A stretch of DNA of 64,000 nt from Octopus vulgaris (lineage: Eukaryota). Location: contig OX597815.1 in NCBI GenBank assembly GCA_951406725.2, forward strand, positions 191,084,001 to 191,148,000, in the 5' to 3' direction. The translations under genes were made by a program, and so were the position numbers. How positions within the stretch are numbered: position 1 is the first letter of the stretch; each line of letters starts with the position of its first letter. The notes under the pieces were generated by a model. It saw nothing but the letters and a program-made list of their open reading frames with translations, was not told where the DNA came from and did no database searches. This document shows positions 1-64,000 of this stretch, piece after piece.

Positions 1-814
1 GTAAATAAACCCAATCGGTTTCTTAAACGATGGACATTTTCATACGGCACAGAATGTTTTCACCTCAATAGACGTCATTGATTGGTTGAAATTGCAGAAA
101 TTGAAGAAAAAAAATAACAAATATCTTACAAACTTTAGAATTTTCTCAATAAAGCCAAGAGAAAAAGGTGTTTTATAAACACATTCTACCAGTATACGAA
201 GTTTAAAAGTGTTTAGTTACGTGGAAATTATTTTAAAAAACTGCCGTTCAAACCGAAAAGATCCCTAAGATGATCATATGCAAAATGTTTCATAATAAAT
301 AACATCCATAACGTGTGTAACTTGAGAATCAAGAACCACTTATAAAACAAGTTTCATTCTGACTTAATTGTTTTAATCATAAGTACTCCTCAACGTCACA
401 ACTTCTCAGCACCTTTCTGCCGTAAATCTCAGGAACTGTGATAGCTATTTCCGCAGAATTAAGTTAATTCCACTTGCATGTAGAAATTGTTGCTTAAGCC
501 AATCGGAAAAGCATGAATGTCACAATATTATATTTCTCATTCTCAAAATAATTTAGCGTAGCCACTGAAAATCGTATTTATTAATATCACTTCTTCAAAA
601 TGTATTTCTAAAAAGCATTGACAGAACGACGTAAGCATTACTATTATTCATTGAAACTTTGACAAGGAACCCTTCTACGCATCACGTTACCAGAAAGTGT
701 GGCATGAAAGAATTTCTGAAAATGAATTCTTTGGTTTTGTTAAAACTGTGGCTCAAATCGTTATAAAAACAGTGTTACATTTATACCTTATAAATAACCG
801 CAAGTTTGATATCA

Positions 815-1130
815 GACAAGGCCAGCAATTTAGGGGAAAAGGGTAAGTTATTGGTACTTATTTTATCGACTCCAAAATGATGAAAGGCAAAGTCGACTTT
901 AGCAGAATTTGAACTCAGAACGTACTATAAGCATAAGGCCTAAAATTTGGGGGAGGGGGATAGCCTACTACATCGACCCCAGTACTCGGCTGGTACTTAT
1001 TTCATCGACCCAGAAAGAATGAAAGGCAAAGACGACCTCGGCGAAATTTGAACCCAGATCGTAAAGACGGACGAAATGTTGCTAAGCATCTCGCCCGCCG
1101 TGCTAACGATTCTGCCAGCTCGCCGCCTTA
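815..1130 (-). mobile_element. Family B SINE (Meta-domain-like), partial plus full copy
   Basis: Reverse complement of aaggcggcgagctggcagaatcgttagcac...gttctg(a/g)gttcaaatt...gcctttcatcctt..gggtcgat..aataagtaccag. The same sequence recurs more than 20 times in the window. Confidence 0.85.
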
Positions 1131-2069
1131 ATAAAGGAAATGAATGAATGAATTTAGAAAAATATTATAACCGCTTTATATTTTTTTACTACACGTGTTT
1201 CTTAAAAATGTTGAATGGGCTTATCTACATACCTTCATTAATAATGCTTACTTTTAAATGAAAATTTGCTGAGATACGTTTTCAGAAATGTTCTTTGCAA
1301 TTACACCTGAATACATCTCAATCAACAACTTCCTACTTGAATGGGCCATGTTACCACAAACCTTGACTTAAAAATGACTTAACCGGTCCTATCTGGTGGT
1401 GCTATTAAGTTAAACATGACCTGGACCAATCTTTGACCGAAACGTATCCAAATTATACAAGCTATTATCAAAATATTAAGATGTTGACGACCTTAAAATG
1501 AGTCGGCACCTCCGAATGCGATGCTGACCCTAGAACGGAACACTTTGCTTAATTCGGGCGGATGTATACAAAATAGCGTGAATTCTTTTACTTCGTTGAC
1601 CACTGCTATTTAAAATGTTTCTACCGCCATACATTTTTAGTGACTCGGAAATACGTAGTGACAAACTACAAGACTTGAAATTCACTCTCACGCCCTTTTA
1701 CATCATTTTATAGAATTTTCTTCTCTCTTTAACTTAAAAAGCTCTTGGTTTTCCTATCCCACTTACTATTAATTTTTTTTTATTTCCCGTTGCACACTTT
1801 TTCTTCTCATTGACTTTTGAACAGAATAATCATTACTTTATCTTCATTGCACAACACTATGAGCATCTCTCTCACGCACACACACATACACACATTTTTT
1901 TAAAGTTTGTAGGCATGGAAAACTTTATCTAATTCGAACGATAACGACAACATAAAACGGATTTTTTTTTTTCTGTCATCACTTATAAACTGATTATACG
2001 GGTTTTAACTACCTGACCACATTTTTTTCAGTGCCATATATTTAGAGAAATTATTGAAAATTATAAATT

Positions 2070-2292
2070 AAGAAGCATGTAAGAGTTGCCGAGACATTGC
2101 ATCCTTTAAAACCTCCATTCACCAACACTACACCTGATATCCACCTCCTCCATTAGCATCCACACATGTACATCATGACTCTTACACTGTTCACTTTCCT
2201 GACTTTTGTACATAATTCTATGTACTGTACATACACCTTTGATGAGTTGCAGTGCATCTGAGCACTATACACAATAATTTCATTTTATTAAT
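2070..2292 (+). mobile_element. CR1-type LINE 3' end fragment
   Basis: Homologous to the 3' end and 3'UTR of the CR1 fragment at 31249-31670 (gcatccttyaaaacytccat...acactgttcactttcc...tgagcact.tacacaataatttcatt). Confidence 0.7.
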
Positions 2293-2296
2293 ATTA

Positions 2297-2684
2297 TCTT
2301 TATATATAAAAGAGAAGTTGTGTGTCTGTCTCCTACGATTTAGATTCCTAACTACTCCCACATTTTGCGGTGCAGTTTAACCAAAACCGGGTATCTTATA
2401 GTCGTGATTCATATCGAGTCCTTCTGGGTATTAGCGCGCGTCTACGATGAGTCTACGATTTTAAAAGAAATTTACCATCATTTTTTTCCATTTTAATGCA
2501 TTTTTTTCGCTATTATATACGGGAAGTAACTCTCTAAAAATGTCAACGATGAGTCAATGATTTAAAAAAAAATTTACCATCATTTTTTTCCCATTTTTTT
2601 GCTATTTTTTGGCTATAACTCTCTAAAAATGCTTATATAGTTATTTCCCTTACAAACCCGAGCAACGCCGGGCGATACTGTTAG
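2297..2684 (+). mobile_element. Non-autonomous Helitron
   Basis: 5' TC(tttatatataaaa) follows an A; subterminal hairpin cccgagcaacgccggg; 3' end ttag (CTAG variant) before a T; no TSD. The ends are shared with 17112-17494. Confidence 0.75.
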
Positions 2685-2785
2685 TTATAAATAAATATTT
2701 CCAGTTGTTTTCATGCAAAATTAAACAACCTGGTAATTTTGTACAAAACTGATGGCAAACAGCTAATGTCTTTATAACATGGTTC

Positions 2786-3005
2786 ATCATCACCATCATC
2801 ATCATCATTTAATGTCCATTTTCCATGCTGGCATGGGTTGGATAGTTTGACTGGCGTTGGCCAGCCGGAGAGCTGCACAGGGTTTCAACTAGATGCCCTT
2901 CCTAACATCAACCACATTACATGTGGCACCAGCAGGGATGTCTCACCTGTGGAACCGGCAGGGATGCGTTTTACATAGCATTAGCACAGGTGCTTTTTAC
3001 ATGCT
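2786..3005 (-). mobile_element. Family C SINE (RTE-type 3' tail, (GAT)n end), decayed
   Basis: (cat)n-tttaatgtccattttccatgctggcatgggttgga...gatgcccttcctaa motif. Confidence 0.75.
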
Positions 3006-3117
3006 TTAATACGACAGGCAGAAACAAGGAAAATGGCCCTTGTATTTGAATACTATGCAAATATTCTATTAAAAAACTTTTCTTTTAATTTTTCCAAAAT
3101 TTAATTGTTTTCCATAC

Positions 3118-3159
3118 TTACAGTTGAAAAAGTCTCAATGACTGAAACCGGTACTAAAA
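3118..3159 (+). ncRNA. Minimal hammerhead ribozyme motif, U3-A8 core variant (Penelope-like LTR remnant)
   Basis: TTGAAAA (3124-3130), stem II agtc/tcaat/gact, GAAA, palindromic stem III ACCGGT, cleavage triplet GUA. Stem I is weak (ag/ct plus two distal pairs). Confidence 0.6.
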
Positions 3160-3217
3160 TATTTTTTATGATAATATTATTTCAGTATTTTCTACCTTGA
3201 CTTATTTTCCTTATATT

Positions 3218-3435
3218 GTGTGTGCTTGTGTTTGTGTGTCTGTGTTGGTCCCCCCAATATCACTTGACAACCAATGCTGGTGTGTTTAGTCTCATAACTT
3301 AGCAGTTCAGCAAATGAGACCGATAGAATAAGTTATAGGCTTACAAAGAATAACTCCTGGGGTCGATTTGCGCGACTAAAGGCCGTGCTCCAGCATGGCC
3401 ACAGTCAAATGACTGAAACAAATAAAAGAATGAAA
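3218..3435 (+). mobile_element. Family A SINE, 3' half
   Basis: gcttacaaagaataa.tcctggggtcgattt...ctccagcatggccacagtcaaatgactgaaaca. Confidence 0.85.
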
Positions 3436-4191
3436 GAATAGAATATAGGTATATGTACGTGCCACAAACTGTTTCTTTGCATTTATGTTGCCTTTATGGC
3501 AAATAAAAATTCATCATTGTAATAATTATTCAGTGAATGCTATTTGTTCTACCAACGAAATTGGTAGAGCATCTACCAAAAATGCCTTGCAATATTTAAT
3601 TTCGACTGTTCTTTTCATTCTGAGTCCAAATCTCATATGAATTCACCTTGCCTTATCTGTAAGTTGATAAATGAAGTGCTCGTCAAGTACTGGTGATGAA
3701 TCAATCAATCAGCTACACTTATTCTCTACAATTATTTCTTTTTTACTGTGTTCTTCTGGTGGAGGGGGTCATTTTATTGTTCATTGAGTAACTGCAATTA
3801 CTTACTATAGCAGTAAGCTTTATCTCATCAATTATCGCACACAGATTATGCCTATGATGATAATAATAATCAGAAGAAGAAGAAGAAGAATGGTGGTGGT
3901 TTAAATAGGTTATATTATTTTGGCGATTGACACATTTACAGCACTCCACACTAGCACATGTGTACCACACCATTCACTCGCTACTCTGATGTGATAATGT
4001 CTTGATTAGGTGAAAGTATTAGATTGTTACGTCAGCATCTAAGAATATTTTAATCTTTACGGCCATAGGTAATACTTGAAACCCAGTTATTGACTTGAGA
4101 TATTTCACTTTCAACCCTACTGATTGTTAATAGCTGAATGAAACCACCTATCAAGAGAGTCTCTCATGGGATTACTTGACATGCTAGAAAG

Positions 4192-4475
4192 CATCATCAT
4201 CATCATCACCATCATCATTTAACGTCCGTTGTCCATGCTGGCATGGGTTGGATGGTTTGACTGGGGTGGCCCTCTGGAAAGCTGCACCAGACTCCAGTCT
4301 GATTTGGCATGGTTTTCAACAGCTGGACGCCCTTCCTAATGCCAACCACTCAAAAAGTATAATGGGTGCTTTTACATGCCACCCGACATGGGTGCTATTT
4401 GTGTGACACCAGGGTGTGTTTACGGGCCACGGGCACAGGTACCAATTTGCATGACACTTGTATTTGCCACGACTG
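4192..4475 (-). mobile_element. Family C SINE
   Basis: (cat)n tail followed by ccatgctggcatgggttgga...cagctggacgcccttcctaatgccaaccact. Confidence 0.8.
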
Positions 4476-4837
4476 CATAAATAAAATTATGCCAACATAT
4501 TGTCCTGGTTTTTGGAGAAAGCTAATTGCAACATTAGTTATTTTTTAAATATTGGTTTCAAATTTTAGCACAAAACCAACAATTTCAAGGAAAGACGCTA
4601 AGTCTATTACATTGACCCCAGAGCTCAACACCCAAAAGGATGAAAAGGAAAATTGATCTCAGAGGAATTTGAACTCAAAATGTAAAAATGGATGAAATAC
4701 TGCTAAGCATTTTCCCCAGCGTGCTAAGAGCTCTTTCAGTTCACCACCTTTTTTTTTTAATATTAATGCAAGTCTTTAGAGTACAAGCGAGAAAAATATA
4801 GTTTCATTAATAGACCACATTATATGCCAGGTACTTT

Positions 4838-5233
4838 AGCTCTCTTTTACTTGTTTCATTCATTTGACTGTGGCCATGCTGGAGCACTGCCTTTAGTCGA
4901 GCAAATCGACCCCAGGACTTATTCTTTGTAAGCCTAGTACTTATTCTATCAGTCTCTTTTGCCGAACCGCTAAGTTACGGGGACATAAACACACCAGCAT
5001 CAGTTGTCAAGCAATGTTGGGGGGACAAACACAGACACACAAACACACACATATATATATATAAAAATACATATATATGATGGGCTTCTTTCAGTTTCCC
5101 TCTATCAAATCCACTCACAAGGCTTTGGTCAGCCAAGGCTACAGAAGTAGACACTTGCCCAAAGTGCCATGCAGTGGGACAACTCAGAACCATGTAGTTG
5201 GTAAGCAAGCTACTTACCACACAGCCACTCCTG
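4838..5233 (-). mobile_element. Family A tRNA-derived SINE, full length
   Basis: Head caggagtggctgtgtggtaagtagcttgcttaccaac, internal (TA/CA)n tract, conserved tail ...tgactgaaacaagtaaaagag. Confidence 0.9.
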
Positions 5234-5579
5234 TGGAGAAATATAAGGTAAAATTGACCTTATCATTGTACCTCAGAATAGAAAGAGACAAAATTACATA
5301 CATTAAGGAGTTTGTTTTTTGTGGTCCAGTAGCCTAGAAATTGCTCTTCTGTGTGGTTACTCAACTTGTTAGAAATAGCAGCCAAAAAGGTGTTGTTGGA
5401 TATCACTCACAACATCTCATATTCTCATATAACTTGAGAAGAATTGAACATAGGGCTAGTTACCTGTTCTCAGACAAAATGTAATATGCTATTGGAACTA
5501 TCCAAAAATGGTTCAATTTGCAGTATGGTATGGATTGGAAATGAAAACAATGCTATGTGCCGTGTACTAAAGGATTATT

Positions 5580-5961
5580 GTTTGCACTCCGTCGCTTACG
5601 ATGACGAGGGTTCCAGTTGATCTGATCAAAGGAACAGCCTGCTTGTGAAATTATCGTGCAAGTGTCTGAGCACTCCACAGACACGTGTACTCTTAACGTA
5701 GTTCTCGGGGATATTCAGCGTGACACAGTGTGACAAGGCTGGCCCTTTGAATTACAGACACAACAGAAAAAGGAAATAAGAGTGAGAGAAAGTTGTGGTG
5801 AAAGAGTACAGCAGGGTTCACCACCATCCCCTGCCGGAACCTCGTGGAGCTTTAGGTGTTTTTGCTCACTAAACACTCACAACACTCGGTCTGGGAATCG
5901 AAACCACGATCCTATGACCGCCAGTCCACTGCCCTAATAACTGGGCCATTGCGCCTCCACG
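5580..5961 (-). mobile_element. Family D tRNA-derived SINE (octopus OR-like) with 11-bp TSD
   Basis: Head gtggaggcgcaatggcccag...ggtttcgattccc with A and B boxes. TSD aaaggattatt at 5569-5579 and 5962-5972. Confidence 0.9.
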
Positions 5962-7124
5962 AAAGGATTATTAAGAAACCTCTTTAACCGTTTTGTTACT
6001 CTACTTCTATAGAAATGCACTGTCTTTGTTTCAATTAATTTGGACAACAGTGAGGAATTTAGTTAAATAACTTTGTCATAATCATTAAGCATGCTGGACA
6101 AAATGATTACCAGCATTTCTGCTGGCTTTATGTCCAAATTCTACTAAAGCCTTTTATCCTTTTGGGGTCAATGGAAAAAAAGTGCCTCTAAAGTACTCGG
6201 AATGATATAATGTCCCCCTCCCCTCAAAATTGCTGGCCATGTGCCAAAATTTAAAACCCTTACTAATCTGGTATTTGTAACATAAATTAACCTAAAATTT
6301 TAATGGAAGATTTTAATTTAGAACACTTTAAAACAGGAAGTTTGTATCATACAATTAGGGACAATCTTGGACAGGTTTGGTACCAAAAGCTGTTAAGAAG
6401 AGAAAATTTACCACAAAATATAAATGTTTTGCTAAGTATACATATTTAAAGAATTTAAAACCCGTTTACCAAATAATGTTTAACTTGTTATGACATGGTA
6501 AGACTCAAAACATTTCTACATGCTTTTACTTGTAAACATTACATTTTTCACTACATCATGCCCCAAAATATATAAGATATCGTCCAGATCATATTTCTTA
6601 TCAGTTGATTTGCAAGTATTTTTTTTTTTATCTATGGACCCCTTTGATTACTATTTTATTCGGGTGAACCCCCATAGCCATTCCATGTTTAAAAACTGGT
6701 TTGATAAAAACTTCTTTTAAAATTCCTATTTAGTTTTTCACCCATTCACTCATATAGGTTTGTGATAGAACTCTCTGAAAGAACCTGTTTCTGTGACCAG
6801 AAACATGTTAAACTATGTAAAATGTGAGACAAAGAAACCTTGCTGTTTCTTACAATAAATATGTCTGAAACAAAATTTTTTTCATGGTCCCTTAAAATAC
6901 TACTGTGAAGCCCCAATTTACTATTTTGCTTACATGGACCTCTTGCATCATCATATTACATCTGTTCTCCATGCTTGCATGAATTGGAAGGGTCTTCTCC
7001 AGCACTATCACCCCCAGTTGTTTTGGTCCTCTGGCATCTCTTTTGTGAGGTTCAGCCAAACTCTCTGATCTCTTTTATCATTACGAGCCTTTTATGCAAA
7101 TCTTTTTATGTCTAGCTTTATCAT

Positions 7125-7522
7125 ACTCTTTTACTCTTTTCAGTCATTTGACTGTGGCCATGCTGGAGCACCGCTTTGAGTCGAGCAAATCGACCCCAGG
7201 ACTTATTCTTTATAAGCCTAGTACTTATTCTATCGGTCTCTTTTGCCGAACCGCTAAGTTACAGGGACGTAAACACACCAGCATCGGTTGTCAAGCGATG
7301 TTGGGGGGACAAACACAAACACACAAACATATACACACACATACATATATATATACTACGGGCTTCTTTCAGTTTCTGTCTACCAAATCCACTCACAAGG
7401 CTTTGTTCAGCTCAAGGCTATAGTAGAAGACAAGGCTATAGTAGAAGACACGCAATGGGACTGAACCCGGAACCTTGTGGTTCGTAAGCAAGCTAGTTAA
7501 CACACAGCCACTCCTATGCCTA
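7125..7522 (-). mobile_element. Family A SINE, full length
   Basis: Collinear with 4838-5233; small internal duplication of caaggctatagtagaagaca. Confidence 0.9.
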
Positions 7523-8326
7523 TATTATATTATATTAAGTTGTAAGAGACTACCTTTTTCTCCCATAAGAGAGAATTTCCTCCATGGTGACTGCAGTGAA
7601 TTTGCCTTTAGAAGTTAAAATATGTCACAAACATCTTTTAACTGTCCTAAATTTCGATTATACTTATAGATCCAGTATTTATGTTATAATTTTATTCTAA
7701 GGGTTACAAATGAAATATCTAAGTATCATTTGAGCCACTAGAAATAGCAGCTAAATCTCCATTATCTTGTACAACTTTAAATAATGAAGAACTCATCAGA
7801 TAATGTAGTCTCAGTTACAATATATGAAAAATGATATAGGCTGGTCATGGCTGTACTGTCTTTCACCATAAATCTGCTCAATCAGAACTCGTCTAAGGAT
7901 AAATAACTCTTAAATTCTGAAAGTTAAACAAATCATTTCTTTAGGAGTTATATAATAAATATTTTCGCTTGTAATTGTCACACAAATCATACTGAACATG
8001 TCATTATTTTAACGGCCTATCAAAACATGTATGCGTTGTTGTAAAAAATGGCTGAGTACATCTGTGCACATGTATAAAGTTTTAAGAAAGAAAGCATTTT
8101 CTGTGGGTTTTTTTTTTTTTTTTTTGAATAAAGCAAATTCATTGCCAGACCAAAACTTCTTAACCTTTTTGGTACTCACCCATCTGAAACCACCTCCAGG
8201 TTTATGATTTTAAAGTGATTTTAATTAAAACCTTCCATCAATATATATAAATTTATGTTCCAAACATCAGCTAAACAATGACTTTTGTTTTTCACCAAAT
8301 GTGATCAATAATAATAATAATAATAA

Positions 8327-8798
8327 TTATCGTTTAACGTCTGCTTTCCATGCTAGCATGGGTTGGACGATTTGACTGAGGTCTGGTGAACCAGATGGCT
8401 GCACTACGCTCCAATCTGATCTGGCAGAGTTTCTACAGCTGGATGCTCTTCCTAACGCCAACCACTCTGAGAGTGTAGTGGGTGCTTTTACTTGCCACCA
8501 GCATGAGGGCCAGTCAGGCAGTACTAGCAACGGCCACGCTCAAATGGTGCTTTTTATGTGCCACCTGCACAGAAACCAGTCCAGCGGCACTGGTAACAAC
8601 CTCACACAAATGTTTCTTACATATGACACCAGCACAAGTGCTAGTAAGGCGACGCAGATAACGATCACTCTTGAATGGTGTTTTTATGTGCCATCGGCAT
8701 GGAGGCCAGCTTGTTGCTCTGGCAACGATCTCACTTGTATGGTACTCTTAGTGCTCAACTAGCACGGATGCCAGCCATCGAATTTGATTTCTATTCCG

Positions 8799-8800
<2 letters not shown>
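8327..8800 (-). mobile_element. Family C SINE, long form with internal subrepeats
   Basis: Family C tail plus repeated tgccaccggca/ctggcaacga units; same structure as 35928-36500. Confidence 0.85.
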
Positions 8801-8830
<30 letters not shown>

Positions 8831-9462
8831 AATAATAATCCTTTCTACTAAAGGCACAAGGCTTGAAATTTGAGGGGAGAGGGCTAATTGATTACATTGA
8901 CCCCAGTGCTTGACTGGTACTTATTTTATCGATTTTGAAAGGATGAAAGGCAAAGTCAACCCCAGCAGAATTTGAACTCAGAATGTAAAGATGAAATGCT
9001 GCCAGGTGTATTGTCTGACATACAAATGGTTCAACCAGCTCCATCTTTATAATAACAGCAACAATAATAATAATAATAATAGTTTCAAATTTTACCACAA
9101 AGGCAACAGTTTTGGGGGAGGGGATGAGTTGATTACATCAACCCCAGTGCTCAACCAGTACTTATTTTATCAACCCCGAAAGGATGAAAAGCAATGTAAA
9201 CCTTGATGGAATTCACCCAGCACACTAATGATTCTGCCAGCTCGCCGCCTTAATAATAATAATAATCCTTTCTACTAAAGGCACAAGGCATGAAATTTAG
9301 GGGGAGGGGACTAATCGATTACATCGACCCCAGTTTTTCACTGGTACTTTATCGACCCTGAAATGATGAAAGCAAAGTTGACCTTGGTGGAATTTGAACT
9401 CAGAACATAGCAGCAGACAAGCATTTCGCCCAATGTGCTCACGATTCTGCCAGCTCATCACC

Positions 9463-9499
<37 letters not shown>

Positions 9500-9931
9500 T
9501 AAATAGCTGTCATTTGCTGTCCATTTTGTGGTTAAGATTGAGATTATATAATGTCTTAGAATGAAAGATTGAAAGAACCACTAATAAAGATTTGTACGAA
9601 AGTCATTATCTTCCTGCATTCAATTAACTCATTCTTCAAGATCAATTTACTTCTTTCTGACAAATATTCTGTTTCAAATCAGGCATCTTGAATTATCTTT
9701 TCATTGGTATTATCGTTAACAGCCAAATGTATTTAGCACTAATGTAAGTATTAATGTGAGTATATATTTATATATTTACATTATTTACATTTGACAGATA
9801 TTTGTCCTCATCTTGTTTGTTGTTAACATGATTCAGATGATATTCCCTCCAGCCTTCATCAGGTGTCTTGGGGAAATTTCGAACCTGGGTTCTAATTCCT
9901 AAGATATTTTTTCAATGTTATTATTATTATA

Positions 9932-9977
<46 letters not shown>

Positions 9978-10390
9978 CTGGAATCGAACTCAGAATCTTG
10001 GGGTTGGCTGCACTACGCTCCAATCTGATCTGGCAGAGTTTCTACAGCTGGATGCCTTCCTAACGCCAACCACTCTGAGAGTGTGTGGGCATATGCCACC
10101 AGCATGAGGGCCAGTCAGGCAGCTAGCAACGGCCACGCTCAACATGGTCCAAGTTTTATTGCCACCTGCACAGGAACCTGCACTGGTAACGACCTCACAC
10201 AAATCTTACAAAAAAACACCAGGGCACAAGTGCTAGTAAGGCGACGCAGATAACGATCACTCTTGAATGGTGTTTTTACGTGCCATCGGCATGGAGGCCA
10301 GCTTGTTGCTCTGGCAACGATCTCACTTGTATGGTACTCTTAGCGCTCAACTAGCACGGATGCCAGCCATCGAATTTGATTTCTATTCCG

Positions 10391-10434
<44 letters not shown>

Positions 10435-11036
10435 AAGGCACAAGACTTGAAATTTGGGGGAAGGGGGCTAATTGATTACATTGACCCCAGTGCTTGACTG
10501 GTACTTATTTTATCGATTTTAAAAGGATGAAAGGCAAAGTCAACCTCAGCAGAATTTGAACTCAGAACGTAAAGATGAAATGCTGCCAGGTGTATTGTCT
10601 GACATACAAATGGTTCAACCAGTTCCATCTTTATAATAACAACAACAATAATAATAATAATAGTTTCAAATTTTCCCCAACAGTTTGGGGGGAGGGGATG
10701 AGTCGATTACATCAACCCCAGTGCTCAACTAGTACTTATTTTATCAACCCCGAAAGGATGAAAAGCAATGTAAACCTTGATGGAATTCACCCAGCATGCT
10801 AATGATTCTGCCAGCTCGCCGCCTTAATAATAATAATAATCCTTTCTACTAAAGGCACAAGGCATGAAATTTAGGGGGAGGGGACTAATCGATTACATCG
10901 ACCCCAGTTTTTCACTGGTACTTTATCGACCCTGAAATGATGAAAGCAAAGTTGACCTTGGTGGAATTTGAACTCAGAACATAGCAGCAGACAAGCATTT
11001 CGCCCAATGTGCTCACGATTCTGCCAGCTCATCACC

Positions 11037-11070
<34 letters not shown>

Positions 11071-11503
11071 TAAATAGCTGTCATTTGCTGTCCATTTTGT
11101 GGTTAAGATTGAGATTATATAATGTCTTAGAATGAAAGATTGAAAGAACCACTAATAAAGATTTGTACGAAAGTCATTATCTTCCTGCATTCAATTAACT
11201 CATTCTTCAAGATCAATTTACTTCTTTCTGACAAATATTCTGTTTCAAATCAGGCATCTTGAATTATCTTTTCATTGGTATTATCGTTAACAGCCAAATG
11301 TATTTGGCATTAATATAAGTATTAATGTGAGTATATATTTATATATTTACATTATTTACATTTGACGGATATTTGTCCTCATCTTGTTTGTTGTTAACAT
11401 GATTCAGATGATATCCCTCCAGCCTTCATCAGGTGTCTTGGGGAAATTTCGAACCTGGGTTCTAATTCCCTAAGATATTTTTTCAATGTTATTATTATTA
11501 TTA

Positions 11504-11545
<42 letters not shown>
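8396..11545. repeat. ~1.6 kb near-identical tandem duplication (8396-9976 vs 10005-11545)
   Basis: SINEs and unique sequence (gataaatagctgtcatttgctg...taagatattttttcaatg) are repeated at an offset of 1609 falling to 1571. Confidence 0.95.
8838..9465 (-). mobile_element. Three tandem family B SINE copies separated by (AAT)n
   Basis: Repeated cctttctactaaaggcacaagg...gaccccagt...gatgaaa.gcaaagt...ctgccagctc blocks; duplicated at ~10435-11040. Confidence 0.85.
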
Positions 11546-11552
<7 letters not shown>

Positions 11553-11828
11553 TCACTGTCTGGAATCGAACTCAGAATCTTGGGTTAGTAGCCCACACTC
11601 TTAACCACTACGCCATATGCCTGTGGGCATATGGCATAGTGGTTAAGAGCGCGGGCTACTAACCCCAACATTCCAAGTTCGATTCCAGACAGTGACCTGA
11701 ATAATAATCATAACATCAAAAAAAAAAAATACCTTAGGAATGAGAACCAGGGTTCGAAAGTTCCCCAAGACACCTGATGAAGGCTGGAAGGTATATCAGC
11801 TGAAATGTTGTGTTAACAACAAACAAGA
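11382..11828. mobile_element. Palindromic element: head-to-head tRNA-like heads, each arm ending in a Penelope-type hammerhead-bearing tail
   Basis: Centre gccatatgcc-tgtg-ggcatatggc at ~11622; arms are reverse complements. A box TGGCATAGTGG and B box GTTCGATTCC. CTGATGA...GAAA at 11774-11805. Confidence 0.85.
11769..11814 (+). ncRNA. Minimal hammerhead ribozyme motif, C3-G8 core
   Basis: Stem I gacac/gtgtt; CTGATGA; extra A; stem II ggctg/cagct; GAAA-tgtt, probably CpG-decayed from palindromic AACGTT. Confidence 0.65.
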
Positions 11829-11952
11829 AATACAAATCAACATAAAATTTTGATGGGAGGTTTTGATTTAGATTTATCTAAAACAGGAAGTTTGTAGTGT
11901 AGTACTAAAAGCAGTTTCAGATAGTTGGTGCCAAAAGGGTTAATTGCCTGAC

Positions 11953-12180
11953 TTAACCCTTTAGTGTTTAAACTGGCCATATCTGGCCCAAATATTCTAT
12001 ATGTTTTATATTCAAACTGGCGATATCTTGCCTCTCACACCTAACCTACGTTGACATTCTAAAAATAAACAATCACATCATTGAAACCTCAAAGCTATAA
12101 GATAATGCTTGATTAATCCAAAACAATTTGAGTAAAAAAATATTACATTTAACAGAGTAATCTGAATACTAAAGGATTAA
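11953..12180. mobile_element. piggyBac-type MITE (family 2)
   Basis: TTAA|ccctttag ... ctaaagga|TTAA; homologous to 51549-51762. Confidence 0.75.
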
Positions 12181-13499
12181 AGAATTTGTGCTGTGTACTA
12201 AAGGTATAAACTATCAAGAATTAAACATGTTTATTTTTAAGTTCCCTAACCAATCATATAGCTGGACCTGAAATATAGAATTAGTAGGACAACCTCCACT
12301 AAATGCTTTTTGTCAATTGTCCCTAGAAGTACTATGGCAAACATAGAGTAAAGCAAAATAAATGCACCCTTTATGATTATATATTAATGATTAGAAGTAA
12401 AAAAAGTTGTCTCATAAAAAAAAAATATGTTTGTTCTTTTAATAAGACCCCTGATTCACAGCCTCTGAAAAAGGATGAAAATTATGTATCATGTATTGGT
12501 GATTTCCTGGTGTCAACTTGCAGTCAAAGGGAAGTAGATTCAGTACGTAGGTGCAAAACTGGGTGTGCGCTGTATGCAGAGAAGGTTGCCGTGAAGTCAG
12601 AAACAAAGAAAACATCCTTTCTAAATGAATAGTTCTATTTACAGATGGCCAGTGTAATGTTAACATTGTTCGCTAAGCTCTTTACTGTTCTATTTCCTGT
12701 TCCTTTACAAGTCCCTGTGAATCGGATATATCTTGGCCAAAAAGAATAATTTGCCTTTCAGACTATTGTAATATAGAATAATGTTGCTAATTTATTCAAA
12801 CCTGTGCAGGAAGACCATACCATGTGCCTGTAAATCTTATTACTATTACAATATTTTTTTTCTTTACTTGCTAAGTCTGGAGGAAGGGGCAGTGCTCTTG
12901 GCCTTTATGAGCTCCCCCAAACCAATAAGGTTGATACGATCAATATCTAATTGATTGTTTTGTTGCAAGTCGACACCTGCAGCAAAGGCATGAGCAGTAG
13001 GAGGAATTCTCAATGACCAACATTCTAGGGAGGAAGTGCAAAGTCTGAGAGGTTTGACACGACATAGATTACAAGACTAGACATAATGATAAAGCTAAAA
13101 CGAACGTTTAACGAATGCTTTTGTTGAAAGTTTCAGTAGATGTCCAATGAAAGTGACACACTATATTAGACACACAAAAATGTTGTGCAGTCAAAATTTC
13201 TGTTTAATTGGTTTGATATTAATAAACAGTTTATGAAATCTATATTTCACTATAGAAATTGTTAATGTTTGTGAAGGAAATGCTTTATAAGTATTTGTTT
13301 CATTTTTCAGATCTTTTGATTATTTAATCATTTAGATATTTTAATTATATATTCCATGTGCACACATAATTAAAGCGTTGAAGGGAGTTGAAATCTTAGA
13401 GAATCCATAGTATGAGAATCTTGTCACTGAATTTAGAAAGTACATTTCATGTACTGGACGGCCATCAGGGCTTCATTCTCAGTTTCCTCTTTTTTATCA

Positions 13500-14780
13500 T
13501 AAATATCTAGGTTACAACAGAGAAGACTGACTGTTCTTGGGTACCCCTATCGGCTAATGACTTGGTTGTTGTAGCTGAGTCTGTTTATGAATGAAGGGAC
13601 ATATTCCATACCTGGAAGTAAGGCCTAGAATTAAGAGCTCCGAAAGTGAACCTAGCAAAGAAATATTTTAGCAGGAGAGAAGACAAATCTCTACTGCCAT
13701 TTGGAAAGCGACTATACTCAATATAAAGGAAATGAGTTGGTAAGACTTTTGTGCTGTGTACTAAAGGTATAAACTATCAAGACACAAAAGTTGTAGTGAA
13801 ATCAGGAGCAGGCTGACCGAGAAGGTCCTTGTAAGTAGCAGATAATACTGGTTGTGAGAGGAAACATGAAATGCTTTTTGTCAATTGTCCCTAGAAGTAC
13901 TTTGTAGCTTCTTTTACCTAGTTGATCTTAATTATCTGCTGGGGTGGTTATTCTGACAGTATACCTAGTGTTAGAATACAATGGAAAATGTTTAGTGGTC
14001 TATTATTTCTGCTGGAAGCAAGGTAATTATTTTTATGGGTGCAGGGTAGACTATAAGGGGCTTGCATAGGAAGTGCTCAGTACGTAGGTGCAAAACTGGG
14101 TGCGCTGTATGCAGAGAAGGTTGCCGTGGTCAGAAACAAAGAAAGAGATCCTGTTCCTTTGGATGTGCAATGTTAGTCTACATGAACGACTGAGCAGATA
14201 TTTTGTAAGAGAAAAACTAGCTATAAGGTGTGTGCAAGAAGGAAGACTGCACTAATGTGGACATGTGATGAATGAGGAGGCACATGGCCTACTGGTTAGA
14301 GCAGTGGACTCACGGTCGAGAGATAGCAAGTTTGAATCTCAGACTGGGCAATGTGTGTGTTTATGAGCGAAACACCTAAGCTCCACGCGGCTCCGGCAGA
14401 AGGCAATGGCAAACTTCTGCTGACTCTTTCGCCACAACTTTCTTTCACTCTTTCCTCCTACATCTTGCAGCTCACCTGCAACGGACCGGCGTCCCGTCCA
14501 GGTGGGGAACCTATACGCCAAGGAAATCAGGAAACCGGCCCTTATGAGCCAGGCATGGCTTGAGAAGGAACAAACATGTGATGAATGTGGAGGGTGGATA
14601 GTTGGGTAAAGAAATACCAAGCTTATTTAAATGGAAGGAAAAGATTTAAGAAGATATGAGTAGAAATGGTAAAAGCTGATCACAAGAGGCTAAATCTTAA
14701 GAAGCTGTCAATGGATTGCAACAAATGGGGAAATTCTGTGCTTGGCATGACCCACCCAACACATGCAATTATGGTAAAAT
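13500..14780 (+). mobile_element. Decayed RTE-clade LINE ORF2 3' part, interrupted by a SINE
   Basis: Degenerate RT motif (Y)ANDLVVVAES...WK.GLE...KVNL near 13550-13660, then remnants resembling SF.YL.DL, WMCNVS, CVQE.RL...GHVM and DSWVKK; many stops and frameshifts. Confidence 0.7.
14275..14573 (+). mobile_element. Family D-related tRNA-derived SINE with 14-bp TSD
   Basis: Head ggaggcacatggcctactggttagagcagtggactcacggtcgag...gtttgaatctc. TSD acatgtgatgaatg on both sides. Confidence 0.9.
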
Positions 14781-16280
14781 GGATAAAATATGTAATGATG
14801 ATGGCATAGATATAACAGGCTTCTTTACAGTTTCCATCTGCTGCATTCCACAAATTGGTGGGCACCCTATGATAGCAGATAATTACCCAAGGTGAAGTGT
14901 CAAAGGATTGAACTTAAACCCATTTGGTAACAAGGCAAACTTCTTAATATAGATATCGATACGGACAGCCATGCCTGTATATTGCAAATGATCGATTTCA
15001 TCAATAACTTTTCTCATTGATTTGAAACAGAATCGGTCAATTGTTCGGTTTTATTGTCTTTGTAACACTAGTTTTATTCCAATCATCTTCCAGGCTATGT
15101 TCAATAAAATCGTATTTAATGACTTCCTTCGGATATTCGATAGAAAATCGTTTGTTAAGGAGGATAATAAAATGTATCAGATCATAAAATTCAAGCTGTT
15201 TACTACATAGTTAAAGGGAGAAAACTGTATGATTCTTTACTAAGTATTCTCACTTTTACTAATATTTATACTGAGTACAGATATTGAGACTGGACATTTT
15301 ATTGATTATATGTAATATATATATATGTGTGAGTGTGTGTGTGTGTTATATAATGTATACTCATATTTATTATACTGAATTTTTAAACTTGCTTTCCATT
15401 TGTATATATATATATATATATATATTATACATGAGTATGATCTACCTCTCTATCTATCTAAAATTTTAAAATAGGATAAAATCTTTATAAGAATTTATCA
15501 AATAGCATGAAAAAAACCTCATAAGGGAAAATTATAATTATTCTCTTTAAATATATATATATATATTTATATCAAGGGCATTAATACACATAAATGCCTC
15601 ACACTATGAGGGACTCTTAAAGTCAAAACTACCATAATATCTATCTATCTGTCTATCTATCTATATATCTATCTATCTACACACACACACACACACAGAT
15701 GCATTGATCTGAGAATGATGATTCATCAGAATTTATCTAAGTCATTCAGAAGACGAAGTTGAACTTCATAAAAAAAGGCAAAAATAAACAAAAAATACAG
15801 CATCTAAAATAAAATCCTACTTTTACATTTAAAAAAAATTTCTGCTTAATTTTTTTTTTTCCCCAGTTAAAATACTTAAATCATATAACTATTCTAAATT
15901 AATTATTTTTCTAATCAGCAAGTTTTCTCACTGTCTGTTGCAGTGCTTGTGGGTGTGTAATATTCTTAAGTTCTCTGGGTTAAAAAGAAATTTCAGTAAA
16001 AGCCACATGACCTTTTTGAAAAGATGTGGCCTAATACAAAATTCTAGCTACATAGGTGTACCACTGTGCCCTAAAACTTGCAACATGTGAATATGCATTC
16101 ACTTTTATATCTTAAGATTATGATCTCTCTCTTTCTATATATAGTAGGCTATAGTAGAAGACACTTGCCCAAGGTGCCATGCAGTGGGACTGAACCTGGA
16201 ACCATTTGGTTGGGAAGCATGCTTCTTATCACACAGCCGCTCCTGCACCAATATATATATATATATACATATATATGAAT

Positions 16281-16562
16281 GATGCCAGCACTGCCTCGAC
16301 TGGCTTCTGTGCCGGTGGCACATAAAAAGCACCAACCGATCGTGGCCGATGCCAGACCCCTCTGGCACCTGTGCAGGTGGCACGTAAAAAGCACCCACTA
16401 CACTCGCGGAGTGGTTGGCGTTAGGAAGGGCATCCAGCTGTAGAAACACTGCCAGATCAGACTGGAGCCTGGAGCAGCCCCTGGCTCCCCAGACCCCGGT
16501 CGAACCGTCCAACCCGTGCTAGCGCGGAAAACGGACGTTAAACAATGATGATGATGATGATG
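16281..16562 (+). mobile_element. Family C SINE
   Basis: gtggttggcgttaggaagggcatccagctgtagaaac...cgttaaac(gat)n. Confidence 0.9.
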
Positions 16563-16609
16563 AACTATATAAAATCTATACTTGGACAATTAAATGTATT
16601 TACATTTCT

Positions 16610-16885
16610 ACCGTCAGTTATAAGAAGGGTTCCAATTGATCTGATCAATGGAACGGGATTGTGCACTATTAATGTAGTCCCCTTGGAGATTCAGTGTGAC
16701 ACAGAGTGAAACAAGGCTACTCTTTTGAAATATAGGTACAACTCATTTTTCTCCTTGGCTGGGTGGACGGAAGCAACATGAAATAAAGTGTCTTGCTCTA
16801 GGACACAAGAAGCCACTGGGTTTCAAACTCATGACATTATGATCATGAGTGAAGTACCCTAACCACTAAGCTACATATCCTCGCA
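16610..16885 (-). mobile_element. Family D SINE, decayed
   Basis: agggttcca.ttgatctgatcaa...gagattcag.gtgacacaga; shares its tail with 5580-5961. Confidence 0.7.
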
Positions 16886-17111
16886 TTTGCACCAAGTATT
16901 CGGCTGATTGACTTCCTACTATTGTTTCCATGAAATGCGGAGATACTGAAAGTCTTACATTTCAGATAACTGAGAAATAATGTAGAAGTACTAAAAGGAC
17001 ATTACCCTCACTATTACACAGAAATAAAAACTGAAACAAAATAGAATACTTTTCAGCATTTCCATGAAATACTGAGAGGGTGTTACCACCTCTCTGTAAT
17101 TTTATCAAATA

Positions 17112-17494
17112 CTAGCAGTATTGCCCGGTGTTGCTCGGGTTTGTTTCAACCCTTTAGAATTGGAATTTTTGAAAAGTAAAATTTTGCATTATCTAGCTTG
17201 TTATTCTCTTTAAGTTAACATTTTCCTGGTTGAAATTCACCGTAAAATGGCGACACAGCAGTCAAAAAATCGTAAAAAGATAGGGATTTTCATAGAAAAA
17301 AGCACCTTTTTGATATAAATAATTTTTGGTGTTAACATGGTTGGATCTGAATTTTTTCTTCTATGGAAGGAAGAGCAAGGTTTCTTCTATCATACTCTCA
17401 ATTTTGGTCAACTGCAGGGTCTTGGAGGAGATAGTGTTAGTTGAAGGCTACCAAACCTGCCATACACGGACAACTTCAGCTTTATGTATATAGA
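17112..17494 (-). mobile_element. Non-autonomous Helitron
   Basis: On the minus strand: a|TCtatatacataaagctgaagttg ... cccgagcaacaccgggcaatactgCTAG|t. This is a canonical A^T insertion site with a subterminal hairpin. Confidence 0.85.
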
Positions 17495-17715
17495 TGGACT
17501 TAGTAAAAATACTGTAGCAATAAGAATGGACAAATAGAGAGAGCGCTGCTCACTTCTAGTTATATTGGTAGATGATATATGTTGTCTATATTATATTAAA
17601 TATATACGAAATTGGAATATTATGAATAAATTAGATGGTCATTGCCATTTATGTCAGAGCATTGAAATTTCAATTATATAATTAGTCTCTAAATGTAAAC
17701 TGATCTATGCCCATT

Positions 17716-18112
17716 AGGTGTAGGAGTGATTGTGTGGTAAGTAGCTTGCTTACCAACCACATGGTTCCAGGTTCAGTCCCACTGCGTGGCACCTTGGGCA
17801 AGTGTCTTCTACTATAGCCTCGGGCCGACCAAAGCCTTGTGAGTGGATTTGGTAGATGGAAACTGAAAGAAGCCCATCGTATATATGTATATATATATTT
17901 GTGTGTATGTTTGTGTGTCTGTGTTTGTCCCCCCAACATCGCTTGACAACCGATGCTGGTGTTGTTTACGTCCCCGTAACTTAGCAGTTCGGCAAAAGAA
18001 ACCGATAGAATAAATACTAGGCTTAGAAAGAATAAGTCCTGGGGTCGATTTGCTCGACTAAAGGTGGTGCCCCAGCACGACCACAGTCAAATGACTGAAA
18101 CAAGTAAAAGAG
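17716..18112 (+). mobile_element. Family A SINE, full length
   Basis: Complete head, microsatellite and tail structure. Confidence 0.9.
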
Positions 18113-18454
18113 TATTATTTCATTGATCATAAGCTATCATTAATGGTTTCCAATCACTGTTCATTAGCAATTCAATATCTCAAAAAATATTAGAATGTAA
18201 TAATTGAACATCAAAAACATGTTGATGTGGGAGCGTAAGTTGGTCAAAAACTGATAAATTGTTACAGAATGTCAATTAGCATTTGATCAGATCTCTTTTG
18301 GCTTCAATGACTGCATAAATACATTGCAGCAAAGAGATAAACCCACTCAGGTGGTCTTGGTAGCTTACCTGCAGTTCTGCCTGATTACTGGGACACGAAT
18401 TGATTATCTTCTTTTTAGCTATACCCTATTGATTTTCTATGGATTTAGATGTTG

Positions 18455-18485
<31 letters not shown>

Positions 18486-18699
18486 TGGATACAATAATGC
18501 GAAGACAGTTTAGTCAAGCAATTTGAGTCAGGATAGAAAAGACTGGCGCAATCAAGACCAAACTGGAAGCAGTGTATAACAGCATTTGATATTCTGTTCG
18601 GTACTGTGATACTGTGACTGTGATATCATCATCATCATCATCATCATTTAGTGTCTATTTTCCATGCTGGTCTGCATTGGACAGTTTGGCCGGGGCTGG

Positions 18700-19734
18700 C
18701 AAGCTGAGGAGCTGCACCAGACTCCAGTCTGATTTGGCATGGTTTCTTCAGCTGGATGCCCTTCCTAATGCCAACCACTCTGAGAGTGTAACGGGTGCTT
18801 TTACATTCTTCCATTATGGGTACCAGTTACGTAATATATATGTAAATTATAATCTAATCCCATTTACATTAACGACTATTTAAAAACAAGTCCTTATCAT
18901 GCAAGTTCGAAGGATTTTATTATTTTACAACTAAGCTAATAGAAAGAGCTGACCACTCCATTTAATCCATTCTGCTCAGAATTGTTATGCATCATGCTGG
19001 CATTCTTGCCAAATTAAGTTGTTACACAGCCTTTTTCTCTATCAACAATACTAATTATTTTTTAGTCATGTTTACTAAATCCTCATTGTCACTGTATCCT
19101 ATTGTATTACTACTTCACTGAAACAAGTACCGAACAAAAAAAGAAAAAGATTGTGTTTAATTTCAAAGCATTAAACACTTTTTGTTTCTTAAACATGTAT
19201 AAATGATGAGTTTACATTCAAGCTGAGGAGCTGCACCAGACTCCAGTCTGATTTGGCATGGTTTCTTCAGCTGGATGCCCTTCCTAATGCCAACCACTCT
19301 GAGAGTGTAATGGGTGCTTTTACATTCTTCCAGCATGGGTACCAGTTACGTAATATATATGTAAATTATAATCTAATCCCATTTACATTAACGACTATTT
19401 AAAAACAAGTCCTTATCATGCAAGTTCGAAGGATTTTATTATTTTACAATTTTGCTAATAGAAAGAGCTGACCACTCCATTTAATCCATTCTGCTCAGAA
19501 TTGTTATGCATAATGCTGGCATTCTTGCCAAATTAAGTTATTACACAGCCTCTTTCTCTAATACTAATTATTTTTTAGTCATGTTTACTAAATCCTCATT
19601 GTCACTGTATCCTATTGTATTACTACTTCACTGAAACAAGTACCGAACAAAAAAAGAAAAAGATTGTGTTTAATTTCAAAGCATTAAACTCTTCTTGTTT
19701 CTTAAACATGTATAAATGATGAATTTACATTCAA
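18700..19734. repeat. ~520 bp tandem duplication (18700-19218 / 19219-19734)
   Basis: Begins inside a family C SINE (caagctgaggagctgcacc) and includes unique flanking sequence; a few substitutions and one 6-nt indel; CAA microhomology at the junctions. Confidence 0.95.
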
Positions 19735-20218
19735 TGTATTTATTGTCACAGACATGGTGACATGGTTAAGAAGTTTGTCTTGTAAACCTGTTGTTTTGTG
19801 TTAAATCCTATTCCATGGTACCTTAAACCGTTACCTTGTACTATAATTTCACAATGACCAATGCTTTGTGAATGAAATTCGAGCGACAGAGACTGTGTCA
19901 AAGCCCATCTTGTGTGTTTGTGTGTTTATCACCACTTGTCTTCACTCTGACACTGTTGGGACAGTAATGATATTAGATGCTGTCCCACCTAAGCAATATA
20001 ACTCATAACTTGTCAGCTTAGTATGCAAAGACCAATGGAATAAATTACCTTACTTGAAAATAAGTGTTTGCACCAGGAAAGGCATCTGGCTGTAGACTAT
20101 TACCTCTAGAAGTTACACCTAACCCATGTTCGCATGGACAAAGCAGATGGTAAAACAATGGCGATGATATTGAGAAGTGCCATGGAAAGGATTTTGAGAA
20201 TTAATTAAATTCCTATTT

Positions 20219-20602
20219 AGGTGTGCCTGTGTGGTAAGAAGTTTGTTTCCCAACCACATGGTTCTGGGTTCAGTCCTACTACATGGCACCTATAGTAGAA
20301 GTGTCTTCTACTATAGCCTCAGGCCAACCAAAGCCTTGAGTGGATTTTCTAGATGGAAACTGAATGAAGCTCATCATGTGCGTGTATATGCATGCATGTG
20401 TGTGTATGTCTTTGTGTCTATATTTGTCCCCCACCACTGCTTGACAACCAGTGTTGGTGTGTTTATGTTCCCATAACTTAGCGGCTCACAAAAGACACTG
20501 ATAGAATTAGTACCAGGCCTTAAAAAATTACTGGGATCAATTCATTAGACTAAAATTCTTCAAGGCATGGCCGCACTCTAATGACTGAAAGAAGTAAAAG
20601 AT
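20219..20602 (+). mobile_element. Family A SINE, diverged
   Basis: Head gtgtggtaagaagtttgtttcccaaccacatggttctgggttcagtcc; tail aatgactgaaagaagtaaaag. Confidence 0.8.
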
Positions 20603-21159
20603 GAAATATATAATAATTCCTTAAAACCATTAATTATCCGGTTAAATCTAATTCAGTATTTGGGATGTTAAAAGAACAGTTATTAATATTCCTTCATGAA
20701 ATGGGTTGTGTCTCTACAACAGAATTAGCAACTTCAAAACTGAGGCTTTTTCTGCTCTCAGAATTATAATTGCTTTTCATCATTTTACCGATAAGTATAG
20801 GCCAATATGGAAATACTGTGAACAAAAAAATACTGTTTGGTATTTAGTTAGGACTCATTTCATCCTCCGTTCAAATCCAGTCAAGGTTGTCTTTGCTTTT
20901 AATCTTCCAGGCATTGATAAAGTAAGTGCCATTCTACCATTCAAGTGCTGGAATCAATATAACTCACCTAAGGAAATTTGTAACATTGCGTCTATGTTAG
21001 AAATCAATATATTGAACATTAGCTATTTCTATTGTTATTGTTTTTGGTTCCCAGATCAGCCATGATCATGCAAACTTTTTTAAAAGTATTCCATCGGTGA
21101 CCATCCTGAAGTACATTTTGTAATGTGTCTTTTTCTTCTTTATATATATATATATATAT

Positions 21160-21310
21160 ACCGGAGTAAACACATAAATGTGAAACAAGGTGGAAAAAAA
21201 GAGTACTCAAATACCAGTGGTAGAGTAATGTGCTTTATTTAAAGCAGTAGAAAATTCAACAAAATCTGTTACTCTGAGTTTCTCGTTGCCGTTCATCAGA
21301 CAGTTTTTGT
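21160..21310 (-). mobile_element. Penelope-like LTR remnant inserted in (TA)n
   Basis: Flanked by (TA)n on both sides; homologues at 40435-40600 and 41320-41415; carries a hammerhead motif. Confidence 0.7.
21266..21303 (-). ncRNA. Minimal hammerhead ribozyme motif, C3-G8 core
   Basis: Reverse complement: ctgt-CTGATGA-acg gcaa cga-GAAA-ctcagag-TA-acag. Stem I ctgt/acag; GUA site; the first stem II pair is mismatched in this copy. Confidence 0.75.
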
Positions 21311-21514
21311 TATATATATATATATATATTCTAGAGGGTTGTTTAATTCAAGGATATTTGGCTAATAAAATCAACCACATCAAAGCTCCATCATTGACTT
21401 CATTAAATATCTTTGTTCTAGAGAATTGTGGCTTGGCCTGGGTTAAAGGTATTAGCCATCCAATCAATGTTTTATTAATAGTTCAATCAATTTCATATTC
21501 CTTAGTCTAATCTG

Positions 21515-22070
21515 GCACATCATCAGTTACAATGACGAGGGTTCCAGTTGATCTGATCAACAGAACAGCCTGCTCATGAAATTAATGTGCAAGTGGCTGA
21601 ATACTCCACAGAAACGTGTACCCTTAATGTAGTTCTCAAGGAAATCCAGCATCACACAGAATGTAACAAGGGTGACCCTTTGAAATACAGGTGCAACTCA
21701 TTTTTGACAGCTGAGTGGACTGGAGTAACATGAAGTAAAGTGTCTTGCTCAAGGCCACAACATGCCTCCAGGAATCAAACTTATGACCTTACAACCTATT
21801 TTTTTACTACCCACAAGGGGCTAAACACAGAGGAGACAAACAAGGACAGACAAAGAGATTAAGTCGATTATATCCACCCCAGTGCGTAACTGGTACTTAT
21901 TTAATCGACCCCAAAAGGATGAAAGGCAAAATCGACCTCGGCGGAATTGGAACTCAGAACATAGTGGCAGACAAAATACCACTAAGCATTTCGCCTAGCG
22001 CACTAACGTTTCTGCCAGCTCACCACCTTACAACCATGAGCCAAATACTCTAATTGCTAAGCCACATGGG
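21515..22070 (-). mobile_element. Family D SINE with nested family B SINE (21797-22030)
   Basis: The nested copy is bounded by accttacaacc at 21786-21796 and 22025-22035. Confidence 0.8.
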
Positions 22071-23190
22071 AAAGGCATGAGAGCTGCAACATCACATTCC
22101 ATCTCCATTCCACTCACTTAATCCCTGGCCCCACACTCTGCCTCCTTTACTAATAGCTACAGAGAAATCTGTTCTTCAGACCTGGTTGATCTCATGTTAC
22201 TTCCATTCAGGCCCACCCAATCATTTGTCTTTTCATAGTCATTATCGTCAACATCTTAGATGGTGGCAATGGTAGTAGCATATCAATATCCATATTACAT
22301 CCATCCATGCCCCACCACCCACTGACCACTTTATACTCCTTCCTTCTTTAAAATGTTGTAAGACCTTCTGGAAGTCCATCCCAGCCCAAATTTTTCTGAA
22401 AGCTATCAACTTGTTCAAAAGAAACTCCGACTGCATTTTAAGGATTGGCTGAGGCCATTGAAAATAGCATCCCTTAGTCCAAATCAAAGCAAACCAAACT
22501 GAATCAAATCAACTCCTTCTCTCAAAAAAGGAGCGACCTTGTCAACAGAAATCAATATGCAGTTGAAAGACTTCAAACATTTTGTGTGTAGAATACAACA
22601 TTCTACCATTTGCAAATTGTTTCATTTCATGTCTAGCACTTAGCACTTAATACATCACATTACCAATACTTTCTGACTGTAGCATGACCTGAAATAACTG
22701 GGTAGCAAGGGACAGGACTACCTCTTGTAATTAACTTCATTTCAAATCTAGCATGGTACTAGAGTTGAAAGCAATTTGTTTCATGTACCAGCAGCCAATC
22801 CCCTGCTCTCCCACCAGCTGCGTTATTTCCCACGACAAAACATGTCATTTGTCAAAATCACTGTTATTAATTGAACGTTCATTCACATCTTTCTAGCTTT
22901 CCTGAATTATTACTTTCCTTCTCAACAGCCTGGAACGGTTTATGTCCTGGTTGGTTGCGTTTGACTTACCGATTGTACTACTCGTTATTTTCCAGCTCTT
23001 TATCTTTATGGTTTAATGGTTCTGGACTAATTCCACTGTATTGAATGTTCATATACATGTTCATACTTATATGCATGTGCATCACAAACTATTTCACACA
23101 CACACACACATACATACACACTCCAGTGCACATAATTGTATTTTCCAGTCTCGTAATAATATATATGCTTTGCATTGCTTAAAACTGTAA

Positions 23191-23401
23191 ACATCTATTC
23201 ACGGATTAACCAACTAGAAATTCATAGCATATATAAATTTATGTGTGTTTGTGTATGTGTGTGTCATCATCATCATCATCATCATCATCATCGTTTAGCA
23301 TTCGCTTCACGGTGATGATGATGATGATGATGATGACACACACACACACACAAATTTATATATGCTATGAATTTCTTATTGGTTAATCTGTGAATAGATG
23401 T
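23191..23401. repeat. ~100 bp-arm inverted duplication (foldback)
   Basis: acatctattcacggattaaccaa.tagaaattcatagcatatataaattt...(cat)n | 16-nt spacer | (gat)n...aaatttatatatgctatgaatttcttattggttaatctgtgaatagatgt. Confidence 0.95.
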
Positions 23402-23406
23402 GTATG

Positions 23407-23472
<66 letters not shown>

Positions 23473-23984
23473 AATATATATATATATGTGTGTGTGTGTG
23501 TGTTTGCATTATTCACCTTTGTGATACTATAATAATGTGAGATATCTCCTCCGGTTTAATAAGAAATTATTTTCAACAAAAGACATTGACATTATAAGTA
23601 TATAATGTTCTCTATTAAAACGGTGGTGATGGCTCAGAACCAGGCTAAAGGCATTTCAGTTTTTTTGTTCCATTCATCAACATTCTGATTTCAAATCTTG
23701 ACTAACCCTTTTTGAACAGACCTAAAACCTAAGATCAAAGCATTTCTACTATGACCATCCCCGAAGAGTGCCTTATCTAAAGTGTCCTTTCCTGTTTTTT
23801 TAAGATAGTTGATTATGATTTGTGTGAGATTTGGCTGCTATTTTTAGCAGGCTGAATAATGATGTATAAGCTTTCTCATTAACATGACTCATTTGAGTTG
23901 CTATCATAAGTATCAAGCTTAGGTGAGTCAAATATTGGAGGGCATTTTGGTCCAATGTTCTAATGATTTTGCCAGTCTACTCGC

Positions 23985-25562
23985 TCTTTCTCTTTTACTT
24001 CTTTCAATCGTTTGACTGCGGCCATGCTGGAGCACCACCTTTAGTCGAGCAAATCAACCATAGGACTTATTCTTTGTAAGCTTAGTACTTATTCTATCGG
24101 TCACTTTTTGCCAAACCGCTAAGTTACAGGGACGTAAACACACCAGCATCGGTTGTCAAGCGATGTTAGGGGGACAAACACAGACACACAAACACACACA
24201 CACATATAAAGCCTTGAGAGTGGATTTGGTAGATGGAAACTGAAAGAAGCCCATCGAATATATACAGGAGGCCAGCAAATTTTTTGAGGGGAGAGGCAAG
24301 TCAACTACATCAACACCAGTACTACAACTGGTATCTATTATATATTTAATCGACCCTGAGAGCATGAAAGACAAAAGCTGGCTTTCGCAGCATTTGAATT
24401 CTGAAAGTAAAGAGGCAACAGGAATGCTGCTAAGCAGTTTGTCCAACACAGTAACAACTCTGCTAGCTCAATGCCATGATGATGATAATAATAACAATAA
24501 CAATAACAGTGATTTCACATTTCAGCACAAGGCCAGCATGTTTGGGGGTGGTGGCTATTGATTACATTGGCCCCACTGCTCAACTGGTACTTATTCTATT
24601 GACCCTGAAATGATGAATGGCAAAGCCAACCTAGGCAGGATTTGAACCAAGAATATAAAGACAGACAAAATCCTGCTAAGCATTTTGTCTGGCATACTAA
24701 TTCTGCCAGCTTGCTGCTCTAAGTAATTATCATCATCATCATCATCATCGTTTACCGTCCGCTTTCCATGCTAGCATGGGTTGGACAATTTGACTGAGGT
24801 CTGGCGAACCAGATAGCTGCACCAGACTCCAATCTGATCTGGCAGAGTTTCTACAGCTGGATGCCCTTCCTAACACCAATCACTCCAAGAGTGTAGTGGG
24901 TGCTTTTACATGCCACCAGCACAAGGTCCAGTCAGGCGGTACTGGCAACGGTCACGCTCAAATGGTGCTTTTTATGTGCCACCTGCACAGGAGCCAGTCC
25001 AGCAGCACTGGCAACAACCCCGCTCAAATATTTTTTCAAGTGCCAGTAAGGCGATGCAGGTAATGATCACGCTCAAATGGTGATTTTCACATGCCACCGA
25101 CACAGAGGCCCACCGGTTGCTCTGGCAACGATCACGCTCATTTGATAATAATAATCCTTTCCACTAGATGCACAAGGCCTGGATTTTGTGGGGAAAGGGG
25201 ACAGTCAATCACATCGACCTCTGTGTTTCACTGGTACTTAATTTATCAACCCTGAAAGGATGAAAGGTAAAGTCGACCAGAGCAGAATTTGAACTCAGAA
25301 CGTAGTAGCAGACGAAATACCTATTTCTGTTTCTTTACTATCCACAAAGGGGCTAAACACAGAGAGGACAAACAAGGACAGACAAACGGATTAAGTCGAT
25401 TATATCGACCCCAGTGTGTAACTGGTACTTAATTTATCGACCCCGAGAGGATGAAAGGTAAAGTCGACCTGAGCAGAATTTGAACTCAGAACGCAGTAGC
25501 AGACGAAATACCGCTAAGCATTTTGCCTGGCATGCTAACAATTCTGCCAGCTCGTCACCTTA
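23985..25562 (-). mobile_element. SINE cluster: family A (23985-24265), B (24265-24720), C (24729-25141), B dimer (25155-25562)
   Basis: Family-diagnostic motifs in succession, all on the minus strand. Confidence 0.85.
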
Positions 25563-27326
25563 ATTATAATAATAATGATGATTAGTAATATTAACACTGA
25601 TCAAAGAAATGTTTTATCTATAATAGTTTCTCCATTTCTTCTTTAAAACCGAGAAGATTCTTTGACTGACTAATGGTTATGAGCACTTCCATTTATATCT
25701 TATTTTCTCTTGTTTACTTTTTAATAACTTATTTTATTTTTTCTTCCTTTCATTTTTATTTACATATCTACAAGTCTATTCTTTTCATTATATTAATCTT
25801 TTATCTCATCATATTGATCTGAGGCTTAATATGCTTTCATTGAACTCATTTATCATAATGATACTTGAAGCAATACTCCAGTTGCATATCTGCAGCAAAT
25901 GCACCTTATTGCACTTAGTTTTATGGTTTGTTTCCTTTCTTTTTCTGTTTGTATGTGAATGCGTGCGTGTGTGCGTATGTGTGTGTGTGTCTAATTACTT
26001 TCTTTAACTACACGTTGTTCTGCCTTGATCTTTCAGTTTTTTCCTATCATAGCATCTAATCTTCATTTTGCTAGCTCCGGCAATCTCTAGTTCAGAATTA
26101 ATTACATTAACTTATAGTTAGTAAAACAGTTATTTTTTTCCTTCCGTTCTCTTCCTTTGTTTTTAGTATTTCATTCACATTCATGCTAACACAGATGGTA
26201 TCTTCACTTATACATGTCCTTCAATTTTGAACTCGTATATATTGTTAGAGTTGTTTTTTACCTCTCAGTGCCTTTCCCACATCAAATATGAAAAATCCTT
26301 AAATAGGATCTAATGTTAGTGAGCCAAATAAAAAGAAAAAACAGCCAGTGGTATTTTGCCATAACCAGTACACTCCATAAACTCTACTCATGCAACAATT
26401 TTGCCTCATATTCACAATATTAAATTGATCGTAGATCCTATCATGCCAAATACCATTTTATTCTGATTGGAATTTTTGATTCAATTATTAATATATAAAA
26501 GACTTTTGTATCTTTAGTGCCATAGCAGCTGTACATTGTTCTAAAGTAAAATCAATCTGGTAAAGGCCATTTATTTCTAGGCTATGATAGGACTCAGCAC
26601 TGCAAACTCATAAAGCCCCAGTGCTGAGGTGTTGAATAATACTTATTTATAGACAAGTAACTAAGTATTAAATATTCTTAACCTTTAGACACTGTACAGA
26701 AATTACAATGGACATTGCGCTATCAACCTTTCAACTTGTAAGCCAAAACTTCGTAAACTTAGCCTGGTGAATGTCTCACTGTAAAGTATGAGCTTATCAT
26801 TTAAATATGTTATAAATCATATGTTGCTCTAGTGGGCACTTGTCGGCTGATTAGAGGTCAACAAACTGTGAAATATATCAGAAACACAAAGGAACAACTT
26901 CCTTTGTGTTTCTGTGTATGAAGAGAAAAACAAGATGTATTCAGACATGTTTAATTTAGATACTAACTCCCTTAAGACTGCTCTTGGTTCAACAATACAA
27001 AACTCCCTATCTTAAAATTATCTTAATTAAAAACTTCAATCAAAATTTCAGCTGAAATACGACTTAGCTATTTTACTGAACTCCTCATTGTTTTCAAAAT
27101 GAATTGAAATGAAGGTAGTGTGTTTCAACAGAAATATGGTAATGAAAGGGTTAAAGCTCACAGCTAAAGACTTTAAAACTATGATAGATTGACTTCTTTA
27201 AATTATCCTAGGTCTTCTAATACACTCGCTGTGTTGTGCATAAATACTTATTCTCTAATGATGGCATTGACTAATGTGTGACATGAAAATTAGTCTAGTT
27301 ATTTCAGTGAAGCTCTAGTTTTGTGT

Positions 27327-27796
27327 ATAACCCTTTTGATACCAACCCAGCTGAAACCATCTCTCGCTCTGTAGTACAAATGTCTTGTTTTCATAAGTTT
27401 TGAATTAAAATCTTTCACCAATCCTTAGCCTCAATTTTATGTTCCTAACAGCAGCTTAATGACAACTAAGATATTTTACTAAATTCCTTGTTATAGTTAA
27501 AGTGATTGAAAGAAACACAGAGCATCTTAACAGAAATATGGTAACAAAAGGGTCAACAAATGATTAATTTAACCCTTTTGATACCAACCTGGCTGAAACT
27601 GCCTCTGGCTCTACAGTACAAATATCTTGTTTTCAAAAGTTTTGAATTAAAACCTTCCACCAAACCTTAGCCACAATTTATGTTCCTAACACCAGCTTAA
27701 TGATAACTAAGCTATTTTACTAAATTCTTTGTTATAGTTAACATTAATTGAAAGAAACACAGCATCTCAAAATAAATACAGTAACAAAAGGGTTAA
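27327..27796. mobile_element. Two tandem piggyBac-type MITEs (family 1): 27331-27552 and 27573-27792
   Basis: TTAA-like ends with cccttttgatacc...gtaacaaaaggg TIRs. Other copies at 54808-55036, ~5984-6395, ~8160-8300 and ~26965-27155. Confidence 0.8.
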
Positions 27797-27849
27797 ACAT
27801 TTTTTTTGCTTAAACATATATTCTCTTAAAGGGAATAAGACAGTAATTG

Positions 27850-27891
27850 TCTTCTGATGAGTGGTTAAATGAACCATAAAACATATCAGAA
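27850..27891 (+). ncRNA. Decayed hammerhead motif, C3-G8 core
   Basis: CTGATGA-gtggtt/aaatg/aaccat-AAAA-catatc. GAAA is mutated, consistent with CpG decay of ...cCGAAA. Confidence 0.5.
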
Positions 27892-28316
27892 ATATATCAG
27901 GACAGTTTTCTATATTTTCCTATTTATGAAGAAAATAACAGAATCATTCTGAGTTTATTATGTCTGCTTTGAAAAGCATAACTCTTTATTTTTCATTACA
28001 GTTTCATTTCTATCTTTTAAATGATTGTCATAGATCTGAAGTTCTTTCATTACCCTAAAACATTTCTTTGAACATTTTTTGTTATAGATTTGTCTTGGTT
28101 TTGTATGAATTGAGACAGATTCTATACAGGCGCGCGCGTGTGTGTGTGCACCTGTCTTTCTATCTTTATATCTACACATATATATATATATACATATATA
28201 GTAGTAGTAACAGAAAAGAGGAATTTCGGTTGTCCCCATGTGGTGGATTGTAATGTATATAAGAAAATAAAAAAAGGAAAATACACACACTTACATGGTT
28301 ATAATATAATTTTTAA

Positions 28317-28353
28317 TGTATCGACCGGTTTCGCAATCGCTATTCATGATACA
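28317..28353 (-). ncRNA. Minimal hammerhead ribozyme motif, A3-U8 core variant, intact fold
   Basis: Reverse complement: tgtatc-ATGAATA-gc gatt gc-GAAA-ccgg-TC-gataca. 6-bp stem I, palindromic ACCGGT stem III, GUC site. Lies in a ~220 bp element between (TA)n tracts. Confidence 0.75.
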
Positions 28354-28929
28354 ATGCTTAATTTATATGAATATATATTTCTTCTCAATTTTATTCACAT
28401 ATTTATTCCCCACCCAAAACCTAAACCTATATATATATATATGTATATATATGTATAGTGCAACTGGGCACTGTATATATATGTATATATTTCATTGTTG
28501 TTTTAATGTCCACTTTTCCATGCTTGCATGGGTTGGACAGATTTTCTACTGCCAGATGTCCTTCTTGTCACCAGTCCTCATCTGTTTAGGGGCATGTTGA
28601 TACTTCCTCATGCTCAGACATGTCTCCACAGCATGTTGGAAATGAGTGACACTGCTAGTATGACAGTGACATTCATTTACGACTATCATATGATGGCAAG
28701 ACATGGAGATACCAAAATAAACACACACACACACACATGTATACATATACAATGAGCTTTTTTAAGTTTACGTCTACCAAATCCACTTACAAGCCTTTGA
28801 CCAACATAGGGCTATAGTAGATGACATTTACCCAAAGTACCACACAGTGAGACAGAACCCAAAGTCACATGGTTTGGAAGCAAACTCCTTAGCCACGTAG
28901 CCACACTGCATCTATCATATATTTGTGGT

Positions 28930-29011
28930 GTGGATGGTTTAGCTTAATGGTTCAGAGCACTGCGATGCGTAATCACGGAGGTGTGAGTTCAAGTCTCATA
29001 GCCGGCCACCA
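28930..29011 (+). pseudogene. tRNA-like pseudogene or isolated SINE head
   Basis: A box TAGCTTAATGG; T-arm GTGAG-TTCAAGT-CTCAT; pairing ends gtggatggtt/agccggccac; terminal CCA followed by a T run; irregular anticodon arm. Confidence 0.55.
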
Positions 29012-29218
29012 ACACTTTTTTCTGCATAATAGGGGTATTTTATCCTGTTCAGGCTATATTATTAGCATTATCCTGCGTTTGAGAATTTAAAATCACTTCT
29101 TTAACTTTCTAAGACATCTCAATTCTTCTAAAGCAAACTTCATTTGTTTGTCTACATTCATCGTAATTTGAATTTAACGTATAATAGCATCTCTAAAGCG
29201 AGATTTCTATATATCTTA

Positions 29219-29383
29219 AAGGCGGCGAGCTGGCAGAACCGTTAGCACACCGGGCGAAATGCGTAGCCGTATTTCGTCTGCCATTACGTTCTGAGTTCAA
29301 ATTCCGCCAAGGTCGACTTAGCCTTTCATCCTTTCAGGGTCGATTTTGTCCAGTGTGCTAACAACTCTGCCAGCTCACCACCA
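29219..29383 (+). mobile_element. Family B SINE 5' part fused to an inverted family B head
   Basis: ggcggcgagctggcagaaccgttagcacaccgggcgaaat ... attttgtccagtgtgctaacaactctgccagctcaccacc. Confidence 0.8.
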
Positions 29384-31248
29384 TATTCCAGATATGAATA
29401 CTGAAAATAATTTACAAGGAAAACATTCTACTCATACAATACACAAGAAATTAAATTTGATAATATAGTTTTCAGTTGTTCACAAATTTGTATTATTTTT
29501 TTGCTTCTCTGAGTCATTAGTAAGGAACAGCACAAATAAAAATGATGCATAAAATGCACATTAGTGACTGTATGTATCAAGTATTATAGTATATGGGTAA
29601 TTGATTTTAATCTGTTCTATTTCCTACTGATGTTTACTAATATCTTCTTGGAAAAATAATGAGAAACTTTGCTATTGTATTTAGCAAAAATCTGTTAAGA
29701 AAAAAAAAATCTGGTTTTATATATCAGAGGATATTTGTAAACTAAGATTATAATGGAATAAATTTATTGATAAATATTAAGATTTACATCTGAGAATAAC
29801 ATTTTCAGCACTTGTGTTAAACATTAATGGTTAATGTTTTAAAATAAAATTTTATTTTCATTTTATGAGTATCATTTTAAGAATTGATGTTTGGAATAAC
29901 ATGTTGTTTAGGATTCCCTTATCAAGCCTGATTGAGTAAACCTATAATCAAAGAATCCATTCTTAGCTTCAGAATATGCATCCAAGACTGTTATCCAAAT
30001 TATGTCCTTCATTTTTTAAGATGGTAAGGTACAGTTTGAAAGCATATGGCTACTGTTTCTAACATGGAAATCAGCCATTAGAAGGCTCTCTCATTAGCTC
30101 TAGACAAGGTTTACATTCTGCATAAATACTCTGACTGAGAAAGTAAAATGTTATACTTCACAACAGTGTTTCCTATATCAGAGGCAATGAATTCTATGTC
30201 TGGCTGCAAGTACACATCATAGAAAATGCCCCAAATGATTTATTCATGATGTGCTCACCAGCCACTATTGGACAGTTATTGTCTTCCTCTGATATTTATT
30301 GTTTTTAACTCAGTATGTCCACATGAGATGTTATCTCTGGATGAATACTGCAGTAACTGGCCTATCAATGGTGTATATCACACATAGATGGCTAGATTAA
30401 TTAATATCTTGCCTTCAATATAATTGGGAAAGAGTAGTGATGTGTTGTATACCCATTCAGTTCATATTAAAATGTAAATGGTAACAATGACCATGACAAG
30501 AACGGTAACACTTGTTTATAAATTCTTTTGTTGTATGTTTTCATATTTCAGTACAAATATGTATAATAATCTTCATAAACAAACTGCTCCATAAAATTCA
30601 ATAAATTAATTATTGCTAAGTTAACATTGAAGATATTTGTATAAGAATATTGATTTCTTTTGAAACAAAGCTAGTTTGTTTTTCTTTTTATTTGAGGGAG
30701 AGAGAGTGGGGTGAATAGTTAATTAAATTAACGAACATGCATGAAAGGCTCTGCTATTGTAAGACTTGAACACAGAATATTAAGTAACAAAATTAAATTC
30801 TGCAAGCTGTGCTCTACTGTTTCTTCCAATGAAACGCATTAAAAGCTATTGAGCCTGCTAAGGAGTCATTACATAGCTAGAAATAGTAGCCAAATTTCTC
30901 TCAGATCACCTCTTTTTGTCTCAAAAAAAAAAAAAAAAGACACAATAGACACAGCTGGAACGCATCTGATCCTGGCAAAAAGCTAATCCAGTGCCAAACA
31001 ACAGCAACAATGTAGCAATCATAATCATCATAATCATCATTGTTTTTATGTTCACTTTTCCCTGCTTCTGTGAGGCAGACACAAATTTGTTGAGGCAGAT
31101 TTTTTCTTTTGTTGGATGCCCTTGCTGTTGCCAACCCTCACCTGCTTCTAAATAAGGTAATATTTCCTTATAACCTGACATGTTTTGCATGGAAGATTAA
31201 GAATGAAGGACACTGCTTTCATGATCATGACATTTTTTAAGATATCAT

Positions 31249-31670
31249 ATGATATCTAAAATTATTAACCATCTTACAAACAATAACTCTGAGTACCTTT
31301 TCAAACTCCACCTGTCTAACACCCGTGGTCATGTTTACAAAGTCAGAAAACAGCACAGCTCCCATGACTTTCGGAAATATTTTTTCTCACTAAGAGTTGC
31401 TGAAGTATGGAACAAACTGCTGATATCAGTTGTTAGTTGTCGGAGCACTGCATCCTTCAAAACTTCCATGCTTCCTGAGATTCGCCAACATTACACCTGA
31501 TTTGCTCCCCTCCATACACACGCAAGCATGTATCTGACTCATACACTGTTCACTTTCCAGACATTTGTACATCACTGCATATGCCTTATACACACTTTTG
31601 ACAAGTTGTGGTGCACCTGAGCACTGTATACAATAATTTCATTATTATTATTATTATTATTAATATTATT
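31249..31670 (+). mobile_element. CR1-clade LINE 3' fragment (ORF2 C-terminus, 3'UTR and (ATT)n tail)
   Basis: Translation ...NTRGHVYKVRKQHSSHDFRKYFFSLRVAEVWNKL...TASFK matches the CR1 TRGH/FFS.RV..WN.L motif. Confidence 0.85.
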
Positions 31671-32494
31671 ATTATTATATCAAGGCAAGGAGACAGTAAC
31701 ACACACACACATATGAGACATGCTTCTTTCAGTTTCCAGTTATCCAAATCCACTCACAAGGCTTTGGTCAGCCTGCAAGTATAGTAGAAGACACAAGCCC
31801 AAAGTGCCATGCAGTGAGATTGAACCCACAACCATGTGGTTGGGAAGCAAACTTCTTACCACAGAGCCTCGTCTGCGCCTACCAATATATAAGAATATTG
31901 AAAGCCATCACAATATAAGGATATAACATAGTTTGATAAATGCAAACTGATTGCACTCATCTTTTAGAAATCAAAATTGTATATGATCATTTCCAACATT
32001 AGCAACCATATCGTTTTAACATTTGGTTTTCTTTTGCAACCTTTTTACACTCTTTGACAGATCTATCTGATCATTAGTTGCTTCTTTATCTTCTCTTAAG
32101 TTGTTATTTTCGCTGACATGATCCAATTTCTCAGATCAGTATTCACTGCATTATTTTACCTCTGGCAATTTCTGCTTTTGATTTCAAACTAACATGACAT
32201 TTTCTTAGTTCTTGTCATTTATTCTGTCAAAAAGAATTAAAAAACAAACAAACAAACAAAAAAAAATCTGTATCTCCATGGATTTCAACAATGAATATTT
32301 CCAGTTGTTTCATCAACTGAACAGCTTATTCATTGAATTACAGTGAAAGTGGCTGAGTGCTCCTCAGTCATATGTACCCTTAACCTTTTAGCATTCAGAT
32401 TACTCTGTCAAATCAAATGCAATGATTATTAATTCACATTGTTTTGAATGAATCATGCATTATCTCTTAGCTTTGAGATTTCAATGATGTGGTT

Positions 32495-32885
32495 ACTCTT
32501 TTACTTTTTTACTTGTTTCAGTCTGCGACCATGCTGGAGCACTGCCTTTAGTCGAGCAAATCAACCCCGGGACTTATTCTTTGTAAGCCTAGTACTTATT
32601 CTCTTGGTCTCTGTGGCCAAACCGCTAAGTTACAGGGACATCAACACACCAGCATCGGTTGTCAAATGATGTTGGGGGGGACAAACACAAACACACACAC
32701 ACACACACACATATACATATATACGACGGGCTTCTTTCAGTTTCTGTCTACCAAATCCACTAACAAGGCTTTGGTCAGCCTGAAGCTATAGAAGACACTT
32801 GCCCAAGGTGCCATGCAGTGGGACTGAATCCGGAACTATGTGGCTGGTAAGCAAACTACTTACCACACACCCACTCCTGCACCTA
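32495..32885 (-). mobile_element. Family A SINE, full length
   Basis: Collinear with the other family A copies; interrupts a family 2 piggyBac-type MITE end at ~32380. Confidence 0.9.
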
Positions 32886-33034
32886 TATATGTATATATAT
32901 CATCATCATCATCGTTTAACGTCCGCTTTCCATGCTAGCATGGGTTGGACGATTTGACTGAGGACTGGTGAACCAGATGGCTGCACCAGGCTCCAGTCTT
33001 ATCTGGCAAAGTTTCTACAGCTGGATGCCCTTCC

Positions 33035-33088
<54 letters not shown>

Positions 33089-33452
33089 TTTATCTATCAG
33101 TAGTTCATATTTTTGCAAAAGAAACTCACTAAAGTATTAAAACAGTAATATTTTCCTTAGAAAGTTAAAAGTTATGACCACCCATAACTTTTAACTTCCT
33201 AAAATATGTGTGTGTATGTGTGTGTAATATGTGTATATAATATGTATGTGTGTGTATTCATTAAAACACTCTTCCTTTTGCTTCTTCTTGGCAGGATTTT
33301 AGTGTAAATTTTGCTGGGGTTAATTTGGCTTTCCATCATTGCAAAGCTTATAAAAGAAAATATTAATTAGAAATACAGATGGTCTTAATTGACTACACAC
33401 ATCGCCACAAATTTGTGTCTACGTGACTATGTCTGAAAACACCAACATCATC

Positions 33453-33498
<46 letters not shown>

Positions 33499-35927
33499 GC
33501 ATTACCACCACCCAAATTTTTTTTTTTTTGTGTGAGCCACAACATTCCTGATATAACATCTGTTCATTTTGCTTTATGCTTACGTTTACTGGAGTTAGGC
33601 CTCGCAGTGCTATAAAAATAGACATTTTTCTACTGGAATATGAAGATGCTTGTAGACTGATGAAATGGTTGCTACTTACACTGCGTTTATACTGGTAAAG
33701 TACTTAGTGGGTGGGAGGATATTGGCAACTAAGTAAGACAATGCCTCTCTCTGGAGGAACCATGTGTGTTAGTAACGATGTAAATTGTCAACCCTAAAAC
33801 AATAGCCTAGCATCCAAAGAGTTCATTAGGGCCAGCATAGGAGCCTCTGTTGACCTTGCAGAGTTCTTTGAATGCCAGGGCTAACTCCTAGTACTTTACA
33901 CAGGGTTAACTTCTGATACTTAAAAACCAGAGCATGTAATTCTAAAAATCAAAGTTCTATAATTCAAATAGGATACACATAAAAACATTTATATTCAAAT
34001 CTTTTTTTTTTTTTTTCTGATTTTAAAATTCACTTATATATTTTATACATACATTGCATGTCCTGAATTCATATAGAAAATGTTACTACCTCTCTATAAT
34101 CCTAGTTTTGGTACAAGGCCAAGAATTTTGAGGGGTTGGGTAGTTGATTACATTGAATCCAGTGCTCAACTGGTACTTATTGACTCCAAAAGGATGAATG
34201 GTAAAACTGACCTCAGAGGAATTTGAACTCAGAACATAAAGACAGACAAAATGCCATTGAGCATTTTGCCTGGTGTGTTAAAGATTCTGCCAGCTTATTG
34301 CCTTACTACCTTTATATATCATCATCATCACCATCATCATTATCACTTAACATCTGTTTTCCATGCTGGCATGGGTTGGATGGTTTGACACGAGCTTGCT
34401 AGCTAGAAGGCTGCACCCGGCTCCAATAGTTTGTTTTGGTATGGTTTCTTTTTCTGTCAAAATCATTGGATATTGAATGCCCAGAATGTCCAGAAAGGAA
34501 ACACTGATTTTGTACATAGATACAAGGCCCCAAATCTGGGTAAAGAGAACAGTCCTTCATACTTTTTTCTTTTGACCCTGGAAAAATGAGAGGCAGAGTC
34601 GACTTCTGTTGGATTTGAATTCAGCATCTAAATGAGCAGGAACAAATACTACAAGGCATTAATTATGTCCATTGCTTTATCAATTCTCTCAAGCCACTGG
34701 TGTGCATTTAAAGGAAATATTAATAATTATATTCCTGTAATCTAACATCAAGGCTATTAGTTCATACTCTCTAACTCTCACAACCACCTTTCCTTGACCA
34801 AGTTACTTAACATTCACTGGCCCAAGCTTTTCCAGGTGTAAGTTATCATTTAGCTCCAGGTCAGCTTAACTCCAGATCTTTGGACAAAGGCACTTTGACC
34901 CTGACCATTCTGTTTTTCCAGACCAGTGCGTCTGGTACTACAATTATCCAGTGTATTCTTTTTATTTTTAAGACAATGGGATATATAATTTGAGTGAGAG
35001 TTGACTGTTGTTTCTAGCATGTCGATTGACTACATAGAGGTTCTCTTATTGGCTTCAGCCTCCAACTTGATGCAAATGTAGTAGAATGGTAGTAATTCTT
35101 AGCAGACTAAGCCAGCAATGTTTAATCCATTTCACATTGCTTTCACCTTTCACCTACAAAACCCGGTCTATGTAACACAACAGATGGGCTCCATGAGGCT
35201 CTCTTCAATTATTACATATTCCATATTCATAAAGTCTTTAGCAGTGATCCAACGACCCTTACAAGTTTACAAGATGCTTTCAATCCACAGCCACTACCAA
35301 ATGATTTCCTCTTTTTCTCATTGGTTGCCTTGATAAGTTACAGACATCAGTAAGTAATTATTGGTTAAAATTACTTCACTAGAAGACAACTTAATCCCTG
35401 CCCCCTTCTCTCTTTTTATTAAAATCTCATTATACTAACCTCTTTGCAACTTTATCAATACAATCTTCTAGGAACATTCTAATCAACCCATGCTTAAGAC
35501 ATGATTAAATATTTATTTCAGCTGGCAAGTTCTTTTAGATTTATATTACACTTTTTTTTGTAAAGCTAGCAATTACAGTTTCTCCTGTTTCTTAATGATG
35601 ATAGTCTTTCATGTTTTGGGGTTGTACATGTTTGGCAAACCATTTCATCTAAGATAATGTGTTGAACTAGAAGAATTGCGATACAGTAGAGTCTTGATGG
35701 GGATTTGAAACCTATATACATTATTATATTAATATGTTTTTGTTTTATTTTGAAATAGTTTTATATATCATTAAATATCTATCTTTCTTTGTACATCAAA
35801 CTCGGTTTTACATGATTTAAAAGTAAACTTTTCTTAACCACACTGTATGATTGTGTGTGTGTGTGTATGTGTGTAAGAAAAGTCATCTCCTGCTCATGAC
35901 TGTAGATGCCAATCAAATGTGACTCAA

Positions 35928-36500
35928 TCATCATCATCATCATCATCGTTTAACGTCCGCTTTCCGTGCTAGCATGGGTTGGACAATTTTGACTGAGGGC
36001 TGGCGAACCAGATGGCTGCACCAGGCTCCAATCTTGATTTGGCAGAGTTTCTACAGCTGGATGCCCTTCCTAATGCCAACCACTCCGATAGTGTAGTGGG
36101 TGCTTTTTACGTGCCACTGGCACGGGGGCCAGTCAGGCGGTACTGGCAACGACCTCGCTTGAATCTTTTTACACATGCCACCAGCACAGGTGCCAGTAAG
36201 GCGACGTTGGTAATGATCACACCCAAATGGTGCTCTTTTACGTGCCACTGGCACAGAAGCCAGTTGGCTGCTCTGGCAACGATCACGCTCGGATGGTGCT
36301 CTTGGCTCCCTACTAGCACGGACACAAGTGCAAGTAAGGTGACGTTGGTAACGATCACGCTCGAAAGCTGCCTTTTAAGTGCCACTGGCACAGAAGCCGG
36401 TTGTCCGCTCTGTCAATGATCACGCTCGTATGATGCTCTTTGCACCCTGCTAGCATGGACGCCAGTCATCGAATTTGATTTTGATTGATTTCACTTGCTA
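35928..36500 (-). mobile_element. Family C SINE, long form
   Basis: (cat)n tail, conserved core and multiple internal gtgccactggcac/ggtaacgatcacgc subrepeats. Confidence 0.9.
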
Positions 36501-36840
36501 CATGTATGTATTTATGAATGTATGTATCCTTTCTCTAAAATAACTCAAATGAACAATATTACATATTGTGGGGATAATTTTCACTCTGAGAATTTTTTTT
36601 ATCACGAACAACGGTTGAGCAAAACAAAATACCAAATCTTAGCTAAAACTGACTTCAAGAGCTTGTAACAATGATCGATAGTCAGTGTGACGTGAAAGCA
36701 GCATTGGGTAAGCAAAGCATTTGCAAAGCAAGTCACTATGGAAATATTCTATGAAGTCACCTTTCTTATTGAATTTGTATTTAACACTTTTCTGCAACAA
36801 GTTCACCACTTCGCTCTTTGCAAACAAGTGGCAATGCATA

Positions 36841-36920
36841 CATACATATATATGTGTGTGTGTATATATATGTGTGTGTGTGTATATATGTGTGTGTGTG
36901 TGTATATGTGTGTGTGTATG

Positions 36921-36954
<34 letters not shown>

Positions 36955-37042
36955 CGCATGTGTATATATATATGTGTGTGTGTATATATATGTGTGTGTG
37001 TGTGTATATATATGCGTGTGTGTGTATATATGTGTGTGTGTG

Positions 37043-37074
<32 letters not shown>

Positions 37075-37080
37075 CGCATG

Positions 37081-37129
<49 letters not shown>

Positions 37130-37130
37130 T
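36841..37130. repeat. Compound (TG)n(TA)n microsatellite
   Basis: Alternating tgtgtgtgtatatata blocks; source of several spurious ORFs. Confidence 0.95.
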
Positions 37131-37653
37131 AGCACTCATACACACATACATACATGTATATAAGAATTGTATGCAGATAATTATTAGAAATAAATTCCTT
37201 GTATTTGCTAACTAATTTAATTTATCAACTTTTCAATTATTTTCATTTTAGAAATTATCACATTTAACTCTGAAGAATTTCCCAAATTTCTTTAAAGAAT
37301 TCCCGGAACATCCGATTTATCTGTTGTCTCTCAACTGGTTTCTTTTAGCTATTTGCATCTTAATTTTCCCCTTTTCTTTTATTCTCACGTCTATTCTTTC
37401 TTTCTTTACTCTTCATCTTCCTTTTCTCTTCCTTTTCAATCCACTTCTTTTTTTTTCTCTTCATTGTTTTTTTTTTCCCCTTTATCCTCTGTTTCTTTTC
37501 GTTTCTTATTCTGTTTATCTTTCTCATTATTCACCTAACTTCTTTTTATTGAGCTTATTCTCTTCCTTTCCATATTTGCAAACACGCTCACAGGCATACA
37601 CGTGTTGTTGCACATACACAGCTTTACACATGTATATCAATATATATATATAT

Positions 37654-38078
37654 AGGCGCAGGAGTAGCTGTGTGGTAAGTAGCTTGCTTACCAACCACAT
37701 GATTCTGGGTTCATTCCCACTGTGTGGCACCTTGGGCGTCTTCTACTATAGCCTCAGGCCGACCAAAGCCTTGAGAGTGGATTTGGTAGACGGAAACTGA
37801 AAGATGCCTGTCGTATATATATGTATGTATGTGTGTGTGTGTGTGTGTCTGTTTTGTGTTTGTGTCTGTGTTTGCCCCCCCCCCCTAACATCGCTTGATA
37901 ACTGATGCTGGTGTGTTTACATCCCCGTAACTTAGCAGTTCAGCAAAAGAGACTGATACAATTAGTACTAAGCTTACAAAGAATAAGTCCTGGGGTCAAT
38001 TTGCTCGACTAAAGGTGGTGTTCCAGCATGGCCGCAGTCAAATGACTGATACAAGTAAAAGAGTAAAGAGTAAAAGAG
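37654..38078 (+). mobile_element. Family A SINE, full length
   Basis: aggcgcaggagtagctgtgtggtaagtagc...caagtaaaagagtaaagagtaaaagag. Confidence 0.9.
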
Positions 38079-38617
38079 TATATATATATATATATGATGG
38101 ACTCTCCTGTTGAAGATGATGTATGAGCGTTCAATTTTGCTGAACGATCTGCATAAATGATTTGCTTATAGTAATTAAATGTTTGTGCCACACTTTAGCT
38201 CACTCCCTCCATCAAATCAACATTATCTGAACAGCTGCATGGTGTGCCATGCGTCAGGTGTCGAAGTGATTGCAGAACAACGCCAGATGATGTGGTTTGC
38301 TAAAGAACACAACATACCACCCGGTCTAGGAATTGAAATCATAATCTAGCGATCATGCGTGCAACAACCTAACCACTAAGGTGTGCTTAGGGTGTTTAGA
38401 TAATATATAACAGTTTCATTTGGCTCCATGCCACGTAAAGTTTTGTAGGCATGTCACAGGAAACTAGCACATCGGGCTGAGGCAGCCAACCCTGACAAGC
38501 ATACAAAATATTGAGTTGCAATGGGCCAATTCAATCTGTTTTAAATAATAATCTATGTAACTCCTACTAAATGTGCCGAATGTGTCTTTCTTTTGTTTGT
38601 CCATTCATTGGTATATA

Positions 38618-38953
38618 CAGTAGTACTTCGATTTTCGAACAACTCTGATCATGAATAAATCATGTTTGATATATATATATATATATATATGTTTATATAT
38701 TTGTTGTGCAAGATTTTTTATGTGAAGTTGTGTGTTGAAGCAGATATTGTTATATTTCGGAATGGTCATTTTGCAAGTTCAGCCAATAAAGTTTAGCCAT
38801 TATATATATATATATATATATAAAGCACGATTTATTCATGATCAGAGTCATTCATAAACTGAGGTACTACTGTATTAAATGAATATGAGAAAGACAGGAA
38901 ATAAAGTACAATTTATTCATATTCAGAGTTGTTCGAAAATCGAGGCTCTACTG
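38618..38953. mobile_element. pogo/Tigger-like MITE with duplicated right end and a (TA)n-flanked internal insert
   Basis: TA|CAGTAGTACTTCGATTTTCGAAC at the left; inverted ends ...gaggtactactg|TA (38872) and gttcgaaaatcgaggctctactg|TA (38953). Confidence 0.6.
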
Positions 38954-39620
38954 TATACATACATACATACATGCATGCATGCATGCATGCATACATATAT
39001 ACAGACAGACAGATATATTTATATATGCATCATGTACGAAAGTACATTAATAGTTTCATGCTTTAAGATACATTAAATTGGTAGATTTATATAACATGCC
39101 AAGTATCACCAAGCAGTATCTCAGGCTCAGCTCATAACATTAGATGTATTCGAAAACTAAGACACTAGTCTGTGAGAAAACATTAAAAAACAAGAAGAAA
39201 AATAAACACAAAAGAAAAGTAAGAAAATGGATGGAATATCTATCTCACAGATTTTGGTCTCCTTTCTCTCATATTATTCTGCGTCAGCTACATTAATTAT
39301 GGTTTCTACAGTCAAAGAGAATGAAGGTCTCCATTTTCTTACTTTTCTTTATATATGCATATACATGTATATCCTCGTCATCAACATTGTTTTAGCATCT
39401 ATTCTTACATGCTCACATGGGTCCAACAAGTGTATGTTGAGGCGGTTTTTCCATAGTTAGATGTCTTTCTTGTCACCCTCACCCCACACTTGTTTCAAAG
39501 TGAGATAATAATCTTCCAGTTTATTGAACAGCTAACAGCCCAGACATGTTTTCTTATTTCCATGTCTAGGTCTTTTATCTGAATATTTCCTTATCTAGAT
39601 CTTTCATATGTTCTCTACTT

Positions 39621-39697
39621 GTCTCTGATGACAGAATACCCCCATATTCAGGTATACTTGCCTATCACTTAGGACGTCCCAGAAACAGCCGTAAGAC
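39621..39697 (+). ncRNA. Hammerhead motif with extended stem II region, C3-G8 core
   Basis: gtct-CTGATGA-(50 nt)-GAAA-cagcc-GTA-agac. Stem I gtct/agac; stem III is one change from palindromic ACAGCTGT; stem II pairing is poor. Confidence 0.55.
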
Positions 39698-40186
39698 CTC
39701 AACTAATTTAAGAATAATATAAAATGATGTATATGACTTGAGATGTTTGTTATGCCTCAGCATTTGTTGTCCTCTTTCACAAATATATATCTGCTAAATC
39801 GGAAACCTAAAATGGATCCCTAGCTCCCATCTCAGTTACAAGCTTGGAACCCTGATAATCCGTTATAGCACTTACCCAGCATACCTATTCGTTTAGATCA
39901 CCAGTGAACTAAACTTGCATATTCTGTATATATATATATACAGCCTTGGTTTTTTATCTTATTACGCAAAAAATTCTTACATATACACACGCTAACATAG
40001 AACCAACGTTGAACCCTTTATTCGTAATATTACCAAATCTGGAACTTAACTATGGTCTGTCTACAGCACTTATTCAGCATTACCTGACACCTTTGGGTCT
40101 CAATGACACCATTATCTCTTATAACCTCAACTTCTCACTATTATATATATATAACCAAGGAAAAAGTAACAAGAATGGATCAGTAG

Positions 40187-40272
40187 TTTAGTACAATTGT
40201 TTCATACTAAGAACATTTTATTTAAAGCTGCAAATATTACAGCAAACATAATGTCAAGTATTCATCATATCT
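40187..40272 (-). ncRNA. Decayed hammerhead motif with long stem II
   Basis: Reverse complement: ATGATGA-atact...agtat-GAAA-caatt-GTA. Palindromic ACAATTGT; stem I is lost. Confidence 0.4.
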
Positions 40273-40383
40273 TGGTTATAATCACCCCACATAATTTTAT
40301 GGTTAATACCATAAAGAATTCTGGTGCATCTAAGTTAAGTACCATATTCATTTGAATTCATTTGAATCTTAATTGTTTTGCTG

Positions 40384-40437
<54 letters not shown>

Positions 40438-41124
40438 AGAGTAAGCACATAAATGTGTGAAACAAGCTGGGAGAAAATAGTACTCAAATACCAGAGGCAG
40501 AGTAATATGCTTTATTAATAAAGCAGCAAAGACATCACAAAAGCTGTTATCCAGAGTTTTATGTTCCCGTTTGCTGGACAGTTTTGGTTGAGAATGGAAT
40601 AAAAAAAAAAATGTCACTTGCAACATATATATGTATGTATCCACACACACACACACGCACACATACATATACGTATATAATGTCCCACCGACTTCAGGTT
40701 GGTTGAGCTGTGCAAAAATTCATTAGATCCATTCGACCATTTATTACTTATGTGTTACTCTTTGAAATACATACTGGTTTTACCTGTGAGTTATAGTAGA
40801 GTTCCTTCACCAGTGGAACTGCCATGTTTTTGAAGTCCCATTATGAAAGTGTAGATTGCCAGGAGTTTATGCTGATTATTGCAGTAAGAATACATCAAGT
40901 TTCTATCCTATCATGACATATATATATATATGTATATGTATGTTACGTTTTTATGCACCTTAAGTTTATGCAGTATGTATACATATATGTGTGTGTGTGT
41001 GTACATTTATCTGTATATAAGTTTTATAAAGGGAAAGTTTATGAAAATAAACAAAAGACGAAGGCAGGTGGAGTACAAACAAACAAATGTATTAGTATAG
41101 CGCTCAGGAATAGAAATAGAAAAA

Positions 41125-41164
41125 ATCTTTTACGTTTCGAGCCTACGCTCTTCGACAGAAAGAT
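41125..41164 (-). ncRNA. Minimal hammerhead motif, position-6 variant (CUGUCGA)
   Basis: Reverse complement: atcttt-CTGTCGA-a-gagc gtag gctc-GAAA-cg-TA-aaagat. Perfect 6-bp stem I and 4-bp stem II; palindromic ACGT; GUA site. Confidence 0.7.
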
Positions 41165-41279
41165 ACACAGAAAAAAATAAGGAGAGAAACAAGGACAGAA
41201 AAAAGGAGAGAAAAAAAAATATATATATAAGTTTTATATATATATCATCGTTTAACATCCACCTTCCATGTTCGCATGG

Positions 41280-41320
<41 letters not shown>

Positions 41321-41509
41321 CACTTTATTAATAAAGCTGCAAAGACATAAAAAAAAACTGTTACTCAGAGTTTCACGTTCCTGTTCATTGGAGAGTCTGG
41401 GTTTAGAATGGTGCAAAAATAAGGTTATATGTATACAATTACATTGATAGATGCACATTTGAAATTACATTGATATATGATATATCAATAAAGCATATTA
41501 CTCTGCCTC

Positions 41510-41555
<46 letters not shown>

Positions 41556-41609
41556 ATTTCCATGATTGGATGCCCTTCCTATATATGTGTGTGTGCATGG
41601 GAATGTGTG

Positions 41610-41660
<51 letters not shown>

Positions 41661-42575
41661 GCATGTATTTGTATATGTAAATATACGTATATTCATACAT
41701 ATACATATATACAAACATCTATGCACACATATACACACATGAGAATGTATTTGTGTGTGTGTGTCTGTATATATATATAGATATATATTGCATATTCGTA
41801 CAAATGCATATATGCAAATATCTATACACACATACACACACATGTGAATGTATTTGTGTGTGTGTATATATATATACATATATACACATACATTCACACA
41901 CACACACACATACATATATATTTATTAAAAAAAACATATATATATATTCAATAGCCCTTCTTGTCAATTTCAGCTTATAAACATTTTCATGCCCCTTATC
42001 CAGTTCAACACACTCGTGTACCTTTGATAGTGTGGTGTTGCCTCTATGAATATAAGACATGCAATGCTTGCCCAAGATAATACTGACAGCAAATAACAAT
42101 GTTAATTTGTCATTTTTATGACAACCAGCTGGGAAAATAATGAATACATGCTATATGTACTCTACTTCACTTAGATGGCTTTATCTTTTAACGCTACTTG
42201 CCTTGTCTTCATTTCCAGGAATTGTCCTTCTCTTTACATAATTTTCAAGAAGAATCAGCATGGCAACGCTGGATCTTTGGATTTCACTGACCCGTCCCTC
42301 ACACACGCATCTACATATTGGCATTTGTCTGTGTGTGTATGTATACTATATATGTGTGTATGTGCATGCATACATATACATATATAAACATATATATACT
42401 GTTGTAAATTTTAAATGCCATTTGTTTTTACTTTGATACATTTATACACACACACACACACATATATATACATATGTATAGATCATCATCATCATTTTAA
42501 CGTCCACTTTTCCAGACTTGTGCAGGTGAGACAGAGTTTATTGAGGCAAATATTTCCATAGTTAGATGCCCTTCC

Positions 42576-42607
<32 letters not shown>

Positions 42608-43179
42608 CATTAACATGTGTGTATTTATATATAGATAGACAGATAGATTCATAGATATACACACACACACACACATACACATCAACACATAAAGAAATAG
42701 ACTGATTGCAAAAAATATTTAAAACAGCTTATAGCACCCTAGGAGTAATGTTGTAAAACAAAATTGTACAGCATCATTTATAGAATTCTTCATAAAATTC
42801 TTCAAAACTGCAACTACATGCATCCATGAACATGAAAATCTTCGTTTAATTAAAATTAATTCTGTGAGTGTTTGCTGCACGCTGTTATGTTCTGTGTGTA
42901 TGTATGTGTCATTTCTGTTTGTGTGTGTGTGGCAGTGTCTCAGTATACATACACACATATACATAACATAGATATACATAGACACACACACACACACACA
43001 TGCAAAAATCTGTGCATATATTAATACATTCAAAGTTACATATATACATTCAAACATGCATACATACATGCAAACAAACATACACACACATATATGTATA
43101 TCTAACTCAATACATATGCATATTTATATATGTATATGTATGTATGTGTATATATATCTATATATATATCCATCTTTAT

Positions 43180-43214
<35 letters not shown>

Positions 43215-43321
43215 CAGACTTGTGCATATACATACAAGTATATTTGTATTTATACGTATGTATTTATATATACATGTAATTATACATATGTATTTGCGTG
43301 GCTGCAGAAACTCACACACAC

Positions 43322-43563
43322 GCAAAAGCACCATCCGTTCGTGTCCGTTGCCAGCCTCGCCTGGCCCCCGTGCAGGTGGCACGTAAAAAGCACCCACTAC
43401 ACTCACGGAGTGGTTGGCGTTAGGAAGGGCATCCAGCCGTAGAAACACTGCCAAATCTGACTGGGCCTGATGAAGCCTTCCGGCTTCACAGACCCCAGTT
43501 AAACCGTCCAACCCATGCTAGCATGGAAAACGGACGCTAAATGATGATGATGATGATGATGAT
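43322..43563 (+). mobile_element. Family C SINE
   Basis: Conserved core and (gat)n tail. Confidence 0.9.
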
Positions 43564-44094
43564 ATATATATATATCTCATATAAATGAAATTTACTTAGA
43601 AAATTATATATTTATGTTTGTTTGCCTATATTTGGTTAAGTTTCATCCATGTCATAGTCTGATACAGGTGTTTGTGAGTATGTCAACGAACTTCACTGAA
43701 ATGAGTGTAGAGTTTGGCAAAGAGAATGCGAACTTTCAAATTCAAATTTCATATTTTTCCAAAACTCTTGCACAACTATCTTTTGTTTTCGAACATTTTT
43801 ACATCATATTTATCCAATATACAAACATTAATGTATAGCTAATATATACATATATATATGTGTGAATATATAGACAGATAGATTGATAGTCAAACAGACA
43901 CAATATTTTATTTAAATCCATCGTTAGCTAGCTGTACATGCACCCACAACACACACACGCACGCATGTGCAAATTATCTTGAAATCAATTGAATTTTAAA
44001 TATAAATAAGTAAAAAAATTTTAATTTATATACTCATTCATTGATCTCTTGTTTAACCTGTTTATTCTTCTACATACATTGTGTGCGTATATAA

Positions 44095-44700
44095 ATATGT
44101 ATGTATATACATACATATATATATGTATATATATGTATGTATATACATGCATACCTATATATGTATGTATATACATGCATACCTATATATGTATGTATAT
44201 ACATGCATACATATATATATATATATGTACATACATGCATACATATATATATATATATATATATGTACATACATGCATACATATATATATGTACATACAT
44301 GCATACATATATATATATATATGTACATACATGCATACATATATATATATATATGTACATACATGCATACATATATATATATGTACATACATGCATACAT
44401 ATATATATATATGTACATACATGCATACATATGTATATATGTACATACATGCATACATATATATATATGTACATACATGCATGCATATATATATACACAC
44501 ACACACATTTATATACATATATAAACACATATATATATATATACACACATATATATACACACACATGTATATATATAAACACATACATATATATACACAT
44601 ATATATACACATATACATATATATATATACATATATGTACACATGCACATATATATATATACATATACACACACACACATCTATATATACACATATGTAT
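44095..44700. repeat. Minisatellite built on (TA)n, unit gtacatacatgcatacat(at)n
   Basis: About a dozen units at 44140-44490 with variable (AT) length, grading into (CA/TA)n. Confidence 0.9.
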
Positions 44701-45104
44701 ATGTTATTGAAAGGGAGAGCGGGGAGAGAGAGAGAGAAGCGTGTACTTTGTATTATGTCACAAATTTTTCTTTTCTTTTGTTTATAATTCCGAAAACACC
44801 TGATGTTGTGGTGACTGCATCTTTGCAGTTGCTGCGTGCTGATGCATATCACACCACGATATGCATGTGCATGCGATCGCCCGTGTATGTTGTATGTGCA
44901 ATTAAAATGAATGTGCAGATGCAAAACTAAAAGGGGAAAATTTAAAGAAAAGAAAGAAACAGTTTCTGAAATGATTGCTTATTATTCTATCAATGAAAGT
45001 AAAGAACATTTAAAGAAGGAGAAAAAAAAAAAAGCAGAAATTCCTAACTTGAATTTTTTTGTTTTGTAAGGAACTAATTCTACTGTGAAATGCATTTAAC
45101 TCAC

Positions 45105-45119
45105 CTTGGTCTTATCCAT
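45105..45119 (-). CDS. Candidate first coding exon end (ATG GAT AAG ACC AAG|gtgagt; MDKTK)
   Basis: Consensus donor AAG|GTGAGT; gacATGG start context; unique sequence downstream of a GA-rich tract; no downstream exon identified. Confidence 0.3.
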
Positions 45120-45487
45120 GTCTGCTGTGCTACAAGGGTTGTCAACATATGTGCTTTTTAAATTCTCCCTGAATAGAGGGAGAAACATCTTGCAGTAATC
45201 GATAACATGTGTGTAAACATGAATCCAACGGAAGATAAGAATGACTAAATGATGCTGTTGCTGTATCTGTAATAATGCACTGTCTTTCTTTTTCTCCACC
45301 ACCGCACCACCACCACCACCCCGCCTCCCTGCTTGACCCCTCAGCCCTCTATTGCTATAGCACTTTCCTTCTATCACACTCTCTCTCTCTCTGTCTCTTT
45401 CTCTCAAGTACTATTGGTATTTCTTTGTCTCTCCCTCCCTCCCTCCCTACCCCTTCCCTTTAAGTCTCTCTCACCTCTCTCTCTCTT

Positions 45488-45534
<47 letters not shown>

Positions 45535-45660
45535 GTTTGACTGAAAGTGCTGCCATTTATTTCCTCAATCACAACTGCCAGCACTGTTTGCATATATGGA
45601 ATAAGTATTATTTGCGGTATTATTTGTAATAACAATAATAATAGTAATAATAATAATAAT

Positions 45661-45861
45661 CATCATCATCATCGTTTAACGTCCGTTTTCCATGCTAGCA
45701 TGGGTTGGACGGTTCAACTGGGGTCTGGGAAACCAGAAGGCTGCACCAGGCCCAGTCTGATCTGGCAGTGTTTCTACACCTGGATGCCCTTCCTAACGCC
45801 AACCACTCCGTGAATGTAGTGGGTGCTTTTTACGTGCCACCTGCACAGGTGCCAGACGAGG

Positions 45862-45865
<4 letters not shown>
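45661..45865 (-). mobile_element. Family C SINE
   Basis: Inverted relative to, and of the same subtype as, 43322-43563. Confidence 0.9.
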
Positions 45866-45894
<29 letters not shown>

Positions 45895-46840
45895 TTAAAA
45901 TTTTGACACAAGAGCAGTCATTTTGTGGGGAGGGGATGAGTCGATTACATCGACCCCAGTGTTCAACTGGGACTTACTTTATCAACCCCGAAAGGATGAA
46001 AGGTAGATCCTTTCTACTTAAGGCACGAGGTCTGAAAATTAGGAGAGAGGGGTAGTCGATCGTATCAACCCAGTACTCAACTGGTACTTATTTCACCACC
46101 CTGAAAGGGTGAAAGGCAAAGTCAACCTCGGGATTTGAACTCCAAAAGTAAAGATGGACGAAATTCTATAATTCATTTTGCCCTGGAGGCTTACGATTCT
46201 GCCAGCTCGCAACCTTAATAATAATAATGATAATCTTTTCTACTCTATGCACAAGACCCGAAATTTTGGGGAGGGAACCAATCGATATGATTGACCCCAG
46301 TATGCAACTGGTACTTATTTATCAACCCCGAAAGGAAGAAAGGCAAAGATTTGAACTCATAACATAGCAGCAGACAAAATACCTCTAAGCATTTCACCCA
46401 GCGTGCTAATATAATAATAATCATAATAATAATTTTTTCTACTCTAGGCACAAGGCCTGAAATGTTTGGGGAAGGGGGCCAGTTGATTAACTCAATCTCA
46501 GTACACAACTGGTACTTAATTTATCAACCCCGAAAGGATGAAAGTCAAAGTCAACCCTGGCGGGATTTGAACTCAGAATGTAGCAGCAGATGAAATACTG
46601 CTAAGCATTTCGCCCAGCATGCTAATATGATAATAATAATAATAATATTTTCTACTCTAGGCACAAGGCCTGAAATGTTTGGGGAGGTGGGGCAGTCGAT
46701 TAGATCGACCCCAGTATGCAACTGGTACTTAATTTATCAACCCTGCAAGGATGAAAGACAAAGTCGATCCCAGCAGGATTTGAACTCAGAATGTAGCAGC
46801 AGACAAAATACCACTAAGCATTTCGCCAAGCATGCTAATA
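45895..46840 (-). mobile_element. Head-to-tail array of ~5 family B SINEs linked by (AAT)n
   Basis: Repeated tttctactcta.gcacaagg...gaccccagt...caactggtactta...ggatgaaa...gatttgaactc...gctaat units of ~190-210 bp. Confidence 0.9.
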
Positions 46841-46922
46841 TGATGATGATGATGATGATAATAATAATATTAATAATAATAATAATAATCAGAAGAATAT
46901 AAGTTGTCCTTATTAATATTAT

Positions 46923-47140
46923 TAAGGCAGCAAGCTGGCAGAATCATTCGTGCATTGGACAAAAAGCTTAGTGGTATTTTTTCTAGTTCCTTCCAGTTTG
47001 AGTTCAAATTCTACTGAGATCAACTTTGCTTTGTATTCTTTCAGAGTCCGTAAAGGAAGTACTCATTGAGCACTGGGGTTAATGTAATCAACTTTCCACC
47101 TCTCCCTAAAACTGCTGGCCTTGTGCCTATAGCAGAAAGA
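46923..47140 (+). mobile_element. Family B SINE, inverted relative to the adjacent array
   Basis: aaggcagcaagctggcagaatc...gagttcaaattc...ctggggttaatgtaatcaact. Confidence 0.8.
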
Positions 47141-47207
47141 ATTAGTATTATAAACTCTTATTCAGTATATGCAAACAGTGTTGGTATTTATGATTTTTGA
47201 AACTATA

Positions 47208-47596
47208 GTGCCCATGCTAGTAGGGTGCCAAGAGCACCATCCAAGCGTGATCGTTGCCAGAGCGGCTAACTGGCTTCCGTTCCGGTGGCACGTAAAAGGC
47301 ATCATTCGAGTGTGATCGTTACCAGCATCGCCTTACTGGCTCCTGTGCCGGTGGCATGTGTAAAAAGATTCGAGCGAGGTCGTTGCCAGTACCGCCCGAC
47401 TGGCCCCTGTGCCGGTGGCACGTAAAAAGCACCCACTACGCTCTCGGAGTGACTGGCATTAGGAAGGGCATCCAGCTGTAGAAACTCTGCCAGATCAAGA
47501 TTGGAGCCTGGTGCAGCCATCTGGTTCGCCAGCCCTCAGTCAAAATCGTCCAACCCATGCTAGCATGGAAAGCGGATGTTAAACGATGATGATGAT
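47208..47596 (+). mobile_element. Family C SINE, long form
   Basis: Reverse complement of the 35928-36500 type. Confidence 0.9.
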
Positions 47597-48199
47597 AGTA
47601 GAAAGAATTGGTATTATTATTTCTAAGGTATCCACAAGGCCATACATTGGGAGAGAAGAGGTTAGTTAATCAAATAAACTCCAGTATTTGGCTAGTATTT
47701 AACTTAACCAACATGGGAAGGCAGAAAGGTAAAGTTGATCTGGGAGACATAAAGGCTGTTTTCACAAGTGTAAGAGTAAAATCTTTGGAAGATCAAATAC
47801 TCATTTGAGTTAAATTGACCAAAAAAATTAACCTCCTGCTTGAAAATCACCTGAGTGTTGAACCAAAACACCTGTGATATTTAGTTATGACCATTTCTAT
47901 TCTGACTTCAAATCCTGCTGTAGCAGGCTGTGCCTGTTATCCTCCTGAAGACTTGATAAAATGAGGTACCCTGTATATGAGGTAAGCATAGTTTATATCT
48001 GTTTTGAGATGATGGCCACAGAATACTGTTAGTAGCTTCCTATTTTTGTCCAACTTCTTCAATTCCTTTAACATAGTTATATTAATTTTGTCGTATATAA
48101 CTGTGATGGTTAGTGTATTTATGCTTATTATCTTATTTCTAGCACTGAATTCAGTTTTTAATATTAGTCCTGTTTTTAATACCAGAGTTTAGCAAAATA

Positions 48200-50500
48200 A
48201 TAAAAATGGATAAGTCTCTCTCTCTCCTAAGGTCCCTCTTCCTATGGATATAGGGCTGGTTTTAATCATTTTCCCTTTGTCTTTTGTTGATATGTTGACT
48301 TTCCACTTTCACATGGCAAAATTGATGTGAATAGTTAATATTGACATCTCTTTTCATGGACTGTTTCAAGGTTCCCACAATGTGGGATATGCTATTAAAT
48401 GCTTTCCAGTTATCAATCCTGGCTAAACTAAAGTTTTTCCTCTTTTTACTGTTCTTCTGTTATCACCATTTCACCTGTCGCTGTTCTTTAAAGTCATGCA
48501 TCTCTTTCTGGCTTCCTTTCTATTCTTCTGTTAATATATCATTGCCCTTTGAGTATGTAACCGGTATGTTACAGAATAAACATTTGGAGCTGGCAGAAAC
48601 GTTAGCATGCCGGGCGAAATGCGTAGCCGTATTTCGTCTGCCGTTACGTTCTGGGTTCAAATTCTGCCGAGGTCGACTTTGCCTTTCATCCTTTGAGTCC
48701 TTGCAAAACCCATTGCAGCTACATTTTCAGAGCTTTCTCGCAAATGGTAAGCTCTCAGACAAGGCGGCGAGCTGGCAGAATTGTTAGCACGCCGGACGAA
48801 ATACTTAGAGGTATTTCGTCTGCCGTTACGTTCTGAGTTCAAATTCCGCCGAGGTCGACTTTGCCTTTCATCCTTTCGGGGTCGATAAATTAAGTACCAC
48901 TAACGCACTGGGGTCGATATAATCGACTTAATCCGTTTGTCAGTCCTTGTTTGTCCTCTCTGTGTTTAGCCCCTTGTGTGTAGTAAAGAAATAGGTATTT
49001 CGTCCGCCGCTGAGTTCTGAGTTCAAATTCCGCCGAGGTCGACTTTGCCTTTCATCCTTTCGGGGTCGATAAATTAAGTACCAGTTACGCACTGGGGTCG
49101 ATCTAATCGACTTAATCCGTTTGTCTGTCCTTGTTTGTCCCCTCTGTGGGTAGTAAAGATACAAATAAACATTTGGAGTTTTTTATGTTGGCATGTAAGT
49201 TATAAGCTTATTTTTTAAGGGAACCCATGGAACTTTTGTGGAATCAGTGTTATTCACTTCTCTAGCACCTATACACATATTGATTTTGGTCTGCTTACCA
49301 GTTCATTGAATGTTACTGCTACATATTCATAGGTGGTGGTCAGTTGCTTTAATCAGGAATTTTGTCAGTCCTAAATGCTTTCCATTTGCTTTTAATATAT
49401 TGGTCTTAATATATTGGTAAGTTCTTTACTGGTTATAGTGGGCCATACATGAGATGCTATCATATATATATATATGTGGGGCAGGGGGGTATTTTTTCTT
49501 TCTTTCTAATCCATTGTACTTTTTATTTTATTATACTAAATTTCTTTTTTCACCCATATTTCCACTTCATACGCTTCAATTTCTTTTGATTTCTACATTC
49601 CCTCCAGGGCTTTGTATTCTGCGAAATGTTTAAGTGTTCATTCGCATACCTTATTCTCTTAGAAGCACTCACAGTTTTTCAAAGCATCTTATCCTATTTG
49701 CTTTTTACTGACACAGTTGGTTTCAGCTTTACTTTTACCACATCTAGAGAACATCTATTTCTTTTATTGATATCATACTTTTTTTTTTATCCATATGTTG
49801 ACTCCGTCTCTTTTCAATGAAAGGCTAGGGCTTTACATTTATATATATATATATTTTTTTCAATTTATGTAGTATATTTGCTTTCTTTTTCTTTCATGGA
49901 ATGTGAACTCAAGAAGGTCTGACCCTATTAATGCCAAACCTGTTGTCCCTTGATATTATCAGTACTACAAATATATTGCATTACTCCGTATCTTTATTTT
50001 GAAGTAGTTCATTTCCATGGAGAGAATTTCTTATGGAGCCTTCTTACATTTATTTACTCTTCCATAGAGCTGCTTGTTCATATGTAACTTGAGCAGATGT
50101 TTACATTCATCCACGTTCATCTCTTGTTCCTTTCTATTTTCTTTATTGTTTCTCCTAATTCCTCCTCAATGTTAACTTCCGTTGATTCGCTGTCATGTGT
50201 GTTTTTATTGTTTGTTGTTCAAAGTGAGGCTGGAGGTATACATTTGTTGTGACTGCATTTCGCTGAATGTTTCCATGGTGACTTCTATAGCTTTCATTAT
50301 CATTTTGGATTTTAGTTATAATTTCTTTTTTCATTCTGTCTATTTTTGATTTGTTGTAACACCTTGTTTCCTCTGCTGTAGTTGTTCTCTAAGATTTCCA
50401 CTATGTTTTGAGGGCTCATCTATTGTCTCTCATCTCTGTTGTGCTGCTTTCTTTTTTCTTTCATTTTTAAAAAAAATTTTTTAACAGAATCTTATATGTT
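48200..50500 (-). mobile_element. Heavily decayed non-LTR retrotransposon (probably R4/Dong-type) RT region, interrupted by SINEs
   Basis: Minus-strand remnants resembling SLA.ID..KAF.SI.H (~48380-48430) and N..LIT.MPT (YRPITC-like, ~49185-49215); boundaries are approximate. Confidence 0.5.
48590..49163 (+). mobile_element. Composite family B SINE insertion (three units plus an unrelated spacer) under one 15-bp TSD
   Basis: TSD aataaacatttggag at 48575-48589 and 49164-49178; the units are CpG-rich and young. Confidence 0.85.
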
Positions 50501-50859
50501 TTTTCTTTATGTCTTTGCAAGCTAGCAGAATAATTACCACACCAGGCAAAATGCTTAGCAACATGCTGTCTGTCTATATGTCCTGAGTTCAAATTCCATT
50601 GAGATTAACTTTGCATTTCATCCTTTCAGAGTCGATAAAATAAGTACCAGTTGAAGACTGGGGTGAATGTAATCAACTTGCCTTTCATCTAAAATGCCAA
50701 AATTTTAAACCATTATTATTATAAAATGAATACCAGTTGTGCAATGGGGTTGATATAATCAACTTACCCCCTCCCTTCAGAATTTCAGGCCTTGTGCCTA
50801 TACCCTGAAGGATTATTATTATCATCATCATCATTATTTCTCTTTATCACAGGTTTCAT

Positions 50860-51290
50860 TGGAGCTCCTAGAGTCTTGCATGCATAGCAGACTTGCTACC
50901 TGCACCCTACGGTACCATGCTATCCATTCTTTTCAGCTATCTAATACTTTCCTGATTATTCTGGCCATGCCAAAGAGGCAAACCTTTTGTAACAGTTCTA
51001 CTGGGCACTCTATTCCAGTTTCCTTGATATTCTTCTTGATGCCTTCTGATACTGTTCCCAAGGACCCAACAATAATTGGCAGTATCTTCACCTTCATTTT
51101 CCATGGCCGGGTTATTTTTGCATTTAAGAGGGTTGTATCTATCTATCTTTTCACCTCCCTTCTTGACTATTCGTGGGTCAAAGGAACATGCAACATCAAC
51201 AATATAGCATATGTGGTGCATCTTGTCCACCACCACTAGGTCCACTCTGTTATGCTTTAGCACCTGATCTGTTTGGATTGGGGAGTCCTA
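50860..51290 (-). mobile_element. R4/Dong-type LINE 3' fragment (restriction-like endonuclease domain)
   Basis: HNRVDLVVVDK..ICYIVDVACSFD..IVKK..EKIDRYNPL, then after a frameshift PIIVGSLGTV...LQKVCLFG.ARIIRKVL; matches the RLE PD..D..EK..KY pattern. Confidence 0.8.
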
Positions 51291-51548
51291 GAGGATTATT
51301 ATTATTATTAGTAGTAGTAGTAAAACTGGGAAAAGTTATTGAAAATTTTTGTTTCTTTTTGTCATATGTAATATTTGAATGTTTGTGCACATCTTCTCTT
51401 AAATCACTTGTTATTTATCAACATCACCCAAAAAAATGACGAATTCTTTAGGATAAACACATTCGAAGGTGAATGAAATATAATGTTGTGATGTGCATAC
51501 CATTCTCAAAGGCGTCTAGAAATAACAGAAAGGAAAGGGGGAATGGGT

Positions 51549-51762
51549 TTAACCCTTTAACATTTAAACCAGCCGTATATGTTCCGAACATTCTACCTGT
51601 TTTATGTTCAAACCATCCAAATCCAGCTTCTCACATCTGCCATGCAATATCATTCTCAAAGATAAACAGTCACATCTTCGAAATCTCAGTTTGATTAATT
51701 CTTAACAGTGTGAATAAATAAGTGTTAAATTTGACAGAGTAATCTGAATGCTGAAGGGTTAA
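51549..51762. mobile_element. piggyBac-type MITE (family 2)
   Basis: TTAA|ccctttaac ... gctgaaggg|TTAA. Confidence 0.8.
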
Positions 51763-51842
51763 TTAAGGAATTTCAACCAAATTGTGGACTTAGCATTGCT
51801 AAAACTAAGACCTCACCTTCAAAGGCTGAACATTGCAAATAC

Positions 51843-52186
51843 ATTCTTGCTCACAACATCATAAGCGGAAAGTGTAACCTCTCGAAAGAGCTGTTCTTCA
51901 CTCCTGCTCCAGAGCGTCAGCTGCGGGGTCATTCTGAAAAGCTCTATCTGCGACGATTTCATCTCAATCGAAGGAGAGGGGCTTTCTCCGTCCGGGTTGC
52001 GGATCCGTGGAATAAGCTGCCGGACGAGATGGTGAATATGCCGACGACCGCTCGGTTCAAAGTCTCCCTTGACCACAAGTGGCCTGAACTCTTTACATGA
52101 ACACCACCCTGTACACAACTCCATGTCCCCCTACATGGCCTTGCTTTTTGCTTTTTGAGCCAAAAAATTTACTAACTAACTAACTA
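51843..52186 (+). mobile_element. Young 5'-truncated CR1-clade LINE with (ACTA)n tail
   Basis: Open frame 51843-52100: ILAHNIISGKCNLSKELFFTPAPERQLRGHSEKLYLRRFHLNRRRGAFSVRVADPWNKLPDEMVNMPTTARFKVSLDHKWPELFT*. Possible TSD acattc at 51841 and 52187. Confidence 0.9.
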
Positions 52187-52382
52187 ACATTCCTGAGTAA
52201 ATGAACCTTTCTTTCCATCTTTTGTAAAACCAAAATCTTTCCCTTCATTTATTGAGACCTTTGGTTGAATTCCTCAGTTTCAGTTATAATTTTCAATCTC
52301 TTCTGGTTTCCTTTGTTTGTTAGACGGTTTTACATTACTTTGGAATTATAAAGGTATTCACCTATAAATCTCGATAAACTAT

Positions 52383-52788
52383 AGGTGTAGGAGTGGCTGT
52401 GTGGCAAGTAGCTTGCTTACCAACCACATGGTTCCGGGTTCAGTCCCACTGCATGGCACCTTCTACTATAGTGTCTTCTACTATAGCCTTGGGCTGACCA
52501 AAGCCTTGTGAGTGGACTTGGTGGACGTAAACTGAAGGAAGCCCGTCGTATATATGTGTATATATATGTGTGTGTGTGTGTATATGTTTGTGTGTCTGTA
52601 TTTGTCCCCCCCAACATCGCTTGACAAACGATGCTGGTGTGTTTACGTCCTCGTCACTTAGCGGTTCGGCAAGAGAAACCGATAGACTAAGTACCAGGCT
52701 TACAAAGAATAAGTCCTGGGGTCGATTTGCTAGACTAAAGGCGGTGCTCCAGCATGGCCACAGACAAATGACTGAAACAAGTAAAAGA
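52383..52788 (+). mobile_element. Family A SINE, full length
   Basis: Complete head and tail. Confidence 0.9.
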
Positions 52789-54807
52789 CTATCCATAAAC
52801 ATTCCATCCGATTATTCTTTCATTCTCGACCAAACTTTCTTTGGAACATTTTCAAGAAAACCACAAGGCTAATTTCTATTGGATGGTGAGTAGTCAGTTA
52901 AGTTAATTTTAGTTATATATATCGTTAGTTACTTTATAAATATTTATAGTTAGTTACTTTATATATATATTGTTAGTTACTATATCGACACTAGAATTAC
53001 AGCAAGCAAAGTCGATAATGACTGTTTTCACCTCATCCAATATATTGGACCATGCTCAAATTAATATCAATCAACACAATCCCTCCAATACCCCTAACAC
53101 CTCTGTCTTATCAATGCCTCGAACCTTATCAACCCTTAGCTATGTGTTAACCGAATTAAAAGCATTGAAGGAATGAATTGTTAATATTCATTCTATAAGG
53201 AGCGTGAGCGTACTCACTATCCAGAATTACAGAAAGCACTTGTTTTCAGCAAGTAATTTTTTTATTATTATTATTATTATTATAAATATCATCATCATCA
53301 TCATCATCACCACCACCATCATCATCATCATCATTATTATTAATATCATTTTTCTTGTTATGAACCAACCATTACACTTTTATTGAATTATGTTATTAGA
53401 ATATCAGGAGCTCTGAATAGAAACACCAGATATCATGCTATCTGTGATATATCTTTCCCTTGGCATAAAATGATTTTTTATTATTATTATTGGCCACTTA
53501 CGTCTCAGATAATATTGTAATATTGTAACAGACATAACAACCCCAGTTTTTTTAGGAGTTTTTTTTTTTAGCTTTTTTTTTTCTCTCTTTTAATCATTTG
53601 ACTCATTATAATATTAACCACTAAGTTTTGTTATCGTTCACAAATAATTAGAGATAAACGAATGCTTCTGGATCTACACTGAACAGGAACAATACATAAA
53701 AGCAAATTTCAATGTCAGCTTTCTTTCACAAATGATGCTGTTATTACTGATATTGTCACTTTCCATAATATTCTATTCAAATGGTTTTATTACACACATT
53801 AAATGATTAAATGATTCATTAAGCTCCGAAAAATGCATTCATTCATTTGCAATCAATGTCCTGTGCAAGAATGTTTGGTCTTTGGACAGAACACTGAATT
53901 CTACATGCATCATTTTCAACACCTAGTTGATGTGACGCATGTAAATGTATCAGAATTTGGGTTCTATATGTACTTAATTCAATACAAGAATAACATACCT
54001 ATAACCACTAGAACTTTGGTTAATGAGCGAACCCCTATGCAGCCATTTAACCTGCAAGAAAAAGTAACCAAATCTCCTCCAAATCACACTGTACCGACTT
54101 AAAAACTATATGAACATCTTCATCATTTAACATTTGCTTTCCATGCCGGCATGGAGTGCGCTGTACCTGGAAAGTGTAAGACCAAATAACCACAGCTCAA
54201 ATACCTTTGATTATAGATTTACTGGATCAGAAATGACCAGTGGCTAACCAAGAACAACACTCACTAGATCATTGGGAATAGTTACTTGCAGCAACTTGGC
54301 ACTCTTAATCAAAGAGAAATTTACATCTCAGCTTAATACCAATGAACTAAGAACTAATGTACTGGACTTGTTAAACGTTTTAGCTAGTGGAAACTATTAC
54401 CATTAGTGTAGCAGATATCGATATCTATTTTAATCTATCATGGTAAGAGCTGACGTGGCTGAGTGGTTGAGAAACTTGCTTCCTAACTTCATGGCATCTT
54501 GGACAAGTAAGTGTCTTCTATGGTAACCCCAAGCCAACCAAAGTCTTGTGAGTGGATTTGGTTGACAGAAACTGTGTGTGTGTACTTGTGTATACCCTTG
54601 TCCAGACATCATGTGATAGATGTAGAGGAGCAACATTATCATAAAAGTAAGGTTATTTTTATTCCTAGGCCATTGGGAAATATTACCTTACTTGGAAGCA
54701 GGTGAGGGTTGGCAACAGAAAGGATATCCAGCTGTAGAAAATCAGTCTTAACAAATTTCATCTGACCCAGGCAAGCATGGAAAAGAAGACATTAAGTTAA
54801 TCATTTG

Positions 54808-55036
54808 TTAACCCTTTTGTTACCATATTTCTATTGAGATGTTCTGTGTTTCTTTCAATTAATTTTAAATATAACAAAGAATTTAGTAAAATAACTTAGT
54901 TATCATTAAGCAAGTGTTAGGAACATAAATTGTGACTAAGGTTTGGTGGAATATTTTAATTCAAAACTTATGAAAACAAGAAATTTGTACTCAGAGCCAG
55001 AACCAGTTTCAGCTGGGTTGGTAACGAAAGGGTTAA
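54808..55036. mobile_element. piggyBac-type MITE (family 1)
   Basis: TTAA|cccttttgttacc ... ggtaacgaaaggg|TTAA; reverse complement of 27573-27792. Confidence 0.85.
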
Positions 55037-57187
55037 ATGATGATATACTCCATTCCTGCTAAACCCATCTAACTTACTGCCTGATGGTTTTGGTTTAATG
55101 CTCCAGAATATAAAGCTAGACATCAACTTTATGAGCTCTTTCAGTTCTTGAAGATATTTATCATTTGTTTTTAACCAATCATGAAATATGATATTTATTA
55201 GGGGAAGATAGGTAAGCAACATCAAACTTTTATCAGAGAATTCTTCCAAGTATTTTCAAATAGTGATTAATAGGTACCATATTTCCTTTGTTCTTAGAAA
55301 TGGGTGACTCAGAGCAATGATGAGGTGAAACCATAACTTAGAATGTATAAACTCTATTACATGTATTGTGTACTGTTCTCTTAAATTTGTATATCCTAAA
55401 CACACACATACACATATCTTTATTGCTTGATTCACTACTTAAACAAAGCTAGTAGTTCCACCATACTAATACTTTCAAAATGAAGAAAGTTTACTGACTT
55501 AGTAAACTTTCTTCATTGTATGAGCATCGATATCATGAAACTCCTAGTTACGATGATGTTACAACCTCTTTATAATAAAAATATACACATACTTTACTTG
55601 TTCGTATTGATTGCTCTTATTCCTCATGCATACAGCACAGTATGTGCACATACATACATTCATACACGGATACCAGTATATATATATAATATGATGGAAT
55701 ATTATTCCAAACTTACAGGGAAAAATTCAGTTTAGAAATACTAAATCAAATTTCACAAAATATAATATATATATAAATAAATTTTGCATATTACTTAATC
55801 ATTGTTATATCTTTTATCTTATATTTAATCTTTCTATAAGATGTAATTTTTCTAAATGGTATAATTCAATTTTTCATTATTGAATTGATAAAAGGTGGTT
55901 TTTTTCTAATTTATATATATATATATATATACACACACAGATACCAATATATATGTGTATGCACATACATACACATACATACATTCATACATGGATACCA
56001 GTATATAATTATCTACTATAATAATATTCTTGCGTTTTTCTCTGTAACAACATATGAATGAGAAAGGAAGAGGTAATAGATAAATAAGGAAGGAAGGCAT
56101 GATGGCAAATTTGGTAGTGGGATGATGGAAATTCTACGGTGAAAAAAGATCAAACAGCATTTCAACTCTTGTGTGAGTATATGTGTGTGTATGTAAAAGG
56201 AAAGTATGCGAATGTTTGTGTGTGTGCATTTATGAAATGGATAAGGAGGATTTAAAATATGGTTTGGACAATGTGTTGTCCTTAATATTGTAAATATATT
56301 TTTAATCATTTCTCAGGTATTCAGTTAACTACAGAGAGCTTGAAAATGAATAAGTGAAAGATTCTTGAAATATAATAATGAGCAAGATATTAAAAAAAAT
56401 ATTTTCCTACATATTGTGGTTGTTACTGGAATATATATTCATATGTAGGTGTATACTGGGATATATCAAGGCCAATAAGCCAAGTGTGTTACAGACACTC
56501 AGTCGTTGTAAAAGGAAGTTGTTCTCCTGTGACATACCCAACAGCAATTAGCATATTTTGTGTTCGGATCTGCTGAAAGGTATTAAGAATGAGTATGCAA
56601 AATATCATTTCAGATCTCACTCTATGCGGTGTAAATAATGATTTTTTTTTTACTGGAAATTATGTTATATTGAAAAATAGTATATAGACACATAGGTGTA
56701 TATCGAAGATATAATAATTCAGAATGATTTGAAATATCAGTCATGAATATAATATAGTTTATGTATCAGGAATTGATTGGAAAAAAAAAAGCAAGTTAGG
56801 TTAAGTATTATCAAGAATCATTATAAATTTATATTCTCAGATTTTATTTGCTATGGTGAAAAATCTTAGTATATTGAAAAAATGTCAACACTGAATGAAA
56901 GAGAAATGCCAGCTGTTCTTAATCAGTTGTATAACACAGAGCTGGCTTGAGAATAAATGTCAATCACTCTTGTTCTACAACGGAATAATAATGAAGTGCT
57001 TTGCAGATTTTTAACAAACTGTTATTGTTTCTTTTTCCTTGCAAGTGTGCAGGACGCCCCCCCCCCCTTTCCAATTCGAGGAATGATGGAGAGGATTTGA
57101 TGATTGGTGATGTTACTCTTTTCAACGTTTCATTTTTTTTTTCTCTACAGATAATATTAAAAGAACTTATAGAGACTATCACTTGTG

Positions 57188-57720
57188 TGAAGGCGTGTGG
57201 CCTAAGGGTTAGAATGCGAGCTGGCAGAATTGTTAGCACGCCGGGCGAAATGCGTAGCCGTATTTCGTCTACCATTACGTTCTGAGTTCAAATTCCGCCG
57301 AGGTCGACTTCGCCTTTCATCCTTTCGGGGTCGATAAATTAAGTACCAGTTACGCACTGGGGTCAGTGTAATTGACTTGATCCGTTTGTCTGTCCTTGTT
57401 TGTCCCCTCTGTGTTTAGCCCCTTGTGGGTAGTAAAGAAATAGGTTAGAATATTGCAACCACGATTGCAAGATTGTGGTTTCAATTCCCAGACCATCCAT
57501 GTTTTGTGTCCTTGGGCAAGATACTTCATTTCACACTACTCCAGTCCATTCAGCTGTAAATAGGGAACCCTGCAATGGACTGGTATACTGTCCAGGTGGA
57601 GTGTTGACCCACCTGTCTAACCAGCAGAGTAGCACCATTCTAAAGCTATAACAATACAAGGAAGCACATTGTGGTCAGTGGTGTGTAACAACATTTGATA
57701 ACCTGGTCGATACAGTGATA
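57188..57720 (+). mobile_element. Family D-like SINE with nested family B SINE (57216-57442)
   Basis: TSD ggttagaat at 57207-57215 and 57443-57451 splits the tRNA-like head. Confidence 0.85.
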
Positions 57721-59340
57721 CAGGGACATTAACTACAGTTCCTGCCATTATAGTTTACCAATTTCATTTATATAGAAAGTACCACTCAATTTCTTGCCAT
57801 GGTGCAATCACATTATAATAAGATTGAATGAGAATGATCACACCTGATGAATTCTGAGTAGGGATGGAGTGAATTATCATTTGTTTCTAAATGAGTGTAC
57901 TCTACTACGTTTATTGAGCCCTCTTCCTCTTGTATGTAACCTCAAAGATGTGTGTGTGTATGTTTGTGTAAAGCAAAATGTGGTCTTCTGTCCTACCTAG
58001 TAGAACAGTATTTCCAGATAAAGACTAAGGCTGAAACTGGAAAGACCCTTGCAACCCATGCCAGCATAGAAAGCGTACATAAAATGATGATGATGATGGT
58101 AAATGTATATTTGTTGTTTTTGTGTTTGAATTAGTCATTCATTATTGATTTGCATGTACTATGTATATGTAAACCTTCTGTTAGGCCATAAACTCCTTAT
58201 TGAGGCATAGAGGCGCCTTTCCGATATACTGTGTGTTAACAGCATTTTGAACCTGGCAAATTTCTTCCAGAAAGAAAGACAGAGAAATGGAGAGGGAGAG
58301 AGAGAGAGAGGGAGAGACCACAGATAGACAGAAACAGACAGGCAGATAGAGGGAAAGATTGACCCCAGTTGTAGAAACCATGCCAAAGCAGACAGTTGGT
58401 GCCTGGTGCAGCTCTCTGGCTTGCCAGCTTCTGTCAAACCGTCCAACCCATACCAGCATGGAAAACAGACATTAAATGATGATAATGATGATGATGAGTA
58501 TTAACAATAACAATTTACAGTAACATTTTTGCATTGACTGACTGACTAATGTGTTGTATTAGTGGCTAAAATTACAGAACTGTAAACTGAAACCTAACTG
58601 TATTTAGCTTTGTTACTACTATGTTCTGAGTTCAAATCCCAATGTGCCAACTTCACCTTTGATTCTTCTGGGTCAGCAAAATAAGCACCAGTTTACATGG
58701 TTGTAGGAAGAGGGGTGGTTTAAATCAATAATACACCTCTTCGTCAAATTTGTGGCCATGTATCATTGAAAAAAAAAATCAATATTTATTATATGTGAAA
58801 TATAATATTTTATGTTATCTAGAGTTGATCGGAATAATTGATTCCTAATTGTGAATAGTGGGGAAATCTATTGCAAAGTTCGTAAAATATGGTGTCCATA
58901 AAATAATAAATGTAGACATTTATTATTACTGTAGTGGTGGTGGTGATGGGGTCTTTTTGGTTTTATTTATATAAGGTCTGACCAGTACGTTATGAGTGGA
59001 ATTTGGGAGACAGAAACTACACAAACACATTGTGTGTATGTGTATGAGGGCATGCAAGGCACTGGCATGGATGTGAAGTTAGCACATTGGGACTTGAACT
59101 CAGAACATAGTAGAAGCTTCCCAACTATGTGGTTTCAGGTCCACTCCTACTGTGTGGCACTTTGGGCAAGTGTCTCCTATTATACTACTGGGCTAATTAA
59201 AACCTTGAGTGTGGGTTTGGTAGATGCAGATTGGAAGAAGTCTGTTGTGTGTGTGTGTGTGTGTGTAACCATCATTTAATGTCTGTTTCCCATGGCTCTA
59301 TTGTCTGTTTTTACATGGTTTCTACAACTAGATGCCCTTC

Positions 59341-59375
<35 letters not shown>

Positions 59376-59455
59376 AATTGCAGCATGGAAGGTGTTTATA
59401 AGCCATTTAAGAAACACACAAAAACCGTTAGATTCACTTCAACATTTAAATTTAA

Positions 59456-59506
59456 TTTGTCAAAATATTTTCGTCCCTTTGAGACCGCGACCTGTTCACT
59501 GACAAA
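59456..59506 (-). ncRNA. Minimal hammerhead ribozyme motif, G3-C8 core variant
   Basis: Reverse complement: tttgtca-GTGAACA-g-gtcgc ggtctcaaa gggac-GAAA-atat-TT-tgacaaa. 7-bp stem I, palindromic AAATATTT stem III, UUU site. Lies in a ~200 bp element between (TA)n tracts (59372-59570). Confidence 0.7.
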
Positions 59507-60459
59507 ATTTCGTGCTCCAGCACACGATCTCAGATCAGGTCACTTGATATGCAAGTACATTTCCATAATAAATATATATATATATACTCTTTTACTCTTT
59601 TACTCTTTTACTTGTTTCAGCCATCCTGCTGAGATATATATGTATATATAATGTATGTGTATAGTGAAGGTGTGTCACCCTGTGTCTATATTTATTTTGA
59701 CTGGTGTAATAACTATGTTGTATCAAAATAAAACAATAAAATAAGTACCAGTTTAAACGATGTACTAAGGGTGGGAGTTGGTATATAGAATTTAAAATAA
59801 AAAAGCTTTGAAGGAGGTGCCTGACCCTTACTGTGGTTCAATAACTAAATAAAATAAAAGAATTCTGATAATGTAATCTAAAGCCTGTACTTTTTCCATT
59901 ACAAATGTTTGAAAACATTCTTAATTCAACCACAGCCATGAATACTTAAACAGGAAACATTAGCAGCTATTGTGTTCTTTTGGTAATAATACAGATTAGT
60001 TGCTTTCATTACACAACTTCATAATAAGCTGCAGTTTGTGAAATGCCCAAATTTCTCTGTCTCAAAGTTATTCATTTTGTATTGTATTGGCATTAGTCAG
60101 TTGAATATTATGTGAAATTTGGTTTTATTTCATTTCAACAAGCAGTCATGCGTTACAATTAAATTTGACTGGTGCAGTTCAGGTGATTACACCAGTAAAA
60201 CTGTTTATGAAGATTTTATTAAGTTACTCAAATAGAGTTAATCTAGAGAAAAATCTTTACCATAAGATTTGTCTTCGAGAGGACAAAATTCCTCACATAA
60301 AATAACATTAATATTTATTTACATTCGACAATTATCATTGTTGATTTATCTGGTAGTGAAGGTACTTTTGGGTTTAGATTACTGCCTTATTGATCTCTTG
60401 TTTTTCCTTCTTTTGTTCTTGATTCGTAAGTAAAAAGTCTTGAAGATTAATCTTTCACC

Positions 60460-60497
<38 letters not shown>

Positions 60498-61204
60498 AAA
60501 ACCATAAACTTTTAGTCCTGACAACTATTGTACTTTTTATCTCATTTGGTATGAGATAAATGTAGAGACAGAATAGATAAATGGTAGAATAGATAAAATA
60601 TTGAGCTGCCAACCTATTTAGTGATGCCTGTGAGCAAGTATTTAATTATAGGTGCCTCAGTTCACCTTTACTAGATTTTATCAAAATACTACCTATGTCA
60701 GATTGGTCGCCTATCTCTCATCTGCATAATTGTATTGTATTTGGGGCTAGCAATCAGATGTTCTGAAATGCCATGATTTCTAATGACATCATTATCACAA
60801 AGTTAACAGATATCTGTTTTAATCTAAAACAACTTACTGGCTGTCAGAAAAAAAAATTGCTTCCAGCTTATAAATTGAAATAAGATTGATGTGTATCTTT
60901 TTTTTAAATTAGATACTTTTAGTCACGATATTCTTTTTTCTTTTAGTTGTGTATATGTGTGTGTTGGTTTAGAATAAACAATAAAAGCACGTATGAATGA
61001 ATCTGGCTTGCTTGCCAAGCCAGTGGAGTGGCATCATTCAAAAGCTAAAACAATGGAAAGCGCATTGTGACCAGCAATGTATAACATCCAATAGTCTGGT
61101 TGATATCATGATGAATGAATTACTAGTGTTAGAATTTTCAGTTGAAAGTTAGATTAAACATAATAAACCTTAATATTAGTCTATCGGCAATAGTTAATAT
61201 ATGG

Positions 61205-62025
61205 ATACAAGTGAGACCGTGGCCAGAGCAACAAGCTGGCCCCCATGCCGATGGCACATTAAAAACACCATTCGAAGCATGATTGTTACCTGCATTACCT
61301 TACTAGCACCTGTGCTGGCGGCACGCGAAAAAAATTTTGAGTGCGGCCGTTGCCAGTGCCACTGGACTGGCTCCTGTGCAGGTGGCACATAAAAAGCACC
61401 ATTTGAGCATGGCCATTGCCAGTACCGCCTGACTGGCCCTCGTGCTGGTGGCACGTAAAAGCACCCACTACACTCTCTGAGTGGCTGGTGTTAGGAAGGG
61501 CATCCAGCTGTAGAAACTCTGCCAGACCTCAGTCAAATTGTCTAACCCATGCTAGCATGGAAAGCAGGCGTTAAATGATGATGGTGAAGGCATATTTATT
61601 CTATTTATTAAATACTTATCTATATTTAAAGTGCAGGAGTGGTTCAGTCCCATTGCATGGCACCTTGGGCAACAGTCTTCTACTATAACCCCAGGCCAAC
61701 CAACACCTTGTGAGTGGATTTGGTAGACAGAAACTGAAAGATGCCTGTTGTTTGTGTATATAAATGTGTGTGTGTGTGTGTGTGTGTGTGCATGTTATTG
61801 TGTATGTGTTTGTCCCCCGTCACTGCTTGAGGACTGATGTTGGTTTGTGTATTCCCCCCCCCCCATAACTTAGCAGTTTGGCAAAAGAGAACAAACAGAA
61901 TAAGTACCAGGCTTTCAAAAAAAAAGCACTGGGGTTGATTCATTCGACTAAAAAAAAAGAAGGAAAAAAAAACCCTTCAAGATGGTGCCCCAGTTTGGCC
62001 ACAGTCCAATGGCTGAAACAAATGG
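61205..62025 (+). mobile_element. Family C SINE (61205-61585) followed by family A SINE (61630-62025)
   Basis: Diagnostic motifs of both families. Confidence 0.85.
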
Positions 62026-62359
62026 ATAACAAATACGACAATTACAATTGATAGTTTTTGGAAACTATTGCATTAAATTGAGGTAATCCTGAGCCATTTT
62101 TTCACAGCTTGCCTCTCTCTCCACCAAACTGATGACTATAGCATTTTGTAAAAAGCATATACTTTCTCCCAAAACTCTAAATATTTATGTAACAGAATAA
62201 ATTCAAAACCAACTAACTACTTGGTGTTCTACTTATCAACCAATATATTCTCAAGAAAGAGACTAAAGCAGTATCAAATTCTTTGTAACATAATTCAAGC
62301 TAAAAATTGAGTCTACTGTATATCTTATTTTTTTACTTTTATTTATATTTTATTATTTT

Positions 62360-63190
62360 TTCCTTCATTTGTTTCAGTCGGTTGACTGCGGCCATGCTGG
62401 AGCACCTCCTTGATGAATTTTTAGTCGAATGAATTGAGACCATTAACTTTTTTTCTTTTATTAAAGCTGGTACTTATTCTATCGGTCTCTTTTTATTCTA
62501 AACCACTAAGTTATGGGGATGTAAACGCGCCAACACTGGTTATCAAGCAGTAGTGAGGGACAAACACAAACACACACACACATACACACACGCACACACA
62601 TACACACATATATTTCTTTATTGCCCACTAGGGGCTAAACACAAAAAGGACAAACAAGGACAAAGGGATTAAGTCAATTACATCGACCCCAGTGTGTAAC
62701 TTGGATTTATTTATTCAACCCCAAAAGGATGAAAGGCAAAGTCAACCTCGGTGGAATTTGAACTCAGAACATAACAGCAAAGGAAATACCTATTTCTTTA
62801 CTACCCACAAGGGGCTAAACACAGAGAGGACAAACAAGGACAGACAAATGGATTAAGTTGATTATATCGACCCCAGTGCATAACTGGTACTTAATTTATT
62901 GACCCCGAAAGGATGAAAGGCAAAGTCGACCTCGGCTGAATTTGAACTCAGAACATAATGGCAGACAAACTACCGCTAAGCATGTTCGCCAGGCATGCTA
63001 ACGATTCTGCCAGCTCACTGCCCTCACACACACACATACACAACAGGCTTCTTTCAGTTGCTGTCTACCACCGACTCCTCTCACAAGGTTTTGGATGGCC
63101 CAAGGCTATAGCAGAAGGCACTTACCCAAGGTGTCACACAGTGGGACTGAACCTGGAACCATGTGGTTGGGAATGAAGCTTCTTACCACT
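62360..63190 (-). mobile_element. Family A SINE with a family B dimer (62612-63025) inserted in its (CA)n tract
   Basis: Family A tail at 62360-62580 and head at 63040-63190 flank two family B units. Confidence 0.85.
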
Positions 63191-64000
63191 TCTTGCTACA
63201 CCGATATACCTGCACTTAACCATTTGTTTTATTATGCAGTATAATATAATTTCGATGAATTCATTTTTCCCCCCCTCTTTTTGTAATATTTGTAGTTTAG
63301 TTGCTTAACCCTTTATTGTGATAAATAATGAATCAAAATGATAAAGAATAATGGCTCATACTAGCATATGAAACGAAACAGAAGTATTTGTTTTAAAGTA
63401 TTATAAATTTGAAATATATTTCTTTCACCTAAATATTGGTTAGAATAGCAGATATTGAATATTTTGATATGTTTTTCCTGATATTAGTTTGGATTATTTA
63501 TTAAATCTTTTGATACACATGAAAAATGTGTGTGTGTGTGTGTAAATTTATACATGTATATGTGAAATTAATGCAAAGACAAAAAAAAAAAACAAAAGCA
63601 GCAATGGAAATAGTCTATAAGAGAGCAATAAGATTATTTGCATGGTAAAATTTACTATAATGTCTCAAACTCTCAGAAAATTATGACAACCTCTTTGTGG
63701 CGGGTGGGGCACATCTGCTTATTCCTGAGTTTAAACTAAACATGTAACTGATGTATTACTTTGGTATGTTATGTATATATTACTTTTAAGTTAGAAACAG
63801 TCTGAATCTTATCAGATTTATTATTCAGTACGTAGTTTCTAACAAATATAACAGACCTGCTATAAATCAATATTTTTTTTTTATCCACTCACACACACAC
63901 ACCACATGTGTGTGTGTCTATGTGTGTGCATATAACCTAACAATTTGAAATAAAGTGACAAAAAGTTTGTTTTCAAAGTTACTAGGTAAAAACCACAAAT

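What the first reader, a model, noticed from the sequence alone, without database searches (positions are those of the whole stretch)
11382..11828. Palindromic twin-promoter element: back-to-back tRNA-like heads, each reading out into a hammerhead
Two Pol III-type heads (A box TGGCATAGTGG, B box GTTCGATTCC, anticodon-like arm gggct-ACT-aaccc) diverge from a centre at ~11622. Each is followed by (AAT)n and a Penelope-type tail with CTGATGA (11774 on +; decayed mirror copy at ~11400-11435 on -). Inference: this is a tRNA-headed non-autonomous element that ends in a ribozyme rather than a LINE tail. It could be mobilised by Penelope machinery, which is known to generate inverted terminal structures. 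Read-through transcription would give more than 200 bp of dsRNA.
Basis: partly seen in the sequence, partly recalled or inferred. Interest (0 to 1): 0.7.

Follow-up and report, generated by a model that had tools for sequence, protein, structure and literature searches.

The report
Penelope retroelement with tRNA-like promoter head
This mirror-image repeat is two head-to-head copies of the end of a common Penelope-type jumping gene, a known insertion pattern, but that end begins with a tRNA-like piece that likely serves as the jumping gene's own promoter, which I did not find described for this group.

Summary
The palindrome is real and the junction recurs (459 exact 22-mer loci). It is not a separate SINE-like element. 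The head-(AAT)n-hammerhead unit is the terminal repeat (pLTR) of a protein-coding Penelope/Poseidon-type retrotransposon: 27 of 29 endonuclease-selected copies continue into the head, and the 'ribozyme tail' encodes the start of the ORF. Palindromes carry known PLE marks: the tail extension on one arm only (35 of 40, both arms 0), 11-16 bp target duplications (24 of 33), and arms sharing rare variants. Two complete heads are a minority outcome (3 of 48 junction loci). The centre is a native 12-nt self-complementary motif, where 27 of 30 head-bearing copies begin. The part I did not find in print (9 searches; Repbase and Dfam not available) is a tRNA-like A/B-box head as the 5' leader of an autonomous PLE. 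Its ORF lacks T4 terminator runs (0 in 2.3 kb; 2-10 in 10 control ORFs), suggestive of Pol III transcription but null-dependent (P 0.006-0.10); a TATA-like motif allows Pol II. The scan earlier noted a similar fold-back Penelope stub in another genome.

The parts
11349..11621 (-). Left arm: pLTR copy in the element's native orientation (centre reads CACA, a CpG-decayed CACG); ends at the no-tail start site
   Evidence: native context CACG in ORF-attached copies
11626..11828 (+). Right arm: inverted (fold-back) pLTR copy; outer end, tail and target duplication are missing at this locus
11618..11629 (.). 12-nt self-complementary motif TGCC-NNNN-GGCA, native to the PLE about 25 nt after the ORF stop; centre of the palindrome
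   Evidence: hairpin -5.4 kcal/mol as RNA, -2.8 as DNA
11626..11699 (+). tRNA-like head, A box 11632-11642, B box 11677-11686
   Evidence: best host tRNA match Arg(TCG), score 61 vs shuffles 28+-4, max 49
11548..11621 (-). tRNA-like head, A box 11615-11605, B box 11571-11562
11480..11547 (-). (AAT)n spacer between head and ORF start; length varies between copies and often carries later insertions
11700..11729 (+). Short AAT/A-rich spacer of the right arm
11740..11828 (+). Remnant of the first codons of the PLE ORF (putative ATG at 11740), overlapping the hammerhead
   Evidence: tblastn to the N-terminus of relative P0019: L038 E 1.6e-5, window E 0.036; frame continues into the ORF in L139
11769..11814 (+). 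Minimal type I hammerhead (helix I GACAC/GTGTT, core intact, two CpG-type changes in helices II and III); predicted cut after 11809
   Evidence: architecture as in PMC4209133
11393..11437 (-). Decayed hammerhead of the left arm (GAAA and helix III lost)
9811..10005 (-). Partial second copy of the left arm inside a local tandem duplication (about 8500-10002 vs 10101-11584, 94%); not an independent insertion

Best explanation
The palindrome is one insertion of the terminal repeat of a protein-coding Penelope/Poseidon-type retrotransposon, present as two head-to-head copies, and the tRNA-like head is part of that retrotransposon and likely acts as its internal promoter. Shown: ORF end -> 12-nt self-complementary motif -> head -> (AAT)n -> ORF start with hammerhead -> tail is the element's own layout; palindromes have a one-sided tail and 11-16 bp target duplications; most copies begin at the 12-nt motif. 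Inferred: the element's RNA starts at that motif; the RT/endonuclease nicks both target strands 11-16 nt apart and primes two cDNAs at the two internal start sites that define the tail (one per arm); the cDNA that reaches the RNA 5' end folds back or anneals on the 12-nt motif and joins the second cDNA, giving two full heads when both are complete and a 10-25 nt stub plus deletion otherwise. The hammerhead would be a passenger here, since copies extend beyond its cut site. Pol III transcription from the head is my preferred promoter reading (about 0.45), untested.
For: Head follows the endonuclease ORF end in 27 of 29 ORF-selected loci (the query locus left out). Exact ORF-attached context 534 loci vs exact palindromic junction 459. 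RVT_1 hit E 5.8e-8; C-terminus matches Pfam-GIY-YIG-positive proteins, E 9e-13 to 5e-15. Near full-length copy L139: inverted pLTR, centre-deleted direct pLTR, ORF, pLTR, with the tail running into the ORF. Tail on exactly one arm in 35 of 40 loci where both arms reach it, none 5, both 0 (40 of 72 loci scorable). Target duplication in 24 of 33 vs 0.27 (max 2) in 300 permutations. Arms of one locus share non-majority letters at 0.53% of sites vs 0.13+-0.05% (max 0.30%) in 2000 permutations, 37 of 72 loci. Native 5' context ends within 8 nt of the head in 27 of 30 head-selected copies; 3 run into the ORF; none in between. Larger palindromes centred inside the ORF also exist (L142-L144, L209, L249). 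Same structures described in PMC3846280 and PMC8557442; tail = two RT start sites, and hammerhead cleavage not needed in vitro, in PMC11167929. For Pol III: A and B boxes; 0 T4 runs in the 2316-nt column majority and 0.24 per kb in copies, each private to 1-2 copies, vs 2-10 per ORF in 10 control ORFs of equal T content; back-translation expects 4.2-4.7, P(0) 0.006-0.011.
Against: T4 depletion is weak under other nulls: Markov P 0.057-0.059 and own-codon shuffle P 0.10; a third PLE family is also low (0, 1, 3 runs in about 0.85 kb; 14 in 9.1 kb); the family has few Phe codons, as do its relatives. A TATAA lies 34 nt before the head in 17 of 19 scorable ORF-attached copies, which would put a Pol II start at the same place. 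A discrete 5' end is expected from any promoter if RT starts in the 5' pLTR of a full-length RNA. A pure fold-back model predicts that only the fold-back arm is shortened and never gains a tail, but the native arm is the short one in 11 of 30 oriented loci and the tail is on the fold-back arm in 16 of 24. The endonuclease piece had no direct Pfam hit. No tree was built, so the Poseidon label rests on the linker lacking a zinc finger. Shared variants between arms could also come from gene conversion.
Confidence: 0.75

Rival explanations
1. The head is a passive relic (an old SINE or tRNA insertion in the pLTR); the element is transcribed by Pol II from a TATA or internal promoter like other PLEs, and the palindrome is an entirely ordinary pLTR insertion.
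For: TATAA 34 nt upstream of the head in 17 of 19 copies; Penelope has a Pol II-type internal promoter (PMC2377424, abstract); pLTRs with 5' palindromes and TATA/Inr motifs are described (PMC3846280, passages); T4 depletion not significant under two of the nulls; the head also resembles the 5' part of other SINEs in this genome, weakly (nhmmer E 0.008 and above).
Against: Between the common 5' end and the putative ATG there is nothing but the head and (AAT)n; A and B boxes are intact in the family majority; the ORF has the lowest T4 rate of the PLE families sampled; no B box within 1.5 kb after 7 of 7 control ORF ends (not all reached the pLTR).
Confidence: 0.4
2. One reading: pLTR-only copies have become a self-sufficient non-autonomous family, transcribed by Pol III from either head into about 300-nt RNAs and mobilised in trans by the PLE protein.
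For: 27 of 30 head-selected copies lack ORF sequence; any pLTR-only copy keeps promoter boxes and RT start sites; heads preceded by the reversed centre (CGTG), which cannot come from the native context, exist: 61 vs 333, and native-arm-short loci are 11 of 30.
Against: Of 30 reversed-centre loci inspected most are palindromes with a deletion in the other arm; only about 6 look solo (by eye). No diagnostic column separates arm types. pLTR-only copies are already explained by RT starting in the 5' pLTR of full-length RNA (PMC11167929).
Confidence: 0.2
3. The palindrome is a MITE or foldback DNA transposon with terminal inverted repeats.
For: Inverted symmetry; the tail end reads CTG followed often by TA.
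Against: Tail on both arms in 0 of 40; 11-16 bp duplications; ends are retrotransposon ORF sequence.
Confidence: 0.01

Closest known systems
EN+ Penelope-like elements of the Penelope/Poseidon clade: Pen2a_Av and relatives (Arkhipova et al. 2013, PMC3846280, passages), PAc (Frangieh et al. 2024, PMC11167929, parts 1-2 of 4), overview in Craig et al. 2021 (PMC8557442, passages)
   Same: RT plus C-terminal GIY-YIG ORF; pLTR holding the first codons and the hammerhead; inverted pLTR head-to-head; palindrome at the pLTR 5' end; one-sided 30-40 bp tail; target duplication.
   Different: Their pLTRs are described with TATA/Inr or TATA-less Pol II promoters (PMC3846280; PMC2377424 abstract); here the 5' part is a tRNA-like A/B-box head plus (AAT)n, duplications are 11-16 bp, and the ORF lacks T4 runs.
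Minimal hammerheads of metazoan PLEs (Cervera and de la Pena 2014, PMC4209133, parts 1-2 of 4)
   Same: Type I minimal motif with palindromic helix III; that paper notes dual motifs 100-700 bp apart on opposite strands in Schistosoma.
   Different: No tRNA-like head seen in the parts read.
Schistosoma Sm-alpha / Sj-alpha SINE-like elements (PMC6765202 and PMC2770079, passages; primary papers not read)
   Same: Pol III-type promoter joined to a hammerhead in a high-copy repeat.
   Different: Tandem, non-coding, no known coding parent in the passages read; here the unit is the pLTR of a coding element and is inverted.
TRIMp3: Helenus, Ajax, Cassandra (Kojima 2024, PMC10886601, passages)
   Same: Small-RNA-derived Pol III promoter captured in a retroelement's terminal repeat, proposed to arise by SINE insertion.
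   Different: Those are non-autonomous LTR elements, and the paper argues that their autonomous partners must use Pol II; here the head sits in the autonomous element of a different class.
Animal non-LTR retrozymes (PMC7229834, passages; bioRxiv 10.64898/2026.07.22.740005, parts 1-3 of 5, supplements closed)
   Same: Short hammerhead repeats related to pLTRs.
   Different: Defined as tandem arrays; the preprint has no occurrence of 'tRNA' or 'polymerase III' in the search listing.

Membership tests
EN+ Penelope-like element | Single ORF with RT domain | tested here: met
   RVT_1 E 5.8e-8 in L084; near full-length broken ORF in L139
EN+ Penelope-like element | C-terminal GIY-YIG endonuclease | tested here: met
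   No direct Pfam hit; BLASTP to P0066 (Pfam GIY-YIG positive) E 9e-13, to P0062 and P0070 (precomputed GIY-YIG) E 5e-15 and 7e-14
EN+ Penelope-like element | pLTR containing a minimal type I hammerhead and the ORF start | tested here: met
   Core intact in 39 of 63 fully aligned arms, with helix III also intact in 16; coding match to P0019 residues 18-40
EN+ Penelope-like element | Inverted 5' pLTR and one-sided 30-40 bp tail | tested here: met
EN+ Penelope-like element | Target site duplication | tested here: met
   24 of 33, 11-16 bp; absent at the window's own copy, whose right end is lost
Penelope/Poseidon clade | No zinc-finger linker between RT and EN; placement in an RT tree | tested here: inconclusive
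   Linker has no such cysteine motif on inspection, unlike control families; no tree built
tRNA-derived SINE | tRNA-derived head with A and B boxes | tested here: met
   Boxes present; score 61 to host tRNA-Arg(TCG) vs shuffle max 49, but Arg(TCT) 58 and Ala 56, 8 tRNA types compared, so source unresolved
tRNA-derived SINE | Non-autonomous element whose head is absent from the coding partner | tested here: not met
   Head follows the ORF in 27 of 29 ORF-selected loci
tRNA-derived SINE | Transcription by Pol III | not testable with these tools
   Only indirect T4-run statistics
Non-LTR retrozyme / Sm-alpha | Head-to-tail tandem arrays of the hammerhead unit | tested here: inconclusive
   Loci viewed were solo, inverted or ORF-attached, a few partial tandems; no genome-wide array search
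Non-LTR retrozyme / Sm-alpha | Self-cleavage and circular RNA | not testable with these tools
   No assay possible
MITE / TIR transposon | Matching termini and short fixed duplication | tested here: not met

The most novel reading that the evidence does not exclude
An autonomous, protein-coding retrotransposon that captured a tRNA-derived promoter and is transcribed full-length (about 2.6 kb) by RNA polymerase III, with its ORF purged of T4 terminators; every truncated copy keeps promoter and RT start sites, so the element is its own SINE, and head-to-head insertions form twin divergent Pol III promoters.
Probability: 0.25. Interest if true: 0.8.

Novelty: new variant of a known kind. Interest (0 to 1): 0.47.

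Why it matters
The palindrome itself is a known Penelope insertion form. The tRNA-like leader matters because autonomous retrotransposons are assumed to need Pol II (argued for LTR partners in PMC10886601); a Pol III-driven coding element would raise the question of how an uncapped RNA is translated, and gives a concrete route from a PLE to Sm-alpha-like elements. The family also offers hundreds of insertions with a fixed fold-back point, one-sided tail and clear target duplications, a good data set for the unresolved question of how PLE inverted ends form.

Tried and rejected
Rfam and ARAGORN do not call the heads or hammerheads. One search scanned two ORF pieces in the wrong frame and found nothing; repeated in frame. 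The first tail count was inflated by alignment into AT-rich flanks and was replaced by an identity-based count. Expression: no RNA holder listed. Three raw RNA-seq runs laid on a full-length copy gave equal depth on both strands, rising towards the 3' end like genomic copy number, with no pile-up of starts or ends at the head or ribozyme; libraries appear unstranded and are unsuited to short Pol III RNA, so uninformative. On the window locus, reads came from other copies, unique flanks were nearly blank in RNA and also in DNA contigs, and A>G/T>C differences were also in DNA runs, so expression and editing are untested. Reversed-centre test for templating by the second arm: 61 vs 333, but mostly deleted palindromes, inconclusive. 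Source of the head: tRNA or SINE unresolved (only the tRNA types returned were compared). MITE reading rejected. Earlier-findings search by sequence found nothing.

Full report
Observation. The window lies in a 2.8 Gb, 227-contig animal genome; it looks like an octopus by size and repeat content, which is my recalled impression and was not tested. The described motifs are present at the stated places. The left arm extends to 11349; the right arm stops at 11828. The predicted RNA hairpin has 190 pairs. Rfam and ARAGORN do not call the heads.

It is a family. The central 155 bp gave 3644 candidates; all 40 scored places span both heads. An exact 24-mer of the head occurs 2668 times and an exact 22-mer of the junction at 459 loci, reversed controls 0. 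Only 5 of 29 ORF-selected copies carry the exact 24-mer, so heads probably number about ten thousand (inference). Arms differ from their column majority by 5.8%, much of it at CpG. The head is followed by the hammerhead body within 1.5 kb in 26 of 30 head-selected loci.

The unit is the pLTR of a coding element. In 3 of those 30 loci the head sits directly behind an endonuclease ORF end. Searching with that ORF end gave 2880 candidates; 27 of 29 fetched loci (query locus left out) continue into the head, and the exact ORF-attached context occurs at 534 loci. The ORF has an RT domain and a C-terminus similar to GIY-YIG-positive proteins, though with no direct Pfam hit. L139 is near full-length: inverted pLTR, centre-deleted direct pLTR, broken ORF, pLTR. 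The tail runs into the ORF, and the hammerhead region encodes a peptide conserved in relative P0019. So the leader of the ORF is only the 12-nt self-complementary motif, the head and (AAT)n. This refutes the reading 'SINE head plus ribozyme tail, separate from the PLE'.

How the palindrome forms. I analysed 72 junction loci: 48 chosen by the junction pattern and 24 distinct places (6 of its 30 loci were opposite-strand duplicates). Of 40 loci in which both arms reach the outer end, 35 have the roughly 35-nt tail on one arm, 5 on neither, 0 on both (the looser count was discarded). Of 33 scorable one-tail loci, 24 have 11-16 bp target duplications vs 0.27 in permutations, so a palindrome is a single insertion. 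The two arms of a locus share rare variants four times more often than arms of different loci (37 loci; 0.53% vs 0.13%, max 0.30% in 2000 permutations), and no column separates native from fold-back arms: arms are copied afresh from one source each time, or converted later. Two full heads occur in only 3 of the 48 pattern-selected loci; usually the second arm stops after 9-24 nt and resumes further on. Palindromes centred inside the ORF also exist. These are the structures described for PLEs: head-to-head inverted pLTRs, palindromes at the pLTR 5' end, one-sided tail, duplications, with self-priming proposed (PMC3846280, passages; PMC8557442, passages); opposite-strand hammerhead pairs 100-700 bp apart (PMC4209133, parts 1-2); tail bounded by two RT start sites, both target strands extended, ribozyme cleavage dispensable in vitro (PMC11167929, parts 1-2). 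I infer two cDNAs, one from each start site, joined at the 12-nt motif. Against a simple snap-back: the tail is on the fold-back arm in 16 of 24 oriented loci, and the native arm is the short one in 11 of 30. The motif is weak (-2.8 kcal/mol as DNA), too weak in my judgement to stall RT, so the clustering of 27 of 30 5' ends within 8 nt of the head points to a real RNA start.

The head. It has A and B boxes and a tRNA-type loop; the best of 8 host tRNA types is Arg(TCG) (61 vs shuffles 28+-4, max 49), with Arg(TCT) and Ala close, and it weakly resembles other SINE heads in the genome. Pol III stops at T runs (established knowledge), so I counted them. The L139 ORF has 0 in 2318 nt; the column majority of 84 ORF-bearing loci has 0 in 2316 nt (2210 nt covered by three or more copies; a few loci may be repeat fetches of one place), and the 20 runs in 84 kb of copies are each private to 1-2 copies. 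Ten control ORFs of about four other PLE families with the same T content have 2-10 runs in 1.2-2.3 kb. Back-translating 729 aa of the family expects 4.2-4.7 runs, P(0) 0.006-0.011, and the same simulation fits five of eight controls. Against: Markov and own-codon nulls give P 0.06-0.10; the three controls of a third family are also below expectation; a TATAA 34 nt upstream in 17 of 19 copies fits a Pol II start at the same place; Penelope itself uses a Pol II-type internal promoter (PMC2377424, abstract). The evidence is suggestive only. RNA data did not bear on it (see tried and rejected).

Comparison. Works like: a Poseidon-type PLE insertion; all tested PLE features are met, clade by inspection only. 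Not a SINE by the test that the head be absent from the coding partner. Pol III promoter plus hammerhead is known from Sm-alpha (PMC6765202, PMC2770079, passages), and Pol III promoters in terminal repeats from TRIMp3 (PMC10886601, passages), all non-autonomous. Retrozymes as pLTR derivatives: bioRxiv 10.64898/2026.07.22.740005 (parts 1-3; supplements closed) and PMC7229834 (passages). Nine paper searches listed no report of a tRNA-derived head in the pLTR of a coding PLE; PMC13282606 (part 1 and passages) counts octopus Penelope families without describing this; its supplements, Repbase, Dfam and subscription journals were not seen. An earlier scan note (e1-9045321, another genome, seen after my reading was recorded) reached the same fold-back PLE verdict for a similar palindrome.

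Verdict. Observation confirmed; interpretation partly supported. The palindrome is an ordinary product of a known mechanism. The new variant is the tRNA-like leader inside an autonomous PLE; interest 0.47, and 0.8 with probability 0.25 if the element is truly Pol III-transcribed at full length.

Noticed in passing
window 8500-10002 vs 10101-11584: Local tandem duplication of about 1.5 kb at 94% identity that copied part of the left arm.
   Followed up: partly
window 28932-29011: tRNA-like sequence called tRNA-Thr(CGT) by ARAGORN, Rfam 33.7 bits; may be a SINE head or pseudogene.
   Followed up: no
L236-L241, L252 (e.g. G000:C14:26609500-26616500): A young PLE family with many near-identical open frames of 753-782 aa and a cysteine-rich linker (Neptune-like by inspection), often as inverted pairs; no canonical hammerhead pattern within 1.5 kb after the ORF.
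   Followed up: partly
L206, L210, L215, L218, L225, L226, L229: A third, older PLE family (about 80-84% between copies, about 27% protein identity to the studied family) with moderately few T4 runs.
   Followed up: partly
L018, L020, L134 flanks: The (AAT)n spacer is often hit by later insertions, some looking like the 3' end of an R4/Dong-type LINE (label recalled, not tested).
   Followed up: no
L091-L138: Short second arms cluster at 9-24 nt, mode 18-21, then jump to a downstream part of the pLTR, often at short shared words; almost none fall between 25 and 60 nt. Unexplained.
   Followed up: partly
P0019 residues 18-40: The hammerhead-overlapping peptide is conserved in a relative at 57% RT identity, so ribozyme and ORF start have been co-encoded for a long time.
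   Followed up: partly
L151: Cluster of 7 tRNA calls, mostly Cys, within 3 kb.
   Followed up: no

What the first reader, a model, noticed from the sequence alone, without database searches (positions are those of the whole stretch)
28317..28353. 37-nt intact hammerhead with A3-U8 core and GUC site
The minus strand reads UGUAUC AUGAAUA GCGAUUGC GAAA CCGG UC GAUACA. Every element is in place: 6-bp stem I, tiny stem II, palindromic ACCGGU and the preferred GUC triplet. Its CpGs are retained in an otherwise CpG-poor region, suggesting a young copy. This is the best candidate in the window for real activity.
Basis: partly seen in the sequence, partly recalled or inferred. Interest (0 to 1): 0.75.

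Follow-up and report, generated by a model that had tools for sequence, protein, structure and literature searches.

The report
Retrotransposon hammerhead with swapped core pair
This 37-letter motif is one of more than 800 copies of a predicted self-cutting RNA at the tail of a Penelope-type jumping gene; its usual C-G core pair is replaced by A-U while a sister family carries U-A, so the pairing is likely kept by selection, but this lone truncated copy would probably cut poorly on its own.

Summary
The motif is there as described and beyond chance. It is not a unique site. It is the minimal type I hammerhead in the 3' pseudo-LTR of a Neptune-type Penelope-like retroelement (RT plus C-terminal GIY-YIG). 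The genome holds 78 exact copies and 815 cores with A at position 3. The window copy is a 188-nt, 5'-truncated and inverted fragment in a (TA)n tract; one sequencing run shows what looks like the empty site. A3-U8 is fixed in the family (84 of 88 cores). A sister family, about 60% identical in protein, has U3-A8 (71 of 71) and a different stem I; a tandem retrozyme has C3-G8 or U3-A8. So the 3-8 pair and stem I covary. The CpG argument for youth fails. A lone copy is predicted not to fold actively, and published PLE hammerheads cut weakly, as dimers or with protein help. Natural A3-U8 was not found in the papers I could search; three key papers were not held. This scan noted A3-U8 before in another genome (e1-9564841). 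New variant of a known kind; modest interest.

The parts
28317..28353 (-). Minimal type I hammerhead motif, A3-U8 core pair, 2-bp stem II, palindromic stem III
   Evidence: 78 exact genomic copies, reversed control 0; covariation
28341..28347 (-). Core strand A3 U4 G5 A6 A7 U8 A9 (A3 = 28347, U8 = 28342)
   Evidence: A3 in 41 of 42, U8 in 42 of 42 protein-picked copies; position 7 varies A/U
28324..28329 (-). Self-complementary ACCGGU, predicted to form stem III between two hammerheads
   Evidence: sequence; double-hammerhead dimer -18.1 kcal/mol vs +1.1 for the monomer with stem III
28322..28323 (-). Predicted cut site, 3' of C17 (28323) in a GUC triplet; not shown experimentally
   Evidence: position in the hammerhead consensus; sequence
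28201..28388 (-). 3'-terminal 188 nt (3' UTR / pseudo-LTR) of a Neptune-type Penelope-like element, ending in (TAC)n
   Evidence: 93.7% over 190 nt to L023, whose upstream part encodes RT and GIY-YIG
28383..28426 (+). Inverted 44-nt piece from further upstream in the same element (5' inversion)
   Evidence: 88.6% to the L023 3' UTR in the opposite orientation
28167..28200 (.). (TA)n-type microsatellite at the element's 3' end (target)
   Evidence: the same kind of flank in nearly all copies
28428..28457 (.). (TA)n-type microsatellite at the 5' side of the insertion

Best explanation
The motif is a hammerhead-shaped sequence in the 3' pseudo-LTR of a Neptune-type Penelope-like retroelement, and it likely acts in the parent element's tandem transcript as a slow self-cutting RNA that would need a second hammerhead or the element's protein, while this truncated solo copy is probably a passenger. 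Shown: the family, its RT and GIY-YIG frame, the fixed 3' end 122 nt past the predicted cut, the head-to-tail fusion of that end to the ORF start in longer copies, and covariation of the 3-8 pair and stem I between families. Inferred: reverse transcription is primed at (TA)n and starts inside the RNA near the pseudo-LTR/ORF junction, then reads through an uncut hammerhead; A3-U8 replaces C3-G8 as a Watson-Crick pair; two ACCGGU palindromes pair to make stem III. Untested: any cleavage.
For: Fixed 3' ends, variable 5' truncation and 5' inversions in (TA)n. Upstream RT with YLDD (Pfam RVT_1 E 1.1e-6, 28.9 bits, just under the 29.6 cutoff), a C-X4-C-X2-C linker and GIY-YIG (E 1.6e-6, above cutoff) in one 635-aa frame. 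7 of 30 loci picked by the ORF 5' end have a same-strand hammerhead 116-262 nt upstream of that piece. A3-U8 in 84 of 88 cores from loci picked by protein or a downstream motif; U3-A8 in 71 of 71 cores of the sister family, whose protein is about 60% identical and whose 3' UTR gives no BLAST match. On 12 aligned motifs all 6 stem I pairs and the 3-8 pair change on both sides; slid controls score far lower. Core and short-stem columns are 97% uniform vs 90% in the flanking UTR. PMC4209133 and PMC11167929 report this anatomy, weak or protein-assisted cutting, and internal RT initiation on uncut RNA in other PLEs.
Against: No cleavage data. No Rfam match and no folding signal. With 20 nt of flank the best fold pairs the core with an upstream complement. 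The intended dimer (-18.1) is not the best dimer fold (-20.6). No locus with two same-strand hammerheads around a complete ORF was found (0 of 8 extended loci). The excess of 5' breakpoints at the cut site in this family was not repeated in the sister family. The alignment was hand-picked and its scaffold was fixed by the search pattern, so its shuffle counts are not probabilities.
Confidence: 0.8

Rival explanations
1. This very copy is an efficient, stand-alone ribozyme that cuts a host transcript.
For: All core positions and a 6-bp stem I are intact; the insertion may be recent.
Against: Stem III cannot close in a monomer; no partner in the window; single PLE minimal hammerheads showed no detectable cutting in PMC4209133 and none without protein in PMC11167929; 78 identical copies show that intactness is the family state.
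Confidence: 0.05
2. The motif is a dead or non-catalytic relic: kept as a protein-binding or dimerisation structure, with A3-U8 crippling chemistry.
For: Genomic copies keep the uncut junction. Hammerhead mutants did not affect insertion in vitro in the anole PLE (PMC11167929). No convincing footprint of cutting among 5' breakpoints.
Against: G5, A6, A9, G12, A13, A14, A15.1-U16.1 and C17 are kept between families that have lost other UTR similarity, and positions 3 and 8 change together; the 3-8 pair belongs to the catalytically active fold (PMC3884650, passages).
Confidence: 0.12
3. The hammerheads cut unit-length RNA that is circularised, and the circle is the template for reverse transcription.
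For: Head-to-tail fusion of 3' end and ORF start, with a fixed genomic end inside the cut-to-cut unit, fits the model proposed in PMC4209133.
Against: The same layout follows from internal initiation on an uncut tandem transcript, which was shown in vitro for another PLE (PMC11167929). Religation would restore the same junction, so DNA copies cannot tell the two apart.
Confidence: 0.15
4. Chance resemblance to a hammerhead.
For: z = 0.19; no Rfam hit; 11-12 fixed letters only.
Against: 0 of 60 shuffles match; position in a PLE pseudo-LTR; compensatory changes across families.
Confidence: 0.02

Closest known systems
Minimal type I hammerheads of metazoan Penelope-like elements (Cervera and De la Pena 2014, PMC4209133; read: main text parts 1-2 of 4, supplementary PDF parts 1-2 of 3)
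   Same: Type I, in the pseudo-LTR downstream of RT and GIY-YIG, mostly solo truncated copies and opposite-strand pairs, palindromic short stem III, G10.1-C11.1, natural 3-8 covariation (U3-A8 in Schistosoma).
   Different: A3-U8 core: not among the 56 motifs of Fig. S3 as extracted (C3-G8 in most, U3-A8 in two, U3-G8 in one). Stem II is only 2 bp rather than the long stem II described, and there is no extra base between 9 and 10.1.
PAc (Poseidon) hammerhead of the green anole (Frangieh et al. 2024, PMC11167929; read: parts 1-2 of 4)
   Same: Hammerhead near the pseudo-LTR/ORF junction, genomic 3' ends fixed at an internal site downstream of the cut, AT-rich targets.
   Different: There the core is C3-G8 and overlaps the start codon; here it lies about 145 nt before the candidate ATG, with A3-U8, in a Neptune-type element.
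Neptune clade of EN+ Penelope-like elements (Craig et al. 2021, PMC8557442; read: passages and two supplement rows per term)
   Same: C-terminal GIY-YIG with two cysteines inside the core, CX2-5CxxC linker, microsatellite targeting, inverted 5'-truncated partner copies, hammerhead near the 3' end.
   Different: Nematis shares the linker and was not excluded; no tree with named references was built.
Non-LTR retrozymes (PMC7229834, passages; bioRxiv 10.64898/2026.07.22.740005, part 1 of 5)
   Same: A ~359-bp tandem repeat in this genome carries a type I hammerhead with the same GAAACCGGUC end, with C3-G8 or U3-A8.
   Different: The finding itself is not in a tandem repeat; it is the tail of a coding element.
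Short-stem-III PLE hammerheads that cleave as dimers (Lunse, Weinberg and Breaker 2017)
   Same: Palindromic short stem III and dimer cleavage, as summarised in PMC6765202 (passages).
   Different: The paper itself was not held; whether its large alignment already holds A3-U8 members is unknown.

Membership tests
Hammerhead ribozyme, type I minimal | Core U4 G5 A6, A9, G12 A13 A14, A15.1-U16.1, H17 | tested here: met
   (40-42 of 42 copies at each position)
Hammerhead ribozyme, type I minimal | C3-G8 as written in the consensus CUGANGA | tested here: not met
   A3-U8 instead
Hammerhead ribozyme, type I minimal | Watson-Crick pair between positions 3 and 8 | tested here: met
   A-U in 84 of 88, U-A in 71 of 71 sister cores; C-G in the retrozyme
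Hammerhead ribozyme, type I minimal | Stem I closing the motif, supported by compensatory change | tested here: met
   6 of 6 pairs change on both sides; the inner 4 pair in 11-12 of 12 rows, the outer 2 in 4 and 8 of 12
Hammerhead ribozyme, type I minimal | Stem II with G10.1-C11.1 | tested here: met
   2 bp; largely invariant, so no covariation support
Hammerhead ribozyme, type I minimal | Palindromic short stem III allowing a dimer | tested here: met
   ACCGGU; dimer model -18.1 kcal/mol
Hammerhead ribozyme, type I minimal | Site-specific self-cleavage | not testable with these tools
   no raw RNA reads listed; breakpoint proxy inconclusive
Canonical (tertiary-stabilised) hammerhead, Rfam families | Match to an Rfam hammerhead model; loop I-loop II contacts | tested here: not met
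   no hammerhead family at E up to 10 in 28200-28430
EN+ Penelope-like element | RT followed by C-terminal GIY-YIG in one frame | tested here: met
   L061, 635 aa; in related copies, not in the window copy
EN+ Penelope-like element | Partial-tandem pseudo-LTR, 5' truncation, inverted 5' partner | tested here: met
Neptune clade | CX2-5CxxC linker before GIY-YIG and microsatellite targeting | tested here: met
   C-X4-C-X2-C in the translations; (TA)n flanks
Neptune clade | RT phylogeny placing it with Neptune rather than Nematis | not tested
   no named reference sequences were fetched
Non-LTR retrozyme | Short non-coding tandem repeat with a hammerhead in each unit | tested here: not met
   solo copy, coding parent

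The most novel reading that the evidence does not exclude
A3-U8 is a naturally fixed, working core pair not yet described in print, used as a brake: it keeps the retroelement RNA uncut long enough to be copied, and cutting is switched on by pairing through the ACCGGU palindrome that the A3-U8 family shares with the U3-A8 sister family and with tandem retrozymes, so that one family's RNA could license cutting of another's in trans.
Probability: 0.1. Interest if true: 0.65.

Novelty: new variant of a known kind. Interest (0 to 1): 0.32.

Why it matters
Hammerheads in Penelope-like elements are known, and their role is still open. This genome offers a natural series on one scaffold: A3-U8, U3-A8 and C3-G8 (no G3-C8), in families that each spread to many copies. 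That makes it a ready test set for how much catalytic speed a PLE needs, and it shows that descriptors fixed on CUGANGA or UUGANAA miss a family of over 800 copies. The single window copy has no special standing.

Tried and rejected
1) 5' breakpoints as a footprint of cutting. In the A3-U8 family 12 of 86 copies begin within 5 nt of the predicted cut, 7 at 0/+1. But all 7 are of the older type whose post-cut sequence is an ATATAT run (7 of 51 vs 0 of 35, counted by hand; Fisher p 0.04), other clusters exist further upstream, and the sister family shows 5 of 101 within 5 nt, about its background (12/86 vs 5/101 p 0.04). Microhomology with the (TA)n target explains this as well as cutting does: inconclusive. 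2) CpG retention as a clock: rejected. 3) A-to-I editing as the source of three A>G changes in the window copy: no strand asymmetry among singletons (A>G 4.2 vs T>C 4.5 per 1000, p 0.59). 4) Expression: no RNA holder on record was listed; contigs of runs guessed to be RNA cover family sequence and one 116-nt contig in X1 lies on 28265-28374 with 3 differences, but contigs show neither strand nor ends nor which copy. 5) Metagenome scan: 2 matches, both GC-rich prokaryote-like DNA without stem I or PLE protein match: chance. 6) G3-C8 on this scaffold: 0 matches; A3-U8 with a longer stem II: 7 matches. 7) An intact master with two same-strand hammerheads: none in 14 + 8 extended loci. 8) Rfam on the whole window: top 150 of 194 rows held no hammerhead, 44 rows not shown. 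9) Global alignment of the two families' 3' UTRs did not even align the hammerheads. 10) Papers not held: Lunse 2017, Przybilski and Hammann 2007, Nelson and Uhlenbeck 2008; file 1 of the PMC4209133 supplement could not be searched and bioRxiv supplements are closed. These may already report A3-U8.

Full report
Observation. It parses as a type I hammerhead: 6-bp stem I, A3-U4-G5-A6-A7-U8-A9, a 2-bp stem II with a 4-nt loop, GAAA, the palindrome ACCGGU in place of stem III, and C17 at 28323. A descriptor that asks for any Watson-Crick pair at 3-8 finds 2 sites in the window; only this one has six Watson-Crick pairs in stem I, and none of 60 shuffled windows gave such a hit. Folding energy (z 0.19) and Rfam give no support, as expected for a motif this small.

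Copy number. The surrounding 231 nt gave 1422 candidates in the window's own 2.8-Gb genome, of which 40 were scored. The exact 37-mer occurs 78 times, the reversed control 0 times. The core pattern with A at position 3 occurs 815 times, and 98 of the 100 listed have U8; with C, G or U at position 3 it occurs 29 times, none with C3-G8. The host looks like an octopus; that label rests on my recall of its repeats, on genome size and on earlier notes of this scan, not on a test here.

The element. Copies share a fixed 3' end in (TAC)n followed by (TA)n, 122 nt past the predicted cut, and have variable 5' ends, often with an inverted piece. Walking upstream leads to a GIY-YIG domain, a C-X4-C-X2-C linker and an RT with YLDD; locus L061 has all three in one 635-aa frame (RVT_1 E 1.1e-6, just below the curated cutoff; GIY-YIG E 1.6e-6). 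This is the layout of Neptune-type Penelope-like elements in PMC8557442 (passages read); Nematis was not excluded. The hammerhead starts 265 nt after the stop codon. In 7 of 30 loci picked by the 5' end of the ORF, a same-strand hammerhead lies 116-262 nt upstream of the query piece, and the element's 3' end runs straight into the ORF start, a candidate ATG following 22 nt later: the head-to-tail pseudo-LTR. No locus with two same-strand hammerheads around a complete ORF was found. The window copy is the last 188 nt (28388-28201) plus a 44-nt inverted piece (28383-28426) between two (TA)n tracts; no other family copy lies in the window.

Selection and covariation. In 42 of 50 protein-picked loci that span the motif, core and short-stem columns are 97% uniform against 90% outside; position 7 and loop II vary, as they may. 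In loci picked without using positions 3 and 8, 84 of 88 cores are A3-U8. A sister family has U3-A8 in 71 of 71 cores; 18 of 25 of its loci match the ORF at mostly 54-66% amino-acid identity, BLAST similarity stops before the 3' UTR, and its stem I is a different sequence that still pairs. The U3-A8 pattern has 1648 matches, including a second kind of repeat. That second kind is a ~359-bp tandem repeat, retrozyme-like, with C3-G8 (115 matches to the pattern, 7 in the control) or U3-A8. G3-C8 was not found. On 12 hand-picked motifs all six stem I pairs and the 3-8 pair change on both sides (covariation score 0.47 vs at most 0.15 for slid partners); two rows were picked for a non-A at position 3 and break the pair, and the scaffold was fixed by my search, so the shuffles are no probability. 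All my patterns fixed GAAACCGGTC, so the sharing of the palindrome with the retrozyme is partly ascertainment.

Age. The CpG argument fails: 2 of 3 family CpGs outside the motif are lost in this copy, and over 85 copies CpG sites change no faster than other C and G. The copy differs at 5 of 188 positions from both close subfamilies. In run X10 one contig matches the left flank with 0 differences over 363 nt (depth 49) and another joins 28148 to 28472 with 27 other letters (depth 37), which looks like the empty site. So the insertion may be polymorphic; X10 is of unrecorded kind and the joint lies beside skipped repeats.

Mechanism. Shown here: family, anatomy, covariation. From papers: single PLE minimal hammerheads did not cut, and dimers cut weakly (PMC4209133); the anole PLE hammerhead cut only with protein, its mutants did not affect insertion, and reverse transcription started inside an RNA spanning the pseudo-LTR/ORF junction (PMC11167929). 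The fixed end just before the ORF start, with an intact hammerhead junction in the copies, fits that model. Predicted here: the monomer with stem III closed costs +1.1 kcal/mol (probability 5e-6), the double hammerhead is -18.1 against -20.6 for the best dimer, and with 20 nt of flank the core pairs with an upstream complement. I therefore read the motif as a slow, dimer- or protein-dependent ribozyme of the parent transcript (0.8). Rivals: non-catalytic structure (0.12), cut-and-circle replication (0.15, not exclusive), active solo copy (0.05), chance (0.02). A test for a genomic footprint of cutting was inconclusive: 12 of 86 5' breakpoints within 5 nt of the cut here, but tied to an ATATAT run and not repeated in the sister family (5 of 101).

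Novelty. PLE hammerheads are known. Natural U3-A8 is reported (PMC3088659, section on core variation; PMC4209133), and G3-C8 as an engineered rescue (PMC11167929). Natural A3-U8 was not found by searches, nor among the 56 motifs of Fig. S3 of PMC4209133. Three papers most likely to mention it were not held. Verdict: a real PLE hammerhead with an unusual but compensated core; new variant of a known kind; interest 0.32.

Noticed in passing
G000:C1:20002278-20004542 and many others (L124-L143, L150, L151, L153, L159): A ~359-bp tandem repeat (retrozyme-like) with a type I hammerhead; subfamilies carry C3-G8 or U3-A8, a second independent 3-8 swap. No match to the PLE protein.
   Followed up: partly
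L144-L172, L304-L390: Sister PLE family with U3-A8; one subtype lacks the first base after the cut, leaving an unpaired U next to the core. Some copies carry a ~35-nt 3' tail that others lack.
   Followed up: partly
window 11769-11814 (+): A second, unrelated minimal hammerhead-like motif with C3-G8, a longer stem II and a GUU triplet; probably another PLE family.
   Followed up: no
window 28347-28341 with 28369-28363 (-): A 7-nt complement of the core strand lies about 20 nt upstream and is predicted to sequester it; partly kept in older subfamilies.
   Followed up: partly
L074:2640-3600, L069:2452-3300: Longer copies carry a further coding stretch upstream of the RT, rich in charged residues, broken by frameshifts; unit length about 4.2 kb or more.
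   Followed up: no
L106, L097, L112, L122, L116: Single copies of further diverged families with the same scaffold and other stem I sequences; L106 (U3-A8) has a GIY-YIG remnant upstream.
   Followed up: partly
window 28933-29007 (+): tRNA-like match (Rfam E 0.003), likely the head of a SINE.
   Followed up: no
window 27328-27793, 46348-46844, 48809-49148, 62611-62958: Tandem duplications of 184-242 bp repeat units, several SINE-like.
   Followed up: no
family-wide (85 copies): CpG sites in this retroelement do not decay faster than other sites, which suggests little CpG methylation of these copies in the germ line.
   Followed up: partly
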